From Candidatus Hadarchaeum sp. (lineage in GTDB: Archaea > Hadarchaeota > Hadarchaeia > Hadarchaeales > Hadarchaeaceae), in contig NZ_JBMFOX010000003.1 in NCBI RefSeq assembly GCF_049969415.1, forward strand, positions 8,960 to 72,959: a stretch of 64,000 nucleotides of DNA. The letters run 5' to 3'. Of the stretch, positions 1-64,000 are shown in pieces (positions within the stretch are counted from its first letter, which is position 1; every line of letters begins with the position of its first letter). Under the pieces are notes generated by a model. It made no database searches. It worked only from the letters and a program-made list of their open reading frames with translations, and was not told where the DNA came from. The position numbers and the translations under genes were made by a program.

Positions 1-1
1 A

Positions 2-580
2 TGGGCTAGGCGTTTGCCACAGGCGGATTTCAGCATGAAGCAGGGGAAGTGGTTGAAATCTGAGCTGATGGGAACAGAGCTGCGCGGAAAGACCTTGGGC
101 ATCATCGGCACGGGCAAGATTGGACAGCGGGTCGGTGCCCTTGCGGTCGCCTTTGGGATGAGGATAGTTGCCCAGGATTGCGTGATATATCCGGAGTTTG
201 TTGCCAAGACCGCATGCGAGTACACCGATTTGGACACGGTTCTCAGGCAGGCGGACTATTTGACCATCCATCTGCCTTTGACGCCGGAGACCAAGTACCT
301 GATAGGACAAAGGGAGCTGAGCCTGATGAAGCCGACCGCCGTCTTGATTAACACTTCTCGGGGTGAAATAGTTGATGAAAACGCTTTGGTCGAGGCCCTT
401 TCGAGCGGCAAAATCGCGGGCGCCTGCCTTGACGTCTTTTCCCGCGAGCCGCCGGTGGACAGCCCGTTGCTGAAGCTGCCGAACGTGATCCTGACGCCTC
501 ACATAGGCGCCTCAACCCACGAGGCCCAAAGGGAGGCAGCCATCCTTATATCGGAGAAGATAAAGGAAGCAATAGTGTAA
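2..580 (+). CDS. D-isomer 2-hydroxyacid dehydrogenase (phosphoglycerate dehydrogenase-like), 5'-partial
   Basis: GIIGTGKIG Rossmann motif, [25 protein letters not shown]; frame open to the window edge. Confidence 0.85.
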
Positions 581-596
581 CTTTGGTGGTGTTCAC

Positions 597-1136
597 TTGG
601 CGACGGAAAAATCGGTGGTGCTGCGAAGCCGCCTGTCCGAATGGCGCAGGGCCCCAGCCATCCAGCGCATCGAGGGCCCAACTAATCCGGAACGGGCGAG
701 AGCGCTGGGTTACAAGGCCAAGCAGGGCGTCGTCGTGGTTAGGGTCCGGGTCAGAAGGGGCGGCAGGAGAAAGGAGAGGCCCTCGCGCGGGAGAAGGCCG
801 AAGCGCATGGGCGTTTTGAAGATAGTGCCCAAGAAGAGCATTCAGCTCATTGCCGAGGAGAGGGCGGCGAGGAAGTGCCCCAACCTCGAGGTTCTTAACT
901 CCTACAAGGTTGCTGAGGATGGCACTCACAAATATTACGAAGTCATCATGCTCGACCCCCATCATCCGGCCATTAAAAGCGACCCTCAGCTGGGCTGGAT
1001 AGCGGCTAGGAAGCACCGGGGCCGTGTTTACCGGGGGCTAACGCATGCCGGGAAGAAGGCCCGCGGGCTGACTAGGAAGGGCAAGGGCGCGGAGCGCATG
1101 AGGCCGAGCGTGAGAGCCCGGAAGAGAATAAAGTGA
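597..1136 (+). CDS. rpl15e: 50S ribosomal protein L15e
   Basis: [37 protein letters not shown] motifs; heads the exosome superoperon. Confidence 0.97.
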
Positions 1137-1137
1137 G

Positions 1138-1596
1138 TTGATGGAGTTTCCCTTCAGCAGCGTGGTAATCAGTCTGCACGTGCATGCCACCGAGGACGAG
1201 CAGAAGGTTCTGGAACTGTTGAGAAGTTTTCTACCCGCCTCGGTGGAGGTGCGCAAGTCACACCTGACCGGACATCACGGAAACCCCATCTCGGTTCTTG
1301 AGGCCAGGGTTGGTCAGAAGAAGGAGCTGAGGGAACTGTGGCGATCAATTCAGATGAAGATGGACGAAGCGGCAGTCTCCTATCTTCGAAAAGCGGTCCG
1401 GGAAAGGATTGACGATTCCTGTTTTCTCTACCTCAGGTTTGACAAGCAGGCCGCGTGCGAGGGCAGGCTGGTTCTCACCGAGCTGGGTGAGTCAATCCAT
1501 ATAAAGTTCAAGGTGATTTCATTTCCCGCCAAACGTGACGTGGCTGTGGCTAGGGTGATGGAATTCCTGGAGGCCAGTAGAAATCATGAGGTGTAG
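1138..1596 (+). CDS. predicted exosome-associated RNA-binding protein (COG1325/DUF54)
   Basis: HATEDEQKV, GHHGNPI, LYLRFDKQAA motifs; conserved position after rpl15e. Confidence 0.85.
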   Translation: MMEFPFSSVVISLHVHATEDEQKVLELLRSFLPASVEVRKSHLTGHHGNPISVLEARVGQKKELRELWRSIQMKMDEAAVSYLRKAVRERIDDSCFLYLRFDKQAACEGRLVLTELGESIHIKFKVISFPAKRDVAVARVMEFLEASRNHEV

Positions 1597-1894
1597 GCGG
1601 AGATACGTAGTCTTTGAAGTTGTCGATGGACATCTAAACCTCGACCAAACCGTTGTCCTGCTTCGTAAAGAGTTGAGGGCGAATCAAAATGGGGTCAGGA
1701 CAGTTTTTTATGACGTAGATTCGGGGAGGGGGATTCTTTTTTGCCGCCATCATCTCTTGGACGAACTTAAAAAAAGGATTGTCGAGCGCGGAATTCCGAT
1801 GAGAGTTGTTGGCGTCTCCGGCACGATTAGAACCGCAAAAAGAAAGTTTGGATCATCGCAGGCCGGCAGAGGTAGCGCCCGCGGCCGCCGCTAA
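1586..1894 (+). CDS. rnp2: RNase P protein Pop5/Rpp14
   Basis: N-terminal RRRYVVFEV and C-terminal VVGVSGTIR motifs; precedes psmA. Confidence 0.8.
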   Translation: MRCRRRYVVFEVVDGHLNLDQTVVLLRKELRANQNGVRTVFYDVDSGRGILFCRHHLLDELKKRIVERGIPMRVVGVSGTIRTAKRKFGSSQAGRGSARGRR

Positions 1895-1954
1895 CGTTAA
1901 ATATGCCTATATCTTACAGTTATTGAATCAGGGTCATAGGTTTAAGCAAGGTTG

Positions 1955-2713
1955 ATGTATATGGCGTTTGTACCACCTGGAGCAGGTTATGACAGGGCAA
2001 TTACAGTCTTCAGCCCAGATGGTAAGCTCTTCCAGGTTCAATACGCCCAAGAGGCCGTCAAGCGCGGGCTGACGGCCCTGGGAATCAAGGTAAATGAAGG
2101 AGTGGTTCTGGCTGCGGAAAAAAGGGTTCGTAGTAAGCTAGTGGAGGAGACTTCGATAGAGAAAATCTTTCAAGTGGACGAGCACATCGGGGCGGCGGCA
2201 TCTGGTCTGATTGCCGATGCTCGCGTTTTAATAGATCACGCGCGCATAGAGGCCCAGATTAACCGTTTGCGCTACGACGAGGCGATAAGTGTGGAATCTC
2301 TTGCCAAGCGCATCGGTGACACCAAGCAGCTCTACACACAACACGGTGGCGTCAGGCCATTCGGAGCGAGACTTCTTATTGCAGGTGTCGATAACAAAAA
2401 ACCGCGTCTCTTTGAGACAGATCCCAGCGGAGTTGTGGCAGCTTACAAGTGCCAGGCAATCGGTGGTGGAGCTCAAACGGTGACCGATTTCTTTGAAAAG
2501 AATTATGACGAGAAGCTTTCGCTTGAAGATGCCATCCTCCTCGCGTTGGAGGCGCTTCGGTTGGTAGTTGAGGGAGAGTTTACTGAGGAGAACGTGGAAA
2601 TGGCGGTTATTCCTGCGAAAACAGGGCGTTTTGAGAAGCTGAGCAATGAGGAAATCGCCAAGTATATTAAGAAGTTGGGCCCTAAGCCGCAGACCAAGTC
2701 CGCGAAGGAGTAG
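1955..2713 (+). CDS. psmA: proteasome alpha subunit
   Basis: GYDRAITVFSPDGKLFQVQYA signature, GVRPFG. Confidence 0.98.
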   Translation: MYMAFVPPGAGYDRAITVFSPDGKLFQVQYAQEAVKRGLTALGIKVNEGVVLAAEKRVRSKLVEETSIEKIFQVDEHIGAAASGLIADARVLIDHARIEAQINRLRYDEAISVESLAKRIGDTKQLYTQHGGVRPFGARLLIAGVDNKKPRLFETDPSGVVAAYKCQAIGGGAQTVTDFFEKNYDEKLSLEDAILLALEALRLVVEGEFTEENVEMAVIPAKTGRFEKLSNEEIAKYIKKLGPKPQTKSAKE

Positions 2714-2719
2714 CGGGCC

Positions 2720-3412
2720 ATGGTCAAGTTAGAGGACGCTGTTGTGGCAAGGCTCTCCAGCCACGGGACGACGTTTGAGGTGCTGGTTGATCCCGAGCTG
2801 GCGTTAAGCCTCAGACAGGGGGGCACCGTGGATATGCGCAGCCTGTTGGCGAGCGACAAGATCTTCAAGGACTCGAAAAAGGGTGATGTAGCCTCTGAGG
2901 AAATGATTAAAAAGGTGTTTGGAACCACCGACGTTTTCCAGGTTGCCGAGCAGATTGTGAAACGGGGGGAGGTTCAGGTCACCACGGAGCAGAGACGGAG
3001 AATGCGCGAGCAGAGGTTAAGACAGGTGGTGGCCATGATCTCCAGACGCGCAGTCAACCCGCAGACGGGGCTGCCCCATCCGCCGGCGAGAATTGAGTCG
3101 GCGATCAACGAGGCCAAGGTCCAGATAGACGAGTACAAGAGCGCCGAGGAGCAGCTTCCCAAGATAGTTAAGGCGCTAACACCGATTCTGCCGCTGAAAT
3201 TTGAGACGAAAAGGGTGGCGATAAGGATTCCGGCCAGCTATGTGGGCCGGGTTCAACGTACGGTGAGGGAGTTTGGGACGGTGAAACAGGAACAGTGGCT
3301 CAATGACGGCTCATGGGCTGTGGTGGTGGAAATACCGGCCGGAGTGCAGGGGGAGTTCTTCGACAGGCTCAACGACCTGACCCGCGGTGAGGTCGAGACC
3401 AAGGTGTTGTGA
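2720..3412 (+). CDS. ribosome maturation factor SBDS/Sdo1
   Basis: FEVLVDP, IFKDSKKG, NPQTGLPHPPARIE motifs. Confidence 0.96.
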   Translation: MVKLEDAVVARLSSHGTTFEVLVDPELALSLRQGGTVDMRSLLASDKIFKDSKKGDVASEEMIKKVFGTTDVFQVAEQIVKRGEVQVTTEQRRRMREQRLRQVVAMISRRAVNPQTGLPHPPARIESAINEAKVQIDEYKSAEEQLPKIVKALTPILPLKFETKRVAIRIPASYVGRVQRTVREFGTVKQEQWLNDGSWAVVVEIPAGVQGEFFDRLNDLTRGEVETKVL

Positions 3413-4104
3413 TGATTTACGTTCAGAATAGGGAGATTGTGGTTCCTGGGCAGTTGATTGCGGAAGGGGATTATCGGCACCTCGAGGGATCTTACCGCGA
3501 GGGCGACAAGATTTACTCGGCAGTGGTGGGGCTGGCCGATGTTAAGGGAGACAAGGTTAGGGTGATCCCTCTCCAAGGACGCTACATACCGCATGTCGGC
3601 GATCTCGTCATCGGGGTCGTCATCGACAACCACTCCTCGGGCTGGATACTCGATATTAACTCGCCTTACACGGCAAACCTGTTCGTTTCCGAGCTGGTGC
3701 ATCGCAAGGTTGACCTTAACAAAGAGGACATAAGCAAGTTCCTCAGCATCGGTGACGTGGTGCTTGCCTTGGTTAAGGAGGTCGACGAGTATATGCGGGT
3801 GCTGCTGGAAACCCCGGGTCGCGGTATGGGTAAGATCAAGGGTGGCAAGTTGGTGGAGATCTCGCCGGCAAAGATACCGCGGGTGCTGGGGCGCAAGGGG
3901 TCGATGCTTAAGGTGATAGAATCAAAGACCGGCTGTACCCTTGCCGTGGGTCAGAACGGAAGGATAATAATCTGGGGGAAGGACCCAGAAAGGATTAACC
4001 TAGCCGTGGAGGCAATACTCATGATCGAGCGCGAGGCGCACACCTCTGGTCTCACCGACCGGGTGTCGCTCATGCTTGAGAAAGAAAAATCAGGAGGAAA
4101 TTGA
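3409..4104 (+). CDS. rrp4: exosome RNA-binding subunit Rrp4
   Basis: VVPGQ, YIPHVGDLVIG (S1), IPRVLGRKGSM (KH), EREAHTSGLT. Confidence 0.96.
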   Translation: MMIYVQNREIVVPGQLIAEGDYRHLEGSYREGDKIYSAVVGLADVKGDKVRVIPLQGRYIPHVGDLVIGVVIDNHSSGWILDINSPYTANLFVSELVHRKVDLNKEDISKFLSIGDVVLALVKEVDEYMRVLLETPGRGMGKIKGGKLVEISPAKIPRVLGRKGSMLKVIESKTGCTLAVGQNGRIIIWGKDPERINLAVEAILMIEREAHTSGLTDRVSLMLEKEKSGGN

Positions 4105-4827
4105 ATGGAAAAACCGGAAAAATTGTTGATAGATGGAAAAAGACTTGACGGCCGAGCACCTGACGAGCTCAGGCCGTTGAAAATAAAGGCAGGAGTTCTC
4201 GAGCGGGCCGACGGTTCCGCATACGTCGAGCTCGGAAACAATAAAGTGTTTGCCGCAGTCTACGGACCGAGGGAAATGCATCCGAGGCACGATCAGCAGC
4301 CGGACGCGGCGGTGCTGCGTTGCCGGTACAGCATGGCGCCGTTTTCGGTAGAGGATCGAAAGAAGCCAGGGCCGGACAGGAGGTCGATGGAGATCTCCAA
4401 GGTTACCCAGGAGGCGCTGGAGCCCGTGCTTTTCCTTGAGCTTTATCCGAGGTCGGTCATCGACGTTTTCATTGAAGTGTTGCAGGCTGATGCCGGGACC
4501 AGAACTGCGGGAATTAACGCGGCCGCGGTGGCGCTGGCCGATGCCGGCGTGCCGATGAGGGACTTGGTTTCCTCGGTGGCGGTGGGCAAGATAGACGATA
4601 CCATCGTCCTAGACCTCATGAAGGAGGAGGACCAGTTTGGGACGACGGACATGCCCGTGGCGATTATACCGCGGAAGAAGGTGGTCACACTCCTGCAGAT
4701 GGACGGGCATTTCACCAAGGAGGAGTTCAAGCAGGCTCTGGACCTTGCCTTCAAGGGATGTGAGAAGATTTATGAGGTGCAACGGCAAGCGCTAAAGGAG
4801 AAGTATGCCATTAAGGAGAGCGAGTAG
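4105..4827 (+). CDS. rrp41: exosome exonuclease Rrp41
   Basis: [27 protein letters not shown]. Confidence 0.97.
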
Positions 4828-4829
4828 CT

Positions 4830-5594
4830 ATGGATGAAATAATTTCCTGCGTTAAAAGGGATTACATAATCGATCTGGTGAAGCAGGGCAAGCGCGTCGA
4901 TGGTCGCGCTTTGGACCAGCTCCGGGAAGTGGTGGTGGAAAGGGGCGTGATAAAGACCGCCAACGGGTCAGCGAAGGTGAAGCTGGGCAAGACCCAGGTC
5001 CTCGTCGGTGTCAAGCTGATGCATGCGGAGCCTTTTCCGGACACCCCTGGGAGCGGGGTCTTGATTGTGAACGCGGAGCTGCTGCCGCTGGCCTCGCCCA
5101 CCTTTGAGCCCGGACCGCCGCGCGTTGAGGCCATTGAACTGGCGCGCGTGGTCGACCGTGGCATCAGGGAATCGGATGCCATTGATTTGGAAAAGCTGGG
5201 GATAAAGCCGGGAGAGGATGTCTGGTCGGTTTTCATCGACATCGACGTGCTGGATCACGACGGCGGGCTCATCGATGCCTCGGCCCTTGCCGCCATAGCC
5301 GCGCTTACCGATGTGAAGCCACCGCAGGATGAGGACTGGAAGCTGCCGGGATTCCCCCTGTCTAAGCTACCTGTGGCGGTGACCGTGGCCAAAATAGACG
5401 ACAGGCTGGTGGTCGATCCCTGTTTGGACGAGGAGAGGGTTATGGATGCTAGGCTGACGATAACTACCATTGAGGACGGCAGCATCTGCTCCATGCAGAA
5501 GGGAGGCAGGGGGTACTTTACCCGTGAGGAGCTGGAGCAGGCCTATGATTTAGCCAGCGCTAAGGGGATGGAGCTTAGGGAGAAGTTGAGGTGA
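4830..5594 (+). CDS. rrp42: exosome subunit Rrp42
   Basis: [35 protein letters not shown]. Confidence 0.97.
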
Positions 5595-5598
5595 GCCG

Positions 5599-5859
5599 AT
5601 GCCCAGAACCAAGAAGGTTGGGTCAGCGGGCAGGTTCGGTCCTCGCTACGGCACCAAGGTCAGGAAGCTCGTGGTCGAGGTTGAGAAAAAACTTAAGCAG
5701 GATTACAAGTGTCCTAGCTGCGGGGCACTGAAGGTCAGAAGGACATGTTCCTCAATCTGGCAGTGCCGCCGCTGCGGAGCTAAGTTTGCCGGCGGGGCAT
5801 ACACTCCGGCGGCCGTGGCGGCACCGGCCGAGAAGTCGCCACCAAAGGAGGGAGCCTAG
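5599..5859 (+). CDS. rpl37ae: 50S ribosomal protein L37ae
   Basis: [12 protein letters not shown]...CRRC zinc ribbon, AGGAY. Confidence 0.97.
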
Positions 5860-5990
5860 TGTACCGATGCGGTGAATGCGGCAGGATGGTGGAGAAGCTT
5901 CCGGAGAACCGGCCGCGTTGTCCCTATTGCGGCTCGAAAATACTTTACAAACCGCGCCGGGATGTTATCCGCAAAGTAAAGGCGCGGTGA
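5859..5990 (+). CDS. rpoP: DNA-directed RNA polymerase subunit P (Rpo12)
   Basis: Not in ORF track; GTG start, 43 aa MYRCGECG...RCPYCGSKILYKPR...VKAR; canonical position after rpl37ae. Confidence 0.93.
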   Translation: MYRCGECGRMVEKLPENRPRCPYCGSKILYKPRRDVIRKVKAR

Positions 5991-6029
5991 GCGTTCAATT
6001 TGACTGGCTCAAAGATAATTGGTAAAGCT

Positions 6030-6563
6030 ATGCTATTAACCACCTCGAGGCGGCCATGCCATCTCGCCCGGATTCTGGGCAGAGAGCTGGCTCGTCTCCT
6101 GCCAGACAGCGAGTATGTGCCGCGGGGTGTCAAGACAATAGAAAAAGTAGCTGCGCTGGCCAGGCAGAGGGGCCACCATCGCGTGATCATCATTAACAGT
6201 TCTTCAGATCGACCAAGCGAGATGCGATTTCTTGAAGTTGGGGGCACCTGGCAGTGGCTGAACGCGTCGATGAAGCTCGCCGGAGTAGCGGTTAATCGGG
6301 TAAAGATCAAGGGCAAGAATTTTGGCGGGCTAAAGATTTACGCTGGTGATCCGGGTTCTTTCAATTTTTCCCGATGGCTGAGCCGGGTTCTGAGTATCGA
6401 GTGTACGGATCGGTTGCCTGAGTCGGGGCCCGTAGTTCTTCTAACTTCAGACGGTGGCTTAAAAATACGTTTCAGGATCATGCCGTGTGCTGAGGAAGTG
6501 GGACCAGTGTTGTCGGTAGCCTCTTTTGGCCCCCTGTTTCGAGGGGCAAATTTGGAGGTGTGA
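6030..6563 (+). CDS. Brix/Imp4-domain ribosome biogenesis protein
   Basis: MLLTTSRRP, YVPRG.K motif; superoperon position. Confidence 0.85.
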   Translation: MLLTTSRRPCHLARILGRELARLLPDSEYVPRGVKTIEKVAALARQRGHHRVIIINSSSDRPSEMRFLEVGGTWQWLNASMKLAGVAVNRVKIKGKNFGGLKIYAGDPGSFNFSRWLSRVLSIECTDRLPESGPVVLLTSDGGLKIRFRIMPCAEEVGPVLSVASFGPLFRGANLEV

Positions 6564-6835
6564 TGATGGTGCGCTCCGAGAGGGCCAGCGCCGTGGTAAG
6601 GCTGGAGTTTGGGAGCGCCCGTGAGGCTGAGGCGGTGAGACGTGCCCTTGCCCCGGAGGAGGAGCTGCCGGCAACCTCCCGGTGCCGGGCAAAGATCTTC
6701 CGGAGAGAAAATGATTTATTTTTGCAGGTAGATGCAAAAGACACAGCGGCCCTGCGTGCAGCGCTCAACTCGTTCATAAGATGGGCGATTGTTGCGCGCG
6801 ACATGTTGGAGCCAAGGAGGAAAAGAGATGGATAA
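6560..6835 (+). CDS. pcc1: KEOPS subunit Pcc1
   Basis: ALAPE...LRAALNSFIRW motif. Confidence 0.9.
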   Translation: MMMVRSERASAVVRLEFGSAREAEAVRRALAPEEELPATSRCRAKIFRRENDLFLQVDAKDTAALRAALNSFIRWAIVARDMLEPRRKRDG

Positions 6836-7193
6836 ACTTTCGCCGCAGCTAAGGCATCAGCTGGCCCAATTTCAGCAGGCGCAACAGCAGGCGCAGATAC
6901 TGATGAACCAGCGACAGCAGCTGGAACTGCTGCTGCGCGAGACTGAGAGGGCACACGAGGAACTGGCTAAACTGCCCGAAGACACCGTGGTCTACAAGAG
7001 CGTGGGGACGATTCTGGTTAAAGTCAACAAGGCCGAGCTTCAGAAGAGCCTTGCCGAGCAGAAGGAAACACTGGACCTGAGGATCAAGACCTTGGAGCGC
7101 CAGAGTGAGCGTGCCATCCAGCGCCTGCGGGAGATGCAGGCCAAGATTGACGAGGCGCTGAAGGGCCAGGGATCAGAGGGCTTGGCGAGCTAG
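6828..7193 (+). CDS. pfdB: prefoldin beta subunit
   Basis: coiled coil, VYKSVGTILVK, LRIKTLERQ. Confidence 0.95.
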   Translation: MDKLSPQLRHQLAQFQQAQQQAQILMNQRQQLELLLRETERAHEELAKLPEDTVVYKSVGTILVKVNKAELQKSLAEQKETLDLRIKTLERQSERAIQRLREMQAKIDEALKGQGSEGLAS

Positions 7194-7202
7194 GCGGGCC
7201 AG

Positions 7203-8186
7203 ATGAGGGAGGCGGCAGACTTTTTAATCCAAGCTGCTAGCAGCGGGCAGCGTATTGTCGTGCTTTGCCACCGCAATGCCGACCCCGACGCCGTGGCCAG
7301 CGCCGTGGTTCTGGCCGAGGCTATGGCCGGACTGGGGGGCCGGGTTAAGGCCGCGGCTGCCGACGATCTCGCAGCGATTTCTGAGGCCGTCTTGAACAGC
7401 TTTAGTCGGAAGATTGGGGTGAATCCGGAGCTTGATTTCGACTTGGCCATCTTCGTCGATACCTCAAGCTTCGGTCACTTGGGTGAATTCGGCCAGAAGC
7501 TTAAGGATTCCGGCATCCCCTTCGCCGTTATCGACCATCACAAACCCGTGGAGGAAATGAGGCAGCTGGCAAAGTTCTACTATGTTCGTGAGGACATCAC
7601 CTCGGAGTCGGAACTCATCTACCGTATTCTGACCGAGATGGGTGTCAAGCTGACGCCCGACCAAGCCTCGCTGCTGCTGGTGGGGGTCATCAGTGACACC
7701 GGCCATTTCAGGTTTGCCAATCCAGACACCTTCGCGGTGGTGGAGGGGCTGCTGAAGGCTGGGGCGGATTACAATCGGGCGCTGGACCTCCTCAAGCCAC
7801 CCGATGACCTCTCCCGGAGAGTGGCCATGCTCAAGGCCGCTGGGCGCTCCGAGCTGCAGCGCATAAACGGTCGCTTGATCGTCTTTTCGGACCTAGGTTC
7901 TTTCGAGGGTGACGCCGCAGGGATGTTGGTTCGGATTGGGGCGGATGTGGCCTTCGTTGGTTCTGAGGAAAAAGGGGAGTTCCGGGTCAGCGGCCGGGCC
8001 AGTCCTGAGTTCCTTAAGGAGACGGGGCTGCACCTTGGCGAGATGATGGAGGAACTGGGGAAGCAGTTCAACGGTAGCGGCGGCGGTCACGCGGGCGCCG
8101 CCAGCGTTACCGGCAAAGGCTCGTTTGAGGAAGTGAAAAAACAGATTGTCAAGATGCTCCAGAAGAAACTGGTCAAGGCGGAGTGA
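7203..8186 (+). CDS. DHH family phosphoesterase (NrnA-like)
   Basis: HRNADPDA, VDTS, IDHH, SDTG, GGGHAGAA. Confidence 0.92.
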   Translation: MREAADFLIQAASSGQRIVVLCHRNADPDAVASAVVLAEAMAGLGGRVKAAAADDLAAISEAVLNSFSRKIGVNPELDFDLAIFVDTSSFGHLGEFGQKLKDSGIPFAVIDHHKPVEEMRQLAKFYYVREDITSESELIYRILTEMGVKLTPDQASLLLVGVISDTGHFRFANPDTFAVVEGLLKAGADYNRALDLLKPPDDLSRRVAMLKAAGRSELQRINGRLIVFSDLGSFEGDAAGMLVRIGADVAFVGSEEKGEFRVSGRASPEFLKETGLHLGEMMEELGKQFNGSGGGHAGAASVTGKGSFEEVKKQIVKMLQKKLVKAE

Positions 8187-8190
8187 CTCG

Positions 8191-9108
8191 ATGTTCATTC
8201 CGAGGGATGTGGTTTTGGAGCTGGAGAAGGCGGGCTATCGATTTGTGGGCCGGCACCGCCATGCAGCGGTGAAAGTCTGCCACTGGACGAGAAAAAGCCT
8301 GCTGAATCGGGGCAGCTGCTACAAGCAGAAGTTCTACGGAATCCAAAGCCACCGCTGCCTGCAGTTGGCGCCCGGCCTGCCCCTCTGCGATCATAGGTGC
8401 ATCTTCTGCTGGCGCAACATCGAGATAACCAACCCGCGCTGGGAAGGTGAAACTGACGATCCGGCCGAGATTCTGGAGGAGGCCATTGCTGCCCAGCGGC
8501 TGCTCCTCAGCGGATTCGGAGGAAATCCTGAGGTTGATAAAAAAAAGTTCCGGGAGGCGCTGGCACCAAATCACTGTGCTATTTCCCTAGCTGGGGAGCC
8601 CACGCTGTATCCTAAGATCAACGGATTGATTGAGGAGTGTCGGAGGCGCGGGATGACCAGTTTTCTGGTGAGCAATGGGCAGCATCCCGAGGTGCTGGAA
8701 CGCTTGGTGGAGCCGACCCAGCTCTACATCTCCCTGGTGGCGCCAGACCCGGAGAGCTATCAGCGGATCTGCCGCCCCGTGCGGAGCGATGGCTGGGAAA
8801 GGCTCAGGCGGAGCTTGGAAATCTTGGCCTCGTTCAGCTGTCGCAAGGTAATCCGGCTGACGCTGGTCAAGGGCCTGAATTTCAGGGATCCTCAGGCCTA
8901 CGCGAGGATGGTTGAAGACACTGAAGCCGATTTCATTGAGGTCAAGGCCTACATGTGTGTGGGCTATTCCCGGAGCCGGCTCGGTCTGGAGAACATGCCG
9001 CTCCATTCGGAAATAGTTGATTTTGCACGGGCGGTTGCAGAGGCCACCGGTTACCGGGTTTCTGACGAGGCGGAGCTCAGCCGCGTGGTCCTCCTCAGCA
9101 GACGCTAG
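8191..9108 (+). CDS. taw1: 4-demethylwyosine synthase Taw1 (radical SAM)
   Basis: VKVCHWT, CYKQKFYGIQSHRCLQ, CDHRCIFCWR, AISLAGEPT. Confidence 0.95.
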   Translation: MFIPRDVVLELEKAGYRFVGRHRHAAVKVCHWTRKSLLNRGSCYKQKFYGIQSHRCLQLAPGLPLCDHRCIFCWRNIEITNPRWEGETDDPAEILEEAIAAQRLLLSGFGGNPEVDKKKFREALAPNHCAISLAGEPTLYPKINGLIEECRRRGMTSFLVSNGQHPEVLERLVEPTQLYISLVAPDPESYQRICRPVRSDGWERLRRSLEILASFSCRKVIRLTLVKGLNFRDPQAYARMVEDTEADFIEVKAYMCVGYSRSRLGLENMPLHSEIVDFARAVAEATGYRVSDEAELSRVVLLSRR

Positions 9109-9170
9109 TGGGAGACGCAGCCACAAGCCTTGAATAGTTTGACCTTTTAGTTAGTGAAGGAGGCGCAAAC

Positions 9171-9773
9171 TTGTTGGAACGGATGAGGGCCTATTTTGAC
9201 AGCCAGGCGGAGCTGAGGGAGCAAGCGCTGGAGGCCTCGCGGCAGACGATCCGGGCCGCCGCCAAGGCGATTGCGGCCATCCATCGTGGGGAGCAAACGG
9301 CGGCGGACAAGTTCCTTGCCGAGGCGCGGGAGGGGCTGAATTCATTGGCGAAGCTGACCGCGGATGCCCCGGAGCTGGCGGAGTCGGGAATCGTGCTTTC
9401 AGCCCAGCAGGAGTATGGCGAGGCGGAGATAGTTAGGGCGGCGATCTTGGGAGGGAAGCTGCTGGAGGTCGACGAGATCGGCATCCCCTACAAGCCCTAT
9501 CTGGCGGCGCTGGCGGACGCGGCTGGTGAGCTGCGGCGCCACATCCTAGATTTAATCCGGGCTAACGAAATCGAGCGCGCTGAGGCCATGCTGAAGCTGA
9601 TGGAGACCATTTTTGAGTTCCTGATGGAGTTCGATTACGCGGACGCGGTGCTTCCCGGGATGAAGAGGCGGCAGGACATGTTGCGGCAGGTGCTGGAGAG
9701 GACCAGAGGGGACCTGACCTTGGCCCTGAGACAGCAGCGGCTCGAGCGGGCGCTGGAGAAGCGGGGCGGTTGA
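9171..9773 (+). CDS. translin/TRAX family RNA-binding protein
   Basis: helical protein with RE..L..SR, QEYGEA, YL..LAD..GELRR, R..LERTR. Confidence 0.88.
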   Translation: MLERMRAYFDSQAELREQALEASRQTIRAAAKAIAAIHRGEQTAADKFLAEAREGLNSLAKLTADAPELAESGIVLSAQQEYGEAEIVRAAILGGKLLEVDEIGIPYKPYLAALADAAGELRRHILDLIRANEIERAEAMLKLMETIFEFLMEFDYADAVLPGMKRRQDMLRQVLERTRGDLTLALRQQRLERALEKRGG

Positions 9774-11359
9774 GCTTGAAGTTCGATCTCAGGGAAATCA
9801 GGTCAAAGGCCGAGAGTGATTATGAGCGGACTTGGCTGGAGAGCGGGGAGCTGCTCGAGAAAAAGGGCAGGTTTTTCGCCCTGCAGCAAAAGGCTAAGCC
9901 CCATCCGCTGCAGGAGCTGATCATCGAGGTTAGGCGGGTTTTTCTAGAACTGGGATTCACTGAGGTGGTTTTACCCATTATTGTGGACAAGCGGGAGGTG
10001 CAGGCCCAGTATGGTCCCGAGGCCGCCGTCATCCTCGACCGGGTCTTTTTCCTAGCCGGGCTGGAGCGGCCCGATATCGGCATCGGTCGGAAGAAGCTGC
10101 AGGAGATAAAAAAGATTGTCCCGGATTTTGATGATCTGAAAAAGCTTCAGGGGATATTCCGGCGCTACAAAAAAGGAGAGATAGAGGCCGACAGCCTAGT
10201 TGAGGTCATGGCCCAGGAGCTGGGGATCAGGGAAGAACAGGCCACGGCTGTTCTCTCACTTTTTCCTGAGTTCAAGAAGCTCAGGCCGGTCCCGATGGAT
10301 CTCACCCTGAGATCGCACACCACGGCGGCCTGGTTTGGCGCCCTCCGGGAGCTTCAGCACCGGGAGCCGCTGCCGCTGCAGCTTTTCTCCATCGGCCCCA
10401 AGTTCCGGAGGGAGCAGAGGCTGGACGAAAGCCATCTTTACGAATCCTGGACCGCTTCGATGGTCATCATGGCGGAGAGAATGAGCCTGGAGGACGGGGA
10501 GGAGATCACTAAGCAGGTTTTTTCCAGGCTGGGGTTCGACGAGGTCAAGCTGGTCCGGAAGAAGACCACATCGAAGTACTACGCTCCTCAGACGGAATCA
10601 GAGGTCTTCGTCAGGCATCCCAAGACCGGAGAATATCTCGAGGTCGGCGATGCCGGGTTCTACAGCCCGGTGGCGCTGAGCAACTACGACATCGCCTACC
10701 CAGTCTTCAACCTGGGCATCGGTCTGGAGCGGTTGCTGATGATCCGGACAGGTGAGACGGATATCCGTCGGCTGGTCTTTCCCTATCTCTATGGCACGGT
10801 AAAGTTCTCCGATGAGGAGCTGGCGGCGGCGATAAAGCTGCAGCGGGAGCCCAGCACCGAGGCCGGCAAAAGGATTGCTGAGGCCATCGTGAGGACGGCC
10901 CGGGAACACGCCGACGAGCCGAGCCCCTGCGAGTTCAAGGCCTACGAGGGTGAGTTGGCGGGCAGGCGGGTGGTCGTGAAAGTTGTGGAGCCGGAGAACA
11001 GCACCAAGCTCATCGGCCCGGCTGGTTTCAACGAGATTTACGTCTACGACGGCAATGTTGTCGGCGTGCCTCCGAAGGGGTGGGAGGACAACAGCTTCCT
11101 GAACGCCGTTCGGAGCCGGGGCAGGGCGACTGGAATTTCGTACTTGGCTGCATTCGCGGCTCTGGCGGCCGCGGAGATAGAACAGGCAGCCCAGCGAGGT
11201 GAGAAGGAGGTAAAAATCCGCGTTCGGGCGGCCAAGTCCCTAGCTGACGTTAACCTCAGGCTGGACGAGGCGGCGCAGCGCTACATAACCTCGAACAACA
11301 AAAAAATCGATGTCAGGGGTCCGGTTTTCACCACGGTGGTGGCGGAGTTCAAAACCTGA
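9770..11359 (+). CDS. sepS: O-phosphoseryl-tRNA(Cys) synthetase SepRS
   Basis: QYGPEAAVILDRVFFLAGL.RPDIG, TLRSHTTAAWF, FRREQ, YSPVALSNYDI, KKIDVRGPVF. Confidence 0.95.
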   Translation: MSLKFDLREIRSKAESDYERTWLESGELLEKKGRFFALQQKAKPHPLQELIIEVRRVFLELGFTEVVLPIIVDKREVQAQYGPEAAVILDRVFFLAGLERPDIGIGRKKLQEIKKIVPDFDDLKKLQGIFRRYKKGEIEADSLVEVMAQELGIREEQATAVLSLFPEFKKLRPVPMDLTLRSHTTAAWFGALRELQHREPLPLQLFSIGPKFRREQRLDESHLYESWTASMVIMAERMSLEDGEEITKQVFSRLGFDEVKLVRKKTTSKYYAPQTESEVFVRHPKTGEYLEVGDAGFYSPVALSNYDIAYPVFNLGIGLERLLMIRTGETDIRRLVFPYLYGTVKFSDEELAAAIKLQREPSTEAGKRIAEAIVRTAREHADEPSPCEFKAYEGELAGRRVVVKVVEPENSTKLIGPAGFNEIYVYDGNVVGVPPKGWEDNSFLNAVRSRGRATGISYLAAFAALAAAEIEQAAQRGEKEVKIRVRAAKSLADVNLRLDEAAQRYITSNNKKIDVRGPVFTTVVAEFKT

Positions 11360-12188
11360 AAAGATCCTTGGTCCTCTTGAGCCCGGTTTCGCCGATTTCT
11401 GTAGGGTCCCTGCCGGCGAGGTGGTGCAGCTCGACGGTGATCCAGCCATCGTAGCCGATTTTTCTCAAGGCGTTGACGATGGGCCTGAAGTTTATCGAGC
11501 CCTCTCCGGGCGGCAGGTGGTCGTCGTGCCGGCCCCGGTTATCGTGAAAGTGGACGTTGACGATGTGGTCTCCGACCAGCTTTATTTCCTCAGCGATTCT
11601 TCTCTCCGGGGAGCTGATGTTCTGCCAGATCTTGTTCAGGAAGGCGTGCCCCACATCGAAGGTTATCCCCAAGCCGTCGAGCTCTTTGACCAGCGGTAGC
11701 ATTTCTTGGGGAGAGGAGTAGGGAAATTCCGCCGCCATGGGGAAGTTTTCCAGGGCCAGTTTCACGCCCCGGCTGCGGGCATATTCCAGCGATTCTTGAG
11801 TAAATCTCAGGAAACGCTCTCGTGCCGGAGAAAGAAAATTTTTCACCCGTGGGAAGGGGCATCTTCCCGGATGGACCACCACAATTTCACCACCTAGGGC
11901 GCTGCAGACGTCGATGCTTTTCCTCATGTACTTCAGCGCCAGCCTTCTGATCGTGCTGTGCCAGCTGAGCGGGTTGAGGTCCCAGATCGGCCCGTGGATG
12001 GAGGCGCCTAGGCCGTAGGAGTCAATCAGCTTTTTGAGACTAGGCAGCACCCTCAGGCTGGTGTTCGGGGGAAAGTTGGGCAAGTCGAAGATTAGCTCCA
12101 CATGATCGGCGCCGAGTTCGCCGATGTTAGTGATCACCTCTTCTACCGTGGACTCGGGGAAGAGCAGTCCGGAGAGACCGAATTTCAT
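11349..12188 (-). CDS. xylose isomerase-like / AP endonuclease 2 family TIM-barrel protein
   Basis: VVVHPG, LALEN, FDVGH, HFHDN..DDHLPPG.G.I, ITVE metal ligands. Confidence 0.88.
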   Translation of the reverse strand: MKFGLSGLLFPESTVEEVITNIGELGADHVELIFDLPNFPPNTSLRVLPSLKKLIDSYGLGASIHGPIWDLNPLSWHSTIRRLALKYMRKSIDVCSALGGEIVVVHPGRCPFPRVKNFLSPARERFLRFTQESLEYARSRGVKLALENFPMAAEFPYSSPQEMLPLVKELDGLGITFDVGHAFLNKIWQNISSPERRIAEEIKLVGDHIVNVHFHDNRGRHDDHLPPGEGSINFRPIVNALRKIGYDGWITVELHHLAGRDPTEIGETGLKRTKDLFRF

Positions 12189-12197
12189 GGCACCACC

Positions 12198-12617
12198 TTA
12201 GGGCTCAAGCACGTAAGGATTGAGCACGCCTTGATTTAACAGGCTGTGGTCCATTTTTCTTTCTAGGTTAAAGCCCAGCGTCTGAATTAAAATTTCGCAG
12301 AAGACGGTGACTACCCCCTCCACGAGATGTCCGGTCATGACAGTCTTTTCGTTTCCTCCGGCGATGTGTAGGTGGACTTTGACTTTTCCCTCGGCACGGC
12401 TTATGTTGCCGTTGCCGATGATTTCGAGGTGTTCGTTAAATTCACCCTGGCAACCACGTCGGAAGATGAGAGTGCCGCTCTTAAGCGCTCCCACGGCCGA
12501 CAGGATGACGCCGCCGGTTACCCCTTCATGGGAGCAGATCCTCTCTAGCGATTCGATAATTTTTTCATCCTCGTCCAGACGGGCCACGATGAAGTTCTGA
12601 AGTCTGCGGTATTTCAA
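12198..12617 (-). CDS. PPC/DUF296 domain putative DNA-binding protein
   Basis: SAVGAL, GNGNIS, HLHI, GHL.EG motifs. Confidence 0.88.
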   Translation of the reverse strand: MKYRRLQNFIVARLDEDEKIIESLERICSHEGVTGGVILSAVGALKSGTLIFRRGCQGEFNEHLEIIGNGNISRAEGKVKVHLHIAGGNEKTVMTGHLVEGVVTVFCEILIQTLGFNLERKMDHSLLNQGVLNPYVLEP

Positions 12618-12645
12618 GCGACCACCTAATTTAGTGATACTCCCT

Positions 12646-13308
12646 CTATTTAGTCTGCATCGCCCGGGTGGCGATGACGTGGGCGAGCCTCAGCGGCTCG
12701 GGCAAGCGATGCTCTCGGGTCGTTTCCAAAGTGATTTTAATCGCCGTCGGGAGCGAGATTTTGTGCCCAACGCTGACGTACACGGGCCGGCCTCTGTCTC
12801 TGGTCCTGACCACCGCACCGATGGTTTCTCCGTCTTCCTTCAGCAGGGAAAAGCTGCCCCGCATTTTTCCCGGTTCCTCGGCCCCACCGCAGAGCTTGGA
12901 TTTGGCCACCCCTAGCGTCGGCCGGTCGAGGATTACCCCGAGATGGCTGGCGAGCCCCGCCCGTCTCGGGTGAGCGACACCTTGGGCCCCGACCATGTAC
13001 ACGTCCGCCTCAATTCCATGCAGGACCTTAAGCATTCCCTCCAGCTCCCGGAAGGCGAGGAAGGTGGGCAGGTAAGGAAATTTCAGCTTGAGCTTGATAG
13101 CCCTCTGATCAAGAACCTCCAAAGCAGGATAACTCAGGACCACCGCGGCCGCAAAGGCCCGGTCGCTTTGGGCAAAGGAGATGTCGCATCCGGCAATCTT
13201 CTCCAACTTGCTGAAGCCATCGCTCTGGACGACCCTTTCGGCGACCCGCTCCTGCACCTTGGCCAGTTCCTTCAGGTCTAGCTTCGGCGGGGTCAGGAGT
13301 GGCAGCAT
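12646..13308 (-). CDS. nfi: endonuclease V
   Basis: AGCDISF, FPYLPTFLAFRE, G.AHPRRAGLASHLG, GVAKSKL, YVSVGH, LPEPLRLAH. Confidence 0.95.
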   Translation of the reverse strand: MLPLLTPPKLDLKELAKVQERVAERVVQSDGFSKLEKIAGCDISFAQSDRAFAAAVVLSYPALEVLDQRAIKLKLKFPYLPTFLAFRELEGMLKVLHGIEADVYMVGAQGVAHPRRAGLASHLGVILDRPTLGVAKSKLCGGAEEPGKMRGSFSLLKEDGETIGAVVRTRDRGRPVYVSVGHKISLPTAIKITLETTREHRLPEPLRLAHVIATRAMQTK

Positions 13309-13449
13309 CTCATCGGATTAGCTTATCTCTCCCGCGGTTAAAAACTCCCTGGCCTCCGTAGGGCCACTCAACCTGCCGAAGGGCCGTGGCAAAGCCTCTT
13401 ATTTGGGTTGAAGTTAATTCTAAGATGTAAACCGGTTCGGGTGGATTAA

Positions 13450-13620
13450 ATGGTGAAGGGTCCCAAGTGCAAGCTCTGTGGCAAGGCGATTCAGATCATG
13501 AGCTACGATTCAGCGTACGTCAAGCTGGTCAAGCCGGGCGAGGCGAAGGCCACCTTTGTCTGCTGGAGCTGCGCGGAGAAAAAACTTGGCGAGAAGCTGA
13601 ATGAGATCACCGGGGCTTAG
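13450..13620 (+). CDS. small CxxC...CxxC zinc-finger protein (56 aa)
   Basis: Not in ORF track; GGGTGG RBS-like site, MVKGPKCKLCGK...FVCWSCAEKK; 14 bp upstream of the next gene. Confidence 0.75.
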   Translation: MVKGPKCKLCGKAIQIMSYDSAYVKLVKPGEAKATFVCWSCAEKKLGEKLNEITGA

Positions 13621-13634
13621 CTTCTGGTGAGACC

Positions 13635-14714
13635 TTGTCGCGGGCGACCCCCGAGGATCACGTACTGATGTCGTTGGCGATAAAGAGGGTAGGCAGATTT
13701 GTTGAGCTTTCCCATATCCAAGAGAAGATAAGCCGCGATGCCGGCAGGAAGTTTTCCGAGGAGGAGACGAGACAGCTCCTGGACTCCTTGGTGAAGAATG
13801 GCCTAGTGGTGGAGAAGGCGGGCGAGTATTCCCTGTCCGACCGCGGCCGGGAATATTTTGAGAAGAGGTGGCGCCAGATCAGGTCGGAGCTGAACCAGGA
13901 TTATCTCAAGGTCTACCGGGCCAAACGTTATTATCCCCAAGTGGTCGATGTTCTGCTTGAGTTCTGCCGCGACCGCTGGGTCTCGGTTTTCAGGCTCTTC
14001 ACCGGCAGGGCTTGGCTGCAGCGGAAGCTGGGGCCCAAATACATCACGATCAAGAGCCGAGAGGATATCGAGAGGTGGTTGGATATCCACGGTATCGACT
14101 TCATTCCCTACCTGCACCGGGTGGGCAGCGACCGTCCCGACTGGCTGGTCATTGACTTTGATGCGGGAAAGGGGGTTCCTCTGGAGGAGACCAAAAAGGT
14201 GGTCCGGACGGCGCATGAGGTGTTGGTGGGTTATGGGGTCGAACCGGCGCTGAAGTTCTCGGGATCGCGCGGTTTCCAGATCTGGGCGCGGTTCAAGCCC
14301 CACGAGTTGCCGCCAGACTACCGGCCCAAGCCGCTCAGGACCGAGAGGAGGGAGCGCAACCTCTTTAGCTTCTATGCGGACATCGTCAGATTTGTGGAGT
14401 CGCGGGTTGCCGAGAAGCTGCCCGGGCTGACGACTTCAGAGACGGCGAAAAAGGAGGAACGGGCCAACAAGGTCCTGCTCGATGCCTCGATTATCAAACC
14501 CATGGGTGATGTCCGGGCTCCTTACAGCATGCACTACAAGACCGGACTGATTTCCATGCCGCTGTCAATTGGGGAGTTGACGAAGTTTGTTCCCGACCGG
14601 GCTGACCCCGAGCTGGTGGCCGAACGCTATCGGGAGAGGGGCAACGAGTTCCAGCCGAGGGAGTGTGACGGAGAGGAACTCTTCAAAGACACCGTGGAAT
14701 GGTGTCGCGCCTGA
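13635..14714 (+). CDS. wHTH-fused archaeo-eukaryotic primase-polymerase (LigD polymerase-domain-like)
   Basis: N-terminal L..LVKNGLV...GEYSLS.RG wHTH; YY..V...LL, RPDWLVIDFD (motif I), KFSGSRGFQI (motif II), KVLLD (motif III), RAPYS. Confidence 0.82.
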   Translation: MSRATPEDHVLMSLAIKRVGRFVELSHIQEKISRDAGRKFSEEETRQLLDSLVKNGLVVEKAGEYSLSDRGREYFEKRWRQIRSELNQDYLKVYRAKRYYPQVVDVLLEFCRDRWVSVFRLFTGRAWLQRKLGPKYITIKSREDIERWLDIHGIDFIPYLHRVGSDRPDWLVIDFDAGKGVPLEETKKVVRTAHEVLVGYGVEPALKFSGSRGFQIWARFKPHELPPDYRPKPLRTERRERNLFSFYADIVRFVESRVAEKLPGLTTSETAKKEERANKVLLDASIIKPMGDVRAPYSMHYKTGLISMPLSIGELTKFVPDRADPELVAERYRERGNEFQPRECDGEELFKDTVEWCRA

Positions 14715-14789
14715 ATTGACTCCCCAAGAACGGAAACCTGCTTTCTGAAAAGGAATATACGTTATTGAAGTTAGGGGATAGTTAGGGCG

Positions 14790-16007
14790 GTGAGGATGAA
14801 CTTTTATGCGTTGCCCACTTTAGTCGGCATTATTCTGACCTTGGTTCTGGCCGCCTTTACGCTCCGGGCCCCTAGGAAAAGGATCAACCTGGTTTTCCTG
14901 CTGATGCTCGTCTGCGCTTTTTTCTGGATGCTGAGCGAATTCATGAGGCGCATTTACTTCAGTTTACCTTCCCCTGATTTTTGGAGCTAGGTGGAAACGG
15001 TCGGGGTAATTTTTATCGCCCCTTTCTCTCTCCGTTTTGTCGCTCTGATCCAAGCTTCCACCAACCCCCGCCTGTTGAACGATAACCGTTTCTGGTGGCT
15101 GCTCTTCGGCGTTGGCTGCGCCTTTGTTGTTCTTCTGGTCACCGGCAATCTGATCGGTGCAACGGTGCTTTATTACTGGGGCTATGATTACAACCTGAAG
15201 CCGGCCTACGCACTTCTTTACGTCTACGTAGTGGTGATTCTGGTCGTCTCGGCAATCCGTCTCTTCAGGCTCTTTCGACAGATGCAAACCGGATTCTTTC
15301 GCAAGTACTTGAGGAACACGCTGGTGGGCTGCTTGCTGGCGCTGGGATTTTTGTTGGCTGGAGACTTCGCCCTGGTCCTCCTTGATGTCGAGTTCCCATC
15401 GACGGCCGCTTTCGGTTTAATCGCAGTGGAGGTCTCGCTGGGAAGCGCCATAGTCCACCGCGCCTTCATGCCTTTGCCGCCACTGTCGCGGTTTCTGCTG
15501 CCGCTTCCCGAGGCCAGCCTCTCCACCCCACGCAGGCACCGGCTGGCTAAAGGGCGAAGCTATCTGGTTTTGAGTGCCCGGCCGCAGTGGCGGGAGATAT
15601 TTTTAGATCAGATTATTCACGGTGTTCCAGGGTTCTGGATTACCTCGCGAAGCCCAAAGGAGGTGGAAAGGCACGGTCTGCTCCGAACCCCAGTAATTTT
15701 TATTTCTTCGCACCGGATTCTCGGGGAGATCGTCATACCTCCAAAGGAGCTGAATCGATTGAAGGAGTTCGTGGAAAGTCGGCTGAGCTTTGTCCGGGGC
15801 AGGTCAGTGGTTCTCTTGGATTGCTTCTACGAGTTGATGGTGGAAAATGGCTTTAGACGCACGCTTGATTTCGTGCACGAGCTGGCTGAGATCTGTTCTG
15901 GACACGCTTCCAACCTCATTGTACCGTTGAACCCGCGAAGGTTCACGGGGCGTCAGCTCAAGCTGATCGAGGAGGTGCTCGGTGCCATTAGATTGGTCGG
16001 AGATTGA
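14790..16007 (+). pseudogene. HisKA-7TM-like membrane sensor fused to DUF835, split by an in-frame TAG at 14988-14990
   Basis: ORFs 14790-14990 and 14991-16007 are contiguous in one frame; ~7 hydrophobic helices, then WITS, VVLLDCFYELMVENGF (DUF835). Confidence 0.7.
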
Positions 16008-16062
16008 GGTAGCCATGGACTTTTTATCTCTAGCGGCTGAGACATCCCTTGAGTGAGCCGGC

Positions 16063-16224
16063 ATGGCTGAGGAGAAGAAAAAGAGCAGGGCCGAAGAGAC
16101 CGCCGAGAAGACAGGTGAAGTCTTGGGCAAAGGAGTGAAGAAGGGCTGGGGCATCGTTAAGGGTGTCGGAAAGGGCCTGGCTAAGGGCGTCAAAGGCAAA
16201 GAGGAAAAGAAGGAAGAGGAGTAA
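16063..16224 (+). CDS. small charged/amphipathic hypothetical protein (53 aa)
   Basis: Not in ORF track; MAEEKKKSRAEETAEKTGEVLGKGVKKGWGIVKGVGKGLAKGVKGKEEKKEEE; GAGTGAG RBS-like site, host-like codon use. Confidence 0.7.
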   Translation: MAEEKKKSRAEETAEKTGEVLGKGVKKGWGIVKGVGKGLAKGVKGKEEKKEEE

Positions 16225-16433
16225 ACAGGTGCTGCTCGGGCTGGATCGGCGTGTTATCCCAGCGGTTAAATTATAGGTTTGCCTTCAAACTTTAACGATG
16301 GTCTTTATCTTTAAACCAATATGCGGGCAGGGAAATCAGACCGAAGGATTAACGACTTCGGTCAGCAGGGCGCCTGTCCCATTAGGCATACAAATCCTGA
16401 GCGCTCTATATCCATGGATGTGGCGGTGATGGT

Positions 16434-17492
16434 GTGGTTGCCACCTTGGTGCTGGAAATAAATCCCGAGTCCCCGGACCTAGAGAAGATCAGGTTTGCGG
16501 CCCGCGTTATCAGGGAGGGAGGTCTGGTCGCTTTTCCCACCGAGACAGTATATGGGCTTGGGGCCAACGCGCTGGATGAGGCGGCCGTGCAGAGAATTTT
16601 TCAAGTGAAGAACCGGCCCATGGATAATCCGCTCATCGTTCATATTGCCGACAGGGACGACGTGCACTTGCTGGCGGAGACGGTACCTGCTCAGGCGGAG
16701 AGGCTCATCGAGACCTTCTGGCCCGGGCCGTTGACGTTGCTCTTGCCGAAATCAGAGCTTGTGCCCGCCGTCACCACCGCTGGACTGGCCACCGTCGCGG
16801 TGAGGATGCCTAGCCATCCCATCGCCCAGTCCCTGATCCGGGAGGCGGATGTTCCGGTGGCCGCCCCGAGCGCCAACCTCGCGGGCAGGCCGAGCCCGAC
16901 TTCCGCCAGGCACGTTTGGGAAGACCTTTCCGGCAAGATAGAGATTCTGATCGATGGCGGTGAGGTGGGTTACGGTGTCGAGTCCACGGTTCTCGATGTG
17001 ACCTCCGATCCGCCGGTACTGCTGAGGCCGGGCCCGATCACGGTCACCGAGCTGAGACGGGTGCTGGGCAGAGTTGAGGTTCATCCTATCGCGCGAGCGG
17101 AAATGCCCGTTGAGGCCGCCATCGCGAAGGCGCCGGGCATGAAGTACCGGCATTATGCTCCCAGAGCGGAGCTGGTGTTGGTCGAGGGCCCGCCCCAGGC
17201 AGTGGTCGCTAAGATCAGGGAACTTGCGGCCGGTTATGATGGTGAGGGAAAAAGGGTCGGCATCATGGCGGTGGCGGAGACCGCCGCGGAATACGGATTA
17301 GCCTTGGTGAAGGTGGTCGGGGAGCGCCGGAACCCCCGAACCATTGCCAAGGGGCTGTTCAGAACCCTCCGGGAGTTCGACGCGGAGAATGTAAACGTCA
17401 TCCTCGCCGAGGGTGTTGAACCCACGGGCATCGGCCTTGCGATCATGAACAGGCTCCGAAAGGCGGCGGCAAACATCGTCAGGGCCGGATAA
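16434..17492 (+). CDS. sua5: threonylcarbamoyl-AMP synthase Sua5
   Basis: VAFPTETVYGLG, KNRP.DNPLIVH, FWPGPLT, APSAN, APGMKYRHYAP. Confidence 0.97.
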   Translation: MVATLVLEINPESPDLEKIRFAARVIREGGLVAFPTETVYGLGANALDEAAVQRIFQVKNRPMDNPLIVHIADRDDVHLLAETVPAQAERLIETFWPGPLTLLLPKSELVPAVTTAGLATVAVRMPSHPIAQSLIREADVPVAAPSANLAGRPSPTSARHVWEDLSGKIEILIDGGEVGYGVESTVLDVTSDPPVLLRPGPITVTELRRVLGRVEVHPIARAEMPVEAAIAKAPGMKYRHYAPRAELVLVEGPPQAVVAKIRELAAGYDGEGKRVGIMAVAETAAEYGLALVKVVGERRNPRTIAKGLFRTLREFDAENVNVILAEGVEPTGIGLAIMNRLRKAAANIVRAG

Positions 17493-17575
17493 GTCTTGGC
17501 CGACCGGAGAAACGGAATGACCCTTGGGCACGGAAAAGTGATTCTTTGGATGCAGATTTTGACAAATTATGTTTA

Positions 17576-17687
17576 TGGCGGGCCCGGTGGGATTCGAACC
17601 CACGACCGATCGGTTAGCTCCCAATCGACCGTTAAGAGCCGATTGCTTTTGGCCGGAAACCCGACTGCCAGACTGAGCCACGGGCCC
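17576..17687 (-). tRNA. tRNA-Lys(CTT) with two introns (22/23: 17648-17664; 37/38: 17615-17632)
   Basis: Spliced: GGGCCCG TG GCTC AGTCTGGCA GAGC A ATCGG CTCTTAA CCGAT CGGTC GTGGG TTCGAAT CCCAC CGGGCCC G CCA; first intron has a clean BHB (TGGC/GCCA), second a relaxed motif. Confidence 0.92.
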
Positions 17688-17835
17688 GCTTTCAATATCC
17701 GCTTCTAAATTTAAAAAATGGTTGAGCAATTAAAGGTTTCTCCTTTTTCACGCTAACTATATACAAAAACTATTGAAAATCTTCTTGGTCTTACAATCAA
17801 GCTGAACGGATTCAAAATCGTAGCCCGTTTTTTAA

Positions 17836-19038
17836 TTAATCCCAAGGCTTTAAAATCAGAGCTCTTTTGGGGCAAACTTGTGCGCAGAGTCCGCAGGCAT
17901 CACATTTTTCTTGGTTGATTTTAGGTAGCCCATCTTCTATCGTGATGGCCGCAGAACCACCGTCCATACAGGCGATTTGACACAGCCCGCACTTGGTACA
18001 TCGAGAGGCGTTTAACACCGGTGTTGTCCAATAAGAGTAATCCAGATTTTCTTGGCTCTTGATTTTGGGCAAGACGTAACCCACCAATTCCTTTACCGAA
18101 CCAAACCCCTTGCTGTAGAGATAGGTCGAAACGCCGTCTTTGAGGTTACTTATAATTCTATATCCTCCGATCATTACGGCGGTGCAGAGTTGGACAGTTG
18201 ATGCTCCTACCATGAAAAATTCAACCGCGTCTTCCCATTTAGATATTCCACCGATTCCAGAGATGGGTAACTTAGTTGCTTTTGCTATCTGCGCCACGCA
18301 GCGGAGGGAAATGGGTTTGATTGCCGGGCCGGAGATTCCTCCTAATGCGGATATCCCTTTTACGGAGGGCAAGGGTTCCATTCTTTCGAGGTCTATTCCT
18401 ATAAGACCCTTGATGGTGTTTATGGCGGAGATGGCGTCGGCTCCTCCATCTTCGGCCGCCTTTGCCGTTAAGGTTATGTCCGTCACGTTAGGGGTGAGTT
18501 TTACCATTATTGGTACGGTTGCGACCTCTTTGGCCAAACTCGTGGCTTCCCGCGTTAAATTTGGATCTTGCCCCAAGGTTGCGCCTACGGTCCATACTTC
18601 ATCAGTCAACGGGCAGGATAAATTAAGTTCAATCATATCGGCTCCGGCCTCCTGCAGGTCTTTAATCATCCGTTGCCAGCACTCCGGTTCCGCGCCGCCC
18701 ATTAGATTTGGTATCAAGATTTTCTCCGGATATTTTTTCTTGATTTCCGTGATTTTAGGCAGCCATTCCTTTAAGGGGTAAATCACCGATTCTATATTTT
18801 CAATCGCGATTACCTTTCCACCGTAATGTAGGCTGGCTATTCTGGGATGGGGATCTGGCCGCGGTTTTGAACCCAAAACCTTTGTGACTACACCGGCCCA
18901 TCCGGCTTCAAAGGCTCTCTCTATCTTGTTGACATTTGCTGTTGGTGGCCCTGAGGAGAGGAGAAACGGGTTTTCAAATCTGAGCCCGCAGAACTCCATC
19001 GACAGATCAACTTTTTTACTATCAGTCGGATTCAACAA
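17836..19038 (-). CDS. preA: dihydropyrimidine dehydrogenase subunit PreA
   Basis: NPFLLSSGPPT, ELNLSCP, KLTPNVTDI, AINT, GG.SGPAIKPI, C-terminal 2x[4Fe-4S] ferredoxin motifs. Confidence 0.9.
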   Translation of the reverse strand: MLNPTDSKKVDLSMEFCGLRFENPFLLSSGPPTANVNKIERAFEAGWAGVVTKVLGSKPRPDPHPRIASLHYGGKVIAIENIESVIYPLKEWLPKITEIKKKYPEKILIPNLMGGAEPECWQRMIKDLQEAGADMIELNLSCPLTDEVWTVGATLGQDPNLTREATSLAKEVATVPIMVKLTPNVTDITLTAKAAEDGGADAISAINTIKGLIGIDLERMEPLPSVKGISALGGISGPAIKPISLRCVAQIAKATKLPISGIGGISKWEDAVEFFMVGASTVQLCTAVMIGGYRIISNLKDGVSTYLYSKGFGSVKELVGYVLPKIKSQENLDYSYWTTPVLNASRCTKCGLCQIACMDGGSAAITIEDGLPKINQEKCDACGLCAQVCPKRALILKPWD

Positions 19039-19047
19039 TTTTACCCC

Positions 19048-19746
19048 CTATGTTATTCTCGAATAAATATCTGGGACTTTTCTTGTCCTCAGTAGATTCT
19101 CAATCTCCTTTCCGCTTCGGATCTTTGAGGCATCGAACCTATCGAGGTGCGTGAATTCATCTACCGGCCGCCTGAAACGCGGTGAGACGCGCTTCGCAGG
19201 GAAACCGAGCTGGAGGACTTCAATTATCTTGATGCATGGTAAGACACCTAAGAGTCGGCTGAGCCGCTTCCTGGTCAAGTGAAAATTTACGGTTCCCCAG
19301 CTGAGCCCTAGCCCGAGGGCCCTTGCTGCCAAGATCATGTTCTGAATGGCCGCCCCCATGCTGACATCTAAGATTTCTTCTCTGTAGCTGGTCTTTGGAT
19401 AAGCCCTTGTGAATCGTTTGTCGGCGCAGACCACGATCAAAACGGGAGGTTCAGTGAACCTCCTTCGTAAAACCTCACTGCTGTAGAAGGGAAATTTCCT
19501 GTCCAATTTTTTGGCCCTTTCGTAAGTCTCGGCGAAAATTTGGGCTATTTTCTCCTTTACTTCTGAATCCTTCACCACGATGAAGTCCCATGGCTGTGTA
19601 TTGGCACCTGATGGGGCCCACCTAGCGGCCTCAAGTATTTTTTCTATAAGTTTGTCAGGAACAGATTTGGGCTTAAAGTGTCGGACGGTGCCCTGCCCGC
19701 TCATGAGCTTGAGCAGTGTTTCGAACTCAGATTTTCCAGCTGACAC
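19048..19746 (-). CDS. nitroreductase family flavoprotein
   Basis: ILEAARWAPSGANTQPW.F.VV, AIQNMILAARALGLG. Confidence 0.9.
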   Translation of the reverse strand: MSAGKSEFETLLKLMSGQGTVRHFKPKSVPDKLIEKILEAARWAPSGANTQPWDFIVVKDSEVKEKIAQIFAETYERAKKLDRKFPFYSSEVLRRRFTEPPVLIVVCADKRFTRAYPKTSYREEILDVSMGAAIQNMILAARALGLGLSWGTVNFHLTRKRLSRLLGVLPCIKIIEVLQLGFPAKRVSPRFRRPVDEFTHLDRFDASKIRSGKEIENLLRTRKVPDIYSRIT

Positions 19747-20984
19747 CTTTGTCCCCCCTTTCTATAATCCCGTCGAATATACTTACCCCATCCGGGTTTG
19801 CTCACGATTTCACCGTCCTCCATCACGATTTTTCCACGCACCAAGGTTAACCACGGCACGCCCACAATCTCCCAACCAGCAAAGGGTGTGTAACCAGCTT
19901 TAGTATGCAAATTCTCTATCTTTATTCTGGTCCTTTTCCTTAAATCAATGATTGTTAAATCGGCATCCGCCCCTACTCTTATTGACCCCTTCCGCGGGTA
20001 AAGGCCTAATCTCCGAGCCGGGTTCTCGGAAGTGACTTTCACAAAGGTTTCCATTGAAATTAAATTTTTTCTTACACCGTAGGTCAGCAAGAGTGGTATT
20101 CTTGTTTCGACCCCGGCCACACCCGACCCCGCTTTCCAGATATCTTTCCATCCCGCTTCAACTTCGGAGAGCGGCATTGGCCAGTGATCACTCGAGACCA
20201 TATCTATTCCTCCGTTTTTCAATCCCTTCCAAAGGGCCACTCTGTTTTCCTCGCTTCTTATGGGAGGATTGCATTTCAAATATGGGCCGAGTTTCTTCAT
20301 GTCTTCTTTCCGGAAAAGAAGGTGATGGGGAAGGGCCTCGGTGCTTACATCCTGCCCGTGGGCCCTTGCACGCACCACCAGATCAAGGCCGAGCTTCGTG
20401 CTCAAGTGGAAAATATGGAGGCGAACGCCCGCCTCACGTGCAAAAAGTAATGCCTTTGAGATCGCCTCTGCCTCTGCTATCTCTGGCCTAGCTTCACAGT
20501 GTGCGAGGGGATCCTTTCTTCTCTTAAGTTTTTTCATAAAGTGGGAGACGATTTCCCAGTTTTCCGCATGAACCCCGGCGATGCAGCCCGTTTTTCCGAT
20601 GATTTTAAAAGCATCGAGCAGGGTGCCGTCTTCAACCCTCTCGAGTTCAGGTATGGATTCAGCCATGTAAATTTCACCGAATGCCATCACGCCTTCAGCA
20701 GCGAGCTTCGGCAGCTGGTCCAAGTTTTTTGACGTGACCGCACCGTTAATTCCGAAGTCCACGATCGCTTTCCCTTCCGCAGCCTTGATAATCTCCCTTA
20801 GATTTTTTGGGCTGGTTGATGGTGGGTTGGTGTTGCCATGGTCGACCACCAAAGTGGTGCCACCCGCGGCCGCGGATTCTGTTCCCGTTTTCCAGTCCTC
20901 CCTGTAAGTGTAACCCGGATCTTGAAAGTGCACATGAAAATCTATCCCGCCAGGAAGGACAATTTTTCCATTGCAATTTATCAC
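19701..20984 (-). CDS. cyclic amidohydrolase (dihydropyrimidinase/allantoinase/dihydroorotase family), N-terminally truncated
   Basis: PGGIDFHVHF, AAAGGTT, VHAEN, HIFHLS, KCNPPIR, SDH, KG.I.VGADAD; in-frame stop at 21006-21008 only 7 codons upstream. Confidence 0.85.
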   Translation of the reverse strand: MINCNGKIVLPGGIDFHVHFQDPGYTYREDWKTGTESAAAGGTTLVVDHGNTNPPSTSPKNLREIIKAAEGKAIVDFGINGAVTSKNLDQLPKLAAEGVMAFGEIYMAESIPELERVEDGTLLDAFKIIGKTGCIAGVHAENWEIVSHFMKKLKRRKDPLAHCEARPEIAEAEAISKALLFAREAGVRLHIFHLSTKLGLDLVVRARAHGQDVSTEALPHHLLFRKEDMKKLGPYLKCNPPIRSEENRVALWKGLKNGGIDMVSSDHWPMPLSEVEAGWKDIWKAGSGVAGVETRIPLLLTYGVRKNLISMETFVKVTSENPARRLGLYPRKGSIRVGADADLTIIDLRKRTRIKIENLHTKAGYTPFAGWEIVGVPWLTLVRGKIVMEDGEIVSKPGWGKYIRRDYRKGGQRCQLENLSSKHCSSS

Positions 20985-20994
20985 CCTGTCGGCG

Positions 20995-21944
20995 GGCGGC
21001 CGAATTTATTTCTCACAGGGAAACCTCAACAGAGCTATCGGGTACAATTCCGTTCCGACGTCCAGAAATCAGGTGCTCGATTTCATCATTTGAAGCCCGG
21101 ATTTCTCCACCAACACGCCAACCGCAAATTTCTTCATCCAGAACGGGGTGCCGGCCTCAAACGGAAAGAATCTCTTCGTTACCTCTGACTTTGATCGAAA
21201 GCTCTACGTCTGGAAAAGCCTTCCCGACCAAAGCGGCGCCTTTCCGGACATAGTGTATTCTCTGCAGGATGGGCCTTCACCGCGCTGTGGGAGAACACCC
21301 TCGCGCTCGCGGGGCAGAAAACTGTATATTTGGAGGAAACTCCCGCTGGAGGGGGACCTGCCGGACACGATCATCCAGGGTAGGATGGGGAGCATCGCCT
21401 TTCAAGATCTGAAGGGAGTAGCTTTGGACGACCGCTATTTCTACCTGGCGGACTATGGCGCGGAAAAGGTTTACGTATGGGAGGGGTTGCCGGACGAGAA
21501 CCTGAATCCCTCACCCAAGTTCACTCTGAATGAAGACCCTCGGCGACTTTATTCTGAAGGCGAGTACCTCTCAGTCGACACAATCTACGACCATTCCGTC
21601 AAGATTTACCGGGTGGCAGAGATTTCAAACAACGCTGCTCCCGTTGCCTCTGTCGGCGGTCCAGGGCGGATGAACGGGCCCTAGGGCGCAGCAGTGAGAC
21701 AGGGACATCTGTTCCTTGCGGATACGGGCTTCCACCGTGTTCTGGTCTGGGAGGACGTTGAGGAGGCGATATCAGGAAAATGGCCGCCGGATGTCATCTT
21801 GGGGAAGGGAGGCATCGTGATCGTCAGCCCAGAATCGGTCGTGACAGCCTCTTCAATCCGGCCGGAATTTGCTTTGACGGTGATTATCTCTGGGTCGGGG
21901 AGTTCAAGTTCTCAAACAGGATAGTGAGGTTCAGCCCTTTGTAG
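20995..21944 (+). pseudogene. decayed beta-propeller (NHL-repeat-like) protein fragment
   Basis: Repeats such as LFVTSDFDRKLYVW, FYLADYGAEKVYVW, LFLADTGFHRVLVW; in-frame TGA 21091, TAG 21682 and apparent frameshifts; no start codon. Confidence 0.72.
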
Positions 21945-22020
21945 ATCAAGTTGCTCCGGATTCAGCCGTTTATCAAAAATGAAAAAAGGCAGCCACCCTA
22001 AGAGAGTTCTGTGGTGGAAG

Positions 22021-22812
22021 ATGTTGACTTTTATCGGGCTCGGGCTTGGGGCCGATGGGATTTCGCTGCAGGGGCTCAGGGCGGCCCAGGAGGCCGACGT
22101 CGTTTATGCTGAGCTGTACACCAGCCTGCTGCCCGGCCTGGTCCTAGCCCAGCTGGAGAAAAGGATCGGAAAGCGGGTCCGTGTGGTCAGCCGCAGAGAT
22201 GTAGAGGAGGACCCCGGAGAAATTCTGGATCATGCCCGGTGGAAAAAGGTAGCTTTCTTGGTCCCCGGAGACCCGATGATCGCGACCACGCACGTCGACC
22301 TGCGCCTCCGCGCCGCCAAGGCCGGAATCGGGACCAAGATCGTGCACGCGGCCTCGATAGCCTCCGCGGCCGCCGGGTTGCTCGGCCTGCAGAGCTACAA
22401 GTTCGGGCCTTCGGCAACGGTTCCCTTTCCCGACAATCCTTCAACCCGACCCTACGAGGTCCTGGCAGAAAACCTGAAGCACGGCTGGCACACGATGCTG
22501 TTCCTTGATCTCCGGGACAAGGAGAGGGCCATGACCGCCCCGGAGGCGATCCGGTTGCTGTTAGGGCTGGAGGAGCGGCTAAGGGGAGGCTTTTTCACCC
22601 CCGATCTCCTCTTGGCCGTGGTGGCCCGGGCGGGGGCCGACGATTGTTTGGTCCGTGCCGATCAGGTGGAGAGGCTGCAACGCGAGGATTTCGGCCCGCC
22701 GCCCCACCTGCTGGTGGCTCCCGGCCGGCTGCATTTTGTTGAGGCCGAGGCGTTGCAGGTGTTTGCGGGAGCGCCGAAGGAGGTGCTGGTATGGCATATG
22801 ACACGGCGATAA
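22021..22812 (+). CDS. dph5: diphthine synthase
   Basis: MLTFIGLGL, YAELYTS, GDPMIATTH, GLQSYKFG, HTMLFLD, LHFVEAEAL. Confidence 0.95.
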   Translation: MLTFIGLGLGADGISLQGLRAAQEADVVYAELYTSLLPGLVLAQLEKRIGKRVRVVSRRDVEEDPGEILDHARWKKVAFLVPGDPMIATTHVDLRLRAAKAGIGTKIVHAASIASAAAGLLGLQSYKFGPSATVPFPDNPSTRPYEVLAENLKHGWHTMLFLDLRDKERAMTAPEAIRLLLGLEERLRGGFFTPDLLLAVVARAGADDCLVRADQVERLQREDFGPPPHLLVAPGRLHFVEAEALQVFAGAPKEVLVWHMTRR

Positions 22813-23483
22813 CTCCCGAGGAGATGAGGGCCATCGAGGCTCGTGCTGAACGACTGGGGGTCACCCGGCTGCAGCTGATGGAAAACGCGGGCAAGGGGGT
22901 GGCCGATTTCATCGCCCGGATGGATCCAGCGGGGATGAAGGTGGTGGTCGTGGCGGGCACGGGGAACAACGGCGGCGATGGCTTCGTCGTCGCCAGGCAC
23001 ATGGCCGCCTACGAGTCGTTGGTCAAGGTCTTCCTCCTGGGCCGGGATGAGGAGGTTAAGACCGCCGAGGCCGCGCACAACCTGAGGATACTGAGACAGA
23101 TGAGGGGGAGCGTGGAGCTGGTTACCCTTGCCGGCGCCGATTTCATGGAAAGGCTCGGGAAGGCGCTCGCCGAGGCCGACGTCATCGTCGACGCCATCTT
23201 CGGCACCGGGATCAAGGGACAGCTCCGGGAGCCCCACGCCTCGGTGATTGACATGATTAACCGCAGCCGGGCCTACCGGCTCGCGGTCGATGTTCCCTCA
23301 GGGCTGGACCCTCTCACCGGTGAGGTCTGCGGCCGGGCGGTGCGGGCCAACGCCACCCTCACCTTCCACCGGCCGAAGAAGGGGCTGCTGCTCCGCGGGG
23401 ACCTCGTCGGGGAGCTGCTGGTGGTGAACATTGGGATACCTCCCGAGGCCGATGTGGGTGGTGGGGATGAAGCTGGAAGATGA
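22791..23483 (+). CDS. nnrE: NAD(P)H-hydrate epimerase (YjeF N-terminal domain)
   Basis: LMENAG, GTGNNGGDGFV, DAIFGTG, AVDVPSG. Confidence 0.94.
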   Translation: MAYDTAITPEEMRAIEARAERLGVTRLQLMENAGKGVADFIARMDPAGMKVVVVAGTGNNGGDGFVVARHMAAYESLVKVFLLGRDEEVKTAEAAHNLRILRQMRGSVELVTLAGADFMERLGKALAEADVIVDAIFGTGIKGQLREPHASVIDMINRSRAYRLAVDVPSGLDPLTGEVCGRAVRANATLTFHRPKKGLLLRGDLVGELLVVNIGIPPEADVGGGDEAGR

Positions 23484-23712
23484 GCTCCGGGCGGAGATCG
23501 AGAAGTGGACGCGGCGGCTGGATGAGTCCCTCGCCGGCGTTCAGCCCTCGGGGGAGCATGGCGCTAGGATGCTGGAGAACATCCGGGCCTACCGCGCTGA
23601 CTCGGGACATTTCTATCAACGTGGGGACCTGATCCGGAGCTTCGAATGCCTGGTCTGGGCTTGGGCGATTCTGGAGGTCGGGAAGGAGCTGGGACACCTA
23701 ACGGGGCCGTAA
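23467..23712 (+). CDS. DUF357 domain protein
   Basis: NIRAYRADSGHF...GD...FE...WAW.ILE pattern. Confidence 0.85.
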   Translation: MKLEDELRAEIEKWTRRLDESLAGVQPSGEHGARMLENIRAYRADSGHFYQRGDLIRSFECLVWAWAILEVGKELGHLTGP

Positions 23713-23787
23713 CTCTGGAAATCCTGGCCGCGGCCGGCGATATCTTAAAAGCCAAGAAATTGATTTTGGTCCAAAGAGGTGTGCCTA

Positions 23788-24558
23788 ATGCTGGAGCTGA
23801 TCCTGTTTTCTTCCGGTCTGCTGATCGCCACCCTGTTCTCCATGATCGGGCTGGCGGGCGGCTCCTTCATCGTCCCCATGATGGTTCTCGCCTTTGGCCT
23901 GCCCACGCAGCAGGCGGTCGGTGTCAGCCTCTTTGCCGTGATGTTCACCACCATCTCCGCGACGCTGGCCTACGCGGTCCAACGAAAGATCCATTTCAAG
24001 GTCGGGCTGCTGCTCGACACCTTGGATGTTCCCGGCGCCTTCCTCGGGGCCTATCTCACCACGCTGGTCGCCTCGAACTGGCTGGCCGGGATGTTCGGTG
24101 GGCTGCTGATCTTCCTCGCCGCCCGGATGTTTCAGAGGAGGAATTCGGTTAGGGAGATTGAAACCACGGAATCACTGCGGCTGAGCCGGCGCGTGGTCGC
24201 CGCCACCGTTCTGGGCAGCCTCGCCAGCGGAATCGTCTCGGGAATGTTCGGGGTCGGCGGCGGCGTCATCGATGAGCTGGTCATGATCCTGATGCTGGGC
24301 ATGAGCATCCGGCTTTCCGCGGGCACGGCGATGTTCGGCATGGCCATCACCACGGTGGCCGCGCTTGTTCCCCACTGGCTGCTGGGCAACGTCCTGCTGG
24401 AGTATGCGGTGCCGCTGACGATCGGTTGCGTCATCGGCGGTCAGATCGGGCCCTACCTCTCCAAGCGGACTTCAGCGGCCATACTGAGGAGGATCCTGGC
24501 GGCGGTCTTCGTCGTCATCGGGGTCAGGATGCTGCTGGTGTCGTTTCTGGGCGGTTGA
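23788..24558 (+). CDS. TauE/SafE family membrane protein
   Basis: hydrophobic; GLAGG..IVP and GMFGVGGG repeats. Confidence 0.88.
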   Translation: MLELILFSSGLLIATLFSMIGLAGGSFIVPMMVLAFGLPTQQAVGVSLFAVMFTTISATLAYAVQRKIHFKVGLLLDTLDVPGAFLGAYLTTLVASNWLAGMFGGLLIFLAARMFQRRNSVREIETTESLRLSRRVVAATVLGSLASGIVSGMFGVGGGVIDELVMILMLGMSIRLSAGTAMFGMAITTVAALVPHWLLGNVLLEYAVPLTIGCVIGGQIGPYLSKRTSAAILRRILAAVFVVIGVRMLLVSFLGG

Positions 24559-24612
24559 ACCTAGTTTTCGGCGTGAACATTTTTAATCTGAAAAACGAGT
24601 TTATTCGGTTGC

Positions 24613-25389
24613 ATGCGGCTGCTGCTCCGGCTGAAGTCGGTTAAGGATCAGTTCTATGACCTGAGGTACCACCACAAGCTCCAGGGGTTCATCTACAGCC
24701 TGCTTGATGGGTCGCCCTACGTCAGGCTGCATGATAAAAGGGGATACAAGTTCTTCTGCTTCTCGAACATCTTTCCTGAAAGGGGCGAGAAAAATGATCC
24801 AGCCCAGGACATGTCGGCAGGCGAGGTCAGGCAGCTTTTGATCTCTTCGCCGGAGGTTGGGCTGATCGGGTTTTTGAATGACAGATTGGTTAAGATTGTG
24901 GATGAAAGAGCTGAGGTCAACATCGGGGACATGTCCTTTAGGGTCGAGTCGGTTAACGCCCTTGAGCCTAGACTGGGCAGGTCATGCAGGCTGGTCACCG
25001 GGACGCCGATCGTGCTCCGCATACCAAAGGAGAGGTTTGAGAGCTACGGCATCGTTCCGCCTAGGGATTACGATTACGTTTACTGGAGAAAGGAATGGCC
25101 CTTTGAACCCTTCGTAAAGCAGCTGGAGGAAAACCTGTTTAAGAAATATCGCGAGTTTTACGGCGGGGCGGCCGAGGAGTTCCCCATCTTTGAGCAGTTC
25201 GTGTTCAAGAAGACGGTCTGCAATCACGTCGTAATGGGGGGGAAGGAGGTCAAGATGCTCGGTTCCATCTGGGAGTTCCACTTCAGCTATTTGGAGGGCA
25301 AAAAGCGGGAGTTGATTCAGTTTGGTCTGGATGCCGGGTTCGGAGAGCTGAACTCAATGGGGTTCGGGTTTATGAACGTGGTGAGGTGA
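24613..25389 (+). CDS. cas6: CRISPR-associated endoribonuclease Cas6 (orphan in this window)
   Basis: YHHKLQGFIY, LHD..GYKFFCFS, TPIVL, NL.KKY, C-terminal G-rich loop GFGELNSMGFG. Confidence 0.92.
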   Translation: MRLLLRLKSVKDQFYDLRYHHKLQGFIYSLLDGSPYVRLHDKRGYKFFCFSNIFPERGEKNDPAQDMSAGEVRQLLISSPEVGLIGFLNDRLVKIVDERAEVNIGDMSFRVESVNALEPRLGRSCRLVTGTPIVLRIPKERFESYGIVPPRDYDYVYWRKEWPFEPFVKQLEENLFKKYREFYGGAAEEFPIFEQFVFKKTVCNHVVMGGKEVKMLGSIWEFHFSYLEGKKRELIQFGLDAGFGELNSMGFGFMNVVR

Positions 25390-25456
25390 AAAGGGTTGGT
25401 TCGGGTCAGATGGTGAAAGCTTATTTTTACAGCGACAGAATGTTGGGCGGGAGAAG

Positions 25457-25864
25457 ATGGGTGAAAAAGAGGAGATAATCAAGAAAATCGTGGAGACTCT
25501 GTGGGGTTTTAAAGAGGTTGAGCTGGCTTACGTGTTCGGCTCCTTTTACGCCGGGAGAGAGTTTGAGGACATAGACATCGCGATATTGTTATCGAAGCCA
25601 CCCTCGGCGTACGAGTCCGAGAGGTTTGCCATGAAGGTCGCGGGGGCGCTTGAAACTGCGCTGGGGCACAAATTTGAGTTCGACGTGAAGGTTCTCAATT
25701 TCTCCCCGATCTACTTCCAGCATGAGGTCATCAGGGACGGCAAACTGCTCTTTTGCAGGGATGAAACCAAACGGGTCGAGTATGAGGCCGGGGTTCTGTC
25801 CGAGTACCTGGACTATCGGGAGGTCCTGGACTGGTTTGATGAAAAATTGCTCGCGAGGGCTTGA
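25457..25864 (+). CDS. minimal nucleotidyltransferase (MNT) antitoxin
   Basis: YVFGS....DIDIAI, FDV.VLN.SP. Confidence 0.9.
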   Translation: MGEKEEIIKKIVETLWGFKEVELAYVFGSFYAGREFEDIDIAILLSKPPSAYESERFAMKVAGALETALGHKFEFDVKVLNFSPIYFQHEVIRDGKLLFCRDETKRVEYEAGVLSEYLDYREVLDWFDEKLLARA

Positions 25865-25865
25865 G

Positions 25866-26294
25866 ATGTTCGACAAAAGGGGGATAATTGATCACATAAG
25901 GGAACTCGAGCAGGCGATGGAGGACTGGCGGAGGTACCGGAGCATCCCGCTCGAGGAGTTGCGGCGGGATAGGGACAAGCGGAACATGGTCCTGCACGCC
26001 CTGCTGGTCGGCATCCAGGCAACGATCGACATAGCGAACCACCTGATAGCCGAGCGTAGCCTGAAAAGGCCATCGACCTACCGGGAGAGCTTTCAGATAC
26101 TCTCGGAGACGGGCTTGATCCCATCCGGGCTCTCCGATGGGCTGTCGGAACTGGCCGGTTTCAGAAATGTGCTGGTCCACCTCTACTGGGGGCTCGATAT
26201 CGAAAAGGTTTACGGGGTATTGGTGTCCGGGCTGAAGGTCGTGGAGGAGTTTGGAAAACTTGTGAAAAAAATGATATCCTCAGGGGGTCCTTAG
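25866..26294 (+). CDS. HEPN/DUF86 ribonuclease toxin
   Basis: IDIANHLI, P.TYRE.F, FRNVLVHLY (Rx4H). Confidence 0.92.
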   Translation: MFDKRGIIDHIRELEQAMEDWRRYRSIPLEELRRDRDKRNMVLHALLVGIQATIDIANHLIAERSLKRPSTYRESFQILSETGLIPSGLSDGLSELAGFRNVLVHLYWGLDIEKVYGVLVSGLKVVEEFGKLVKKMISSGGP

Positions 26295-26318
26295 AGGTGT
26301 TGGCCTTTACTTGCTGGG

Positions 26319-26640
26319 TTGAGGGCCAGAGGGCGGACGCTGAAAACGCGCAACTACCCTATCGTTCCGGACAGAAAGTCGATGATCGGGCTGGACCTCA
26401 AGGGGATTTACGACGAGATGGGCAGGCGCACCTTCGGTAGATGGATGTCGTTCAAGGGGATGAATATCCACATGGTCTCAGCTGAGGCGGCGTTCCACAC
26501 ATCGCTGAAGTGATTGCAGTTAAGATGAATATCCACATGGTCTCAGCTGAGGGCACCATCGCCAGCAAGGTGGTGTTCGGCAGCGAGCAGGACCTAAAGG
26601 ACGCCGAGGTGAAAGATTGTAGGGGGCATCACCAGATTGG
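26319..26640 (+). pseudogene. nucleotidyltransferase-like gene remnant interrupted by a duplication
   Basis: Removing one repeat plus the insert gives ...IHMVSAEGTIASKVVFGSEQDLKDAE, resembling the xEDxIxxK...xDxxD C-terminus of AbiEii/DUF6036-like NTases. Confidence 0.45.
26459..26552. repeat. perfect 29-bp direct repeat (26459-26487, 26524-26552) separated by 36 bp
   Basis: GATGAATATCCACATGGTCTCAGCTGAGG x2. Confidence 0.95.
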
Positions 26641-26699
26641 AACCTTCCCCCTTTTCATACGCGCTTTTTAGGGGTCCGCTGAAAAGTTTTGAGGACTAG

Positions 26700-27118
26700 C
26701 TGAATCAAGTCGTTGTTCTTGGAAAAAGGGCGGAGATGCCGGCTCCGTCCTCGGGAGGGAAGCCAGAGAAGGCAGCGAAAGCGACGTTTTGGTGGAGATC
26801 GAAAGCAATATGAGTTTGCTCGATTTCGTGGTGGCTCAAGCCGGAGATAGAAGTTTGGGAGAGAAAAATCGATTTGGTTGAATATGGCATGATTAAGCCC
26901 CTTCATAGAGTGAGGATCAAAGAGCAAGCGGCAACCTGCGAAGAGGGTTGTGAAGGTATACTCCGCAATATCTTAGAAAACATCTTAAAAAATAGAAGAA
27001 TGCATCAAGGCGGTTTCCAAAATAGGGGACTCGTTTATACTTTGGTTTTAAATTGGAGAGAACTTTGAAAATAGTTAAAGATTACATTCCGGATTTGGAA
27101 GGTAAAATGAAGATGTAA
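26700..27118 (+). pseudogene. second, decayed MNT-HEPN(DUF86) toxin-antitoxin pair
   Basis: Frameshifted pieces: GS...EAREGSESDVLVEIESNMSLLDFV / RKIDLVEY..IKP (MNT); LRNILENI / YFGF.LE....IVKD.IPDL (DUF86). Confidence 0.6.
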
Positions 27119-27388
27119 GAAGTTCTCCCAAAAGGAGTCCCGTAGATACGGCTTTTACGGGAGAAAAGGAAGGCGCTCGGATAAATCCAAGGTGAGTTGG
27201 TGCAACTTTCTAATTACAATGACAAACAATGCCTCTGGAGAGCGGCCCTGTGTCAGCGGACTAATAGTCCATCTCAATTTTTACAAATTCGAAAAAATGG
27301 TAACAACCACCCCTCCGGTCAGCTGAGAGCGAGATGACGTTAAGGAGGAAAAACAGGGCGATTTTAAGATTCCTTGGCGGGGCGGCTG

Positions 27389-28750
27389 TCAGCGCTTGCT
27401 GAGGCTCTTTAGAACACCAACGATTTTCCCTGCCTCTTCCACCAGTCTGTCTGCGGTTCTCCTCTCCATCGGCGTGGAGATGCAGAACATCCCCCGCGGC
27501 GAGATGAAGATGCCCTCGTTGAGCAGGGAGAAGAAGAAGACCCGCGCCGCGATCTCGTCAGCGGCCATCGCGCTCCGATAATCGACGACCTCCCCCCTGG
27601 TGAAGTGGACATGGCGCAGTGAACCGGCCCCCGTCACCCGTGCAGCGACATCGGCCTCGGCAAAAATCTTCTTCAGCTCCTGGGCCAAGTATTCCCCCAT
27701 CCGGTTGATCCTGTCGATGGCCGTGGCGTTCAGTAGCTTCAGCGTCGCCATGCCCGCCACCATCGCCAGCGCGTTCCCGTTGAAGGTCCCGGCGTGGTGG
27801 ATGAACTCCCGCCGCTCGGGCGAGAAGAGCTCCATGACTTCCTCGCGGCCGCCGAAGGCCCCGGCGGGAAGGTCGCCCCCGATTATCTTTCCGAAGGTGG
27901 TGACGTCAGAGGTCACGCCGAAGAATTCCTGCGCCCCGCCCACGGCCAGCCGCGCCGTCATCACCTCGTCGAAGATCAGCAGGACATCGTTTGCCTCGGT
28001 GATCTCCCGCAGGAATTGCAGGTAGCCCGGCCTCGGCGGTATCTGCCCAGCGATGCCCAGCATCGGCTCGACGATGACGGCCGCCAGCTCCCTCCGGTTT
28101 TGTCTGATGATCCTCTCCGCGGCTTCAGCGTTGTTGAACGGGGCCACGAGGACCTCCCGGGCGACGCCCTTCGGTATTCCGGGACTGTCGGGCAGGCTCA
28201 GCGGGCTCTCGGCCTCTCCGGCAAGCTCCGGGCGCGGTCGGGCGCTGATCTCGACCTCCGGATAGCTGCCGTGATAGCCCCCTTCCATCTTCAGGATCTT
28301 GTCCCTGCCCGTGTAGGCTCGGGCGGCCCGGATGGCCATCATGTTGGCCTCGGTGCCCGAGTTGCAGAACCTGATCCTTTCCACAGACCTGAACCTCCGG
28401 CAGATGATTTCGGCGAGGCGGTGCTGGGATTCGATGGCGGCGGCGCAGGTCCAGCCCCTCTCCAGCTGCTCCTTGATCGCCGCGACGATCCGGGGGTGGG
28501 CGTGGCCGTGAACTGAGGAGGTATAGTTGTTGACGAAATCGAGGTACCGGTTGCCGTCGACATCGTAGATCCAGCAGCCGCGGCCCCGCGCCATGACAAA
28601 GGGATAGGGACTGAAGTAGACCACGCTGCGCGTGTTCCCCCCGGGCAGAAATTTCCTCGCCCGTGCATGGATTCTCCTAGAGGCGGGCGTCCTGCGCCGG
28701 TACTCCTGCAGGCAGGCTTTCAGCGGGTCAACCCCAGGCATAAACTCCAC
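27389..28750 (-). CDS. class III PLP aminotransferase (glutamate-1-semialdehyde aminomutase-like)
   Basis: PGGNTR, DVDGNRYLD, FCNSGTEA, LIFDEV, GKIIGG, HAGTFNGN. Confidence 0.9.
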   Translation of the reverse strand: MEFMPGVDPLKACLQEYRRRTPASRRIHARARKFLPGGNTRSVVYFSPYPFVMARGRGCWIYDVDGNRYLDFVNNYTSSVHGHAHPRIVAAIKEQLERGWTCAAAIESQHRLAEIICRRFRSVERIRFCNSGTEANMMAIRAARAYTGRDKILKMEGGYHGSYPEVEISARPRPELAGEAESPLSLPDSPGIPKGVAREVLVAPFNNAEAAERIIRQNRRELAAVIVEPMLGIAGQIPPRPGYLQFLREITEANDVLLIFDEVMTARLAVGGAQEFFGVTSDVTTFGKIIGGDLPAGAFGGREEVMELFSPERREFIHHAGTFNGNALAMVAGMATLKLLNATAIDRINRMGEYLAQELKKIFAEADVAARVTGAGSLRHVHFTRGEVVDYRSAMAADEIAARVFFFSLLNEGIFISPRGMFCISTPMERRTADRLVEEAGKIVGVLKSLSKR

Positions 28751-28802
28751 TAATTCATCCCAGCTATAAATCCCTGTAAGTTAATTCAAAGCCGACTGAA
28801 AT

Positions 28803-29969
28803 TTACCCTTGTTTTTTCACCGAGGCTCGCACCACCGCCGCGACCCTCCGGGCGATTTTCTTGTCCACCGCCCGGGGCAGGATGTGGTCCACGTCCAGCT
28901 CCCCTTTCTTGACTAGCCCGGCGATCGCCCCGGCGGCCGCCACCTTCATCTCGTCGGTCACCTTTTTGGCCCGTGAGTCGAGCAGCCCCCGGAAGAAGCC
29001 CGGGAAGACGAGGAGGTTGTTGGCCTGGTTGGGGAACTGCGAGCTGCCCGTGGCGACCACGCGGGCGCCGGCCTTCCGGGCCGCGTCGGGGAGGATCTCG
29101 GGATCAGGATTGGTTAGGGCAAAGACGATCGGATCCTCGGCCATGCTTTTGATCATCTCGGCACTGAGCAGGTTGGGAACTCCCGAGACGCCGATGAAGA
29201 CGTCGGCGCCCCGCAGGGCCTCGCCCAGCCCGCCCGCGATGTTGTCCGGGTTGGTGATCTGGGCCAGCGCCTCCTTGAACCGGTTCATTCCCTCCTTTCT
29301 GCCCCGGTGGATGATGCCGCGGGAATCCACGACCAGGATCTTCCTCGCCCCCACCCGATGCAGAATTCTGGCGATCTCATAGCCCGCCGACCCGGCACCG
29401 GCAATGGTGATGCTCACCTCATCGAGTCTCTTGTCCACCACCTTGAGCGCATTGAGCAGTCCGGCGAGGGCGACCACTGCGGTACCGTCGCCGTCGTCGT
29501 GGAAGACCGGGATGTCCAGCTCGTTGATCAGCCTTTCCTTGATCTCGAGCACCTTCGGCGTCTCGATGTCCTCAAGGTTGATGCCGCCGAAGCTGGGTGA
29601 GACCGCCTTTACAATGGCGATGATCTCCTCGGCGTCCTGGGTGGAGAGGCAGAGCGGCACCGCGTCCACGTCCCCGAAGGCCTTGAAGAGCGCCGCCTTT
29701 CCCTCCATCACCGGCAGGGCCGCCGCGGCACCGATGTTGCCCAAGCCCAGCACCCGGCTGCCGTCGGTGACCACGGCAATGGTGTTCCACTTGGAGGTAT
29801 AGTCAAAGACGCTCTCCGGGTTTCTGGCGATTTCCCGGCTCACCTCGGCGACCCCGGGGGTGTAGGCTAGGACGAGGTCCCTCTGGTTCCTCAGCGGCAC
29901 CTTGACCGCGGTCGCAATTTTGCCCCGAAACCTTCGGTGCAGGGCCAGGGCGTCATCCTTCAGGCTCAT
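28803..29969 (-). CDS. NAD(P)-dependent malic enzyme
   Basis: AYTPGVA, VLGLGNIG, PVMEGKA, INLEDI, FHDD, ALTNPDPEI. Confidence 0.94.
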   Translation of the reverse strand: MSLKDDALALHRRFRGKIATAVKVPLRNQRDLVLAYTPGVAEVSREIARNPESVFDYTSKWNTIAVVTDGSRVLGLGNIGAAAALPVMEGKAALFKAFGDVDAVPLCLSTQDAEEIIAIVKAVSPSFGGINLEDIETPKVLEIKERLINELDIPVFHDDGDGTAVVALAGLLNALKVVDKRLDEVSITIAGAGSAGYEIARILHRVGARKILVVDSRGIIHRGRKEGMNRFKEALAQITNPDNIAGGLGEALRGADVFIGVSGVPNLLSAEMIKSMAEDPIVFALTNPDPEILPDAARKAGARVVATGSSQFPNQANNLLVFPGFFRGLLDSRAKKVTDEMKVAAAGAIAGLVKKGELDVDHILPRAVDKKIARRVAAVVRASVKKQG

Positions 29970-30631
29970 GTTTCATCCTCCTCCCGGGAAATCTCGCGAA
30001 CATCATTGACGACATCTGTTATGGCACACTCTAGAAGCTTCTCACCCAAATATCTGTCGATCCTGAGCCCCATCCTCTCCACCTCTCGGGCCTGCTCCTC
30101 CGCCCAGGAGTACTTCTCCCGGGCAATTTTCATCCCGATGAAGGCAACCTCCGGATGTTTGGAGAAATCTGAGTGTTCGGCCAGCTTCGACTCATCGGCA
30201 ATCCCGATGGCGGCCCCCATGCTGAGCTCTCCGGTGCCCGCGTGCGGCCCCTCGAGGTCGATGATGGTGTTGTTGAAGTGGAGCCGCATGCCCAGCTCCT
30301 CCTCGAGGAGGGGGATCCATTCCCGTAGAACTCCGTTGCCGCCGTGGCCGTTGACGATGACGACCCGGTCTATGCCCAGCTCCTGCCTGACGTAGAGCAG
30401 CGCCCGGCGGAGCTCTTCCTTGACCTGGTCCAGCGTCTGGTGCTCACCGGTGTCTATCTCCGGGAGCTCGTAGGAGGAGCTGAGCACCCCCAGAAACCTC
30501 GCCCCGGTTCGCCGCGCCGCCTCCTCAGCCACGTGGGAGGCCAGTCGGGCATCTGTGTCAGGAGGCAGGGCCGCCCCGTGCCTCTCCCGGTGCGAGCCCA
30601 ACGCCAGAATACCAACTTCGCCCAACCTCAC
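29966..30631 (-). CDS. arfB: FAPy deformylase ArfB (creatininase family)
   Basis: GSHRERHGAALPPDTD, VNGHGGN, HAGTGELSM; lies in the rib operon. Confidence 0.85.
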   Translation of the reverse strand: MRLGEVGILALGSHRERHGAALPPDTDARLASHVAEEAARRTGARFLGVLSSSYELPEIDTGEHQTLDQVKEELRRALLYVRQELGIDRVVIVNGHGGNGVLREWIPLLEEELGMRLHFNNTIIDLEGPHAGTGELSMGAAIGIADESKLAEHSDFSKHPEVAFIGMKIAREKYSWAEEQAREVERMGLRIDRYLGEKLLECAITDVVNDVREISREEDET

Positions 30632-31041
30632 ACCTTCTCCAGCCGCTTGACCATCTTGACCGCGGCCTCCACGGATCTGCGGGCGTAGTCAGTTACCCGT
30701 TCAAAGGCCTGCAGGCGCGTCATCCCCGGACCGGAGATGCCCAGCGTCACCGGCTTGCCGAATTCGACGGATAGGTCGATGATCTTCCTCGTCGCGTGCT
30801 GCATCACTATCTCGTCGTGCTCAGTTTCTCCCTCGATAACCGCCCCAAGTGTCACCACAGCATCGACGTCGTTTCTCTGGACCAGCTTCTTGACCGCCAG
30901 AGGCAGGTCGTAGACTCCGGGGACGATGACCTCGACAACGATCTGTGCTCCGAGGAACTCGGCATGCCTCCTGGCGAACTCGATCATCGGCGAGACGATG
31001 TCGAAGTTGAACTCCGTGGCCGCTAGACCCAGCTTTACCAA
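30628..31041 (-). CDS. ribH: 6,7-dimethyl-8-ribityllumazine synthase
   Basis: EFN, VPGVYDLP, LGAVIEGETEHD, GISGPGM. Confidence 0.95.
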   Translation of the reverse strand: MVKLGLAATEFNFDIVSPMIEFARRHAEFLGAQIVVEVIVPGVYDLPLAVKKLVQRNDVDAVVTLGAVIEGETEHDEIVMQHATRKIIDLSVEFGKPVTLGISGPGMTRLQAFERVTDYARRSVEAAVKMVKRLEKV

Positions 31042-31045
31042 TTTA

Positions 31046-32180
<1,135 letters not shown>

Positions 32181-32184
<4 letters not shown>

Positions 32185-32843
32185 AGGAACACCTCCACCT
32201 TGATCTGATCGCCGTCCTTAAGGCCCACGGTCTTCCTCAGGTTCTCCGGGGCGATTATCTCCAGGATGTCCTTATGATGGCTCCGGTTGGGGATGACCAC
32301 GGCGCTGTCCACGCCCTTTATCTTGGAGGGAAAGAGCTTCACCGGCCCGAAGGTCCTCTCACTGGTGCTGAACCCGGCGACCTGCTTGGAGGGCAGCCGC
32401 GTCAGCGTTTCCTTTAGCTCCAGCGAGGACCGGTCGAGCTTGATGTCCAGCGTCCCCGAGTAGGGCAGAAAACCGAGCTCCCGCTGGAACTGTTTCGAGT
32501 AACCCGGGTGGCCCACGTAGTAGCTGCCCTCGCCCACCCCCGTGACCACCGTCCCTGATAGGACGATTTTGGCCGGCTCCTGGGTGAGAATTCTCCCCAG
32601 CTCCTGGTGCAGCGCCCGTAGCGCCGACAAGCCCGCCGAGGTTATCCGGAGGAACTGCCCCCGGGGCTCCACTCGGCGCGAGATCAGCGATTGTTCTTCG
32701 AGCTCGGCCAGCTTTCTTATCGCGGTCTGTTTTGACACACCCAGCTGGCGGGCCAGCGAGGCGGAGGAGACCCTGATTTCTTCCCTGGTCGCCCCCTCCT
32801 TCGCCAGGAGCATCAGCATCTCAATCCAGGTCTTTTCCGGCAA
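32181..32843 (-). CDS. ribK: HTH-fused CTP-dependent riboflavin kinase (RibK/RbkR)
   Basis: N-terminal wHTH (LGVSKQTA.RKL.ELE), G.V.TG.GEG.YY, P.SGTL, LR...GLKDGD. Confidence 0.92.
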
Positions 32844-33002
32844 GTTTACCTCTATCACTGGAGCGCGTGCTTCCTTTTTAAATCTTTCCAAAAAAGGAAC
32901 GCGTCTAAAATTTGGAACGATATGGCGACGGGTAAATTTTACCTGTGTATCCCTGCCAGCAAACTTTAAGAGCCGCTTGAGAAAATGACGTTGGGTGATT
33001 GA

Positions 33003-34235
33003 ATAGAGGACTTACCCACCCTGGATGAGGCTGATGTTAAGGAAAAGACCGTGATCGTGAGAATTGATATCAACTCCCCGATGGATCCCGTTACCGGTAA
33101 AATTTTGGATGACACCAGGATCAAGGCCTCGGCGGTGACGATAAAGGAGCTGGCTGCCAAGGGCGCCAAGCTGGTGCTGCTGGCCCACCAAGGCCGGCTG
33201 GGTGACGACGACTTCACCACCTTGGAGCAGCACGCCGAGCTCCTCAGCCAGGCGACGGGCATAAAGATCAAGTACCTGAAGGACCTTTTCTACGGCGAGC
33301 CCGTGGCCCAGGCTATAGAGGAGATGAAGCCCGGAGACGTCATCCTGCTGGAGAACGTTCGCTATCTGGCCGAGGAGCCGGTGGCCCGATCGATGGAGGA
33401 GCAGGCCAAGACCCGGTTGGTCCAGAACCTCGCCCCGCTGGCGCAGATTTTCGTCAACGATGCCTTTGCCGCAGCTCAGCGACCTCACGCTTCGATTATC
33501 GGGTTTGCCGCGGTGCTGCCCGCCTATGCCGGAAGGGTGATGGAGAGGGAGGTCAAGGGGATGTCCCGGGCGCTGAACCCGGAGCACCCCTGCGTCTACA
33601 TGCTCGGCGGGGCCAAGGCCGAGGACACGATAAAGATCCTAGAGCACTCGCTCAAGAAGGGGCTGGTGGACACGGTCCTCACCGGCGGAATTCTGGCCAA
33701 CATCTTTCTCATGGTTTCGGGAAAGGACATCGGGGGACCGAACGTCAAGTTGATTACGGACAAGAGCTACATCAAGCTGGTCGACCGCGCCAGGGGCATT
33801 TACGCCGACCACGCCCACCTGATTAAGACCCCGCTTGATTTCGTGGTCGACGTTCAGGGCAAGCCCAAGGTGATTGCGGTGGAGGAGCTGCCGATGAATG
33901 TGGAGCTGCTCGACGTGGGACCCAAGACAGTTGCCTATTATTCCAAGTTTCTGGCCGAGGCCAAGACAATCGTCGTCAAGGGGCCGATGGGCGTCTTTGA
34001 GCGCAAGGGTTACGAGCGCGGGACGCTGGAGCTCTACCGGGCGGCGGCCAACTCCAAGGCCTTCAAGGTCTTCGGCGGCGGTCACACGGTCACCATCGTG
34101 AACGAGGCGGGACTGGCGAGCAAGATCGACCACGTGAGCACCGGTGGCGGCGCGGCCGTGAGCTTCCTCTCCGGAGAGCCGATGCCCGGCATCGAGGCGC
34201 TGCTCTATTCCAAGCGACGTCGGCAGGGGGGATAG
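33003..34235 (+). CDS. pgk: phosphoglycerate kinase
   Basis: LPTLDE.DVK.KTVIVRIDINSP, AHQGR, LLENVR, NDAF.AA, LGGAK, GGGHT, STGGGA; start codon uncertain (ATA 33003 or GTG 33051). Confidence 0.95.
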   Translation: MEDLPTLDEADVKEKTVIVRIDINSPMDPVTGKILDDTRIKASAVTIKELAAKGAKLVLLAHQGRLGDDDFTTLEQHAELLSQATGIKIKYLKDLFYGEPVAQAIEEMKPGDVILLENVRYLAEEPVARSMEEQAKTRLVQNLAPLAQIFVNDAFAAAQRPHASIIGFAAVLPAYAGRVMEREVKGMSRALNPEHPCVYMLGGAKAEDTIKILEHSLKKGLVDTVLTGGILANIFLMVSGKDIGGPNVKLITDKSYIKLVDRARGIYADHAHLIKTPLDFVVDVQGKPKVIAVEELPMNVELLDVGPKTVAYYSKFLAEAKTIVVKGPMGVFERKGYERGTLELYRAAANSKAFKVFGGGHTVTIVNEAGLASKIDHVSTGGGAAVSFLSGEPMPGIEALLYSKRRRQGG

Positions 34236-34238
34236 TCT

Positions 34239-35564
34239 TTGCGGATAGTCATCGTCGGCTTTCAGTCGGCCGGCCTGACCGCGGCGGCCACGGCTAGACT
34301 CTACAACCGCGAGGCCGAGATCACCGTTATCGAGAGAAGGACCTATGCCACCTACCACCCCTGCGGCCTTCCCTTCGTCATCGGGGGCGAGGTGGCGACC
34401 CTGCAGGACTTGGTGGAGGCAATGCCGAGGCTCCAGGGTGTCGAAGTGCGCTTGGGAGCGGAGGCCAGGTCCATCAATACCGAGGAAAAGACGGTTACGG
34501 TACTTGACCTCAGGACGGTTCGGGAGGAGAAAATCCCCTACGACAGGTTGATACTGGCCACCGGCAGCCGGGCCCTCAAACCGCCGATTCCCGGCGTTGA
34601 TCTAGATCACGTTTTCACTTTGCGGACCATTGAGGACGGGGAGAGGATCCTTGCGGCGCTGCCACGGGCAAAAAGGGCCGTGGTGGTCGGGGCCGGACCC
34701 ATCGGCGTGGAGACTGCCAGCGCCCTAAAGGAACGCGGTCTTGAGGTGACGCTGGTCGAGATGCTGCCTGATGTCCTCCCCGGGATGCTCGACCCGGACA
34801 TGGCGGAGATTGTTGCCGAGCGCCTAGTAAAGTCGGGAATCCGCGTCATCTGCTCCCGGGCGGTGAAGGAGATCCGCGGCAAGGGAAGCGTCAGCTCGGT
34901 GGTTCTCGAGGGAGAGGAGCTTTCGGCCGATATGGTGGTCATCGCGGTCGGGGTGAAGCCGGAGATTGAGCTTGCCGTTAAGGCGGGGCTGGCGCTGGGG
35001 CCGACGAGGGCGATAGCGGTGGACGACCATCTTCGGACCAGCGAACCCGACATCTTTGCCATCGGGGATTGCGCTGAGGCCCGCTGTTTCATCACTGGTA
35101 GGCCGATTCGGAGCCAGCTGGCCACCACGGCCATCAGGATGGGCCGGGTCGCGGGAATCAACGCTGCTGGCGGCGATGAAACATTCGAGGGGGTCCTTAA
35201 TGCCGTCGTTACTATGGCCAGTGGCTTGGAGATAGCCTCGGCCGGCTTGACCGCGGGGGCGGCCAAGGAGGCGGGAATCGAGGCGGTGTCGGCGCGGGTG
35301 AGATGTTTCAGCAAGCCCCATTACTTTCCGGGAGCCGAGCCGGTGACGATTAAACTGGTTGCCGAGAGGAGGGGACAGAGGCTGCTCGGAGGCCAGGTCA
35401 TCGGCGCTGGGGCGGCGCTGCGGGTCAACACGCTGGCGCTGGCGGTTAAAAGGCAGATGACCGCCAAGGAACTTTCCAAAATTGACTACTGCTATGCACC
35501 GCCGGTAAGCGAGAGCATCGACCCGCTGGTGGTGGCGGCTGAAGCGCTTCGCCGGAGAAGGTAA
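34239..35564 (+). CDS. FAD-dependent pyridine nucleotide-disulfide oxidoreductase (NADH oxidase/CoA-disulfide reductase family)
   Basis: Y.PCGLP single-Cys motif, LILATGS, VVGAGPIGVE, FAIGDCAE, YAPP. Confidence 0.9.
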   Translation: MRIVIVGFQSAGLTAAATARLYNREAEITVIERRTYATYHPCGLPFVIGGEVATLQDLVEAMPRLQGVEVRLGAEARSINTEEKTVTVLDLRTVREEKIPYDRLILATGSRALKPPIPGVDLDHVFTLRTIEDGERILAALPRAKRAVVVGAGPIGVETASALKERGLEVTLVEMLPDVLPGMLDPDMAEIVAERLVKSGIRVICSRAVKEIRGKGSVSSVVLEGEELSADMVVIAVGVKPEIELAVKAGLALGPTRAIAVDDHLRTSEPDIFAIGDCAEARCFITGRPIRSQLATTAIRMGRVAGINAAGGDETFEGVLNAVVTMASGLEIASAGLTAGAAKEAGIEAVSARVRCFSKPHYFPGAEPVTIKLVAERRGQRLLGGQVIGAGAALRVNTLALAVKRQMTAKELSKIDYCYAPPVSESIDPLVVAAEALRRRR

Positions 35565-35573
35565 GCGGATTAT

Positions 35574-36131
35574 ATGCGGCTGGTGATTGAACACCTCGAG
35601 CCGAAGCTCAGCCAATGGCTTTACATCGAGTATTCCCACTCGGCGAGGATTGCCGGGGATCTGCTGATAACCAACGTCAGGAGGGCCTCCGAACGTCGAA
35701 GGCTGTCGCGGGTTGCCTCGGTGGAGAGAAAGAGCGTTGGAGAAATATTTAGCCAGAGGGGGATTCTCCTGCTGGATCCACTGGCGCGGAAGGTGCTCTC
35801 CCCGGATGACCTCCAGGGCAAATCGGTGATTTTGATCGGTGGCATCCTGGGGAACGACCCGCCCCTGGGCCGGACGAGGGAGCTGCTCGCCAGGAAGCTG
35901 CCCCGGGCGACGAGGCGCCACATCGGCCGGCATCAGTTTGCCATCGACGGAGCGGTTTACGTTGCCCGGCAGGTGGTCGCGGGGAGGAGGGTGGAGGAGA
36001 TACCTGTCCAGGTGGGGTTGGAAATTCCGATCGAGCCGGGATATTCAGTCATCCTTCCCTATGCCTTTCCCATGGTCGGAGGTAAGCCGCTGATCTCGGA
36101 CGATCTCATCGATTACCTCCGGAGCCACTGA
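35574..36131 (+). CDS. Sfm1-like SPOUT methyltransferase (DUF431)
   Basis: VIEHLE...W...EY, LLDP, IGGILG.DPP.GRT, Q..IDGA, LPY. Confidence 0.85.
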   Translation: MRLVIEHLEPKLSQWLYIEYSHSARIAGDLLITNVRRASERRRLSRVASVERKSVGEIFSQRGILLLDPLARKVLSPDDLQGKSVILIGGILGNDPPLGRTRELLARKLPRATRRHIGRHQFAIDGAVYVARQVVAGRRVEEIPVQVGLEIPIEPGYSVILPYAFPMVGGKPLISDDLIDYLRSH

Positions 36132-36191
36132 GCCCAGCGGGACGGCGGCAAAGCAAACAGATTAATGCCGGTGTTGGGAAATAATTTCGGT

Positions 36192-36328
36192 AGCCCGGTG
36201 GGGTAGACCGACTGGGGTCGGGCCCAATGGTCAATCCTGCGGGCCTTTGGAGCCTGCGACGGCGGAGGGCAATAACCCGCCGAATTCGAACGTCGACGGG
36301 TCGACCGAATTTCCGCCCCGGGCTACCA
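36192..36328 (+). tRNA. tRNA-Gln(TTG) with three introns (15/16: 36207-36227; 53/54: 36266-36284; 59/60: 36291-36311)
   Basis: Spliced: AGCCCGG TG GGGTAG TGGTCAATCCT GCGGGC CTTTGGA GCCTGC GAC GGCGG TTCGAAT CCGCC CCGGGCT A CCA; BHB central helices GGGT/GCCC, CGGC/GCCG, TTCG/CGAA; A1-U72. Confidence 0.93.
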
Positions 36329-36422
36329 CGAGAAAGCGATTTTTCTTTGAGCGGTCATCTTGGCGGGGTAGAAATACTGGAACATTACTCTTTTTTGCTG
36401 CCGCGCCATCCTCTAACTCGGG

Positions 36423-36854
36423 TTGATCATGAAGGGCGAGCTTCGCTTTGTCGGGGCCGTGGACCGGGTTGAGGGGGAGGAAACGGAGATTGTGATTTAT
36501 CCCGAATTTTGCCCCGCCCTCAAGGGGATAGAGAACTACTCCCACCTGATCGTGCTCTACTGGTTCCACCAGCGGGATACACCAGAGGAGAGGCGGGTGC
36601 TTCAGGTTATCCCTAAACGGCATCCCGGGGCGCCGCTCGTCGGTGTCTTTGCCTCCCGAAGCCCGACCCGACCGAACCCGATCGGGATGTGTGTGGTGGA
36701 ACTCATCAAAGTGGAGGACTGCCGGCTGCGCGTGAAGGGGATGGACGCGGCCGAGGGCTCTCCCATCGTGGATATCAAACCCTATCTGCCCCGAGCCGAT
36801 TCAATCCCCGGGGCCAAGGCTCCGGACTGGATGGCCCACGGACCGAGCACCTAG
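36423..36854 (+). CDS. tRNA m6t6A37 methyltransferase TrmO/TsaA
   Basis: L.GIE.YSH, GVFASRSP.RPNPIG, GMDA..GSP.VDIKPY. Confidence 0.92.
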   Translation: MIMKGELRFVGAVDRVEGEETEIVIYPEFCPALKGIENYSHLIVLYWFHQRDTPEERRVLQVIPKRHPGAPLVGVFASRSPTRPNPIGMCVVELIKVEDCRLRVKGMDAAEGSPIVDIKPYLPRADSIPGAKAPDWMAHGPST

Positions 36855-37583
36855 TGTTGGCTCAGCAATTTTTTTCACGATGGGTTCCAAGCTCCGGGCG
36901 AAGTTGGTCTTTAGCAGCAGGTCGGGATTGCCTAAGGCCTTTTCCACTCTGGTGTCGAAGGGAAGCCGACCCAGAAGTTTGACCTCCGGTCCTACCACCG
37001 GTTGCGCCATGCCTTCGGAAGCGAGGCACATGTTTTCCACCAGGCCGAGGACCGGGACCTTGAGCTCCTGGAGAAGTTGGCTGAGCCTGGCCACGGTTTT
37101 TGCCGCTAGAGCCGACGGCGTGGTGATGATGAGAAACTCGGCCCTTTTTATCAGGCGGATGATGTCGAGGACCTCCTCGGCAATGCCGGGGGGCACGTCC
37201 ACCACGAGGTAGTCAAGCTGGTCCCACCGGGTGATGGTCAGCAGCTCCACGAAGGCGTCCGAGGCCTCATCGCCCCTGAGCGGCAGCGGCCGGTCACCGA
37301 TGAAGTAGATCATCGACATAAACTTGATCCCGTGAACTTCCGGAGGCACCAGCCCCCTTGCTTCCTCCGGCTTGGCGTCAGCCGCCCCTAGGATGATGTG
37401 GCAGGATGGGCCGTGGAAGTCGAGGTCCAGCAGCCCCACCTTCCGGCCGCCACGGGCCAGCAGCAGGGAAATCGTGGTCGCGATCAGGCTCTTGCCCACG
37501 CCACCCTTCCCGCTGGCGATGATGATGATCCTTTTCACCCGCCGGAGCCTCCGGTCGATGATCGAGAGGCGCGGGTCAGGCAC
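36801..37583 (-). CDS. Mrp/Nbp35 family ATPase
   Basis: DPR, SGKGGVGKS, DLDFHGPS, W..LDYLVVD.PPG, VENM; follows hypA. Confidence 0.9.
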   Translation of the reverse strand: MPDPRLSIIDRRLRRVKRIIIIASGKGGVGKSLIATTISLLLARGGRKVGLLDLDFHGPSCHIILGAADAKPEEARGLVPPEVHGIKFMSMIYFIGDRPLPLRGDEASDAFVELLTITRWDQLDYLVVDVPPGIAEEVLDIIRLIKRAEFLIITTPSALAAKTVARLSQLLQELKVPVLGLVENMCLASEGMAQPVVGPEVKLLGRLPFDTRVEKALGNPDLLLKTNFARSLEPIVKKIAEPTLGARSVGHPVRSLGPGD

Positions 37584-37585
37584 CT

Positions 37586-37987
37586 TTACTTTGAGATCTT
37601 GAGGTACTCGACCCATACTCCTCTGCCTCCGATTATCTCGAAGTCCGGACTGCGGCAGCGTGGGCAGCGGATGAAGGCGTGGGCCAGGTCGGGGACGAAG
37701 TGGATGGCCTCGGCTTCCTCCTCGTTGACCTCGCCGGAGCTAGGGTTCCACTCGTGGCCGCAGGCCCGGCATCTGAGGCGCGTTTCCTCCGGCTCCAGCT
37801 TGATCTTGGCTTTTTCCAGCAGCGTGCCCTTGGTCAGCTCTTTAAGGGCATGGGCGAAGATTTCGGTGTCGACGTTTTGCAGTCTCCCCAGCTTTACCTT
37901 GGCCTCGGAAACTGACTTGGCTCCCTTCTCCTTGACCACCGCGAGCATCGTGGACACAACGGCCTCGGCTAGGGCCCATTCGTGCAG
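37586..37987 (-). CDS. hypA: hydrogenase nickel metallochaperone HypA
   Basis: xHEWALAEA N-terminus (first codon CTG), CRAC...HFVPDL...CPRC.S.DFEI..GRG. Confidence 0.92.
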   Translation of the reverse strand: MHEWALAEAVVSTMLAVVKEKGAKSVSEAKVKLGRLQNVDTEIFAHALKELTKGTLLEKAKIKLEPEETRLRCRACGHEWNPSSGEVNEEEAEAIHFVPDLAHAFIRCPRCRSPDFEIIGGRGVWVEYLKISK

Positions 37988-38143
37988 ATAACCACCGCTT
38001 TAACTAGGTGAAGTACCATTTAGACGGTTTCGGAACGCCGGAGCATGGGCACTGAGTTTGTTCTCAGGGCGAGTTTCCAAAAAATGGACTAGGAAGTAGG
38101 CCAATATCAAGGCTTTTTTATCCTTTCGAAGTAGTAATCTTGT

Positions 38144-38276
38144 AGCCCCGTGGGGTAGACCCGCCGCTGGCGGGGCCCATCGGTCAATCCTGGCGGGCAC
38201 CAGCTGGCCGCAATCTGGACCCGCTGACCCCGGTTCGAAATCGACAGCGTCGACGGGAATCCGGGCGGGGCTACCA
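38144..38276 (+). tRNA. tRNA-Gln(CTG) with three introns (15/16: 38159-38180; 32/33: 38199-38213; 59/60: 38240-38259)
   Basis: Spliced: AGCCCCG TG GGGTAG CGGTCAATCCT GGCGGG CTCTGGA CCCGCT GAC CCCGG TTCGAAT CCGGG CGGGGCT A CCA; BHB helices GGGT/GCCC, GCGG/CCGC, TTCG/CGGG. Confidence 0.93.
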
Positions 38277-38361
38277 TTTTTCAGAAAAATAAGTCTACTC
38301 GCTGGAAATCGTCTGGAGAGGAGGGACAAAATTATAAAAAAAAGGAAGTCGCGCGGGGAGC

Positions 38362-38595
38362 TCAGACGTCGATGACGATGGCGGTGTTGGTGTCGACTAC
38401 TCCCTTGATCTTGTGGATGCCCTCGACCACCGCCCGGCTCAGCGTGTCCATGCTACTGGTATCAACGTGAACGATGATGTCGTAGGGTCCGGTAACGACA
38501 TGGACATTTTTCACGTCCTGCAGCTTCTTTATCTCCTTGGCCACCTGCTTCACCTTGCCGATGGCCGCGGTCACCAGGATATATGCCTGTACCAC
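38362..38595 (-). CDS. Lrp/AsnC ligand-binding (RAM) domain protein
   Basis: AYIL, VTGPYDII, I..IKGV.DT.T. Confidence 0.9.
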   Translation of the reverse strand: MVQAYILVTAAIGKVKQVAKEIKKLQDVKNVHVVTGPYDIIVHVDTSSMDTLSRAVVEGIHKIKGVVDTNTAIVIDV

Positions 38596-38651
38596 AAACT
38601 CACCTCAACGTTATCTCGCCCCGGTATTTTAAAGAGCTTTCGAGCGGAGGC

Positions 38652-38843
38652 TCAGAGCTCCTTTATCGCCAGCTTTTTGTGGAGCACCAGTTCCGCGGAC
38701 CTGACGACGGAACCGCCCGAGCCTATCGCCCTAGCCGCCTGCCCCTTGGGGACATAGACGACGAGCTGCTCCCCTTGCTCTTCAATCCTCTCTATGTTAA
38801 CCCCCAACATCGTTTTCAGTTTTTCCACAATGCCTTGATTCAC
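38652..38843 (-). CDS. single KH-domain protein (archaeal NusA-like)
   Basis: V.KGQAARAIGSGGSVVR GxxG loop; 63 aa. Confidence 0.7.
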   Translation of the reverse strand: MNQGIVEKLKTMLGVNIERIEEQGEQLVVYVPKGQAARAIGSGGSVVRSAELVLHKKLAIKEL

Positions 38844-38937
38844 TTGCTCATCTCCACGATATTTTAGGCAACTATTTATAAATCCTATCCAGACCAACTT
38901 TAAGGTAGTCTCCCAGCGAAGTTCATTTCTCAATATG

Positions 38938-39636
38938 TCAGCCTGCTGTGTACTCCAAGTTCAGGCCCCACCTGTTGTCCGTCAGCCGTTTCAGCTCTTC
39001 GCAGACACCAGGCACGTGACCGGCGCCTATCACGCAAACCACCCTTTTTCCGGAGAGCAGAAGGGACGCCAGCCTCATGGCCATGTGGCGATCTCTCTCC
39101 GAGATCAGGACCTCGTAGGCCCTCGGCGATAACTTCCTGAACTCCTGCAGCAGGTTTTCCACCACCTGCTCCTCGGTGAGCCGCCCCAGGTCAACGCCCT
39201 TGCCCAGCGGCAGCAGGCTGAGGATCAGATTTCCGAAGAGCCTGAGCTTCTCCCTCATCGACATCCCGCTCAGGAGCCTGTTGAAGGTGGTCCCGATGTC
39301 TTGGTCGATGAGGTGGACCTGGGCCCCGATTTCCCTGGCCTTTTGAATCGCGGTCAGCATCTCCTCTCCGGCCTCCACCCCGGTCTGGCGGGAGAATTTC
39401 CCCTGTAGCATCAGGATTAATGCGGTGAGCAGCCAGATGCCCGGGCCAGCGCGCCAGGCGTCAAGGACCCTAGTCTTGGCGCCGCGCGTCAGCGCCAGAT
39501 AGCGGGCGGGGTCCAGCTCCACCGCGACGATTTCCGGGCGCTCGGTCATAATTACTTGTTCGGCCTCGGCAACGCTTTTTGGTAGAACATGCGCCACACC
39601 GACGATGGTGAGGCGGTCGCCAATTTTCTTAATCAC
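38938..39636 (-). CDS. TraB/PrgY family protein
   Basis: IVGVAHV..SV, VAVELD..R, GEEM..A, LIDQDI, ERD..MA, VIGAGH. Confidence 0.9.
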   Translation of the reverse strand: MIKKIGDRLTIVGVAHVLPKSVAEAEQVIMTERPEIVAVELDPARYLALTRGAKTRVLDAWRAGPGIWLLTALILMLQGKFSRQTGVEAGEEMLTAIQKAREIGAQVHLIDQDIGTTFNRLLSGMSMREKLRLFGNLILSLLPLGKGVDLGRLTEEQVVENLLQEFRKLSPRAYEVLISERDRHMAMRLASLLLSGKRVVCVIGAGHVPGVCEELKRLTDNRWGLNLEYTAG

Positions 39637-40288
39637 GCTTGGCACCCGCGACCTGGTAAACCAGCAGGACGTCGCTGCCGACTCGGGAAACCTTGGAAAG
39701 CTTGAGCCTGACTCCATCTTTTACTCGAGAGAAACCGGTCCCCCCGACCAGTGTTTTTGCCTCCACCCCACCGACGATCCTAGGTGCGATGGTGATTTGA
39801 ATCTCGTCCACCAGCCCCTGCGAGATCATGTCCCAGTTCAGGGTCGAGCCGCCTTCAAGCAGTAGCTTCCTGATGCCCCGGCGGTAGAGTTCCTCGAGGA
39901 GCCGGCGCAGATCAATTTTTTCACCCTCGAAGACAATTACCTCGGCACCAGCCTGACGCAGCCTTTCGACCTTTTCTGCGTCGGCCACGCTAGAGACCGC
40001 CACGATGGTCTTGGCCGAGTTGTCCAAAATTTTGGCCCCGTGAGGGATCCGTGCCCTGCCGTCAACCACCACTCTGGCTGGGTTTCTTCCCTTCACCCGG
40101 CGCACGGTCAGCGAGGGATTGTCGGCGAGGATGGTCCCCGCCCCGACCATGACGGCGTCCATCCGGGACCGGAGCCGGTGCAGGCGGGTGAGGTCGGCCG
40201 CGGAGGAAATCTTGCTGTCGCCGCCCGCGGTCGCTATCTTACCGTCCAGCGTCATCGCGGCATTCAGGATCACATATGGCCGGGGCAT
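39629..40288 (-). CDS. 2,5-diamino-6-ribosylamino-4(3H)-pyrimidinone 5'-phosphate reductase (archaeal RibD-reductase, ArfC)
   Basis: RPYV..NAAMTLDGKIA, VMVGAGT..DNPSL, LLEGG. Confidence 0.9.
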   Translation of the reverse strand: MPRPYVILNAAMTLDGKIATAGGDSKISSAADLTRLHRLRSRMDAVMVGAGTILADNPSLTVRRVKGRNPARVVVDGRARIPHGAKILDNSAKTIVAVSSVADAEKVERLRQAGAEVIVFEGEKIDLRRLLEELYRRGIRKLLLEGGSTLNWDMISQGLVDEIQITIAPRIVGGVEAKTLVGGTGFSRVKDGVRLKLSKVSRVGSDVLLVYQVAGAKRD

Positions 40289-40513
40289 GTTCTCAACGAG
40301 ATTTAGGTCAGCCGCCTTTTAAGGGTTTAAAGCTGGTTCAGTTATTAATCTCGCTGTTTCAAAATATTCTCCAATCTTCGGTTAAAGGTGAAATATTTTC
40401 ACTATTTTCCGATTTTCCGGCACAATTTCAACGAATTCTCTTAAGTAGCACAGTGTGGTACCTCTCTCTGGGAGGTTAATTTGGAGGCGCTACAAAGCAA
40501 GGGGGTGAAAGAA

Positions 40514-40579
40514 ATGAAGAAAAAGGTCAAAGGCGCCGCGTCCAAGTCAGTCCGCAATCGCCCGGAAGAATGGGACTAG
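40514..40579 (+). CDS. putative 21-aa micro-ORF / leader peptide MKKKVKGAASKSVRNRPEEWD
   Basis: Strong RBS GGGGGTGA 5 nt upstream of the ATG; followed by a hairpin and T-run. Confidence 0.45.
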   Translation: MKKKVKGAASKSVRNRPEEWD

Positions 40580-40615
40580 ATCAACTTGGGTTTAAGTGCT
40601 CTGTGAGCGTTAAGG

Positions 40616-40648
40616 ATGAGGGCAGGCCTCGACCCCTGCCGCATTTTT
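40616..40648 (+). terminator. hairpin plus T-tract (possible terminator/attenuator)
   Basis: GGCAGG-8nt-CCTGCC, extended by ATG/CAT, then TTTTT. Confidence 0.45.
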
Positions 40649-40766
40649 GCAGTGGTTTGGCAAGTTTGAGCATGTGGAATTCATCCCGTGAGGTTCAATG
40701 CCTGAGACAGCCGCGATGGGTAGGTTATTTAACGAAAGAAAGCGTAGAAGGAGCGGACGATTGGCC

Positions 40767-42002
40767 ATGACGAAGATTTACATCATCGACGTCACCAACC
40801 GGGACGGGGTGCAGACCTCGAGGATCTGTCTTTCCAAGCTCGAGAAGACGATGATAAATCTCTACCTGAGCAACATGGGCATCTTTCAATCGGAGTTCGG
40901 ATTCCCCACGACCAACCACGAGGTCAATTACCTCAACGCTAACCTGAAGCTGGCGAGGATGGGTATCTTCGGTGATCTGCGTTTGGGCGGCTGGATTCGG
41001 GCCACGGACAAGGATGTGAAGCAGGCGTTCCGAAATGTTCCCGGCCTGGAGCACGTCAACCTCTCCATTTCGACATCGGACCAGATGATCCTGCACAAGT
41101 TCAAGGGGAAAATGAACCATGCGGCGGTAATCCAGGAGATGACCGAGGCCGTGGAAACTGCACGCAACCACGGAGCCAAGACCGTCGGCGTCAATGCGGA
41201 AGACGCCTCCCGGACGCGGCTGGAGTATCTGATTGATTTCGGCCTGGCGGCGAAGGAGGCGGGAGCAGACCGACTGCGTTACTGCGACACACTGGGGTAT
41301 GACAGCCCCTTCACCGTTTACGAACGGGTGAAACAGCTGGCCCAGGCGATAAAGATGCCCATCGAGCTTCACTGCCATAATGACCTGGGGATGGCGGTGG
41401 CGACCTCAGTTTGCGGAGCCATGGCCGCTAACGACGCCGGTTATGACGCTTACATCAACACCTGCGTCAACGGCATGGGGGAACGCGCTGGCAACGCGGA
41501 CCTAGTCTCCGTGATTCTGGCCCTGAAGTACAGCAGCGGTGTTCAGGGCAAGTACCGGCTCGATGAGAAGGTCGATTTGAAGATGGCGTGGAAGCTGTGC
41601 AAATACGCTTCCTATGCTTTCCGGGTCCCGATCCCAATCAATCAGCCTGGGGTGGGGGCCAACGCCTTCGCCCACGAGTCGGGGATTCACGCCGATGGAG
41701 CGCTGAAGGACCGGAGAAATTACGAGCTCTATGATTTCGAGGAGCTGGGCCGTGGTGAGCCCGAGGTCATCGAGACCGGTCGGGAGATCACCGTGGGGGA
41801 GTACTCCGGGATCAAGGGGTTCAGGAACGTGGCCGAAAAGCTGGAGATCGAGTTCAAGAACGAGGAGGAGGCTAGGAAGATACTGGAACTCGTGCGCTAC
41901 GCCAACGTCCTGAACCAGAAGCCGCTGGTCGAGGACGAGTTGCGGTTCATCGTCCAATATCCCGAAATTTGCCGCGAAATAATGGCGATTTCCCCCCCGT
42001 GA
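40767..42002 (+). CDS. DRE-TIM acyltransferase: homocitrate synthase / Re-citrate synthase
   Basis: DVTNRDGVQ, NAEDASR, CDTLG, HCHNDLGMA, NGMGERAGNA, AHESGIHADG. Confidence 0.88.
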   Translation: MTKIYIIDVTNRDGVQTSRICLSKLEKTMINLYLSNMGIFQSEFGFPTTNHEVNYLNANLKLARMGIFGDLRLGGWIRATDKDVKQAFRNVPGLEHVNLSISTSDQMILHKFKGKMNHAAVIQEMTEAVETARNHGAKTVGVNAEDASRTRLEYLIDFGLAAKEAGADRLRYCDTLGYDSPFTVYERVKQLAQAIKMPIELHCHNDLGMAVATSVCGAMAANDAGYDAYINTCVNGMGERAGNADLVSVILALKYSSGVQGKYRLDEKVDLKMAWKLCKYASYAFRVPIPINQPGVGANAFAHESGIHADGALKDRRNYELYDFEELGRGEPEVIETGREITVGEYSGIKGFRNVAEKLEIEFKNEEEARKILELVRYANVLNQKPLVEDELRFIVQYPEICREIMAISPP

Positions 42003-42135
42003 CTGACTGCGGGATTGCTGAGGTGTCAGTCCTTTTGTGTTTATAAAAAAGAAGACTTTTGAAGTAGCTATGGTTTTTTTGAAGGTTAAAAATTCAAATT
42101 ACATCCGGACCATAATTTCTTAACCGATGATAAGG

Positions 42136-42210
42136 GGCCAGGGCCGGGATTTGAACCCGGGACGCAGGCTCCACAGGCCCGAATGTTAACCAAGCTACAC
42201 CACCCTGGCC
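42136..42210 (-). tRNA. tRNA-His(GTG), intron-less, genomically encoded G-1
   Basis: G GCCAGGG TG GTGT AGCTTGGTTA ACAT T CGGGC CTGTGGA GCCTG CGTC CCGGG TTCAAAT CCCGG CCCTGGC C. Confidence 0.95.
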
Positions 42211-42418
42211 ACGGATAAACTTCTCCCTTTTCTTATTTAGGCTTGAAGCCGTGAAATTTTGGGCATTCAATTTTATATAACAACCGATTTCGGCTGGGGC
42301 ATATTCATGAAAAGCCAGACGTTGAGCAAACCCCAAACTGGTGCTCCCACCCGGCTAGCAGCGAAAGGTATTTTAGCGCGCCTCGTGAAGCAGAAACGGA
42401 AACTTGGAGAGACAGCGC

Positions 42419-44662
42419 ATGAGCGTGAAGTTCTCCGTTGTGGGAAAGTCCGTCCCCAAGCTCGACGCGGTTAAGCTCGCCACCGGAAAGGCGGAGTTTT
42501 TGGATGACATCAAGCTGCCCGGCGCTCTTTCGGTAAAGCTGTTTGGCAGCACGCGCGCCCATGCCCGGATAAAGAGGATTGACGTGAGCCGGGCGGAGCG
42601 GCTCCCCGGGGTTAGGGGAATCATCACTTACAAGGACGCGCCGCGGGTGCCGTTCAACCCGGGCGTATATTACCTCCTACCCAAGGACAAATACCTCTTC
42701 GATGAGAAGGTGCGCTACGTCGGGGAGCCGGTGGCAGCCGTGGCGGCGGTGGACGAAGACACCGCCGAGGAGGCGCTCTCACTGATCGAGGTTGAATACG
42801 AGGAACTGCCGGCGGTCTTCGACCCGGTAGCCGCCATGGACCCCAAGGCACCGCGGATTCACCCGCAAGGAAATGTAGCCGCCCATATCGCGCGGGAGTG
42901 GGGGGATGTGGAGAAGGGCTTCCGCGAGGCCGACCATGTCTTTGAGGGCAGGTACACCACGGGGCGGCAGGTGCACGCCACGATTGAACCCCACGCCTGC
43001 GCCGCCTCTTACGAGTCAGGCAAGCTGACGATTTGGACGACGAGCCAGATCCCCTTTCACGTCCGTTCCGTGCTCTCCGAGGTCTTCGGCCTTCCCCAGC
43101 ACCGAATTAGAGTGATCACTTCCTACGTCGGGGGAGGTTTCGGCGGCAAGGACGAGGTCATCCTCGAGCCCATCTGCGCCCTGATGGCTATCAAGCTTGG
43201 CGAAACCGTCAAGCTGAGACTGACCCGGGAGGAGGTCTTTCAGGCCACTACCACGCGGCATCCTTCCATTGTCTGGTTGAAGACTGGGGTGAAGAAGGAC
43301 GGCACTCTGGTGGCGCGGCAGGTGAGGGCCATCCTTAACACCGGGGCCTACGCCTCCCACGGCCCGTCGGTTGCCGGCGCCATGAGCACGCGGGAACTGG
43401 GCCTGTACAGATCACCCAACGTCAGTTTCGAGGCCGATGTCGTCTACACCAACAGCCCCACCGCCGGGGCCTTCCGCGGCTACGGGAACCCGCAGCAGAG
43501 CTTCGCCGTGGAGTCGCAGCTGGATGAGATCGCCGAGGCGCTGGGAATCGACCGCGTGGAGCTGAGACTGAAGAACACCATCAGCGCCGGGGAGATAAAC
43601 CCCGGCACCGGCCTGAGGATCGAGAGCTGCGGGCTGCAGGAATGCATCCGGAGGGCCACCGAGCGAATCTGCTGGCGGCAGAAGTCGCGGGACATCGAGG
43701 CGGGGAAGCTGAGGAACCGGGGCCTGGGCATCGCCTGCCTGATGCACAATAGTGGCGCCTTCCCCTACATCAAGGAGTCCTCCTCGGCAATCGTCCAGAT
43801 CAACGAGGACGGGACGGTACAGGTGATGACGGGTGCGGCCGAGATCGGGCAGGGGATTACGACGACCATCGCCCAGCTGGTGGCCGAGGAACTGGGCGTG
43901 GATCTGGAGAAAGTGGCGGTCACCCGCCCCGACACCGACTTTGTGCCCGTGGACCGGGGGACCTACGCCAGCGGTGAGCTCTACATCAGCGGCCAGGCGG
44001 CGAGGCTGGCCGCCGCGGACGCCAAGCAACAGCTGTTGAGGAAAGCGGCCGAGGTGATGAAGACCAAGCCGGAGGAACTGGAGGTGGTCCAGGGCATCGT
44101 CCGGCTGAAGAAGGACCCCAAGGTCAGGAAAACGATTCAGGAAATAATTGATGAGGTGGCGATCGTCGGCAAGGCCACCTACATGCCGCCCAGCAACGCC
44201 CCAATTTTCGGTGCCATGTGTCTGGAGCTCGAGGTCGATCCCGAGACCGGGGCGATCAAAGTCCTCGATATTGTCTATGCTGCTGATGTCGGCCGGGCGA
44301 TAAATCCGTTGATCGTCGAGGGACAGATCGAAGGCGGCGCGGTGATGGGTATGGGCTTTGCCCTAACCGAGGACCTGGTCCTGGACAGCGGCGGCCGCGT
44401 GATCAACCGGAACTTCACCGACTACAAGCTCTTGCATGCCTCGGACCTGCCGCGGATTGAGCCGGTCATCGTGGAATCCCTTGAGCCGACGGGACCCTTT
44501 GCCGCTAAGGGGGTGGGCGAGCCGGCCCTGGTTCCGGTAGCCCCGGCGATTGCCAACGCGATTTATCAGGCGGCCGGTGTCAGGATAAGAGACCTGCCGA
44601 TCACCCATGACAAAGTGCTGAAGGCCTTGAAGGAGTTAAGTTCTCGAAAAGCGTCGGGGTAA
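42419..44662 (+). CDS. xanthine dehydrogenase family molybdopterin-binding subunit
   Basis: VRYVGEPVAAV, VGGGFGGK, GAYASHG, AFRGYG.PQ, EIGQG, GQIEGG, KGVGE. Confidence 0.93.
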   Translation: MSVKFSVVGKSVPKLDAVKLATGKAEFLDDIKLPGALSVKLFGSTRAHARIKRIDVSRAERLPGVRGIITYKDAPRVPFNPGVYYLLPKDKYLFDEKVRYVGEPVAAVAAVDEDTAEEALSLIEVEYEELPAVFDPVAAMDPKAPRIHPQGNVAAHIAREWGDVEKGFREADHVFEGRYTTGRQVHATIEPHACAASYESGKLTIWTTSQIPFHVRSVLSEVFGLPQHRIRVITSYVGGGFGGKDEVILEPICALMAIKLGETVKLRLTREEVFQATTTRHPSIVWLKTGVKKDGTLVARQVRAILNTGAYASHGPSVAGAMSTRELGLYRSPNVSFEADVVYTNSPTAGAFRGYGNPQQSFAVESQLDEIAEALGIDRVELRLKNTISAGEINPGTGLRIESCGLQECIRRATERICWRQKSRDIEAGKLRNRGLGIACLMHNSGAFPYIKESSSAIVQINEDGTVQVMTGAAEIGQGITTTIAQLVAEELGVDLEKVAVTRPDTDFVPVDRGTYASGELYISGQAARLAAADAKQQLLRKAAEVMKTKPEELEVVQGIVRLKKDPKVRKTIQEIIDEVAIVGKATYMPPSNAPIFGAMCLELEVDPETGAIKVLDIVYAADVGRAINPLIVEGQIEGGAVMGMGFALTEDLVLDSGGRVINRNFTDYKLLHASDLPRIEPVIVESLEPTGPFAAKGVGEPALVPVAPAIANAIYQAAGVRIRDLPITHDKVLKALKELSSRKASG

Positions 44663-44787
44663 ATTAATTCCCGGTCTTTGCCAAGAAGGTCAAGCCACCT
44701 GAAATAGTTCCGGGTGGTTGGGAAATTTTTGGATCAGCGGTGCGGATGTTTTTAATACCTTGGAGCCTGAGGCCTGAATGGATTGCC

Positions 44788-44961
44788 ATGCCGAAGCCAC
44801 CGATTAACAAGGAATTGTTGGATATACTTGCCTGCCCCATCTGTAAGTCCGGGGTAAGACTGAGGAAGGGCAAGCTCGTCTGCATCCGGTGCGGTCGGGA
44901 GTATCCCCTCGTGGACGGAATTCCCATCATGCTGCCGGAAGAGGCCCGCCTGAAAAATTGA
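44788..44961 (+). CDS. Trm112-like protein
   Basis: LLDILACPICK...LVC.RC.R.YP..DGIPIML. Confidence 0.9.
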   Translation: MPKPPINKELLDILACPICKSGVRLRKGKLVCIRCGREYPLVDGIPIMLPEEARLKN

Positions 44962-45055
44962 CCCCCTTCCATTTCACCACCGTTATCATCCCGAAATTTT
45001 TGCTTTGGTTCGATATCCTTTTAAGCAGGGTTGACCATCCCTCTTAAGCGATTGG

Positions 45056-45952
45056 ATGCTGAACCAGGCCGAGAGGGTAACGGTAGCGTCAATCATCGTG
45101 ACGACCCTTTTGGGTGCAGTTGAGGTGGCGGTATTCCTGAGGTTTGGAATCGTCACCTTCTTCGCTGCCGGGCTGGATGCCCTCTTTGACACCGCCACCT
45201 CGATTGGGGTCCTGATCGGTCTCAAGGTCTCGGGACGTCCGGCGGATCGGGGTCACCTCTACGGGCACATGCAGGCCGAGACGCTGGTTTCACTGTTTCT
45301 CGCGGGTGCTTTAATCTTCTCCGCGGTGAGGATAGATCAGCTGGCGATCGAGAAGATCTTCGCCCAAACGCCGGCCGAAGTCAGCCCGGAGCTTTTCCTT
45401 CTGGCGACGTTTACCATAGTTTTGTTCAGCGCCCTAGCAAGATACAAGATCAAAATCGGGAGATTGTCTAGAAAAAACTCGGTGGTGGCGGACGGATATC
45501 ATACCCTCTCAGATGCTTTTTCCTCGGCGACCGTGCTGGCCGGGCTGGTGCTGATGAAATGGGGATACATCTGGGCGGATGCGGTCGCGTCCATCATCAT
45601 CTCCCTCGTGATTCTCCGCTGGGGGCTGGCCATTGGTTATGACGCGTTAAATGTGCTGATGGGCGCCAGCCCGGGTACAAAATTCATCTCTCGATTGAAG
45701 GACATCTGTATGGATGTCCCTGGAGTAAGCGGATGTCACAAGTGCCGGGCCCGGCGCGTCGGCTCCCGCATCCACGCGGACATGCACGTGCTGGTCGACC
45801 CCAAGCTGAGCGTCGAAGACTCGCACAGGGTTGCAACGAAAGTGGAGCGCAGCCTGAAGACTAGGATTCCGGAGCTGGCCTCGGTTGTCGTGCACATAGA
45901 GCCGGTGAGGAAAAACAGCCGTGGGAAAATGCCTCCGAGGCGCCCGGGCTGA
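45056..45952 (+). CDS. cation diffusion facilitator family transporter
   Basis: DALFD, PAD.GH.YGH, ADGYHTLSD, VVHIEP. Confidence 0.92.
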   Translation: MLNQAERVTVASIIVTTLLGAVEVAVFLRFGIVTFFAAGLDALFDTATSIGVLIGLKVSGRPADRGHLYGHMQAETLVSLFLAGALIFSAVRIDQLAIEKIFAQTPAEVSPELFLLATFTIVLFSALARYKIKIGRLSRKNSVVADGYHTLSDAFSSATVLAGLVLMKWGYIWADAVASIIISLVILRWGLAIGYDALNVLMGASPGTKFISRLKDICMDVPGVSGCHKCRARRVGSRIHADMHVLVDPKLSVEDSHRVATKVERSLKTRIPELASVVVHIEPVRKNSRGKMPPRRPG

Positions 45953-46481
45953 GTTCTTGTTCTTCGCAGCCAGAGCACTAGTTTCAGCTTCTGGACGAGA
46001 ACCTGAGGAAACCCCTCATCACTTGCGTCATGACCGTGATGGGGAAAAACGATAATCGGGACCTGAGTTACAGGATCAATGAACAGAGCGAGGTCTCATC
46101 GGATAGCGGGGGCCCGAAGCGGTTAATCTCAAAGAGCGGCGAATGAAGAGGATGGGCTGGAGTGTAAGGTGGTTGCAAGCTCATCAAGATGGGGCCTGAT
46201 ATTCTGGAAAAAGTTATTGTCGGGAGCGTCGTGAATGAGGAAATTTCAGCGCTAACTTCGGGGCATCACGTTGGTGCGGAGGGATAGAGCGCTGCTATCA
46301 TTCAAATCTATCAAGCTAAATTTTAAGAACCGGGCAGGATCTGGGCAGGATTTTTGTGGTCTTTTGGGGGTTGGGTGAAGTCATGGCGCCTACGGTGCCT
46401 TTTTTACTAGGAGGGACCGCACAAATCTTGCTCGATGCAGGAATACCGATGCTTTTATATTAAAAGTAAGACTAGGCTTAC

Positions 46482-46757
46482 TTGGTGGGATACGTGACGC
46501 TGGCCGTGACCAAGACCTCCATCAAGGGGCAATTGGTAATCCCGAAGGAGATAAGGCGGGAACTCGGGATAAAAGAGGGCCAGTTGATGCTGGTTTACGC
46601 CGCCGGCGACAGGATCATCTTGAAAAAGGTGGAAGCTCCAGAGCCGGGTCTGTTTTCAATGCTGGCCGAGCCCATTAGGGCAAAAGCCAGAGAACGGAGA
46701 GTTACCCGAAAGGATGTCGAGCGCGCGATCAGAGAGATTCGTGGGCATGCGGAATGA
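46482..46757 (+). CDS. AbrB/MazE-family antitoxin (VapB-type)
   Basis: KGQLVIPKEIRRELGIKEG; overlaps the downstream PIN gene. Confidence 0.9.
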   Translation: MVGYVTLAVTKTSIKGQLVIPKEIRRELGIKEGQLMLVYAAGDRIILKKVEAPEPGLFSMLAEPIRAKARERRVTRKDVERAIREIRGHAE

Positions 46758-47167
46758 AGCCTGTGATAGTGGTAGCCGACACGAACGTCCTCGTTTCCTC
46801 ATTGCTTTGGGAAGGAAACGAATCAAAAATCGTGGAGTTAGCGGAAATAGGAAAGATAAAGCTACTCACATCAGCTGCACTTCTGGACGAGCTAAAAAAA
46901 GTTTTGATGTACGAGAGGTTTGGCTTGGACGAAAAGACGGTTGATGATAGTGTCAAATACATTTTGACTATCTCCGACATCATCTCGCCAAAGCGCAGTG
47001 TCAGGGTAATCCATGAAGATCCGGCCGATAATGAGGTGCTGGGGTGCGCCTTGGAGGGAAAGGCAAGGTACATCGTTTCTGGTGACAAGCATCTGCCGCG
47101 ATTGAAGGAATTTGGGAGAATCAAGATAGTACGCGCCAAGGAACTTCTAAACATCCTCAAGATTTAA
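46754..47167 (+). CDS. PIN-domain toxin (VapC-type)
   Basis: VVADTNVLVS, EL..VL, DPADN..L..A, YIVSGDKHL. Confidence 0.92.
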   Translation: MKPVIVVADTNVLVSSLLWEGNESKIVELAEIGKIKLLTSAALLDELKKVLMYERFGLDEKTVDDSVKYILTISDIISPKRSVRVIHEDPADNEVLGCALEGKARYIVSGDKHLPRLKEFGRIKIVRAKELLNILKI

Positions 47168-47429
47168 CCGTGCCAAATCCCCATGCATCGCGTGGGTTGC
47201 ACTGCGCTGCCCAACATCCTCGCTTTGCTGGGGCAGAGTATGGTTTGATTTCTATCTCATTTTGTCGGTTTAATTTTTCGCGATGGCGATGGTAGGGCAA
47301 CAACCGGCGTTTTGAGGGATATAAACCTAGATGGAAATTCAAACCGTGCTCAAAAATCGATCCTTGTCAATAGGCCTCCTTTGACAGAAATCCGCCGGTA
47401 TCTTCCTCATTCGGTTCAGTGAAAAAAGG

Positions 47430-47599
47430 TGCGGGGGGAGGGATTTGAACCCTCAACATTCGGATATCAGACCTAGGAGTCTTCAGTTTTGCCCCTTGAG
47501 AGCTGTCCCCCAAGGTCCGACACTATTGAGCCAGGTTTTACCTGGTCTCCCATTTCAATCCGGTGGCGGCTTTCCACCAGATGGTTGAGTTACCCCCGC
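47430..47599 (-). tRNA. tRNA-Phe(GAA) with four introns (D-loop: 47553-47582; 22/23: 47525-47546; 30/31: 47488-47516; 37/38: 47466-47480)
   Basis: Spliced 74 nt: GCGGGGG TA ACTC AACCTGGGA GAGT G TCGGA CTGAAGA TCCGA ATGTT GAGGG TTCAAAT CCCTC CCCCCGC A; each intron has an inner hairpin and BHB-type junctions. Confidence 0.9.
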
Positions 47600-47736
47600 A
47601 CCTTCAAATTCTCTGTAGTTTGAAGTTAAAAAATGCTACCCCACCGCTAGATGTGCGGATGCTCCACGACCAGATAAAACCGGCAGAGTTCGATAAAGGA
47701 TACGGATTATAAGACCGGGCGCGATAACCTAAGCTG

Positions 47737-49083
47737 ATGGCGATGACCGGCTACCGGGGTGAGGTGCAGAGAATTTTGCGCGCGGCGTCGGTGAAGGTGG
47801 GCGACAAGATCAAGGCGGTGAGCCGCGGCCGCACCTATGTCGGCGTCCTGATGCCCCGCACCGAGCTGGGCGATCCCGATCATCTGGTCCTCAAGCTGGA
47901 CAACGGCTACAACATCGGGGTGAAGGTCGGCCGGAGCACCAAGGTGGCCTTGCTCGAGAGCCGGGAACTGCCGAAGCTGGCGGTGCCCAAACCCGCGGTA
48001 GTTCCGGACGCGAGCAAGCCTCGGGTAACGATAGTCGGCACCGGGGGAACCATTGCAAGTCGGGTCGATTACCGCACCGGAGCGGTCTATCCCGCGTTCA
48101 CCGCCGAGGACATCTACAACGCGGTTCCGGAGATAGCTGAGATTGCCAACGTCAAGGTGGTCCAGGCCTGCAACGTCTTCAGCGAGCACATGATCCCGGA
48201 GCTTTGGGCGAAGGTAGCCCGGATTGTGGCCAAGGAGATCAACGACGGGGCCACGGGAGTCGTGGTGGCCCATGGCACCGATACCATGGGGTACACCGCC
48301 GCCGCGCTGAGCTTCATGCTTCAGGGATTGTTTCGCCCCGTGGTTCTGGTCGGGTCGCAGAGGTCCTCCGACCGGCCGAGCAGCGACGCCGCCCTGAACC
48401 TGATTTCAGCGGTCGCGGTCGCCGCCAAATCGGACATCGCCGAGGTGACCGTGGTCATGCACGGGTCAACCGAGGATGATCATTGTCTGATCCACCGGGG
48501 AACCAAGGTTCGGAAGTGCCACACCAGTCGCCGGGATGCCTTTCAGAGCATCAATGATATCCCTTTGGGCATGGTCAGAGAGGGCCAGATCGTGATGTTC
48601 CGCGATGACTACCGCCGCGCTGGTTCCGCGGGCCGGGTCAGGGTGCAGGACAGGCTGGAGAAGAGGGTGGCCTTGGTGAAGACTACACCGGGATTGCCCG
48701 CAAGTGTCATCAAGGGCATCATCGCTTCTGGCGACCGCGGAATTGTCCTTGAGGGCACGGGGCTGGGCCACGTCCCCCAGACCCTGTTTGAGGGCATTGA
48801 ACTGGCCCAGAGAAGGAAGATCCCAGTGGTGATGACATCGCAGTGCCTCTGGGGCAGGGTCGACATGAACGTTTACTCCACGGGCCGTGAACTGCTCCAG
48901 CTCGGCGTCATTCCTGCGGAGGACATGCTTCCTGAGGTGGCTTGGGTGAAGCTGATGTGGGTGCTGGGCAGGACTAGAGATCTGGAAAGGGTTGCCAGGT
49001 TGATGCGGCAGAACCTGGCCGGGGAGATAACGCCGCGAACCCGACCCGATGCTTTTCTTAAACCTCTCTTCACGCCCGGATAG
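47737..49083 (+). CDS. gatD: Glu-tRNA(Gln) amidotransferase subunit D
   Basis: KLDNGYNIG, TGGTIASRVDYRTGAV, HGTDTM, SQRSSDRPSSD. Confidence 0.97.
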   Translation: MAMTGYRGEVQRILRAASVKVGDKIKAVSRGRTYVGVLMPRTELGDPDHLVLKLDNGYNIGVKVGRSTKVALLESRELPKLAVPKPAVVPDASKPRVTIVGTGGTIASRVDYRTGAVYPAFTAEDIYNAVPEIAEIANVKVVQACNVFSEHMIPELWAKVARIVAKEINDGATGVVVAHGTDTMGYTAAALSFMLQGLFRPVVLVGSQRSSDRPSSDAALNLISAVAVAAKSDIAEVTVVMHGSTEDDHCLIHRGTKVRKCHTSRRDAFQSINDIPLGMVREGQIVMFRDDYRRAGSAGRVRVQDRLEKRVALVKTTPGLPASVIKGIIASGDRGIVLEGTGLGHVPQTLFEGIELAQRRKIPVVMTSQCLWGRVDMNVYSTGRELLQLGVIPAEDMLPEVAWVKLMWVLGRTRDLERVARLMRQNLAGEITPRTRPDAFLKPLFTPG

Positions 49084-49089
49084 CCGCCA

Positions 49090-49995
49090 CTATAATACCG
49101 CAAGGCCTCGCAGCGCGAAGACCGCCGCCATGCTGAGCAGCGTGGGCACGAACAGGCTCTGGGAGGTTGCCCTGACGTCAAGGTTGAACCGGGAGATGAT
49201 CAGCAGGTTGGTCACGGCGGGCGGCATCAGCGCCATGATGAGGAGGGTGTTTCTCACTGCCTCAGCAGGGTTAAAAATCGCCGCCAGAATCACGGCGATA
49301 ATTGGGGAGATCACCAGCCGGTTAACCGTGATGAGGCCGGTGGTGCGGTTGCCGAAGATGAGGAAGGATTCTTTAGAGAGGGGGATGACCATGCCGACCC
49401 AGATCAGGCTCAGGTAGACCGTGAGCAGGCCGAACTGATGCAGCCAGAAAAAAGCCGCCGTTTCCGCAAACCACCCCACCACAGGCTGCAGCAGCAGGCC
49501 GAGCAGGAACCCCAACAGCGGCGGGTAGGTGGCGGACCGGACTAAAACCTTTTTCTCAAACCTCCCGTGGCCCCAGTAGGAGGCAAGAAAGACCCCGACC
49601 GTGTTGTGGAGGATCATCGTGGGCAGCGAGAAGAGCAGGGCCGCGGAGAGGTCGCCGTAGAAGGCGTAGATGAGGGGGAAGGGCAGGAAGATGTTGTTGA
49701 AGAAGGTCGAGTTGATAACGACTGTCCCCAGCTCCCTTTTGTCAGACCTTCGGGAGGAGAGATAGCTCACGCCGAAGCATAACCCCACGTAGATAACCGA
49801 GAGCAGCAGGATGTTTTCCAGTGTGATTCCGGACAGGTCGGCTTTGAAAATCTCGGCGAACATCAGAATTGGCGCCATGATGTTGATGAGGAGGAACTCG
49901 AGATGCTTTGCCTTAAGACCGAACCTGACCCGGCCCAGCAGGATGCCCAGCAACATCAGCGAAGGCATCAGCACAATGTTGGTTAAGTCGCTCAA
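49090..49995 (-). CDS. AEC (auxin efflux carrier)-like membrane transporter
   Basis: ~10 hydrophobic helices, F.N..F..P, MPPAV.N; start approximate. Confidence 0.8.
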   Translation of the reverse strand: MSDLTNIVLMPSLMLLGILLGRVRFGLKAKHLEFLLINIMAPILMFAEIFKADLSGITLENILLLSVIYVGLCFGVSYLSSRRSDKRELGTVVINSTFFNNIFLPFPLIYAFYGDLSAALLFSLPTMILHNTVGVFLASYWGHGRFEKKVLVRSATYPPLLGFLLGLLLQPVVGWFAETAAFFWLHQFGLLTVYLSLIWVGMVIPLSKESFLIFGNRTTGLITVNRLVISPIIAVILAAIFNPAEAVRNTLLIMALMPPAVTNLLIISRFNLDVRATSQSLFVPTLLSMAAVFALRGLAVL

Positions 49996-50165
49996 TTCAT
50001 CCCCCCCATCGATACTAATGCTTATGTTGGTGAAATCATAGTGAATAAGAATCCCTCTGCTGATAAGGTTATTTCTGGAGATTTTCTCCGATGGCGGATC
50101 CGTTTTCAGCGATTGGAATCCCGCTGGTACCGCAACCCCTTTACTAAAATACCTCTTCAGCAAAG

Positions 50166-52073
50166 ATGGATTTGATGGGAAAAACGGACATCGATTATCG
50201 CGGGATAGGGCTGCGCGTGGGCTTTGAGATCCACCAGGAGCTGGAAACGTCCAAGCTCTTCTGCAGCTGTCCCTCCCGGCTCCGTGACGATGTCCCGCGC
50301 CTGCAGGTGAGGCGGAGGTTGCGCCCGACCCAGAGCGAGCTGGGCGAGGTCGACCGCGCTGCCCTTGCCGAGGCGATCAAGGGCAAGGCCTTCAACTATC
50401 AGGTTTACCCCGACACCGTCTGCTTGGTCGAGCTTGATGAGGAGCCGCCCCACCCGGTGAATGAGGAGGCGCTCGATATCGCGCTCGAGGTAGCGCTCCT
50501 GCTTGAAGCCAGCCCTGTCGACGAGGTCCACGTGATGAGGAAGATCGTCATCGACGGCAGCAACACCTGCGGCTTCCAGCGGACGATGCTTGTGGCCACC
50601 GATGGCAGCCTCATGATCGACGGCAGGAAAATCGACATCCCGACGATATGCTTGGAGGAGGATGCCGCTAGGAAGGTGGGTGAGAACGGCGAGGTGGTGG
50701 AATACCGTTTGGACCGGCTTGGAATTCCGCTCATCGAGATTGCCACCGGACCGGACTTTACTGACCCGGAAAATCCGGCCAAGGCGGCGCTTTACATCGG
50801 GCAGTTGCTTCGCGCCACCGGTCGGGTGAAACGTGGTCTGGGGACCATCCGGCAGGACATCAACATCTCCATCGCCGGTGGTGCCCGCCAGGAGATCAAG
50901 GGGGTGCAGGAGCTGGGCCTCATCACCACCGTGATCGAGCGGGAGGTGCAGCGGCAGCTGGCGCTTCTTGAGATTCGTGAGGAGCTGAAGCGGCGCGGCG
51001 CGAGGGGAGCGGAGAAAAGAATAGTCGAGGTCACGGAGTTCTTCTCGAAAACCGGTTCCAAGCTGATTCAGAGGGCACTGGCGGCGGGAGGTTCGGTGCT
51101 GGCGTTGAAGCTGGAGAAGTTCGCCGGTCTCCTCGGCAGGGAGCTTCAGCCCGGGCGAAGGTTTGGAACCGAGCTGTCTGACCGGGCCAAGACCTACGGC
51201 AAGGTCGGTGGAATCTTTCACACTGACGAACTTCCCGGCTACGGCATCTCCGCCGAGGAAGTAGCCCAAGTGAGGCAGAAGCTAGGTGCCGGAGAACTGG
51301 ACGCCGTGGTGCTGGTCGCAGAGCGGAGAGAGAAAGCGGTGGCAGCTCTCGAGGCGGTAGCGGATCGGGCCAATGAGGCGCTGGCCGGAGTTCCCGAGGA
51401 AACGCGTCGGGCTTTGGAAGATGGCAACACCGAGTTCATGCGTCCCCTGCCCGGGGCCAGTCGCATGTATCCCGAGACGGACATCCCGCCCATCCCGATA
51501 ACCCGAACCAGGATTAAAAAAATCAGGGGCCAGCTCCCCGAGCTGCCGGAGAGGACGCGGGGCAGGCTCGTGGAAAAATACCGGCTGAGCCAGAACTTGG
51601 CCGAGCGGCTGAGCCTTTCCGAGAACCTGAGCTTGTTTGAGGAGCTGGTAGCAGAGACAAATGCCGACCCGACCTTGGTGGCGGCAACTCTGGAGGAGAC
51701 CCTCGTCAGCCTGCGCCGCGAGGGGATCAAAGTCGAGGGGATAACCAAGGAGCTGCTGCTGGAGATGTTCCGGTGGGTGGCGGACGGAAAGCTGGCCAAG
51801 GAGGCTGTCCCCGAGGTGCTCAGGCTGGCGGCGCAGGGCCTTGGCGTTCCGGAGGCAGTGGAGAGGCTCGGGCTCTCCCGGCTCAGCCCCGAGGAATTGG
51901 AAAGGCTGGTCGCCGCGACCGTCGCCGAGAATCGGAAGCTGGTTCAGGAGAGAGGGATGAATGCCGTTGACCCGCTCATGGGCCTTCTGATGGCCAAGGT
52001 CAGGGGAAGGGCCGACGGAAGATTGGTCCATGAGCTTTTGAGAAAGGAGATTGAAAATTTCCTCAACACCTGA
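50166..52073 (+). CDS. gatE: Glu-tRNA(Gln) amidotransferase subunit E
   Basis: GFEIHQEL.T.KLFC, LVELDEEPP, IDGSNT.GFQRT, RGLGTIRQD, RPLPGASRMYPETD. Confidence 0.97.
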   Translation: MDLMGKTDIDYRGIGLRVGFEIHQELETSKLFCSCPSRLRDDVPRLQVRRRLRPTQSELGEVDRAALAEAIKGKAFNYQVYPDTVCLVELDEEPPHPVNEEALDIALEVALLLEASPVDEVHVMRKIVIDGSNTCGFQRTMLVATDGSLMIDGRKIDIPTICLEEDAARKVGENGEVVEYRLDRLGIPLIEIATGPDFTDPENPAKAALYIGQLLRATGRVKRGLGTIRQDINISIAGGARQEIKGVQELGLITTVIEREVQRQLALLEIREELKRRGARGAEKRIVEVTEFFSKTGSKLIQRALAAGGSVLALKLEKFAGLLGRELQPGRRFGTELSDRAKTYGKVGGIFHTDELPGYGISAEEVAQVRQKLGAGELDAVVLVAERREKAVAALEAVADRANEALAGVPEETRRALEDGNTEFMRPLPGASRMYPETDIPPIPITRTRIKKIRGQLPELPERTRGRLVEKYRLSQNLAERLSLSENLSLFEELVAETNADPTLVAATLEETLVSLRREGIKVEGITKELLLEMFRWVADGKLAKEAVPEVLRLAAQGLGVPEAVERLGLSRLSPEELERLVAATVAENRKLVQERGMNAVDPLMGLLMAKVRGRADGRLVHELLRKEIENFLNT

Positions 52074-52124
52074 GCTACCCGCGTTTATTTTAATTTATAG
52101 TCACCAGCATACTTGGGTAGTCGG

Positions 52125-53927
52125 ATGTGCGGCATCGTGGGTTATGTCGGCAACCGGCCAGCGGCGCCGATACTACTGGAGGCGCTCAGGCGTCTGGAGT
52201 ACCGGGGCTATGATTCCGCCGGGATGGCCACGGTATCAGGAAGATTGGTCGTCAGGAAAGATCGGGGCAGGATTGCCGACATTGATCGGAAGCTGAAGCT
52301 TGTGGAGATGCCGGGCAAAGTGGGCGTGGGGCACACGCGCTGGGCGACTCACGGCGAACCCTCTCAGGTCAACGCCCACCCTCATGTTGACAACGCGGGT
52401 AAAATTGCCGTGGTTCACAACGGAATTATCGAGAACTATTTGGAGATAAAAAAATTCCTTCAGGACCATGGTTTTCGTTTCGTCTCCAAGACGGATACCG
52501 AGGTTGTTCCTCACTTGATTTCCTTTTTCCTCAACAAGGGCGGGAATCTGGAGGAGAGCGTCAGGCGGGCGGCTAGGAGGCTGCGGGGAAGTTTCGCGCT
52601 GGCGGTCATCAGCGCCGAGGAACCCGATAAGATAATCGCGGTCCGCCAAGATAGCCCCCTGATTCTCGGGCTCGGCAGCGGGGAGATCTTTTTGGCCTCC
52701 GACATCCCCGCAATGCTCCAGCACACCAACCGCGTGCTGATTTTGGAGAACGGCGAGATGGCGGTCCTGACCTCGGATCGCGTCGTGATTCGGAAGTTCG
52801 GCTCCGGCGCTGAGGTCAGGAGGGAGCCGATGGTGGTCAAGTGGACGGCGGAGATGGCGGAGAAGGGCGGCTATCCCCACTTTACCCTAAAGGAGATCTT
52901 TCAGCAGCCCGAGGCGGTCCAAGACACCCTGCGGGCACCGCCGGAGGAGCTGAGGAGGCTGGCTAAATTCCTCACCAACGCCCGGCGGGTTTATTTCGTC
53001 GCCTGTGGCACCTCCTACCATGCCGCGCTGGTGGCGAAATATGCTTTGGCCAAGCTGGCCGGTTTCCCGGTCGAGGTGGTGATTTCGTCCGAGTTCGGCG
53101 AGATCGGCAGCGTCGACGGCAAAACGGCGGTGCTGGCCATCACCCAATCAGGCGAGACGGCCGACACGCTGAAGGCGGTTGAGGCGGCCAGGGCTGCCGG
53201 GGCGCGCGTGGCCTGTCTGACTAACGTGGTCGGTAGCTCGATAACTAGGATGAGCGACCTCGTCTGCTGCACCCATGCGGGTCCCGAGGTCAGCGTGGTG
53301 GCGACGAAGACCTTCGCCGCCCAGGTCGCCTATCTGCTTCGGCTCGCCGTCGAGGTTGCCGCGGCGCGGGGTCGCTCGGGGCCGCGGTGCCGCCGACTGG
53401 CCTCCGGGTTGAAGTCCCTGCCCGAGATTATGCGGAAGAATTTGGCAGAACTCGACCCGAGAGTGAGGAGGCTGGCTAGCCGTCTTCTCCGCGCCGAGCA
53501 CATCTATCTCATCGGCCGCGGCATCGGCTACCCGCTGGTTCTGGAGGGGGCGCTGAAGCTCAAGGAAATAACCTATATTCATTCCGAGGGCATGCCGGCG
53601 GGAGAGCTCAAGCACGGGACGCTGGCGTTAATTGAGGAAGGAACCCCGGTGATTGCGGTGGTACCGCCAGGAGGGAGCCGGGTAAAAATAGTCAGTAACG
53701 TTGAAGAGGTAAAGGCACGGGGAGCCCATGTGGTCGCCATCGCCGACAACGGCAAGGATCTTGAGGGTCACGTTGATGAGTTGATTTCCATCCCGCACAC
53801 GGAGGAGCTGTTCAGCCCGCTACTCTTTATCATCCCGCTGCAGCTGCTCGCCTACCACATCACCGTGGCTAGAGGTCAGGATCCTGACCGGCCCAGGTCG
53901 CTGGCCAAGTCGGTCACGGTTGAGTAA
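52125..53927 (+). CDS. glmS: glutamine-fructose-6-phosphate aminotransferase
   Basis: MCGIVG, LEYRGYDSAG, HTRWATHG, TQSGETAD, ELKHG, LAKSVTVE. Confidence 0.98.
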   Translation: MCGIVGYVGNRPAAPILLEALRRLEYRGYDSAGMATVSGRLVVRKDRGRIADIDRKLKLVEMPGKVGVGHTRWATHGEPSQVNAHPHVDNAGKIAVVHNGIIENYLEIKKFLQDHGFRFVSKTDTEVVPHLISFFLNKGGNLEESVRRAARRLRGSFALAVISAEEPDKIIAVRQDSPLILGLGSGEIFLASDIPAMLQHTNRVLILENGEMAVLTSDRVVIRKFGSGAEVRREPMVVKWTAEMAEKGGYPHFTLKEIFQQPEAVQDTLRAPPEELRRLAKFLTNARRVYFVACGTSYHAALVAKYALAKLAGFPVEVVISSEFGEIGSVDGKTAVLAITQSGETADTLKAVEAARAAGARVACLTNVVGSSITRMSDLVCCTHAGPEVSVVATKTFAAQVAYLLRLAVEVAAARGRSGPRCRRLASGLKSLPEIMRKNLAELDPRVRRLASRLLRAEHIYLIGRGIGYPLVLEGALKLKEITYIHSEGMPAGELKHGTLALIEEGTPVIAVVPPGGSRVKIVSNVEEVKARGAHVVAIADNGKDLEGHVDELISIPHTEELFSPLLFIIPLQLLAYHITVARGQDPDRPRSLAKSVTVE

Positions 53928-54875
53928 TTAGACCAGCAGTCGGCCCGTTTCCATCAGCAGTTTTCCGTCCAGCGTGACGGTGGGGTTCTTGAAGATACCG
54001 TCGATGTGAATGCCCGCCTTCACCCGGCCGCCGAAGGTGGAGTTGTCCCCGAGCGCCACGTGGCAGGTTCCGAGCACCTTTTCGTCCTCCAAGACCTGTC
54101 CAATCAATCGAGCCTTGGAGTTGGTGCCGACGCCGAATTCAGCCAGGTTCCGTGCCTTTGGTCCGGCCTCGTCCAGCATTTTCGTCAGTTTTCTGGCGGC
54201 GGACCCGGATATTTTTTTGGCCATTCCCTTCTCGATGATGATTTCAGTTCTCCCGGTGGTGGTGTCGATGATGGAGCCGTCGACGACCACCCTTCCCTCT
54301 CCGGTTCCCTCCACTGGGGCGATGAAGGCCTCCCCCGCCGGAAGATTGCCGAAATCTCCCGGTCGGTGGAAGAGGCCGGTGTCGGGATGGGTCTTCCTTC
54401 CCTTAATGCTGAAGCTGAGTTCAGTACCGGCCTCTGTAGTGACCTCGACTTCTGAAGCCCGGTCGAGGAGAGCGGCGACCTTTTTAGTCAGCCGGGCCAC
54501 TTCCTGATAGTCGGCCAGCATAGCCCCTTGCTGCATCATCTCCTCGGTGATGCCCGGCATGGTGGCCACCCTGGCCCCGGCTGCGCAGGCCCTCTTGCGC
54601 GCCTGGGTATGGGTAATGGAATAAGTGGTGGGTGCAATGACCACGTCAAAATAGGTCATCGCGAGCGCCACCGGTTCAGGCGGTTCCTGTCCGTGTCGTT
54701 GACCAACCGGCATGCAGATTAACGTCACCGCCGTCCCGCGCTCCCGGGCAACATCCGCAATTGTTTCCGCGATTTTCATTTTAGGCGGGTCGGTAACGAT
54801 AAGGACAGTTTCTCCCCTTCGAATCCTCAGGCAGGTGTCGACCACAATTTTGGCGCCGCGGATCATGGGGTTCAT
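53928..54875 (-). CDS. M29/aminopeptidase T-like metallopeptidase
   Basis: GQEPP, SITHT.AR, GNLPAGE.F.AP, AE.G.GTN, EDEK..GT.H.ALG, HID. Confidence 0.88.
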   Translation of the reverse strand: MNPMIRGAKIVVDTCLRIRRGETVLIVTDPPKMKIAETIADVARERGTAVTLICMPVGQRHGQEPPEPVALAMTYFDVVIAPTTYSITHTQARKRACAAGARVATMPGITEEMMQQGAMLADYQEVARLTKKVAALLDRASEVEVTTEAGTELSFSIKGRKTHPDTGLFHRPGDFGNLPAGEAFIAPVEGTGEGRVVVDGSIIDTTTGRTEIIIEKGMAKKISGSAARKLTKMLDEAGPKARNLAEFGVGTNSKARLIGQVLEDEKVLGTCHVALGDNSTFGGRVKAGIHIDGIFKNPTVTLDGKLLMETGRLLV

Positions 54876-54886
54876 GAAAATACCCG

Positions 54887-55171
54887 CTAGATAAGTCCCG
54901 CCTTGAACAGTTCCTCACGAAAAGCCGAAAGAATCTCGCGAATGGCCCCTTCCTCAGCCGCGTGGATCTCGATGTAGCCATTCGGGAACAGCAGCAGGTA
55001 GTTGCCCCGTTTGAGGGTGAATTTTACCACAGTCTTCTTGGAGGTGGTGATGGACTTGACGTTGGGGAGCCGCTTCAGGACCTCGGTGATGTCCAAGGTC
55101 TTGTTGATTTTTGAAATTGCCCGCACCGACTTTATCTTGGGAACTTCGAAGATATCGTGAATGCGCGGCAT
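54887..55171 (-). CDS. stand-alone single TBP-like domain protein (94 aa)
   Basis: KI..V.A......LD...VL..LPN ... LLLFPNG.I.I..A...AIREIL......L.KAG matches the pattern of one TBP repeat. Confidence 0.65.
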   Translation of the reverse strand: MPRIHDIFEVPKIKSVRAISKINKTLDITEVLKRLPNVKSITTSKKTVVKFTLKRGNYLLLFPNGYIEIHAAEEGAIREILSAFREELFKAGLI

Positions 55172-55238
55172 CTCACTTACAGATGGGCTGTTTTCCTCCA
55201 CCTTAACCCCTGCTTGAGTTGGGCTGATGGCATTTAAA

Positions 55239-55445
55239 TTATACGCGCTTGGCGGCCAGCCGGATGTCCACGTCCCGCACCGTTCTCCTTCCTGCGTGTT
55301 CGGCGAGTTTCGCCGCTTCACCGGCAATCTGTATCGCCCGCTCCTCCAAGACCTCGGCGAGCGCAATCGCGGCATCCTCGCTCACACGCTTGGCCCCAGC
55401 CTTCCTTATAACCCGATCTATCGCCGCTATTGGCAATTCCACCAT
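55239..55445 (-). CDS. archaeal histone (HMf family)
   Basis: ELPIA.I.R.IR.AGA.RVS.DA...LA..LE......A..A..LA.HAGR.TV...DI.LA. Confidence 0.97.
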   Translation of the reverse strand: MVELPIAAIDRVIRKAGAKRVSEDAAIALAEVLEERAIQIAGEAAKLAEHAGRRTVRDVDIRLAAKRV

Positions 55446-55728
55446 TTTTCTACCTCCTCAGTTTATTCCAGCCATTTAAGAGCAAATTTTCTTTATTTAA
55501 GGCACTATTTAAAGCTATCTGATGGAGATTGACCCGTAAAGCGTTTTTCGATTAAAATATGTTTTGTTTTACAGCATTAAAGAGGTATCGTCAGGTTTAG
55601 GGCAAATAATTTTAAAATTTTGATTTTACCGATGTTTTGTTGGTAAATTTAGCAGAAAAAAGATTTAGTTTTTACATACTCGATAATTTCTTTTAGACGG
55701 AAAAACAACCAAATCAGATAAAATGACG

Positions 55729-56292
55729 TTAAAAAGAGTCTAAAATTTTTTCAATATCTGCAGCGACTTTTTCTGGCGGTAAATCGGTATTCAAAATGTG
55801 CCAGCCATCTTTTGCCAGATTTAAGGCTTTTTTTCTCAATTTTATTATTTCCTCAGGCGTTTCGAACATCTCGCGATCTCTTCGATCGTTTAAACGCCGC
55901 AGACATTCCTCGAGGGAGACATCCAAAAAGAACATGAATTTGGAGGTGGGCAACAGCGTTTTAAAGAATTTATAGGCCAGCCTGTCCAGCGGGGAGGGCA
56001 GGTAGGCGGTGCCCATGAGGTATCTCACCATAATCAGGGTGTCGCAGTTTCGGTTATAGTATTTGAACAGCGACCGGATGACGTCGAGGGCGTAGAAAAA
56101 TGAGGCCTTGACTCGGTCTGACTTGCCGCCGGTCAACAGCGCCCGCTTGGCCATTCTGCCGAACCAGTTGTCCTCAGAGGGATGGGACCTGACGACGACC
56201 CTTTCTCCTCTTCGCTCATATTTCCTCCGGATGATCCCGGCATGGGTGTCCTTCCCCGACCCGTCCAATCCGTCGACCACGATGAAGCGCAT
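55729..56292 (-). CDS. thymidylate kinase-like P-loop kinase
   Basis: FIVVDGLDGSGKDT, RYLMGTAY, FFLDV. Confidence 0.8.
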   Translation of the reverse strand: MRFIVVDGLDGSGKDTHAGIIRRKYERRGERVVVRSHPSEDNWFGRMAKRALLTGGKSDRVKASFFYALDVIRSLFKYYNRNCDTLIMVRYLMGTAYLPSPLDRLAYKFFKTLLPTSKFMFFLDVSLEECLRRLNDRRDREMFETPEEIIKLRKKALNLAKDGWHILNTDLPPEKVAADIEKILDSF

Positions 56293-56302
56293 CACTACCA
56301 CC

Positions 56303-56968
56303 TCAGATGACGACCAGATACCAGCAAAGCGCTGCGGCGATTAGGGGCACGGTTAGGTTGTCTAGGCCCCGGGGCGTTATCATTTCGATGACGGTGGCGA
56401 CGAAGCAGATTAGGACTAGGACAGTAGCCAACCGCAGGGTTATCGGCAGGGAATAAAAGACGGCGTTGACCAGCAGCATGGGCAGAGTCACGGAGAACAT
56501 GGCCAGTGACCCCTCAAGGCTCTTTTTGTCGCGGAGAATCTGAAAGGCGTGTCTGCCGAAACGGACGCCGAAAATTGAGGCAAAACCGTCACCGTAGGAC
56601 ATCGCCAGTATGCCCACGCCGACCACCCAGAGATGTTCGAAGAACAGGTAGGCGAGCACCGTCCAGGAGATGGCGTAGTAGACCAGCCCCAAGCCGTGGC
56701 CCGCCTTGGAGACTAGGCTTTTGCTTTTGATGGGTGAGCGCGGGCTGATGAGAAAAGTGAGCACGATGAAGGGGGCGGCGGCGCCGAAGACCATCGCTTC
56801 TCGGGTCTGAAAGATGGGCAGGATGAAGACGATGTTGCCGACCATGATGTGAAGAATCTTTCGGCTCACTGACGGATACCGGGCCAGAATCTTTTCCGTG
56901 AGGAAGATTAGAAAGCCGACGTAGCCGTAGACAAATAAAATCCCCACAATATCGCTGCTTACCATCAT
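56303..56968 (-). CDS. SEC59/DGK1/VTE5 family CTP-dependent lipid kinase
   Basis: SRKILHI, YGDGFA...G..FG, KKSLEGS, GLDNL.VP. Confidence 0.9.
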   Translation of the reverse strand: MMVSSDIVGILFVYGYVGFLIFLTEKILARYPSVSRKILHIMVGNIVFILPIFQTREAMVFGAAAPFIVLTFLISPRSPIKSKSLVSKAGHGLGLVYYAISWTVLAYLFFEHLWVVGVGILAMSYGDGFASIFGVRFGRHAFQILRDKKSLEGSLAMFSVTLPMLLVNAVFYSLPITLRLATVLVLICFVATVIEMITPRGLDNLTVPLIAAALCWYLVVI

Positions 56969-56969
56969 T

Positions 56970-57836
56970 TCACCCCAAGGGAAAGGCACCGATTAAGAAG
57001 GCGAGGAGCCCTAGGGCTGTCGAGATTAGCGTCAGCTTGCGGTATCTTGCCAGCGGTGGATTTTCCCTGAGAGCAATGTCCGCCGCCGTAATTAAAAAGA
57101 GGGCGTCGGCTAGGCAGACAAGGAAGAGGTAGGCAAAGTTGCCGTAGTATGGTGTAGCTTCCAGTAGGGCGAAGGGAATGAAGCTCAGCAGGGCCGCGAT
57201 GAGGTAAAATAGTGCTGCCACTCGGCGGGCGTTTCTCTCGCCGATGTGGAGGGGTAGAGATTGGACCCCCTGCGATCGATCTCCGTCAATGTCCATGATG
57301 TCTTTCATAATTTCCCGTCCTTCCCCAGAGAGAAAGGCGATAAGAGCCAAAACCAATACTGTAGATGGTATTTCCGGTGAGACGACCGCGGCGCCGAAAA
57401 TAAAAGGGACCGCCATAATGTAAGCTATGTATAAATTGCCGATGACCTTCGCCTTTTTCAGCCGCAGATCATATAGAATGGCGAACGCTCCGGTAACGGC
57501 GGCGATGATAAAGCACTGAAGGTTGACTAGAAAGGAAAATAAAATACCTAAGGGGAAGAGCAGGTAAAAGGCGGCAAGGGCTGTCCGCGGGTCCAAATCC
57601 CCACGCACCAGAGGTCGATCCATCCTCCGGTTCCTTCGGTCAATTTCCAAGTCAAGGTAGTCGTTGAGCGCGAAGGTGCTGGCCTCAAGCAGCAGGGCGG
57701 TTAGGAAAGAAAAGATTAACTTGGCTGGGTCGGGAAAAGTACCGCTGTTGGCGATCAGGGCACCGATGAGAACTGCCACGAATAGCATCACACCGTGGTC
57801 GAGCCTCATCAGGTCATAGAGGGCCTTGGCTTTCAT
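56970..57836 (-). CDS. UbiA family prenyltransferase (DGGGP synthase-like)
   Basis: NDYLD.EID..N...RPL..G, REI.KDI.D..GD. Confidence 0.88.
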   Translation of the reverse strand: MKAKALYDLMRLDHGVMLFVAVLIGALIANSGTFPDPAKLIFSFLTALLLEASTFALNDYLDLEIDRRNRRMDRPLVRGDLDPRTALAAFYLLFPLGILFSFLVNLQCFIIAAVTGAFAILYDLRLKKAKVIGNLYIAYIMAVPFIFGAAVVSPEIPSTVLVLALIAFLSGEGREIMKDIMDIDGDRSQGVQSLPLHIGERNARRVAALFYLIAALLSFIPFALLEATPYYGNFAYLFLVCLADALFLITAADIALRENPPLARYRKLTLISTALGLLAFLIGAFPLG

Positions 57837-57933
57837 TAGAATAAGTATCATAAATTAAGGGTAAATATTTTTGTGAATCCGATTTCGCGACAGGAATTTA
57901 AGCAATGTCCGCCAAGTGTGCAGAGGTGGAAGC

Positions 57934-58947
57934 TTGCCCTGTATGATAATCGCCGGTGGGCAGTGGGGTGATGAGGGTAAGGGTAAGATCGTGGCCTACC
58001 TTGCGCTTGCGGACAAGCCCAGAATCATCGCCCGAGCCGGAGTTGGTCCTAACGCCGGGCACACGGTTAATTATCAAGGCAGGACATTCGGGTTGAGACA
58101 GATTCCATCAGGCTTTGTCTACGAAGGCGCCCGGCTGCTGATCGGTCCCGGGGTGCTGGTCAATCCAGAGGTGGTCCTGAAGGAGCTGGAGCTGACCGGG
58201 ACGGCAGGGAGATTTGGAGTTGACCGGAAGTGCACGGTCATTGAGTCCTCCCACATCGAACAGGACCGGAAGTCAGAACATCTGCAGGGGAAGATAGGCA
58301 CCACGGGAACGGGTTGTGGTCCCGCTAACGTGGCCCGCGTGAGCCGCGTCGCCAAGCTCGCCGAGGAGGTACCAGAACTTAGGCCCTTTCTCGCCGACGT
58401 TCCGTTGGAATTGAATGAGGCAATAGATCGCGGCGAACTCGTCTTTGTCGAGGGATCCCAAGGCTTTGGGTTGTCCCTGATCCACGGCACCTACCCCTAC
58501 GTCACCAGCAAGGACACCTCGGCCGCGACCCTTGCCGCCGATGTCGGCGTTGGACCCACCAAGGTGGATGAGGTTATGCTGGTTTTCAAGGCTTACACCA
58601 GCCGGGTCGGCCTTGGACCATTTCCCACTGAAATTTCACCGGATAAGGCCGAGGAGTTGGGAATAGTCGAGTTTGGAACGGTCACAGGGAGGCGTCGGAG
58701 GATTGGGCTGTTTGACTTCGACCTCGCCAAGCGCGCCGTCATGATAAACGGAGCCACCCAGCTGACAGTAACCAATATCGACCGGATGTTCAAGGGAGCG
58801 GCCAAGGTGCGAAGGTGGAACGATCTGCCTCAGGAGGCTCAAGATTACGTTAGCAAAATTGAAGCGGAGCTCGGAGTGCCCGTGACCCTCATCTCGACGG
58901 GGAGCGAAGTTGAGGACGTCATCGACCTGCGTTCGGAAAAGCTCTGA
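57934..58947 (+). CDS. purA: adenylosuccinate synthetase
   Basis: [39 protein letters not shown]. Confidence 0.97.
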
Positions 58948-58956
58948 GGCGGTAAT

Positions 58957-59508
58957 TTGAGGCGCTTGGTCATCGCGGTCAGCGGGACTCCGGGGACGGG
59001 AAAGTCGACCTTCTCCAGAATTCTGGCCGAGAGGCTCCGGGCGAGGCTACTGAGGCTTAATGATCTTATCGAAGAGCACAAGATTTATTCCCTCGACCCC
59101 GACGGCACCAAGTCGGTAGACATTCCTAGGCTGCGCCGGTGCTTTGTCAAGAAGCTTCGAGAGCTGCAAGGGATGGTGGTGGTGGAAGGACTGTTGGCAC
59201 ACCTGCTCCCAAAAAAAGTCGTTGACCACGTTGTCGTGTTGAGGACTCGCCCCAAGGTGCTGGAGCTCAGGTTGCGAGAGAGGAAATATCCGGAGAAGAA
59301 GATTAAAGAAAACGTGGATGCCGAGGCCTTAGACATAATTCTCTGGGAAGCGGTGGAGTCGCACGGCATTGATAAAGTGCACGAGATAGACACCACGGAT
59401 CTCACCCCTGAGGAGGCCGTGGAGCACTTTCAGCGGGTTCTGGAGGGAAAGGCCGTGGCGAGGCCGGGTAAAATTGATTGGCTCGAGGAGCATTTTAAGG
59501 TGACTTAA
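58957..59508 (+). CDS. AK6/Fap7 family adenylate kinase
   Basis: SGTPGTGKST, VVLR..P..L..RL..R.Y...KI.EN..AE. Confidence 0.9.
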   Translation: MRRLVIAVSGTPGTGKSTFSRILAERLRARLLRLNDLIEEHKIYSLDPDGTKSVDIPRLRRCFVKKLRELQGMVVVEGLLAHLLPKKVVDHVVVLRTRPKVLELRLRERKYPEKKIKENVDAEALDIILWEAVESHGIDKVHEIDTTDLTPEEAVEHFQRVLEGKAVARPGKIDWLEEHFKVT

Positions 59509-59551
59509 ATTATATATACAGATTTTTGATAGTTAATTGATAAGGGATAAC

Positions 59552-60412
59552 ATGAGCGGGTTAACGAGGACTGCGCTGCTGATGGGACTGCTCACCACGA
59601 TGTTGCTGCTTGTCGGCGTCGCGGCGAGCTACTTGACCGGCATCCCGATGGCCCAGACCTTAGGCTTCTTCGTCGTGCTTTCGATTATCATGAACCTCTC
59701 GATGTACTGGTATGCCGACAGGTGGGTGCTCAGCATTTACCGGGCCAAGCTGGTCGGCGAGGCCGAGCAACCGGAACTGCATGCCATGGTCGAGCGTTTG
59801 GCTGCCAACGCCGGCCTGCCCAAACCGAAAGTGGCCATTGTTCCGGTTGATGTTCCTAACGCCTTTGCCACCGGAAGATCGCCCTCCCATGCGGTCGTTG
59901 CCGTTACCCGGGGAGCCCTGAACCTCTTGAACGATGACGAGCTGGAGGGAGTTTTGGGGCATGAGCTGTCCCACATCAAGAACCACGACATGCTGGTGAA
60001 CACGATGGCCGCGATAATCGGGGCAGTGATAACCTACGTCACCTACTTCACGATGTTCAGCGGCCGGAGGGACCGGGATAGTGGGGGCGGGCTGTTGGCC
60101 TTGTTGTTGCTCTTGATTGTGCCTTTTGCCGCCACGTTGGTCAGGCTGTCCATCTCAAGGGGACGCGAATATGCGGCGGACGAGGATGGAGCCAAGATTT
60201 CCCGAAAGCCGCTCTCTCTGGCAAATGCGCTGAGGAAGCTGGAAACAGCGGCTAAAAACAGCCCGCTCAGGCAGGGTAATCCTTCAACGGCGCACCTCTT
60301 CATCGTCAACCCGTTCCGGGGGACCGGCATTGCGAACCTCTTCTCGACGCATCCTCCGACCCAAGAAAGGATAGCCAGACTGGAGAGAATCGCCGAAACA
60401 ATGCGAACTTAA
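59552..60412 (+). CDS. htpX: zinc metalloprotease HtpX
   Basis: PNAFATGR, HELSH, SR.REY.AD, FSTHP. Confidence 0.95.
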   Translation: MSGLTRTALLMGLLTTMLLLVGVAASYLTGIPMAQTLGFFVVLSIIMNLSMYWYADRWVLSIYRAKLVGEAEQPELHAMVERLAANAGLPKPKVAIVPVDVPNAFATGRSPSHAVVAVTRGALNLLNDDELEGVLGHELSHIKNHDMLVNTMAAIIGAVITYVTYFTMFSGRRDRDSGGGLLALLLLLIVPFAATLVRLSISRGREYAADEDGAKISRKPLSLANALRKLETAAKNSPLRQGNPSTAHLFIVNPFRGTGIANLFSTHPPTQERIARLERIAETMRT

Positions 60413-60582
60413 AAGCCGAGAAAACCAGCGCCAGCGATATGAAGCAGAATGACAAAAATTATTACCGCCGCAGTGAAGATCAACACACTTTTTGGTGAGA
60501 TCTTTACTCCGCTGCCCTCTTCCTGAAAATACCTTATCAGTCCGGCTCCCGTCGGCGGCATTCTTTCTTCGTCCCGCGGCAT
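60409..60582 (-). CDS. secG: preprotein translocase subunit Sec61beta
   Basis: Not in ORF track; MPRDEERMPPTGAGLIRYFQEEG..VKISPKSV followed by one TM helix. Confidence 0.93.
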   Translation of the reverse strand: MPRDEERMPPTGAGLIRYFQEEGSGVKISPKSVLIFTAAVIIFVILLHIAGAGFLGF

Positions 60583-60740
60583 ATCAAACCCGTTTTCTTA
60601 TCTCGGTTATATCCTCTTAAATCCTTTTTGAGGGCGGGGGATGTTTGATTAAATTTGTGACATTCAGCTTGGGCAACCTAACCCGGCCAGATGAAAAAAG
60701 GTTTGGGGCGTAAAAATTCCACAGCAATTTAGCCAAAGGA

Positions 60741-61256
60741 TTAATCCTGAGGAATGAATTGTTTTTGGGCCTCAATGATTTCGGCGCTGTCTTTGGCCGT
60801 ATTATAAGCCTCCAGTGGGTCTCGATTTAGTTCTAGAAAGACAGGCCCCCATTTGAATTGCGCGAGGATTTCTTGAGCCCTCTCCTTCTCACCTAGGATG
60901 AAGAGGGCGGCGGATAGAGCTTCGGCAGTACTGAGGATAGTTGGTTTCCCATAGTGGGTGGGATTGGCCGCGATAAGGTAGGGAAGACTTCTTGACCGGA
61001 ACCAATTTTTAACCTTCGTGATCTGATTGATTTTTTTCCAGGAGCAGTCAAAGGCGATTAACCCATACCTTCCTGCCGCCTCGGCGTCTTCTTTTGAGAG
61101 GGCTTTTTCGGCGAGGGGGTTTAGCAGCACCCCGCCCCGGGGCAGATCCTCAAACCCAAAAACAATTTCGACTTTGCCCGACCTGCCCAAGCGGAGCGCC
61201 GTGCACCTTTTCGGGTCGCATTCCCGGGCATGGTATACAACAATCCTCATGGACAT
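60741..61256 (-). CDS. tsr3: rRNA aminocarboxypropyltransferase Tsr3 (DUF367)
   Basis: CDPKRCT, DCSW, R.LP.L.AANP..YG.P..LS.AEA, FKWG..FL.LN. Confidence 0.95.
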   Translation of the reverse strand: MSMRIVVYHARECDPKRCTALRLGRSGKVEIVFGFEDLPRGGVLLNPLAEKALSKEDAEAAGRYGLIAFDCSWKKINQITKVKNWFRSRSLPYLIAANPTHYGKPTILSTAEALSAALFILGEKERAQEILAQFKWGPVFLELNRDPLEAYNTAKDSAEIIEAQKQFIPQD

Positions 61257-61329
61257 CAGCGATGATAACAGGTATCACTATTTAGTTTTTTAAACGTTTA
61301 AGCCGAGGTTTCATGGTTGCCGGTGAGTC

Positions 61330-62391
61330 ATGATGAACTCTTACGAAGTGGTGATGAAAATTCTGCAGGGAAAAAAGGAAGTCGATAGAATCCCCTGCGT
61401 CAATTTTTCTAGCGTTGCCACCATCGATTTCATGAGGGCAACCGATTCCCTCTGGCCCGCCGCTCACAGGGATCCGGTAAAAATGGCCAAGCTCTCCTCG
61501 GCCGCCCACAGGCTTTGCGGATTGGACAACGTCACCGTTCCTTTTTCCACCGTTGTCGAGGCAGAGGTCCTGGGCGCCGTGATCAACTATCATGAGGATG
61601 AGATCAGTTGGCCCTCGATAAGGGAATTTCTCGTGAAGGAACCTTCGGACCTCCGATTTCCCGAGGATGTGGCTAAGGCGGGGACGATACCGGTGATAAC
61701 CGAGGCGATCAAAATGCTCAAAGCCGATTTCGGCGGTAAAGTTCCGGTAAACGCCTATCTGGTGCCGCCCTTTACCAGCCTGAGCAGTTACCTAGTCGAC
61801 ACCATCTCCTTTTTAAAGTGCTTGATTAAGGAGCCGGGAAAAATCCACAGCCTTTGTAACGCCGTTTTAGACGTCTACATCGAGATCGCAGAGCTTTATC
61901 AGGAGGCCGGGGCTGACCTGATCACCCTTCACGAGATGGGGGCCTCCAACGACAACATCTCTCCCGACCATTTTGATGAGTTCGTCAAGCCCTATCTGAA
62001 AAAAATTATCGGCCGGCTGCGGGTCCCTACAGTTCTGAACATCTGTGGCTCGGCGTTGAGAATTGCGGATAAAATGGTGCAGTGCGGCGCCAGCGCCATC
62101 GCGGTGGACGAACGAACCCCGATCGCCGAGGCCAGAAAAGCGGTTGAGCGGGTCAGAGCCGGTTTTCCCATCATTGGCAATATACCCGCCTATTGGGTAG
62201 TCCACTTGGGACCGGTGGAAAAGATAAGGGCGGCAGTTAAGCGGGTCATCGATGAAGGCGTTGACATGGTGTCCCCGGGATGTGATTTCTGGCTGGAAAC
62301 ACCCACCGAGCACATCAGCGCCTTGGTCGAGGCAACCAAGGAATTTGGATGTCCACCACCTTGGCTGGGTAAAAAAATATCGAAGTCATAA
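61330..62391 (+). CDS. MtaA/CmuA family methylcobamide methyltransferase (URO-D fold)
   Basis: WP.AH.DP.KMA.L, VPF...VEAE.LG, L(N)ICG, GN, SPGC. Confidence 0.8.
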   Translation: MMNSYEVVMKILQGKKEVDRIPCVNFSSVATIDFMRATDSLWPAAHRDPVKMAKLSSAAHRLCGLDNVTVPFSTVVEAEVLGAVINYHEDEISWPSIREFLVKEPSDLRFPEDVAKAGTIPVITEAIKMLKADFGGKVPVNAYLVPPFTSLSSYLVDTISFLKCLIKEPGKIHSLCNAVLDVYIEIAELYQEAGADLITLHEMGASNDNISPDHFDEFVKPYLKKIIGRLRVPTVLNICGSALRIADKMVQCGASAIAVDERTPIAEARKAVERVRAGFPIIGNIPAYWVVHLGPVEKIRAAVKRVIDEGVDMVSPGCDFWLETPTEHISALVEATKEFGCPPPWLGKKISKS

Positions 62392-62427
62392 TGATAAGAG
62401 GAGCGCCGATAAAGTCGCTGGTGGGGG

Positions 62428-63576
62428 GTGGTTAGATTGCCACGGGAAATATTGTCCAATGCCGTGATTCTGGAAGGCGAAGATCTCGAAATAACGCGGG
62501 GCTACTTGGTGATTGAGGACGGAGTAATTAGGGAGATTTCCGAGGGCTCCCCGCAGAAACGGGCGGTGAATTTAAACGGCGGCTTCATCATGCCGCCATT
62601 CATCAATGCCCACACGCATGTGGTGGACGCGGTCGCCAAGGAACTCTACCTCGGCAAAAGTCAGCCCCAGGTGGTGGGGCCGCGAGGGGCGAAGTTCCGG
62701 GCCCTAGAGAACAGTCCGCTGGATCGGATGACGCAGGCCACCCGGGTCACGCTTCAGGACATGTTGGCCACGGGGACCCTTGCCCACTGTGATTTCCGGG
62801 AAGGAGGGGTTCAAGGTGTGAACTTTCTTAGAGAAATCACGCGACCACCGCTGATTTCGATCATTTTGGGACGGTTCTTAAAAGTTGAGGAGATGCCAGA
62901 GTTGCTGTCGATATCCGATGGCTTGGGAATCCCTAGCCTTGATGCATTTCCCAAAAATGTCTTGGAGGAGGCCTCCGCGGCCGCGCATAAAAGGGGCAAG
63001 TTTTTCTCAGCCCATGTGGCCGAGAATGTCAGGGAGATGCGGGCCTTCAGAAAAAAGCATCACCGGAGTGAGGCGGAACAGGCAATCAAGCTCAAGTGTT
63101 CCTTCGTCGTTCATGCCACCCACTGCAGCAGAGCAGAGCTTTTGGATTTAAAGGCGAACAACATCCCGGTGGTTCTGTGCCCCCGAGCCAACAGCTTGCT
63201 CGGGGTCGGGGTGCCGCCAATTGACCTCGTTTTGGAGACGGGCCTCGAGTTCTTTTTCGGCACCGACAACGCCATGGTATGTCAGCCGGACATGTTCGAT
63301 GAGATTTCCTTCGCTTGGAGGTGCCTTCGCCGCAACGATGATGCTGCCGGATCCGATGAAGCCAAGACGCTGCTTGCCGCGGCCACGGTGAGACCCCTCA
63401 GTCTCTTCAAAATGCCTTGGGGCCCCGTGGCGGAGGGAGAGAAAGCCACCTTTTTAGTTTTGGCCAAGAAGAGCAACCTTCTGTGCCTCAGTGACGTTTA
63501 CGCCGGATTGGTCAACCGGGCCCGCGCCGATAACTTAAGGGCCATTTATTTTAACGGCAAAATAATTATAAGCTGA
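62428..63576 (+). CDS. metal-dependent amidohydrolase (deaminase-like)
   Basis: PPFINAHTH, DFREGG, HVAE, VH.TH, CPRAN, GTDN. Confidence 0.88.
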   Translation: MVRLPREILSNAVILEGEDLEITRGYLVIEDGVIREISEGSPQKRAVNLNGGFIMPPFINAHTHVVDAVAKELYLGKSQPQVVGPRGAKFRALENSPLDRMTQATRVTLQDMLATGTLAHCDFREGGVQGVNFLREITRPPLISIILGRFLKVEEMPELLSISDGLGIPSLDAFPKNVLEEASAAAHKRGKFFSAHVAENVREMRAFRKKHHRSEAEQAIKLKCSFVVHATHCSRAELLDLKANNIPVVLCPRANSLLGVGVPPIDLVLETGLEFFFGTDNAMVCQPDMFDEISFAWRCLRRNDDAAGSDEAKTLLAAATVRPLSLFKMPWGPVAEGEKATFLVLAKKSNLLCLSDVYAGLVNRARADNLRAIYFNGKIIIS

Positions 63577-63635
63577 TAAGCCTAAACAAATTCGATAAGA
63601 CGCCAGTGAATGATGTTGAATCTGGAAGCGAGATC

Positions 63636-64000
63636 ATGAAGGTAAAGGATGTAATGACCAAAGAGGTCAAGTGGGTAGAAGTTCCCGGGTCGCGCTCGGA
63701 TGCCTTGGAGTTGCTCCGTAAGCTTGGCGTTAGCGCCATCCCAGCGGTCAAGCGCGGAACCGAAGAGCTGGTCGGAATGGTCACGCTGCGCAAGCTCTTT
63801 GAGCATCCGGACGAGGACCAGCTGGCGATGCTGGTCGATCGAGATGTGCCCACAGTTACTCCTGAGGAAAATCTGGAGGAGGCCGCCGCGAAGTTCTTGA
63901 AATCCGGAGTTAGGCGAATGCCTGTTTTGAAAGACGGAAAAATTGTCGGTGTCATCACCGTCAGGGACATCGTCTACCGCGCGATAGCCGAGAGTAACAT
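63636..64000 (+). CDS. CBS-domain protein, 3'-partial
   Basis: MKVKDVMT, VSAIPAVK...LVG, V.RMPV...GK.VGVITVRDI; open to the window end. Confidence 0.88.
   Translation, partial: MKVKDVMTKEVKWVEVPGSRSDALELLRKLGVSAIPAVKRGTEELVGMVTLRKLFEHPDEDQLAMLVDRDVPTVTPEENLEEAAAKFLKSGVRRMPVLKDGKIVGVITVRDIVYRAIAESN

Follow-up and report, generated by a model that had tools for sequence, protein, structure and literature searches.

How a tRNA gene that is interrupted three times, twice within its T arm, could give rise to a mature tRNA is a question of which splicing endonuclease (EndA) the organism encodes and of the order in which its introns could be removed. Such a gene is located on a contig of Candidatus Hadarchaeum sp., an uncultured archaeon of hot springs, within a stretch of 64,000 nucleotides that was analysed as a whole and is hereafter referred to as the window. 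An initial annotation had read the locus as tRNA-Gln(UUG) with introns at sites 15/16, 53/54, and 59/60 and had proposed that the organism may have an unusual EndA of the (alpha-beta)2 or epsilon2 type. According to Kaneta (2018), broad specificity correlates with (alpha-beta)2 and epsilon2 enzymes, whereas relaxed motifs are poor substrates for alpha4 and alpha'2 enzymes in vitro (PMC5829648). The same paper includes a survey of Hadesarchaea archaeon YNP_N21, in which alpha4 EndA is linked with heavy tRNA gene disruption. The tension that the initial annotation had sensed, between relaxed or non-canonical introns and an alpha4 enzyme, is real and already in print for Hadesarchaea (PMC5829648).

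Anatomy and Identification of the tRNA-Gln(UUG) Gene

The tRNA-Gln(UUG) gene occupies window positions 36192-36328 on the forward strand (as do all of its parts and flanking elements described here) and reads as four exons and three introns. Exon 1 (36192-36206) covers tRNA positions 1-15, comprising the 5' strand of the acceptor stem, U8, the 5' strand of the D stem, A14, and G15, and is followed at site 15/16 by intron 1 (36207-36227; 21 nt), which has a BHB motif of the HBh' type. Exon 2 (36228-36265) covers positions 16-53 and encodes the remaining D arm, the anticodon arm (loop CUUUGGA with anticodon UUG), a variable region of 4 nt, and the 5' strand of the T stem. Intron 2 (36266-36284; 19 nt; strict hBHBh') at site 53/54 and intron 3 (36291-36311; 21 nt; BHB motif) at site 59/60 enclose exon 3, a micro-exon of six nucleotides (TTCGAA; 36285-36290) that in-silico splicing assigns to T-loop positions 54-59 and that had been placed correctly between the last two introns. 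Exon 4 (36312-36328) provides positions 60-76, namely the 3' strands of the T and acceptor stems, the discriminator A, and an encoded CCA.

The gene is located within a 290-bp spacer that is bordered on one side by a gene of the PF04252 family (SFM1-like, a protein arginine methyltransferase family) and on the other by a TrmO gene. Upstream, the conserved element AAAGCAAACAGATTAATGC (36150-36168) contains an A/T-rich, TATA-like box (36160-36167) that lies 25-32 nt ahead of the mature 5' end. Although the flanks diverge, this element is near-identical ahead of the orthologues in genomes G001, G002, G003, G007, and G004, and a similar one precedes those of G021 and G014; its position suggests that it is likely an archaeal promoter. 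Downstream, a T-rich run, TTTTTCTTT (36340-36348), is found 12 nt past the CCA; T-runs are also present shortly 3' of the gene in G001 and G002, and the run is likely a transcription stop.

In its raw form, the gene was called by neither ARAGORN nor Rfam. When applied to the window, ARAGORN reported a tRNA-His only, and Rfam at gathering score reported this tRNA-His and one interrupted tRNA (17579-17687). Rfam matches to HgcF, Scr6925, and Six3os1_3 at the locus (E ≤ 10) were at chance level, far under their gathering scores, and were rejected. Removal of the three introns in silico yielded a 76-nt product that ARAGORN called as tRNA-Gln(ttg) with a normal cloverleaf. We then applied a custom, SPLITS-like scan that proceeds from 7-bp acceptor pairs to BHB candidates, then filters on the T arm, and finally scores the cloverleaf. 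A motif search detected 18 loose BHB candidates within the 134-nt gene, and of all their subsets with up to three members, the acceptor and T-arm filters let through only one. This one subset is the three-intron model, and the three intron sites that had been annotated are therefore recovered as a unique solution.

The same scan applied to the 1.47-Mb genome assembly identified 47 loci with a cloverleaf score of 60 or higher, compared to none in the reversed genome, where the maximum score was below 60; the tRNA-Gln(UUG) gene scored 80. A second Gln(UUG) gene was not found in the assembly by ARAGORN, the Rfam tRNA model, or the BHB-splicing scan. Collectively, these results confirm that the gene at 36192-36328 is a genuine tRNA-Gln(UUG) gene with three introns.

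BHB Motifs and Their Conflict in the T Arm

All three introns had been described as having clean BHB motifs. This description was accurate with respect to the 4-bp central helix, the two 3-nt bulges, and the intron hairpin, which are present in each of the three introns, but not with respect to the outer helix, which intron 1 lacks and which is conditional in intron 3. The motif of intron 1 comprises a central helix between GGGT (tRNA positions 10-13) and GCCC, the bulges AG|A and AA|T, and the hairpin CCGAC/GTCGG. Without an outer helix (h = 0), it corresponds to the relaxed HBh' form, as it does in every orthologue that was solved. Intron 2 has a 3-bp outer helix (CGA/TCG), a central helix CGGC/GCCG, the bulges GG|A and AA|T, and the hairpin GGG/CCC, and it is the only intron with a strict hBHBh' motif in the primary transcript. 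Intron 3 has a central helix TTCG/CGAA, the bulges AA|C and TT|T, and a 5-bp hairpin (GTCGA/TCGAC). The T stem itself, of 5 bp, provides the outer helix of this motif, which it abuts only once intron 2 has been removed; this helix is absent at first because intron 2 separates the 5' strand of the T stem from T54.

The motifs of introns 2 and 3 also compete for the same nucleotides. The outer helix of intron 2 and the central helix of intron 3 both recruit positions T55-G57 of the 6-nt exon, such that the two motifs are mutually exclusive. The computed energies of the two T-arm conformers are -48.6 and -50.7 kcal/mol at 37°C and -18.5 and -19.6 kcal/mol at 70°C. Since these values are nearly equal, the order of intron removal proposed below rests on the strictness of the motifs and not on energetics. 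When intron 2 was removed in silico, the minimum-energy fold of the remaining sequence comprised the T stem followed by bulge, helix, and bulge, which is the strict motif of intron 3.

In the precursor, the fold predicted to have minimum energy did not include the intron 1 motif. That plain minimum-energy fold was itself set aside as a structure for the precursor, given that it was not significant (z = -1.54) and that its alternative pairing is not kept in relatives.

Conservation and Relative Age of the Introns

A DNA search detected the locus in 29 of 41 genomes (the present genome and 40 relatives). Four genomes of the same genus (G001, G002, G003, and G007) share identical exons with the present gene, but each of the three introns differs in its loop and by compensatory changes. 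In G004, introns are present at 15/16 and 53/54 only, and an altered D stem is accompanied by an altered intron partner (GTGT/GCAC). Members of genus g5 and family f2 have the 15/16 intron alone.

In an alignment of seven orthologues, 99.4% of the cells were paired, compared to 24-51% when the partners were slid, and five pairs had changed on both sides, compared to zero or one in the slid controls. The conformer that joins the T stem to intron 3 was 98.7% paired across six sequences, with four pairs changed on both sides. The first pair of the intron 2 hairpin is GC in four of the seven sequences and AU in the other three. These pairing and covariation figures are descriptive, as the genomes are kin and do not represent independent observations.

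To evaluate the distribution of the introns across the phylum, 66 genomes were searched with a pattern in which the exons were fixed and 12-40 bases were left free. This search identified 52 Gln 5' parts interrupted at 15/16 in 33 of the 66 genomes, and the backward control returned no matches. The pairing of exon and intron was maintained among them, with exon position 11 always followed by its partner in the intron: an exon GTGT was matched by an intron GCAC in 14 of 14 cases, and an exon GGGT was matched by GCAC in none of 38, its partners being GCCC (33), GCCT (2), ACCC (1), and variants with one mismatch (2). Uninterrupted genes in 23 of the 66 genomes have exactly the junction predicted for removal of the 15/16 intron. 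Likewise, the exon 2 stretch follows directly after ...GGGTAG, with no intron, in another organism, represented by a contig from a hot-spring run. Apart from this homologue, contigs from four sequencing runs contained unspliced relatives only, with no joined exons, a pattern that is silent on expression.

The T arm with two introns around a 6-nt exon had a much narrower distribution, being identified in 10 of the 66 genomes, all of which belong to genera g1 and g8 (no matches in the control). The wide occurrence of the 15/16 intron and the confinement of the T-arm introns indicate, as judged from these sequences, that the former is old and widespread and that the latter are younger.

In the sister genus g8 (G021 and G014), the orthologous tRNA-Gln(UUG) gene has four introns, at 15/16, 20/21, 53/54, and 59/60 (spliced solutions at L009:1440-1597 and L010:1439-1597, both on the forward strand). 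The motif of the second of these, at 20/21, straddles the junction of exons 1 and 2 and would therefore form only after intron 1 has been removed.

A Single EndA of Predicted Alpha4 Type

The genome encodes a single EndA, as a 179-aa open reading frame bounded by stops on contig C9, outside of the window (L001:1246-1785, forward strand), in which PF02778 (79.3 bits) and PF01974 (115.2 bits) match in one frame. The next gene (L001:1786-2889, forward strand; 367 aa) resembles a tryptophanyl-tRNA synthetase gene (trpS), as judged by eye from its translation, and endA ends one base ahead of the trpS-like start codon. A second EndA-like gene was not found in the 95% complete assembly by protein search (E ≤ 10) or with PF01974 (E ≤ 0.01); at this completeness, a very divergent second subunit would be a remote possibility. 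Among 61 genomes of the order, 54 had a PF01974 match, with one copy in 52 and two near-identical copies in two; all 25 high-quality genomes had a match. The closest named EndAs are those of a Hadesarchaea MAG (93%) and Ca. Hadarchaeum yellowstonense (92%), followed by those of other Hadarchaeota, and these similarities place the genome in this phylum. RtcB is also encoded (594.6 bits).

Residue numbers for the catalytic triads of the reference proteins were taken from the cited papers. In the alignments to 1a79 and 4fz2, Y115, H125, and K156 of the present EndA fall in the triad region, and they are invariant in 18 relatives. The best match of solved structure was 5x89 (7.8e-50), which is an alpha-beta fusion from M. 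kandleri according to the data statement of its paper. The alignment to 1a79, a 171-aa chain that we take to be the alpha4 EndA of M. jannaschii, had an E-value of 8.9e-37 and two one-residue gaps over 165 residues. Compared to 3p1z_B, presumably the alpha subunit of A. pernix EndA, the protein is without nine residues of the Crenarchaea-specific loop (CSL), including K44 by count. The loop between Tyr and His is equal in length to that of 1a79, two residues longer than that of 3p1z_B and of the 5x89 alpha unit, and five residues shorter than that of 4fz2, the ARMAN-2 EndA, the residue numbering of which fits the papers. A lineage-specific L3 insert was not seen in alignments with 1a79, 3p1z_B, 5x89, 4fz2, and Methanothrix EndAs.

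An (alpha-beta)2 enzyme is characterized by separate subunit genes and a CSL insert, neither of which was found in the 95% complete assembly; an epsilon2 enzyme is built from a three-unit protomer of ~390 aa, as opposed to the 179 aa of the present protein. Based on its sequence, the EndA is assigned to the one-gene alpha4 (homotetramer) type, with the tetrameric state predicted. Typing of the enzyme counts against the unusual EndA that had been proposed; by the criterion set in the initial annotation, an alpha4 EndA bears on that proposal only and leaves the gene model standing.

A Proposed Splicing Route and Its Alternatives

From the anatomy of the gene, its conservation and covariation, and the enzyme inventory, we infer a route that extends from transcription through EndA cleavage, in a given order, to ligation by RtcB. 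The sole tRNA-Gln(UUG) gene would be transcribed as a precursor of ~137 nt with three BHB introns, and the single 179-aa alpha4-type EndA would cut both 3-nt bulges of each motif. Intron 2 would be excised first, its strict motif being already present in the primary transcript. Loss of intron 2 would allow the T stem to form, which would complete the strict motif of intron 3 and permit its excision. An order of intron 2 and then intron 3 is likely given that the former is strict at once and the latter only afterwards, and in this order the 6-nt exon would be covalently held on one side throughout. Intron 1, with its relaxed HBh' motif in the D loop, would be removed independently of introns 2 and 3, and RtcB would ligate the exons. 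Because alpha4 enzymes are poor on relaxed motifs in vitro, cleavage of intron 1 by this EndA is argued from necessity. We regard this account as a whole, in which a sole Gln(UUG) gene with three BHB introns is cut by an alpha4 EndA, intron 2 before intron 3, and joined by RtcB, as very probably correct.

Two alternatives were also considered. The organism might have an (alpha-beta)2 or epsilon2 EndA that would account for its tolerance of introns, as anticipated from the correlation, published by Kaneta (2018), of broad specificity with these types (PMC5829648). The one 179-aa EndA gene, the lack of a second match (E ≤ 10 with the protein, E ≤ 0.01 with PF01974) or a CSL insert, and the presence of just one copy in 52 of the 54 matching genomes of the order bring this reading close to refuted, and we consider it highly improbable. 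It is equally improbable that the gene is in decay as a pseudogene, or that its insertions stay in the RNA, as might be supposed from its being missed by standard tRNA finders: five genomes share identical exons, whereas their introns differ in a compensated manner, the gene is the sole one found for Gln(UUG), its arrangement is kept in two genera, and a conserved box lies upstream.

A further possibility refines the proposed route and does not replace it. The alpha4 EndA of the Hadarchaeota may have gained broad specificity without a large insert, either by means of a loop with the pattern aromatic-Gly-Lys36-Pro37 or with the aid of a helper protein. This loop (aromatic-G35-K36-P37-L-S-G-G) is nearly invariant in 18 EndAs of the lineage, with K36, G35, and G32 invariant and P37 nearly so, and its position matches that of the ARMAN-2 specific loop (Tyr160-Lys161) and of Lys44-Pro45 in Crenarchaea. 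In the HMMER alignment, no gap occurs over residues 156-171 of 4fz2, such that the loops are equal in length and Y34 falls on Tyr160. Tyr160 and Lys161 are reported to be essential, and Pro or Val typically comes after the lysine of the CSL (PMC12397907). Moreover, relaxed HBh' introns at 15/16 have been retained in 33 of 66 genomes and must therefore be processed well. However, K36 is offset by one residue from Lys161 in the alignment, and Methanothrix EndAs have nearly the same loop, with an identical Gly-Lys-Pro and one residue fewer. A plain tRNA model detects 45 genes in one Methanothrix genome, which suggests little heavy disruption, compared to 33 in Ca. Hadarchaeum yellowstonense and five in a Micrarchaeota genome, where these counts are a crude proxy. 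The loop alone is therefore not enough to predict tRNA disruption, which weakens the case for Lys36 as a sufficient marker, and we consider this refinement possible but doubtful.

Other Interrupted tRNA Genes of the Genome

The tRNA-Gln(UUG) gene is not the only multi-intron tRNA gene in the window. A paralogue, tRNA-Gln(CUG) (38144-38276, forward strand; scan score 82), is located 1.8 kb downstream and has three introns, at 38159-38180 (22 nt; site 15/16), 38199-38213 (15 nt; site 32/33), and 38240-38259 (20 nt; site 59/60). A 59/60 intron like that of tRNA-Gln(CUG) was identified in 19 of the 66 genomes, all within family f1. The 59/60 intron of this paralogue and intron 3 of the UUG gene share a TCGAC...GTCGAC core, which hints at copying between the Gln paralogues.

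A tRNA-Phe(GAA) gene of 170 nt (47430-47599, reverse strand; ARAGORN on the spliced product) has four introns, which are located in the D loop (47553-47582; 30 nt), the D arm (47525-47546; 22 nt), the anticodon stem (47488-47516; 29 nt), and at 37/38 (47466-47480; 15 nt), the last with one mismatch in its central helix. The spliced product has a length of 74 nt and a score of 83. The four-intron form is kept in G001, G002, G003, and G007, and in both G015 and G010 the tRNA-Phe gene is interrupted twice, with a mature sequence that matches the predicted junctions. An alternative product of 72 nt, obtained when mismatches were allowed and the boundaries of the first intron were shifted, was rejected in favour of the strict 74-nt solution because the latter agrees with the orthologues that have fewer introns. 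The window also contains a tRNA-Lys(CUU) gene (17579-17687, reverse strand; Rfam and scan) that is interrupted in the D arm by an intron of 17 nt and in the anticodon loop by one of 18 nt; a repeat leaves the exact ends of the latter uncertain to within a few bases.

Across the genome, 15 interrupted genes with 27 introns were solved at a cloverleaf score of 79 or higher. Of these introns, eight occupy site 37/38 or a position adjacent to it, and ~19 lie elsewhere. This census, which is based on a home-made scan, is a lower bound, with nine further interrupted loci that exceed a mature tRNA in length and were only partly solved left out (C1:23232, C6:45731, C10:21631, C16:7828, C18:4353, C31:113, C2:103019, C4:32805, and C18:10090). 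Calls made by ARAGORN in intron mode were noisy at the genome scale (e.g., a ‘Gln ctg’ with a 304-nt intron) and were also left out of the counts. The Rfam tRNA model at E ≤ 1 missed at least six tRNA genes, namely both Gln genes, Phe, and those at C6:21768, C16:7828, and C18:4353. That at least six tRNA genes escape standard finders matters for completeness estimates of assembled genomes such as this one.

Relation to Known Splicing Systems

Multiple-intron tRNA genes were reportedly described by Sugahara in 2008 from Thermoproteales and other Crenarchaeota. According to two reviews, archaeal tRNA genes have up to three introns per gene, which is the stated maximum (PMC4090602; PMC8450103). 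The first of these reviews lists sites 53/54 and 59/60 along with multi-intron genes (PMC4090602), and the second notes that nearby introns can need stepwise removal (PMC8450103). The tRNA-Gln(UUG) gene is, in itself, a further multi-intron archaeal tRNA gene from a lineage in which the phenomenon is already in print. In the Thermoproteales and other Crenarchaeota, the same features, non-canonical BHB introns that include 53/54 and 59/60 and stepwise removal, accompany an (alpha-beta)2 EndA with CSL (PMC4090602; PMC8450103), whereas the present organism has a one-gene alpha4 type without CSL. Compared to the stated maximum of three introns per gene, four are present in tRNA-Phe in the window and in tRNA-Gln(UUG) in the sister genus.

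The nearest system in print is that of YNP_N21, which, as judged by EndA similarity, belongs to the same lineage as the present genome. Enzymes of this kind are said in Kaneta (2018) to harbour loop L3, whereas the present EndA has no visible lineage-specific insert (PMC5829648). In that paper, the pairing of an alpha4 enzyme with disrupted tRNA genes is mentioned in one sentence and is not explored further (PMC5829648). The M. kandleri pre-tRNA-Glu(UUC) described there also has a relaxed HBh' intron in the D loop, outside of TACK and DPANN and with an EndA without the specific loop, but M. kandleri has alpha and beta subunits and few such introns, compared to one subunit and many introns here (PMC5829648). 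The ARMAN-2 pre-tRNA-Cys(GCA) likewise has a T-loop intron, which is relaxed and is cut by an epsilon2 EndA (PMC3488258; PMC12397907). It differs in having this one relaxed intron instead of two T-arm introns that are 6 nt apart, and its enzyme is a three-unit chain of 395 aa (4fz2), compared to 179 aa here.

An entire phylum outside of TACK and DPANN keeps many relaxed or non-canonical introns with an alpha4-type EndA only, a pattern that opposes the older rule that relaxation of introns co-evolved with heterotetrameric enzymes. We tentatively suggest that a plain alpha4 EndA natively processes dozens of non-canonical or relaxed introns, among them series of as many as four in one gene that leave in a set order, although we consider this suggestion less probable than its converse. 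If true, broad specificity could arise without a heterotetramer, a three-unit enzyme, or large loop inserts, and specificity may rest on the small, conserved aromatic-Gly-Lys-Pro loop or on a helper factor. The four-intron tRNA-Phe gene and the tRNA-Gln(UUG) gene of the sister genus would then exceed the published maximum of three introns. Four-intron archaeal tRNA genes were not found in the literature searched, where the only paper returned concerned a red alga (phrase: introns in the T loop); descriptions of the anatomy of this gene, of mutually exclusive T-arm motifs, and of the age order of the introns were also not found there. The locus, in which a relaxed motif is combined with two strict ones that exclude each other around a 6-nt exon, provides a compact substrate with which to test what an alpha4 enzyme cuts and in which order.

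Two additional observations concern the tRNA complement of the assembly. Contigs C74 (2854 bases) and C136 (533 bases) carry adjacent, uninterrupted tRNA-Ile(GAT) and tRNA-Ala(TGC) genes, a layout that we take to be typical of the spacers of bacterial rRNA operons. This bacterial-like arrangement suggests that both contigs are probably contaminants of the bin. Lastly, a tRNA-Met-like gene at C1:23232-23351 (forward strand) has an intron of ~46 nt at 37/38 in which the words GATGATG and CTGA were seen by eye, reminiscent of the box C/D guide RNAs in archaeal tRNA introns.

Follow-up and report, generated by a model that had tools for sequence, protein, structure and literature searches.

Standard tRNA searches pass over a locus in a Hadarchaeum genome in which three of the exons are 6, 8 and 7 nt long. 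Is it the working tRNA-Phe gene of this archaeon, and how might a single splicing endonuclease process it? We addressed this question in a window of 64,000 nucleotides (the whole stretch of DNA analysed, from contig NZ_JBMFOX010000003.1 of Candidatus Hadarchaeum sp.), whose source genome is a 1.47 Mb MAG in 138 contigs with a completeness of 95.25% and a contamination of 2.09%. An earlier note on this DNA had proposed a tRNA-Phe(GAA) interrupted by four introns. We agree with this proposal: 47599..47430 is very probably a functional tRNA-Phe(GAA) gene with four BHB introns, which, as judged from sequence comparison, would likely be cut by EndA and joined by RtcB to give a standard 74-nt tRNA. 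The locus is internal to a large contig of 73 kb or more (the window ends at C3:72959) and adjoins an archaeal gatD gene.

On the minus strand, the 170-nt locus 47599..47430 is sliced into pieces of 17, 30, 6, 22, 8, 29, 7, 15 and 36 nt, and the odd pieces join to a product of 74 nt (Table 1). The claim that removal of 30, 22, 29 and 15 nt leaves a cloverleaf was borne out by ARAGORN, which called the joined product tRNA-Phe(GAA) with all stems fully paired, and by RNAfold, where the MFE structure of this product was the cloverleaf (-30.8 kcal/mol). The A/T-rich element upstream of the gene was present at a roughly constant distance in all 21 orthologues examined, whatever their intron count (listing read by eye). 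CCA is encoded at the corresponding place in 18 of 21 orthologues. A scan of the locus for sigma-70 promoters and intrinsic terminators, which is not designed for archaea, returned nothing.

Table 1. Positions of the parts of the tRNA-Phe locus and its flanking elements in the window
Feature	Position	Strand	Description
TATA-like box, A/T-rich (ATTTTTTAA)	47626..47634	-	-35..-27 from the tRNA 5' end; putative promoter element
Exon 1, 17 nt	47583..47599	-	Acceptor 5' strand, U8-A9, D-stem 5' strand, D-loop nt 1-4
Intron 1, 30 nt	47553..47582	-	D-loop, linear 17/18, ~Sprinzl 17/17a; HBh' type
Exon 2, 6 nt, TGGGAG	47547..47552	-	D-loop G18 G19 region and first nt of D-stem 3' strand
Intron 2, 22 nt	47525..47546	-	D-stem 3' strand, linear 23/24, Sprinzl 22/23; HBh' type
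Exon 3, 8 nt	47517..47524	-	Remaining D-stem 3' strand, nt 26, anticodon-stem positions 27-30
Intron 3, 29 nt	47488..47516	-	Anticodon-stem 5' strand, linear 31/32, Sprinzl 30/31
Exon 4, 7 nt, ACTGAAG	47481..47487	-	Position 31 and anticodon-loop 32-37, including anticodon GAA and G37
Intron 4, 15 nt	47466..47480	-	Canonical 37/38 site
Exon 5, 36 nt	47430..47465	-	Position 38, anticodon-stem 3' strand, variable loop, T-arm, acceptor 3' strand, discriminator A
CC followed by T6	47422..47429	-	CCA incompletely encoded; oligo-T likely an archaeal terminator

In the register used by published classifiers, a BHB motif consists of four exon nucleotides, a bulge of two exon nucleotides and one intron nucleotide, a hairpin, four intron nucleotides, and a bulge of two intron nucleotides and one exon nucleotide. 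In this register, the central helices named in the earlier note were found for all introns: those of introns 1, 2 and 3 (TCAA/TTGA, TGGG/CTCA and TGTC/GGCA) form all four pairs, and that of intron 4 (CTGA/TCTG), which had already been described as imperfect, forms three of four. Both 3-nt bulges are present at all four introns, on opposite strands and with the splice site after the second nucleotide. With the splice site marked by a hyphen, they read CC-A and AA-T (intron 1), AG-A and AT-A (intron 2), GG-A and AA-A (intron 3), and AG-A and AT-A (intron 4), and the inner hairpins between them are 8, 6, 9 and 2 bp long, respectively. The bulge register was picked among shifts of +/-4 nt and is therefore partly fitted; RNAalifold, independently of this choice, keeps three columns single-stranded where introns 1 and 2 have their 5' bulges.

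The exons between these motifs are very short. Exon 2 is the exact 4+2 nt exon footprint of the BHB of intron 2 (four helix and two bulge nucleotides), and it is invariant in all 11 orthologues having both intron 1 and intron 2. Exon 4 corresponds to the minimal footprint plus only the bulge nucleotide of the preceding splice site. Thus, the micro-exons of 6, 8 and 7 nt are near the smallest size that a BHB motif permits.

How often such motifs arise by chance was estimated from 2,000,000 random genomic intervals. Each of introns 1-3 combines a 4/4 central helix and six or more inner base pairs, a level that occurred at a rate of 7.3e-5. The level of intron 4 (3/4 or more central pairs, inner helix of 2 bp or longer) was reached by 2.4% of the intervals; by itself this motif is weak, and it is supported by its canonical position and by its occurrence in 30 of 49 resolved orthologues.

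Full-length matches to the locus were obtained in a BLAST search against 60 relatives, at 95-97% identity in four congeneric species and at 70-76% in other genera, together with partial matches elsewhere. When the 74-nt product was aligned to the locus of each relative by a spliced-alignment routine without any knowledge of BHB motifs, the insertions were located at the identical four sites in every relative having them. Together with the motif register, these insertion sites confirmed the four BHB-type introns and the micro-exon sizes claimed before. The exons of five four-intron genes within the genus Hadarchaeum are identical at all 74 positions, and their introns differ. In addition, the spliced product is identical (74/74) to the uninterrupted tRNA-Phe of a relative from another genus (G024, locus L016), which scores 69.6 bits against RF00005 (gathering score 29). 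The rates in random intervals, the motif-free alignment in relatives and the identity with the intronless L016 gene together exclude chance as the origin of this arrangement.

Sequence variation among relatives was then considered helix by helix. The central helix is kept in 11/11 (intron 1), 7-8/8 (intron 2) and 18/18 (intron 3) distinct orthologues. For intron 1, six of the 11 distinct sequences have A-T as the fourth central pair and the other five have G-C. Intron 2 varies at inner pair 1 (C-G/T-A), inner pair 3 (A-T/G-C) and central pair 3 (G-T/G-C), and intron 3 has all four central positions paired in each of its 18 sequences, with T-G, T-A or C-G at the third. The fourth central pair of intron 4 is formed in only 6 of 15 distinct orthologues. 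RNAalifold, given nine sequences and no structure, returned a central helix, a 3-nt gap and an inner helix for both intron 1 and intron 2, and 17 of its 50 pairs had compensatory changes on both sides. In these alignments, the helices and hairpins of introns 1-3 are maintained by compensatory changes.

A motif counts as strict hBHBh' when two or more exon-exon base pairs adjoin the 3' bulge as an outer helix. Introns 1 and 2 fall short of this definition and are relaxed HBh' motifs, since their outer helices are only 1 and 0 bp, respectively; that of intron 3 is 2-3 bp. Intron 4 has an outer helix of 1 bp in the full precursor, where the anticodon stem is interrupted by intron 3, and it would gain the 5-bp anticodon stem as its outer helix only once intron 3 is removed. 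The full chain of motifs is not favoured thermodynamically: the structure with four BHBs has an energy of -59.6 kcal/mol, compared with -75.2 kcal/mol for the MFE. At both 37 and 70 C, the pair probabilities of the central helices in their exact register do not exceed 0.37 in H1 and H3 and are around 0.0-0.04 in H2 and H4, and they are low in the full precursor and in every partly spliced intermediate. Unlike the central helices, the hairpins within introns 1 and 2 are predicted with high probability. In the case of intron 2, the MFE favours a shifted register; a T-to-C change in relatives strengthens the BHB register and breaks the shifted one, and these comparative data favour the BHB register over that of the MFE.

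The expectation that standard scanners would miss this gene held for both programs applied to the unspliced locus. ARAGORN called tRNA-His as the sole tRNA of the window, and an Rfam scan at gathering thresholds reported tRNA-His and one other tRNA at 17579-17687; neither detected tRNA-Phe. Relaxing Rfam to E<=10 gave no more at the locus than a T-arm match (14.1 bits) and two plastid motifs that we attribute to chance. The earlier note had also suggested a check for another tRNA-Phe in this genome. None was found by ARAGORN with introns allowed, by RF00005 at E<=1 (48 matches), by a genome scan for contiguous GAA anticodon arms (47 matches, 0 in a tRNA context as judged by eye from the flanks), or by a cloverleaf+BHB solver over 56+4 candidate spans. 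Hence, 47599..47430 is the only tRNA-Phe found in the assembly, and in a MAG of 138 contigs a further copy may conceivably lie in a gap. An extra pattern match (G000:C65) was rejected as a second tRNA-Phe: it is a bacterial-type tRNA-Ser(GGA) at the end of a contig, of which only the 3' part is present, with its CCA encoded. The same window had been said to encode Taw1, and a Wyosine_form (PF08608) ORF is indeed present at ~8920-9102; it is, however, 38 kb away, and we read its co-location with tRNA-Phe as a coincidence.

The solver, which was written for this analysis, accepts up to 5 BHB-like deletions and requires an intact T-arm and acceptor stem. It returned 23 solutions at the locus, among which the four-intron one ranked first, with the best score among all genome spans. 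The other tRNA genes that it resolved in the genome mostly have 0-2 introns, and only tRNA-Phe exceeds this range. One of the sites, Sprinzl 30/31, recurs in the genome (tRNA-Arg(UCU), tRNA-Arg(UCG), tRNA-Met and tRNA-Phe). No copies of the introns were observed elsewhere in the genome when each intron and its flanks were searched by blastn-short (best other match E=0.12), and this search gave no sign of intron families or transposition in this genome. The long introns of the Trp, Asn and Met tRNAs gave only a weak Rfam match to sR3 for a box C/D reading (13.8 bits, E 0.78). Neither tRNA-Tyr nor tRNA-Gln was found in the genome by any method applied. As these two were not found and the solver can place only genes whose T-arm and acceptor stem are uninterrupted, more heavily interrupted tRNA genes may still be hidden in this genome.

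The flexibility of the solver bears on the view that the locus is a decaying pseudogene and its four-deletion cloverleaf a coincidence of flexible fitting. With up to 5 deletions allowed, spurious low-scoring 'tRNAs' do arise in long random spans (spans 47-54, -16 to +6). Such a coincidence would not lead one to expect exons held at 74/74 identity in five species while the introns differ, compensatory changes in the helices, a product identical to that of an intronless orthologue, or a conserved promoter-like box, and no other tRNA-Phe was found in this genome. We therefore consider a pseudogene very improbable, and continue with the reading of a functional gene.

To examine the distribution of this arrangement, we took one genome per prokaryotic species and searched for a degenerate pattern running from intron 1 through exon 2 into intron 2. 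Among 74 matches, 11 were archaeal, all labelled Hadarchaeota, Hadesarchaea, Candidatus Hadarchaeum or Hodarchaeaceae; the remaining, bacterial matches were dismissed as chance. The same four introns are present in Candidatus Hadarchaeum yellowstonense YNP_45. The earlier note had named Thermoproteales as the best known home of multi-intron tRNAs; the lineage of this locus is Hadarchaeota and not Thermoproteales, since all archaeal pattern matches carry Hadarchaeota-type labels. These records also bear on whether the inserts could be artefacts of assembly or binning, as might be suspected in a fragmented MAG (138 contigs, 2.09% contamination) that contains contigs with bacterial-type tRNAs. 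The same architecture recurs in 8 genomes, which belong to 4 genera, and also in named records that were deposited independently, and the locus is within a contig of at least 73 kb next to the archaeal gatD; an artefactual origin seems to us extremely improbable.

We surveyed 66 Hadarchaeota genomes with an anticodon-loop-to-T-arm pattern, adding upstream DNA where needed, and resolved 49 tRNA-Phe genes. Four introns were found in 8 genomes, all of family f1 (five of genus g1 and one each of g2, g3 and g12), and no genome surveyed had more than four. Three introns (sites 1, 2 and 3) were observed in 2 genomes. Two introns, present in 24 of the 49 genes, occupy sites 3 and 4 in 22 genomes (families f1 and f5) and sites 1 and 2 in 2 genomes (one in family f2). 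Another 2 genomes (family f4) have a single intron at site 2, and 13 have none. In two further genomes intron 4 was present and the upstream part was unresolved.

Several of these states coexist within single genera. Genus g1 contains five genomes with four introns, one with introns at sites 3 and 4, and one without any; g2 contains one with four introns and two with sites 3 and 4; g9 contains two with sites 1, 2 and 3, two with sites 3 and 4, and one with none; and g12 contains one with four and one with none. The neighbouring gatD gene, which is transcribed divergently, is kept beside tRNA-Phe genes with 4, 3, 2 or 0 introns, also in a 2-intron and a 0-intron species of one genus, and these loci are therefore orthologues rather than paralogues. 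None of the four sites is confined to a single family, and the intron ends at a given site are similar; we infer from this that the four introns are of old origin within the order and that losses have occurred repeatedly. Repeated losses from an ancestral set of four would explain the presence of 0, 1, 2, 3 or 4 introns among orthologous, syntenic genes.

It remains to ask which enzyme might process these introns. According to the classical rule, an EndA without specificity loops such as the CSL and ASL should be strict. The source genome has one PF01974 match, a 179-aa ORF with PF02778 and PF01974 that is followed directly downstream by a gene for a class I tRNA synthetase (W/Y family, PF00579), and RtcB is also encoded (594.6 bits). 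Compared with the alpha4 enzyme of M. jannaschii (1a79), this EndA has only 2 extra residues and its catalytic Tyr/His/Lys align; it is thus predicted to be an MJ-like, alpha4-type single subunit. The crenarchaeal specific loop (CSL) is missing, with a 9-residue gap opposite K44/R46 of the A. pernix alpha subunit (3p1z_B), and so is the 5-residue insert found in ARMAN-2 before the catalytic His (CSL and ASL as defined in the available text of PMC3241643 and PMC3488258). Its length of 179 aa, versus 395 for 4fz2_A, does not agree with a three-unit epsilon architecture.

Relative to the M. jannaschii enzyme, the EndA has 2 additional residues at the CSL/ASL site, where it can be aligned with the ASL segment of ARMAN-2 without gaps. 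A motif, YGKPL(S/T/A)GG(K/R), was observed at this site in all 30 family members examined, whatever the intron count of their tRNA-Phe, and this motif could supply a recognition lysine. An EndA match was obtained in 59 of the 66 genomes of the phylum, mostly as a single copy, and in all 26 high-quality genomes. Between 0-intron and 4-intron species, no differences in EndA loops were detected (30/30 genomes alike).

Based on these observations, transcription would yield a precursor of about 170 nt, from which four introns would be removed at ~Sprinzl 17/17a, 22/23, 30/31 and 37/38, with EndA as the likely cutting enzyme and RtcB as the likely ligase. The single 179-aa alpha4-type EndA would cut all eight sites, and introns 1 and 2 would be recognised as relaxed HBh' motifs without an exon-exon outer helix. 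Intron 4 would become complete as a motif only after intron 3 is gone, so that splicing would be at least partly ordered.

An alternative is that the gene is real and essential and EndA alone is insufficient, in which case introns 1 and 2 would need a chaperone, a modification enzyme that remodels the precursor, or a second nuclease subunit that has escaped recognition. Such a need would fit an EndA without the CSL insert or the insert before the catalytic His, outer helices of only 0-1 bp at introns 1 and 2, and BHB registers that are thermodynamically disfavoured; moreover, a BHB intron in the D-loop was barely cut in vitro by the wild-type EndA of A. fulgidus, according to the available text of PMC3241643. 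A second nuclease subunit finds no counterpart in the single PF01974 match of this genome or in the mostly single-copy EndA of the phylum, and the motif at the CSL/ASL site, conserved in 30/30 members and gap-free with the ARMAN-2 segment, could itself give the recognition lysine. In addition, alpha4 EndAs of Hadesarchaea have been linked with increased tRNA disruption in the text available to us of Kaneta et al. (2018; PMC5829648). We regard the need for such a helper as rather unlikely.

Processing by EndA itself, which we prefer, might be taken one step further. Tentatively, and as a possibility on which we would not yet rely, a strict-looking alpha4 EndA without a specificity insert may process a head-to-tail chain of four minimal BHB units, with recognition that is cooperative and partly ordered, and the locus would also represent a natural 0-4-intron allelic series. 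In such a chain, the central helix of the downstream unit would stack behind the upstream 3' bulge and replace the missing exon-exon outer helix. The micro-exons would come close to a smallest footprint of four helix and two bulge nucleotides, to which one bulge nucleotide from the preceding site may be added.

Multi-intron BHB tRNA genes are of a known kind, and the category is not new. The statement of the earlier note that four introns are at or beyond the described maximum holds with respect to the older figure of up to three introns in an archaeal tRNA gene, as given in the consulted text of Fujishima and Kanai (2014; PMC4033280) and of the tRNAscan-SE 2.0 paper (PMC8450103), but not with respect to a bioRxiv preprint on Asgard archaea (October 2026; 10.64898/2026.10.13.758758), whose available text reports 'up to five in a single gene'. 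Full-text literature searches returned nothing on four-intron tRNAs in Hadarchaeota or Hadesarchaea in main texts, and supplements may give per-gene counts.

Thermoproteales (Pyrobaculum, Thermofilum, Caldivirga) resemble the present case in having several small BHB introns per gene at canonical and non-canonical positions (D-arm, anticodon stem), with relaxed HBh'/hBH motifs that escape simple scanners. They differ in their maximum of three introns per gene, compared with four here, and in their EndA, which is of the (alpha-beta)2 type with the crenarchaeal specific loop, whereas one alpha4-like subunit without this loop is found here. Intron transposition has been reported for them in the portion of PMC4033280 that we used, while no intron copies were found elsewhere in the Hadarchaeum genome.

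Asgard tRNA genes are also similar, with many introns per gene, often in the D-arm, that are missed by standard annotation, have BHB-compatible boundaries and show presence/absence polymorphism between relatives. As far as its available text goes, the Asgard preprint gives, for three families, a mean of 2.2 intervening sequences per gene, of which tRNAscan-SE overlooks about 30%, and infers repeated intron gains; likewise, the text at hand of Valentin-Alvarado et al. (2024; PMC11291895) reports introns in 92-95% of the tRNA genes of three Asgard genomes. In contrast to that abundance of up to five introns and ~2.2 per gene, tRNA-Phe is an outlier in the Hadarchaeum genome, where other resolved genes have 0-2. 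The phylum is also a different one, and the spread of the introns over four families looks more like old introns with subsequent losses than like repeated gains.

Within the same phylum, Kaneta et al. (2018) predicted tRNAs for one Hadesarchaea MAG and described an alpha4 EndA together with marked tRNA gene disruption. Their MAG (YNP_N21) is a different one, and the available text contains no per-gene intron count or tRNA-Phe. It ascribes an 'L3 loop' to the Hadesarchaea EndA, whereas the EndA examined here has no C-terminal-half insertion relative to that of M. jannaschii. Outside archaea, nuclear tRNAs of Cyanidioschyzon merolae show ectopic and multiple BHB-like introns, whose ordered removal was demonstrated by RT-PCR, and its tRNA-Phe(GAA) has one D-stem and one 37/38 intron, as stated in the available text of PMC3728597. 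This organism is a eukaryote, has at most three introns per gene, and some of its tRNA genes are permuted.

For many years, the architecture of EndA has been held to restrict where introns can live. Non-canonical, relaxed motifs beside an alpha4 EndA of seemingly narrow specificity bear on this rule that enzyme architecture limits intron sites, and micro-exons of 6-8 nt show how tightly BHB units can be packed. The locus provides a comparatively validated four-intron tRNA gene outside Asgard archaea. ARAGORN or Rfam annotations of Hadarchaeota MAGs, including those that have long been public, would lack tRNA-Phe, which could be misread as incompleteness of these genomes. Because relatives hold every intermediate state (0-4 introns) at one locus, they offer a tractable system for studying the gain and loss of tRNA introns. 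If the reading of a chain and an allelic series is true, intron loss or gain would become datable and its mechanism testable, with polymorphism inside single genera.

The four-intron tRNA-Phe(GAA) gene lies between a gene for a PIN-domain protein and gatD (GatD_N and asparaginase domains), from which it is divergently transcribed in an arrangement that is kept in relatives. A 323-aa ORF containing a Wyosine_form domain (PF08608) was also present in the window and probably encodes Taw1, which would act on G37 of tRNA-Phe; given that this candidate is 38 kb away from the tRNA-Phe gene, no linkage is implied. The 3' CCA is encoded in 18 of the 21 orthologous tRNA-Phe genes, and the gene studied here has CC followed by T6 in its place (window 47422-47429), while two further orthologues also deviate.

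Coordinates of the features in the window and elsewhere in the genome
Feature	Window	Genome contig or fetched locus	Strand
Wyosine_form domain	~8920-9102	G000:C3:17879-18061	+
Second interrupted tRNA (RF00005, 44.9 bits)	17579-17687	G000:C3:26538-26646	-
PIN-domain protein	46754-47167		+
gatD	47737-49083		+
EndA gene and downstream ORF		L105:1246-2889 (G000:C9)	
tRNA-Pro(CGG), L185		G000:C12:20510-20628	+
tRNA-Trp(CCA), L182		G000:C18:4353-4505	-
tRNA-Asn(GUU), L183		G000:C31:113-273	-
tRNA-Met(CAU), L184		G000:C1:23232-23351	+

Comparison with relatives that have fewer introns identified the second interrupted tRNA of the window, at the sequence level, as tRNA-Lys(CUU) with two introns, one of ~17 nt in the D-arm and the other of ~18 nt in the anticodon loop or adjoining it. 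By the same comparison, both the Arg(ccg) label given by ARAGORN and the anticodon GCT in the best solution of our cloverleaf and BHB solver were wrong.

Additional interrupted tRNAs were observed on other contigs of the genome. In tRNA-Pro(CGG), a 4-nt micro-exon (CGGG) bearing the anticodon appears to be located between two introns, the second of which can form a BHB only once the first has been removed. The genes for tRNA-Trp(CCA), tRNA-Asn(GUU) and tRNA-Met(CAU) each have an intron of ~46-60 nt at or near 37/38, with an additional D-arm intron in the first two. Box C/D-like motifs (GATGA ... CTGA) were noticed by eye within these long introns, and Rfam gave nothing stronger than a weak match to the C/D-box family sR3 in the Trp intron (13.8 bits, E 0.78).

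Neither tRNA-Tyr nor tRNA-Gln was found in the whole genome by ARAGORN, RF00005 or the solver; their genes may be heavily interrupted and hidden, or located in assembly gaps. Five short contigs (C50, C65, C69, C74 and C136) carry recurring tRNA-Ile(GAU)/tRNA-Ala(UGC) pairs and a tRNA-Ser with CCA encoded, which have a bacterial look (tRNAs of rRNA-operon spacers), and thus the bin includes some contaminant contigs.

The splicing endonuclease gene (EndA) ends at position 1785 of its locus and directly abuts an ORF starting at 1786 with a match to PF00579, the family of class I tRNA synthetases for Trp and Tyr, implying that the two genes probably form one operon.

Follow-up and report, generated by a model that had tools for sequence, protein, structure and literature searches.

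Four BHB introns in a tRNA-Phe(GAA) gene of a Hadarchaeota archaeon, and a partly fixed order of splicing predicted from their overlapping motifs

On the minus strand of positions 47430-47599 of the window, by which we mean the whole 64,000-nucleotide stretch of DNA that we analyzed, we identified a pre-tRNA-Phe(GAA) of 170 nt, including the discriminator A, which is divided into five exons by four bulge-helix-bulge (BHB) introns. The reading that we favor, and which we regard as probable, is that these are four ordinary BHB introns, which would be removed by repeated cleavage by the endonuclease EndA, ligation by RtcB, and refolding of the RNA, with the order of removal only partly fixed and with the overlap of neighboring motifs arising from their spacing. 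One dependency between neighbors is solid: the outer helix of intron 4 depends on the removal of intron 3, just as the outer helix of the 59/60 intron depends on the removal of the 53/54 intron in the tRNA-Gln(TTG) gene of the same window.

Results

A tRNA-Phe(GAA) gene in five pieces

The reverse complement of 47430-47599 opens with the acceptor strand GCGGGGG and closes with the T arm, the complementary acceptor strand and the discriminator A. In tRNA numbering, the introns are located at 17/17a, 22/23, 30/31 and 37/38, and the segment 47466-47582, where the earlier note had placed a set of overlapping BHB motifs, coincides exactly with the stretch bounded by introns 1 and 4, both included. 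The features of this locus are listed in the order of transcription, with ^ marking the predicted cleavage site in each bulge.

47626..47634, minus strand: putative archaeal promoter, read from the sequence as an A/T-rich, TATA-like box that lies some 30 nt upstream of the gene
47583..47599, minus strand: exon 1 (positions 1-17), from alignment to intronless genes
47553..47582, minus strand: intron 1 (30 nt, at 17/17a); the central helix TCAA/TTGA lies between the bulges CC^A and AA^T, with 8 bp in the inner and 1 bp in the outer helix
47547..47552, minus strand: exon 2, micro-exon TGGGAG (17a-22, 6 nt), all of it used by the central helix and 5′ bulge of intron 2
47525..47546, minus strand: intron 2 (22 nt, at 22/23); the central helix TGGG/CTCA (one G.T) lies between the bulges AG^A and AT^A, with 6 bp in the inner helix
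47517..47524, minus strand: exon 3, micro-exon AGTGTCGG (23-30, 8 nt)
47488..47516, minus strand: intron 3 (29 nt, at 30/31); the central helix TGTC/GGCA lies between the bulges GG^A and AA^A, with up to 9 bp in the inner helix
47481..47487, minus strand: exon 4, micro-exon ACTGAAG (31-37, 7 nt), with the GAA anticodon
47466..47480, minus strand: intron 4 (15 nt, at the canonical 37/38); the central helix CTGA/TCTG lies between the bulges AG^A and AT^A, with about 2 weak pairs in the inner helix
47430..47465, minus strand: exon 5 (38-73)
47422..47427, minus strand: run of six T (T6), a putative terminator after the gene, read from the sequence

Our criterion for a BHB motif was the presence, at each exon-intron boundary, of two 3-nt bulges and a 4-bp helix, with cleavage after the second bulge base. 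All four junctions have this 3-4-3 geometry, with every bulge being 3 nt long; the central helices of introns 1, 2 and 3 have 4/4 pairs, and that of intron 4 has 3/4 with a T.T mismatch. The cleavage positions given here are those predicted by the BHB motif together with the intronless orthologues. The 30/31 placement, which is ambiguous from the window alone, was fixed by three relatives (L008, L009 and L012), in which the first intron base is T or G.

When 41 related genomes were searched at the DNA level, the orthologues differed in length and included intronless 74-nt tRNA-Phe(GAA) genes (L015, L026, L029 and L030), and alignment of the spliced exons with the relatives' genes showed them to be identical to the intronless orthologue L015 at 74 of 74 positions. 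The minimum-energy fold of this 74-nt intron-free product at 37°C is the cloverleaf, and the gene is 95-97% conserved in four genomes of the same genus. We then have motif statistics across the phylum from 48 of 50 Phe genes that could be parsed with a regular expression (L064 and L088 were dropped). The central helix of intron 1 has 4/4 pairs in 12 of 12 genes, with a compensatory fourth pair, between exon base 15 and the intron, that is A-T in 6 and G-C in 6; that of intron 2 has 4/4 pairs in 12 of 14 genes; and that of intron 3 has 4/4 pairs in 32 of 33 genes, its third pair being T.G in 17, T-A in 6 and C-G in 10. The central helix of intron 4 is relaxed, with 4/4 pairs in 4, 3/4 in 25 and 2/4 in 2 of 31 genes. 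With exons that match L015 throughout, and with covariation between exon and intron in the central helices of both intron 1 and intron 3, the pattern goes beyond chance.

This is the sole tRNA-Phe(GAA) gene detected in the host assembly, which is 95% complete (1.47 Mb, 138 contigs, 54% G+C): the 5′-end pattern of the Phe gene has a single match in the host genome, and ARAGORN calls no other Phe gene there. The gene should therefore be essential, and has to work. The source is a hot-spring Hadarchaeota archaeon, and the protein encoded beside tRNA-Phe is 80-84% identical to Hadesarchaea and Candidatus Hadarchaeum proteins. On the opposite (plus) strand, directly downstream of the tRNA-Phe promoter region, 47737-52073 carries ORFs of 448 aa and 635 aa, the first of which is widely conserved in archaea (531 relatives).

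Neither ARAGORN, with intron mode on or off, nor Rfam at its gathering score calls the Phe or the Gln genes. The only tRNA of the window called by ARAGORN is tRNA-His, with Rfam at the gathering score calling tRNA-His and a gene at 17579-17687, and a permissive Rfam scan finds the T arm only. Since standard tRNA finders miss such genes, Hadarchaeota tRNA sets will look incomplete. We found 0 reads of pre-tRNA-Phe RNA in the single raw metatranscriptome (X22), and no splice joints in four runs. A 170-nt contig in X8 covers the Phe gene almost exactly; X8 is probably DNA, and contig breaks are expected at the ends of conserved genes, so that this contig is not counted as evidence. The 3′ flank of the gene (47422-47429, minus strand) reads CC and then T6, whereas a full CCA is encoded in the Phe orthologues of the same genus (L002-L005), and the 3′ end of the host tRNA would therefore need the CCA-adding enzyme.

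Shared bases and the order of removal

The motifs of the four introns tile tRNA positions 12-38 almost gap-free. Our analysis confirms two instances of base sharing that had been pointed out earlier, namely that T17a is both the third base of the 3′ bulge of intron 1 (AA^T) and the first base of the central helix of intron 2 (TGGG/CTCA), and that C32 and T33 of exon 4 are common to the outer helix of intron 3 and the central helix of intron 4 (CTGA/TCTG). In the primary transcript, the outer helix of intron 3 consists of the pairs G24-C32 and A23-T33, plus a G.T pair with the last base of intron 2. When complete motifs are compared in this transcript, bases with conflicting roles occur at positions 48-49 between introns 1 and 2 (2 bases), 75-76 between introns 2 and 3 (2 bases), and 113-116 between introns 3 and 4 (4 bases), with none found between introns that are not neighbors.

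The outer helix of intron 4 is the anticodon stem, the 5′ strand of which (T27-G30) provides the central helix and bulge of intron 3 and is interrupted by that intron. Computing outer-helix lengths over all 15 intron-bearing splice states demonstrated that this helix is limited to 1 bp by the presence of intron 3 and reaches 5 bp without it, and in relatives it goes from 1 to 5 or 6 bp on removal of intron 3 in 31 of 31 genes bearing intron 4. For intron 3, the outer helix starts at 3 bp in the primary transcript and shrinks to 2 bp after removal of intron 2; for intron 2, it starts at 0 bp, with a marginal gain to 1 bp after removal of intron 1; and for intron 1, it is 1 bp in every splice state. 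As introns 1 and 2 have at most one outer pair whatever the splice state, the presence of a complete motif cannot be used to rank one against the other. The earlier view that the overlaps impose an order is thus supported for intron 3 before intron 4, where the gain in outer helix is large. Intron 1 probably precedes intron 2, but as a weak preference, since the conflict is of one base and the gain is from 0 to 1 bp.

Constrained folding of the BHB cores

For constrained folding with ViennaRNA, we forced a BHB core as its central pairs, the first two inner pairs and the six unpaired bulge bases; the nearest-neighbor model ignores protein binding and tertiary contacts. Forced singly in the primary transcript, the cores of introns 1, 2, 3 and 4 cost 1.3, 3.3, 4.8 and 11.7 kcal/mol over the ensemble at 37°C, and 1.7, 2.8, 3.2 and 9.1 kcal/mol at 70°C, respectively. 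Forcing neighbors jointly costs 5.1 kcal/mol for introns 1 and 2 (4.6 as the sum of the single costs), 8.3 kcal/mol for introns 2 and 3 (8.1 summed), and 14.1 kcal/mol for introns 3 and 4 (16.5 summed), with the T17a-A pair dropped in the first of these combinations. All four cores together cost 19.1 kcal/mol against 21.1 summed at 37°C and 16.5 against 16.7 summed at 70°C, and T17a-A is the only pair that had to be given up. L017, which carries both of the D-loop introns, has T.T in place of this pair, which so appears dispensable there.

It had been proposed that adjacent motifs cannot all form at once, and this fails for the cores, which are compatible at additive cost; neighboring motifs do exclude one another when their outer helices are counted. 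In the folding model, the cores can stand as four tandem hairpins, and it is the outer helices, together with a single base pair, that would make the motifs mutually exclusive. The BHB of intron 4 is never favored by the thermodynamic model, costing 9-14 kcal/mol whatever the splice state (with intron 4 as the sole remaining intron, 11.4 kcal/mol at 37°C), and therefore the folding numbers cannot rank the intron 4 site. A thermodynamic ranking of splice states was rejected as evidence of order, with small differences between states for introns 1-3 (0.8-5.9 kcal/mol), a sign that flips with temperature, and an intron 4 motif that is never favored.

The same arrangement in tRNA-Gln(TTG)

The window contains a second gene in which adjacent BHB motifs share bases, and for which the pattern of the mature sequence is confirmed by intronless orthologues (L055, L056, L057 and L060).

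36192..36325, plus strand: pre-tRNA-Gln(TTG) with three BHB introns
36207-36227, plus strand: intron at 15/16
36266-36284, plus strand: intron at 53/54
36285-36290, plus strand: micro-exon TTCGAA
36291-36311, plus strand: intron at 59/60

In the intron at 53/54, the central helix, CGGC/GCCG, is perfect, and T55, C56 and G57 form an outer helix of 3 bp. The central helix of the 59/60 intron is TTCG/CGAA, the 5′ strand of which is T54-G57. The reported use of TTC from the 59/60 helix by the bulge and outer helix of the 53/54 intron is therefore correct, with T54 being the third bulge base, and T55 and C56 lying in the outer helix. The outer helix of the 59/60 intron is the T stem, which goes from 0 bp to 5 bp after removal of the 53/54 intron. 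In a relative from the same genus (L042) the 53/54 intron is present without the 59/60 intron, and the tRNA-Gln(CTG) gene of the window has a T-loop intron without a 53/54 intron.

A natural series of intron layouts

Our census covered 66 Hadarchaeota genomes, in 52 of which the Phe 5′-end pattern was matched, and recovered 50 complete Phe genes; L080, L082, L091 and L092 were excluded as being non-tRNA or without an end. The layouts found were as follows.

Introns 3 and 4: 23 of 50 Phe genes
Intronless: 11 of 50
All four introns: 9 of 50, in several genera
Introns 1 and 2: 2 of 50
Introns 1, 2 and 3: 2 of 50
Intron 2 only: 2 of 50
Intron 1 only: 1 of 50

Introns 1, 2 and 3 are each found without a neighbor in some relative, and intron 4 is never found without intron 3 (32 of 32 with intron 3); these counts come from kin genomes and are not independent events, and kinship may explain why intron 4 always accompanies intron 3. 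Some genes have the D-arm pair but lack the anticodon pair (introns 1 and 2 in 2 genes), and others have the reverse (introns 3 and 4 in 23); by these layouts the two pairs are mutually independent. The idea that introns occur only as the pairs 1 and 2 or 3 and 4 held in the first 26 genes and was discarded when the 50-gene census broke the pattern, with intron 1 alone in 1 gene, intron 2 alone in 2, and introns 1, 2 and 3 together in 2. By this series, none of the motifs depends on a neighboring intron to work; for genes in which both neighbors are present, it holds no direct information on the order.

Splicing enzymes

The host genome contains a single EndA gene, on contig C9 of genome G000, encoding an alpha-type protein of 179 aa (TIGR00324, 126 bits) that aligns end to end with the homotetrameric enzyme of M. 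jannaschii (1a79), with no obvious insertion against that enzyme in the phmmer alignment. No EndA paralogue was found in the host genome at E<=10, and the enzyme is presumably a homotetramer. An RtcB ligase gene is also present (G000:C4). At L031:1246-2889, also on C9, the EndA gene adjoins a 367-aa ORF, which has its ATG right after the EndA stop codon.

Complementarity between intron 4 and the D-loop

When splice intermediates were folded, pairing between intron 4 and the D-loop appeared repeatedly. In the window, intron 4 (47466-47480, minus strand) has in its 5′ part CTCCTAGGT, which is complementary to A15-G22 of the D-loop (47547-47585 region) over 9 pairs, a length that is reached by 1 of 300 shuffles of intron 4. 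Of 24 distinct intron 4 sequences (loci L007-L081), 21 have six or more contiguous pairs to mature positions 13-25, and for 19 of those 21 this stretch is the best target anywhere in the tRNA; in most relatives, the 5′ segment of intron 4 is TTCCCAG. Across 22 aligned genes with introns 3 and 4, 82.9% of the cells of a 7-pair helix are paired, against 26.6-61.3% with the partner slid, and 24 of 500 shuffles reach the observed score. One pair is changed on both sides, being C-G in 14 genes and T-A in 2 (CTGGG/CCCAG against TTGGG/CCCAA), with the T-A genes possibly sharing ancestry. These comparisons are suggestive of a pairing between intron 4 and the D-loop. In the four-intron gene, the D-loop target becomes contiguous only after removal of intron 1, and it overlaps the central helix of intron 2.

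Two roles for this segment were considered and rejected. The helix with the D-loop is a poor candidate for an inner helix of the intron 4 BHB formed in trans, as the geometry that we infer for a 15-nt intron leaves no linker between the D-loop-binding segment and the central-helix strand. A box C/D guide for methylation of G18 was suggested by the CTGA that follows the segment, but there is no C box, and CTGA is not kept in relatives.

A more speculative reading is that intron 4 is not passive, with its 5′ segment forming a selected helix of 7-9 bp with C16-G22. Such a helix would compete with the central helix of intron 2 and would be geometrically incompatible with the BHB of intron 4 itself, so that it may delay the splicing of intron 4 for as long as the D-loop and anticodon stem are still incomplete, or may extend the 2-bp outer helix of intron 3; a micro-exon of 6-8 nt, for its part, would be lost by a double cut made before ligation. 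If true, motif tiling and intron-exon pairing would together constitute a built-in safeguard for splicing one intron at a time, a proposal that we put forward tentatively and consider unlikely as it stands.

Discussion

A preferred reading and its alternatives

In the pathway that we favor, EndA would recognize one motif and cut at both of its bulges, RtcB would join the exons, and the RNA would refold and so present the next motif. Intron 3, whose helix-bulge-helix-bulge-helix motif is already complete in the primary transcript, would be removed before intron 4, which gains the anticodon stem as its outer helix only then; the same order would apply in tRNA-Gln(TTG), with the 53/54 intron removed before the 59/60 intron. 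We infer these two orders because in each case the earlier intron splits the cloverleaf stem that serves the later one as its outer helix, and because the other helices of the later intron are weak. The maturation by cycles of cutting, ligation and refolding that the earlier note proposed is thus the expected route, at least for intron 3 followed by intron 4, with the order otherwise not fixed. Each micro-exon pairs almost exclusively with intron sequence, and therefore a double cut before ligation would free a piece of 6-8 nt that nothing holds, which would argue for splicing one intron at a time, in whatever order.

The principal alternative is that there is no obligatory order, with the cores folding as tandem hairpins, EndA cutting each independently, and proteins or residual pairing holding the fragments until RtcB acts. 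The additive cost of joint folding means that EndA could in principle cut any site first, the pair at T17a is absent in L017, and the census layouts with intron 1 only (1 of 50), intron 2 only (2) or introns 1, 2 and 3 (2) show each of these introns without a neighbor, as do the 53/54 intron of L042 and the T-loop intron of tRNA-Gln(CTG). Against this, until intron 3 is gone, intron 4 has an outer helix of one pair, a central helix of 3/4 pairs and almost no inner helix; an oligonucleotide freed by a double cut would pair only with an excised intron; and two EndA tetramers would hardly fit on motifs that lie 0-1 nt apart. On balance we think independent cutting rather unlikely. The further possibility that the gene is decaying or non-functional, and that the introns are insertions that are never removed, would account for its being missed by ARAGORN and by Rfam at the gathering score. 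This we regard as extremely improbable, since it is the only Phe gene found, its exons are identical to those of an intronless orthologue, every insertion lies at a 3-4-3 BHB motif with covariation, the gene is highly conserved within its genus, and both EndA and RtcB are present.

The earlier note had also raised the possibility that the overlap is a regulatory or checkpoint device, which we considered as one selected for quality control that would gate the supply of tRNA-Phe. The four-intron layout is conserved in 9 of the 50 Phe genes across several genera, and the 5′ part of intron 4, being complementary to the assembled D-loop, could in principle sense that D-loop splicing is finished. 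However, the intronless genes in 11 of the 50, together with the intermediate layouts of others, indicate that the layout is dispensable; the same overlaps are seen wherever BHB introns are 6-8 nt apart, as in tRNA-Gln; and we found no regulator, alternative product or condition-dependent signal, and no evidence of a checkpoint. We hold such a device to be very unlikely. The overlap of the motifs is more probably a by-product of BHB spacing that is close to the minimum than a dedicated regulatory device.

Relation to known systems

Ordered splicing of closely spaced archaeal introns is already published, and the Phe gene is a new example rather than a new mechanism. In PMC8450103 (2021), archaeal tRNA genes are described as having up to three introns, and in some of them two or three introns lie so close that one must be removed before the BHB of the second can form; PMC3978253, citing Sugahara 2007 and Tocchini-Valentini 2009, likewise notes that archaeal tRNA introns which are nested or lie close together are removed in order. 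The multi-intron pre-tRNAs of Thermoproteales/Crenarchaeota, as presented in PMC8450103 and PMC3978253, resemble the Hadarchaeota gene in that a motif is complete only after removal of its neighbor, with successive cleavage and ligation. They differ in having up to three introns (PMC8450103) rather than four, in introns nested one inside another rather than placed side by side with micro-exons of 6-8 nt between them, and in an (alpha-beta)2 enzyme in place of the single alpha-type EndA gene found in this Hadarchaeota host.

Disruption of tRNA genes and an alpha4-type EndA are known from Hadesarchaea (Kaneta et al. 2018, PMC5829648); the part of that paper available to us gives a survey figure for one genome (YNP_N21), in which the Phe gene, motif tiling and splicing order are not described, and reports an insert in loop L3 of the EndA, unlike the host EndA, which has no obvious insertion against the M. 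jannaschii enzyme (phmmer). In Asgard archaea, a 2026 preprint reports up to five intervening sequences per tRNA gene, with most tRNA genes interrupted, many at D-arm sites missed by standard software, and with BHB-compatible sites, all of which is similar to what we see here; it concerns another phylum, and term searches of its text gave no discussion of splicing order or micro-exons and no mention of Hadarchaeota. In the red alga Cyanidioschyzon merolae, RT-PCR of intermediates showed that multi-intron pre-tRNAs are processed in a preferred order, with the 37/38 intron always last (PMC3728597); this is a eukaryote in which the motifs fold independently, and the order tracks motif stability rather than shared bases (PMC3728597). 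Our search of the literature on BHB four-intron tRNA genes and on Hadarchaeota/Hadesarchaea tRNA introns found no published description of the host tRNA-Phe gene.

The known splicing mechanism is left unchanged by this gene, which shows a lineage with a single alpha-type endonuclease keeping its only tRNA-Phe gene in five pieces, with exons down to 6 nt. The phylum offers a natural series of 0, 1, 2, 3 and 4 introns in the same gene, and this series, combined with one small enzyme, is a convenient system in which to ask how long an outer helix EndA needs and whether ligation must precede the next cut.

Further interrupted tRNA genes

Several other interrupted tRNA genes were noted. Four-intron tRNA-Gln(TTG) genes occur in relatives at L038:1440-1594 (G021) and L039:1507-1662 (G014), both with two D-loop introns separated by a micro-exon of 5-6 nt, TGGTC(A). 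On the 5-nt reading, the central helix of the second intron (G15-T-G-G / CCAC) spans the first splice junction and would therefore be complete only after the first splice, an order dependence that, on that reading, would be stricter than any in the window. The tRNA-Gln(CTG) gene of the window (38144-38273, plus strand), missed by ARAGORN and by Rfam at the gathering score, contains three BHB introns (38159-38180, 38199-38213 and 38240-38259). The gene at 17579-17687 (minus strand; Rfam, 44.9 bits) has a D-arm intron at approximately 22/23, the central helix of which is TGGC/GCCA, and another insert interrupts its anticodon loop; ARAGORN assigns it to Arg(CCG), enumeration gives several options, and the CTCTTAA loop suggests Lys(CTT).

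Follow-up and report, generated by a model that had tools for sequence, protein, structure and literature searches.

A predicted stand-alone single-lobe TBP-domain protein encoded beside a histone gene in Hadarchaeota

Single-lobe and two-lobe TBPs described to date

Stand-alone proteins carrying a single TBP domain have been described in Thermococcales, where they measure 82–136 aa, together with TbpA of Halobacterium (Brindefalk et al. 2013, PMC3597702), and single-lobe archaeal TBP versions were noted again in PMC7221094. Here, we analyzed a half-TBP gene in a 64,000-nucleotide stretch of Candidatus Hadarchaeum sp. DNA (the window). The original prediction for this locus had listed single TBP domains in RNase HIII and some glycosylases, a list that was incomplete, as it omitted the Thermococcales proteins and TbpA (PMC3597702). 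The kind of protein is already known, since stand-alone TBP domains of Thermococcales were described in 2013 (PMC3597702); what is new here is the linkage with a histone gene, together with the predicted dimer. The words "histone" and "dimer" do not occur in the main text of PMC3597702, to which the present analysis adds these two features and an N-terminal arm. In the literature searched, neither a TBP-domain protein from Hadarchaeota nor a half-TBP linked to a histone was described.

The Thermococcales monopartite TBPs (for example, the 96-aa NP_578195 of Pyrococcus furiosus; Table 3 of PMC3597702) resemble the Hadarchaeota family in being small euryarchaeal proteins and in having one TBP domain. 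As described there, they lie far from the TBP of their own organism in sequence, have a predicted TBP fold and, as in the Hadarchaeota family, are functionally uncharacterised. However, the Thermococcales candidates were drawn from Pfam TBP alignments (PMC3597702), whereas the Hadarchaeota family falls below the Pfam TBP threshold. The two families are set side by side here by description, and the sole hint of kinship is a look-alike cluster in the ESM Atlas: a 98-aa archaeal cluster that scores 0.89 and has 188 of 256 features in common with the family. Among its 1031 members, 13% have a PF00352 domain. We treat this cluster as a lead only.

Halobacterium TbpA (plasmid pNRC100, 100 aa) is also a stand-alone single TBP lobe. 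It clusters with TBPs (PMC3597702) and has diverged little from the full-length protein (PF00352, E 9.1e-27), whereas the Hadarchaeota family is separate and far more diverged. The N-terminal domains of RNase HIII and RnlA are likewise single TBP-like lobes, in which the aromatic residue conserved at position L5.1 touches double-stranded nucleic acid (PMC7221094). Those domains are bacterial, fused to nucleases and mostly carry Tyr or His at L5.1; in contrast, the Hadarchaeota half-TBP is archaeal and stand-alone, has Phe at L5.1 and lies nearer to archaeal TBP in Foldseek searches. It showed no nuclease fusion, and no longer relatives or fusions were found in a phmmer search of proteins of all lengths.

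Canonical TBP consists of two tandem repeats in a chain of about 180 aa, whereas the Hadarchaeota half-TBP is a single lobe in 104 aa. Its predicted one-lobe fold and strand order match those of canonical archaeal TBPs (Pyrococcus woesei 1pcz and 1ais, Sulfolobus 1mp9 and Methanocaldococcus 2z8u; TM 0.60–0.66), and the Phe following strand S4 is shared with them. The half-TBP differs from canonical TBP in an extra conserved N-terminal arm, in a Glu that replaces a Val of S5 and in the loss of the stirrup Phe.

The half-TBP gene and its neighbours

The features of the locus, all on the minus strand, are as follows.
55239..55445, minus: gene for an archaeal histone (68 aa plus stop), the next gene upstream of the half-TBP gene and on the same strand
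55232..55238, minus: TTTAAAT box (TATA-box-like), abutting the histone stop codon, 37 nt 5' of the GTG start
55206..55210, minus: GGGGT motif, at −9 to −5 from the GTG start
54887..55201, minus: long form of the half-TBP gene, read from the GTG (104 aa plus stop); a conserved N-terminal arm and a predicted stand-alone single TBP domain
54887..55171, minus: half-TBP gene, short form, 94 aa plus stop; its ATG is Met11 of the long form
55105..55171, minus: codons 11–32, N-terminal arm (P12, F18, P21) and S1, predicted core of the homodimer interface
54959..55000, minus: codons 68–81, motif YLLLFPNGYIEIHA (S4, loop, S5), the most conserved stretch, with Phe72 at 54986–54988
53928..54875, minus: downstream gene, 315 aa, weak match to Peptidase_M29 (Pfam PF02073, E 8.4e-12)

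The minus-strand ORF ending at 54887 is read in a frame other than that of the histone ORF. The original prediction had placed a 94-aa ORF at 55171–54887, 67 bp behind the histone gene; translation from the ATG at 55171 gave exactly this protein with all the quoted motifs, and 67 nt separate the histone stop (55241–55239) from this ATG. An in-frame GTG at 55201 lies 30 nt further upstream. A start codon occupied this position in 22/22 loci, a count that here and below comprises the window and 21 fetched loci (GTG in 12, TTG in 8 and ATG in 2), and the ten additional codons contained no indel or stop in any of them. For this reason, the sequence comparison favours the upstream start: the protein is probably 104 aa long, which leaves a gap of 37 nt to the histone stop. 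The ATG at 55171 is also conserved in all 22 genomic loci, and public gene calls of the relatives are split between the two starts (94/95 or 104/105 aa). A 162-aa ORF (54887..55375) whose upstream part overlaps the histone gene was rejected, as it is not conserved and is interrupted by stops there in other loci. In many loci, in-frame stops lie directly 5' of the half-TBP start.

The relatives of the half-TBP fall into more than 120 protein clusters (44–100% identity), and all named relatives but one are from Hadarchaeota. The gene was present in all 21 confirmed genome loci (46–91% identity) with no frameshift or stop. Variation is much greater at third codon positions (entropy 1.34–1.45) than at second ones (0.36–0.54). 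With relatives in so many clusters, presence in 21/21 loci and codon variation of the coding type, the comparative sequence evidence indicates that the ORF is a genuine gene and not a chance reading frame. The all-length phmmer search, covering 1.84 billion representatives, returned seven hits, four real (69–105 aa) and three spurious repeat proteins.

The gene directly upstream encodes an archaeal histone, matched above the cut-offs by Pfam PF00808 (E 2.4e-16) and NCBIfam archaea_histone (NF043032, E 2.8e-23), and conforms to a histone fold of about 65–70 aa with HMf-type model matches. In a synteny check of the fetched loci, a histone gene lay directly upstream and on the same strand in 21/21 loci, its product at least 85% identical to the window histone, so that the linkage anticipated from the window alone proved to be conserved. 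The pair persisted where its flanks were rearranged: in the window, as in L001, L002 and L004, three inserted genes stand between purA and the histone gene, and glmS is inverted in L019. The order purA, histone, half-TBP ORF, M29-like gene and glmS is broadly kept within the clade, and the histone adjacency may accordingly be inherited synteny with no functional tie.

The tighter coupling of the half-TBP gene is with the peptidase-like gene, which in the window begins 11 nt past the half-TBP stop. This M29-like gene follows in 18/21 loci; L007, L018 and L021 gave no tblastn match to it, and there the next ATG past the half-TBP stop lies at a comparably short distance. The half-TBP gene and the M29-like gene are probably co-transcribed. 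A tblastn search against plasmids and phages gave no mobile-element match at E ≤1, and Rfam showed no RNA family at the locus, its only matches in the window being two tRNAs elsewhere.

A TTTAAA, TTAAAT, TTTATA or TTTAAG box begins at −38 to −35 from the first start codon in 20/22 loci, and its distance is steady although the intergenic length ranges from 21 to 98 nt across the 22 loci. The sequence pattern suggests that the TTTAAAT box is the promoter of the half-TBP gene. In the GGGGT motif, G is conserved at −9, −8 and −7 in 21/22, 22/22 and 22/22 loci, respectively, and T at −5 in 21/22. The motif is consistent with a ribosome-binding site for GTG 55201; against this reading, the TATA-like box at −37 predicts a transcript beginning inside it. 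GGGGT may therefore be either a Shine-Dalgarno-like site or a transcription start region.

Two further observations concern these signals. The box that stands before the half-TBP's own gene is of the TTTAAA type. In a crude survey of other window genes, TATA-like boxes were found 28–42 nt 5' of several start codons, which suggests that leaders are short in the window genes.

Predicted fold, dimer and conserved residues

Sequence searches with the half-TBP returned little. Neither Pfam nor NCBIfam matched the window protein at E ≤10, a phmmer search against the PDB brought only chance hits (E at least 0.42), and the family profile had no PDB hit at E up to 10. The Pfam family matched by most members was TBP (PF00352), found in 5 of 27, all below threshold (best E 0.0011); the window protein did not reach its gathering score. 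Canonical TBP was not detected above chance in 240,919 bases (the window and 21 loci), and a Pfam scan of the 73 window ORFs gave the same result. Family alignments were compared by hhalign with one TBP, TbpA and an alignment of 22 haloarchaeal TBPs, with E values of 0.067, 0.033 (over 27 columns only) and 0.034, respectively; the half-TBP is clearly diverged in sequence from the haloarchaeal TBPs. In the last comparison (P 0.034), residues 22–102 aligned with the whole N-lobe (columns 9–90) in the register of the fold. Among 300 column shuffles, 12 reached or exceeded the observed score, and the reversed alignment gave 9.9. This similarity is marginal; it is usable for register and is no proof of homology.

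AlphaFold2 modelled the window protein with a pLDDT of 84.4 and a pTM of 0.76, placing strands at residues 22–32, 48–52, 57–64, 67–71 and 76–80 and helices at 38–44 and 85–100. A second model, of a family member with 52% identity, had a pLDDT of 90.4 and the same topology. Both follow the order S1-H1-S2-S3-S4-S5-H2, which is that of the TBP domain, a curved sheet of five strands with two helices behind it, with one unit per chain. In Foldseek searches against the PDB, TBPs took ranks 1–23 for the window model and ranks 1–9 for the second model, with archaeal TBPs at ranks 1–5 of the latter. The best match of both was P. woesei TBP 1pcz_A (E 2.6e-3 and 2.4e-3, probability 1.00), with query-normalised TM values of 0.66 and 0.65 and, for the second model, an rmsd of 2.3 Å over 80 columns; neither model had a Foldseek match at E 0.001 or better. 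The protein is shorter than 150 aa and has one predicted TBP domain with no second domain adjacent, its neighbours being the histone and the M29-like gene. With two models whose top matches are TBPs, the single-repeat TBP fold proposed at the outset was borne out, and we consider it highly likely from the models that the window protein is a stand-alone single TBP lobe.

A homodimer had also been proposed, and prediction returned a symmetric pair that passed its controls: ipSAE was 0.73 (0.71–0.74 between runs) against 0.01 for the best control. In a benchmark, 20 of 30 proteins with solved structures of one-chain pairs scored this high, compared with 1 of 23 whose structures are single chains. 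The runs had no less than 96% of contacts in common, and the partner chain had a pLDDT of at least 86. The predicted interface comprises residues 11–12, 14, 17–34, 77, 79, 84, 87–88, 91–92, 95–96, 98–99 and 104. Its tightest pairs (26:26, 27:23/24, 28:21–24 and 30:18–22) describe an antiparallel S1–S1' pairing; the dimer is two-fold symmetric, and each N-terminal arm crosses to S5 and H2 of the partner. The two lobes within one TBP chain pair through an S1–S1' arrangement. Since the predicted pairing matches this arrangement, the dimer would rebuild a ten-stranded TBP-like saddle. By hand count, the interface showed no enrichment for conserved residues, as 10 of 29 conserved positions fall within its 33 residues (of 104), and the dimer model may echo the two-lobe TBP structure learned from solved structures. 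On balance, the modelling makes a homodimer reasonably likely.

Within the family, 15 residues are invariant across 33 aligned sequences, including Y68, L69, L70, F72, P73, Y76 and E78 (33/33). In the hhalign register, F72 coincides with the Phe located after S4 in each lobe of TBP. This position is L5.1 (yeast F116), which is described as more conserved than any other minor-groove contact when TBP, viral TBPs and RNase H3 are compared (PMC7221094). The stirrup Phe of TBP faces Lys55 in the same register, an alignment of marginal significance, and the P-E-x-F-P-G motif of TBP is replaced by a short basic T-S-K/N-K turn without acidic residues. The register thus agrees with the earlier statement that the Phe of the LLxF motif is kept and the stirrup FPG Phe lost; of the two DNA-kinking Phe residues per lobe, the half-TBP has only the one at F72.

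Invariant Glu78 stands where S5 of TBP has Val. In the dimer model, I77 and I79 contact the arm of the partner on the helix side, and Glu78 should therefore face the concave side of the sheet. Such an acidic residue is unlike the DNA surface of TBP and could point to a different ligand. The window protein has a pI of about 9.5 at about 104 aa, and all 27 family members are basic (pI 9.4–10.1, net charge +3 to +8).

Possible functions of the half-TBP

In the models, the concave face of the saddle would carry invariant Phe72 at the aromatic position used by TBP and RNase HIII in the minor groove. Because of this residue and its minor-groove-contacting position, we infer that the ligand of the half-TBP is a double-stranded nucleic acid, DNA being the likeliest. 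Canonical TBP recruits TFB through its acidic C-terminal stirrup; the half-TBP, whose stirrup is short and basic and whose lobes have a single Phe each, would be expected to bend DNA differently from TBP and not to recruit TFB. The gene would be expressed from its own TATA-like box, probably together with the next gene. As the histone–half-TBP pair is kept throughout the Hadarchaeota loci examined, the protein may act on chromatin or promoters beside the histone, either in an architectural capacity or by modulating transcription. The complete proposal, in which a half-TBP homodimer would bind double-stranded nucleic acid in association with chromatin or transcription alongside the histone, has a chance that we place slightly short of even; a chromatin or transcription role taken separately is a tentative assignment. 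In a stronger version, the protein would be pre-duplication-like, a symmetric homodimer saddle that sits on symmetric TTTAAA-type boxes and works with the co-located histone, either marking or limiting histone polymers at promoters or competing with TBP independently of TFB. We regard this version as decidedly improbable.

The half-TBP might instead be a generic binder of double-stranded nucleic acid like the N-terminal domain of RNase HIII or RnlA, with an RNA–DNA hybrid or dsRNA as ligand, no role in transcription initiation or chromatin, and a histone neighbour that is simply inherited. A single lobe that keeps the L5.1 aromatic, the absence of both the stirrup Phe and acidic stirrup residues, and a gene order that is broadly conserved across the clade are all in keeping with this explanation. 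However, TBPs head both Foldseek lists, archaeal TBPs first, and the best 50 matches of each model included no RNase HIII chain and a single RnlA chain (6y2s_A, rank 43, probability 0.47); moreover, a TBP-like dimer is predicted, the protein is not fused to a catalytic domain, and the real all-length phmmer hits are short. A generic binder is thus unlikely, if still deserving of attention. A second explanation moves the ligand from nucleic acid to protein: the half-TBP would be a partner of the adjoining histone, acting as chaperone, capping factor or modulator of polymerisation, and its TBP-like sheet or helices would form a protein interface and not bind DNA. In eukaryotes, NC2 and other histone-fold pairs bind TBP. 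This precedent lends the idea some support; 1jfi (NC2–TBP–DNA) entered the Foldseek lists through its TBP chain only. The idea gains further from an adjacency that is found in 21/21 loci and outlasts rearrangements on both sides, and from the putative concave face, where Glu78 (invariant) and His80 (nearly so) give a surface unlike that with which TBP binds DNA. Against it, the half-TBP and the histone are both basic (pI about 9.5 each), which disfavours a direct complex without DNA, and the half-TBP ORF has a promoter-like box of its own. We consider a histone partner of this kind rather improbable.

The short distance to the downstream gene raises the idea of a small regulatory or accessory subunit for the M29-like peptidase, in which the TBP-like fold would be a generic alpha/beta ligand-binding module. 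The 11-nt spacing in the window, a similarly close ATG in other loci and the presence of the M29-like gene after the ORF in most loci fit this idea. Yet the pair is broken in 3/21 loci in which the ORF is kept, and a nucleic-acid ligand is suggested by the strongly basic character, by the Phe that is invariant at L5.1 and by the predicted TBP-like dimer; a peptidase subunit is very unlikely. Least probable of all is a vestigial TBP paralogue that has shed one repeat, evolves fast and does little or nothing by itself. Halobacterium TbpA, which retains a strong PF00352 match in 100 aa, shows that such truncations occur (PMC3597702); however, the Hadarchaeota family is maintained over a phylum-level range of recovered loci with substitution of the coding type, has its invariant residues in place in all 33 sequences and its reading frame intact in 21/21 loci, and lies so far from TBP in sequence that a recent truncation fits poorly.

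Stand-alone TBP lobes have been known in Thermococcales since 2013 (PMC3597702). Across the recovered loci, the Hadarchaeota family provides a clean and strongly conserved half-TBP case, keeping the universal minor-groove Phe without the stirrup Phe or acidic stirrup residues of TBP. It couples a confident homodimer prediction, in which the saddle would be rebuilt, with a gene that is always paired to a histone gene in the loci recovered. TBP presumably arose when one lobe was duplicated; before that event, forming a saddle would have required two copies of the lobe to dimerise. The half-TBP is small, basic and probably easy to express, which makes DNA binding and bending by a homodimer of single lobes, and its role beside histones, directly testable. 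If its function proved unrelated to DNA, it would represent a further re-use of the TBP fold. If the pre-duplication reading were true, chromatin and promoter recognition would be tied together in these archaea, loosely resembling the histone-fold partners of TBP in eukaryotes.

The half-TBP locus and its gene model

The half-TBP gene is flanked by an archaeal histone gene and by a gene with a weak match to Peptidase_M29 (the M29-like gene).

Features of the half-TBP locus
55445..55239, minus strand: archaeal histone ORF, 68 aa (PF00808, E 2.4e-16; NCBIfam archaea_histone, E 2.8e-23)
55238-55232, minus strand: TTTAAAT-type box, abutting the histone stop codon
55201 (104 aa) or 55171 (94 aa) to 54887, minus strand: half-TBP ORF, directly 3' of the histone ORF
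54875..53928, minus strand: M29-like gene, 315 aa, 11 nt 3' of half-TBP, weak Peptidase_M29 match

Translation of the 94-aa ORF from ATG 55171 reproduced the protein and every motif quoted in the original prediction, and 67 nt likewise separate the histone stop from this ATG. The half-TBP gene body showed coding-like entropies at codon positions 1/2/3 (0.76/0.36/1.34 and 0.81/0.54/1.45), and the ten codons 5' of ATG 55171 were coding-like too (0.91/0.69/1.33). Across 22 loci (the window and 21 others), these ten codons contained no indels or stops, and the first of them was GTG in 12, TTG in 8 and ATG in 2 loci, at an identical position in all 22; in several loci an in-frame stop lies directly 5' of them. 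ATG 55171 is also kept in 22/22 loci and could still serve as the start. Because the position of the upstream start codon is fixed and the extra codons are intact and coding-like, the sequences make 55201 (104 aa) the likelier start, and residues are numbered accordingly.

A TTTAAAT-type box begins 35-38 nt 5' of the first half-TBP start codon in 20 of the 22 loci, despite a histone stop-to-start distance that varies from 21 to 98 nt. This fixed spacing is what would be expected of an archaeal TATA box and start site; other window genes also carry TATA-like boxes, 28-42 nt 5' of their starts. In addition, GGG occupies -9..-7 from the first start in 21-22 of 22 loci. If the box is a TATA box, the half-TBP mRNA leader would be very short; if GGGGT instead serves for ribosome binding, transcription would have to begin farther 5', perhaps from the histone promoter. 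Three TTAAAT/TTTAAA boxes lie 5' of the histone gene (55474-55513, minus strand; -68, -55 and -34 from its ATG), with a strong GAGGAGGT ribosome-binding site just 5' of the ATG, and the histone gene may have more than one promoter.

A word-indexed search returned 7 close relatives of half-TBP, and a family profile, with matches accepted up to E 1, found 161 proteins. The best 120 of these were 94-130 aa long with 44-100% identity, and the named proteins among the 120 matches listed were all from Hadesarchaea/Hadarchaeota except one labelled 'Methanobacteriota archaeon'. An exhaustive phmmer search of 1.84 billion representatives gave 7 matches, comprising 4 real short proteins and 3 spurious ones (ankyrin or PKD repeat proteins). 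All 27 members analysed were basic (pI 9.4-10.1). A one-genome-per-species scan yielded the 21 loci, all in Hadarchaeota MAGs.

The proposed histone linkage was retained across these genomes: the histone gene (85-96% identity) directly precedes half-TBP, in the same orientation, in 21/21 loci. Synteny around the loci is broad, with changes. In L007-L021, purA immediately adjoins the histone gene in divergent orientation. In the window, L001, L002 and L004, three genes lie between the two, encoding thymidylate kinase, a membrane protein and a prenyltransferase of the UbiA type; glmS is inverted in L019. The histone/half-TBP pair was the sole junction never broken among the loci examined. As all loci come from one phylum, inherited gene order stays a sufficient explanation of the linkage. 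In L001, the membrane-protein and thymidylate kinase genes 5' of the histone gene (3221-3902 and 3919-4481) are each matched as two segments that differ in frame, possibly frameshifts or assembly errors.

In the window, thymidylate kinase is the upstream neighbour of the histone gene, and the remaining genes are ordinary archaeal housekeeping genes (exosome, proteasome, SepRS, GatD/E, glmS, purA). A 529-aa protein (9770-11356, plus strand) that combines a class II tRNA synthetase core with a SepRS C-terminal domain (PF18006, E 2.9e-8) is probably an O-phosphoseryl-tRNA synthetase, which, if true, implies tRNA-dependent cysteine synthesis in Candidatus Hadarchaeum sp. A LigD-type primase-polymerase domain protein adjoins endonuclease V, AP endonuclease 2 family and PCC-domain genes (13635-14711, plus strand; 12649-13308, minus strand) in what looks like a small DNA-repair cluster. 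A 109-nt tRNA match to a 71-position model (17579-17687, minus strand) is probably an intron-containing archaeal tRNA gene. A Cas6-type gene (24613-25386, plus strand) and a HepT-like ribonuclease gene (25722-26291, plus strand) were also observed; no CRISPR array is evident beside the former, as Tandem Repeats Finder detected no repeat array in 25000-27500.

Predicted fold and homodimer

The window half-TBP protein had no Pfam or NCBIfam match at E up to 10, whereas Halobacterium TbpA, which PMC3597702 groups with true TBPs, matches PF00352 at E 9.1e-27. Against PDB sequences, the window protein gave no meaningful match and the family profile none. When the 27 members were scanned singly, PF00352 was the family most often matched (5/27, best E 0.0011).

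The AlphaFold2 model of the window protein (7-sequence alignment; pLDDT 84.4, pTM 0.76) contained strands 22-32, 48-52, 57-64, 67-71 and 76-80 and helices 38-44 and 85-100, an arrangement (S1-H1-S2-S3-S4-S5-H2) that matches a TBP lobe. A second model, of the 52% identical L018 member (33-sequence alignment; pLDDT 90.4, pTM 0.83), had unchanged topology. In Foldseek searches of the PDB, TBPs held ranks 1-23 for the window model and ranks 1-9 for the L018 model, archaeal TBPs taking ranks 1-5 for the latter. The best match of both was Pyrococcus woesei TBP 1pcz_A (E 2.6e-3 and 2.4e-3, probability 1.00; query-normalised TM 0.66 and 0.65). These statistics are modest, since no match of either model reached E 0.001, but the TBP ranking was consistent over two independent models. 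The single-repeat fold originally proposed is thus supported by both models and their TBP-led rankings, and we are fairly confident that half-TBP is a stand-alone single TBP lobe.

Two copies folded with the family alignment gave an ipSAE of 0.73 (runs 0.71-0.74) versus a maximum of 0.01 among three controls, which supports the suggested symmetric homodimer as a prediction; the ipSAE mark is reached by 20/30 proteins solved as one-chain pairs and 1/23 solved as single chains. Contact agreement between runs was at least 96%, and partner pLDDT at least 86. The closest contacts (26:26, 27:23/24, 28:21-24, 30:18-22) indicate antiparallel pairing of the S1 strands, with the two-fold axis passing through Val26, and residues 11-21 of each chain contact S5 (77, 79) and H2 (84-99) of the partner. 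S1 and S1' are the central adjacent strands of TBP's ten-stranded sheet; in the model, two chains therefore re-form a TBP-like saddle. The dimer pass may, nevertheless, reflect likeness to solved structures, TBP's two-lobe chain being such a template. Conserved positions were not enriched in the interface (10/29, hand count); conservation was densest in S4-loop-S5, which lies outside the interface and in the region bearing DNA contacts in TBP. Half-TBP plausibly works as a symmetric dimer.

Key residues and possible roles

For a TBP reference set, haloarchaeal TBPs were gathered with one of the TBP genes annotated on Halobacterium plasmid pNRC100, and 22 were aligned. In hhalign, residues 22-102 of the half-TBP family spanned the whole N-terminal lobe of these TBPs (E 0.034, identity 21%). 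As 12/300 column permutations scored as high, this link is marginal alone; its register fits the predicted secondary structure. The S4-loop-S5 motif YLLLFPNGYIEIHA aligns with TBP L-I-F-x-S-G-K-x-V-C-T-G. In this register, Phe72 matches the TBP Phe that follows S4, whose stirrup Phe is matched by Lys55 and a Val of whose S5 by Glu78. This bears out the earlier reading, in which the 'LLxF' Phe is retained and the stirrup motif has been lost. Phe72 is invariant in 33/33 aligned sequences. According to PMC7221094, the Phe that follows S4 (L5.1; F116 in yeast) is the most conserved TBP-lobe position and contacts the minor groove, a contact that RNase H3 uses as well; the paper also mentions archaea with single-lobe TBP versions. 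Loss of the stirrup Phe and the invariant Glu78, which should point to the concave side, stand against a TBP-like binding mode.

On the basis of synteny only, we prefer the reading that half-TBP would act together with the histone, either on chromatin or at promoters. It could otherwise bind duplexes or hybrids generically, partner the histone without binding DNA, or be an accessory of the peptidase-like gene. The M29-like gene is absent from 3/21 loci: L007:5313-5376, L018:5316-5334 and L021:5313-5855 gave no tblastn match to it. Just past the half-TBP stop, L007 and L021 keep a short stretch that resembles the start of the M29-like gene, followed in L021 by an early stop, which suggests loss by deletion or decay in the three loci. 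That half-TBP is a decaying TBP fragment is contradicted by its strong conservation.

'Monopartite TBP-domain proteins' of 82-136 aa from Pyrococcus and Thermococcus appear in PMC3597702 as far from TBP, with a predicted TBP fold and unknown function; the words histone, dimer and operon are absent from its main text. A literature search returned nothing on TBP-domain proteins of Hadarchaeota. Look-alikes in the ESM Atlas included Thermoplasmatota clusters of 93 aa and 98 aa and a 98-aa archaeal cluster of 1031 members, 13% with PF00352. These leads hint at a wider archaeal half-TBP set that may include the Hadarchaeota family. The stand-alone TBP lobe is a kind already described, and the unannotated Hadarchaeota member is new; it matters mainly as a well-conserved and tractable protein with which to test the workings of a single TBP lobe.
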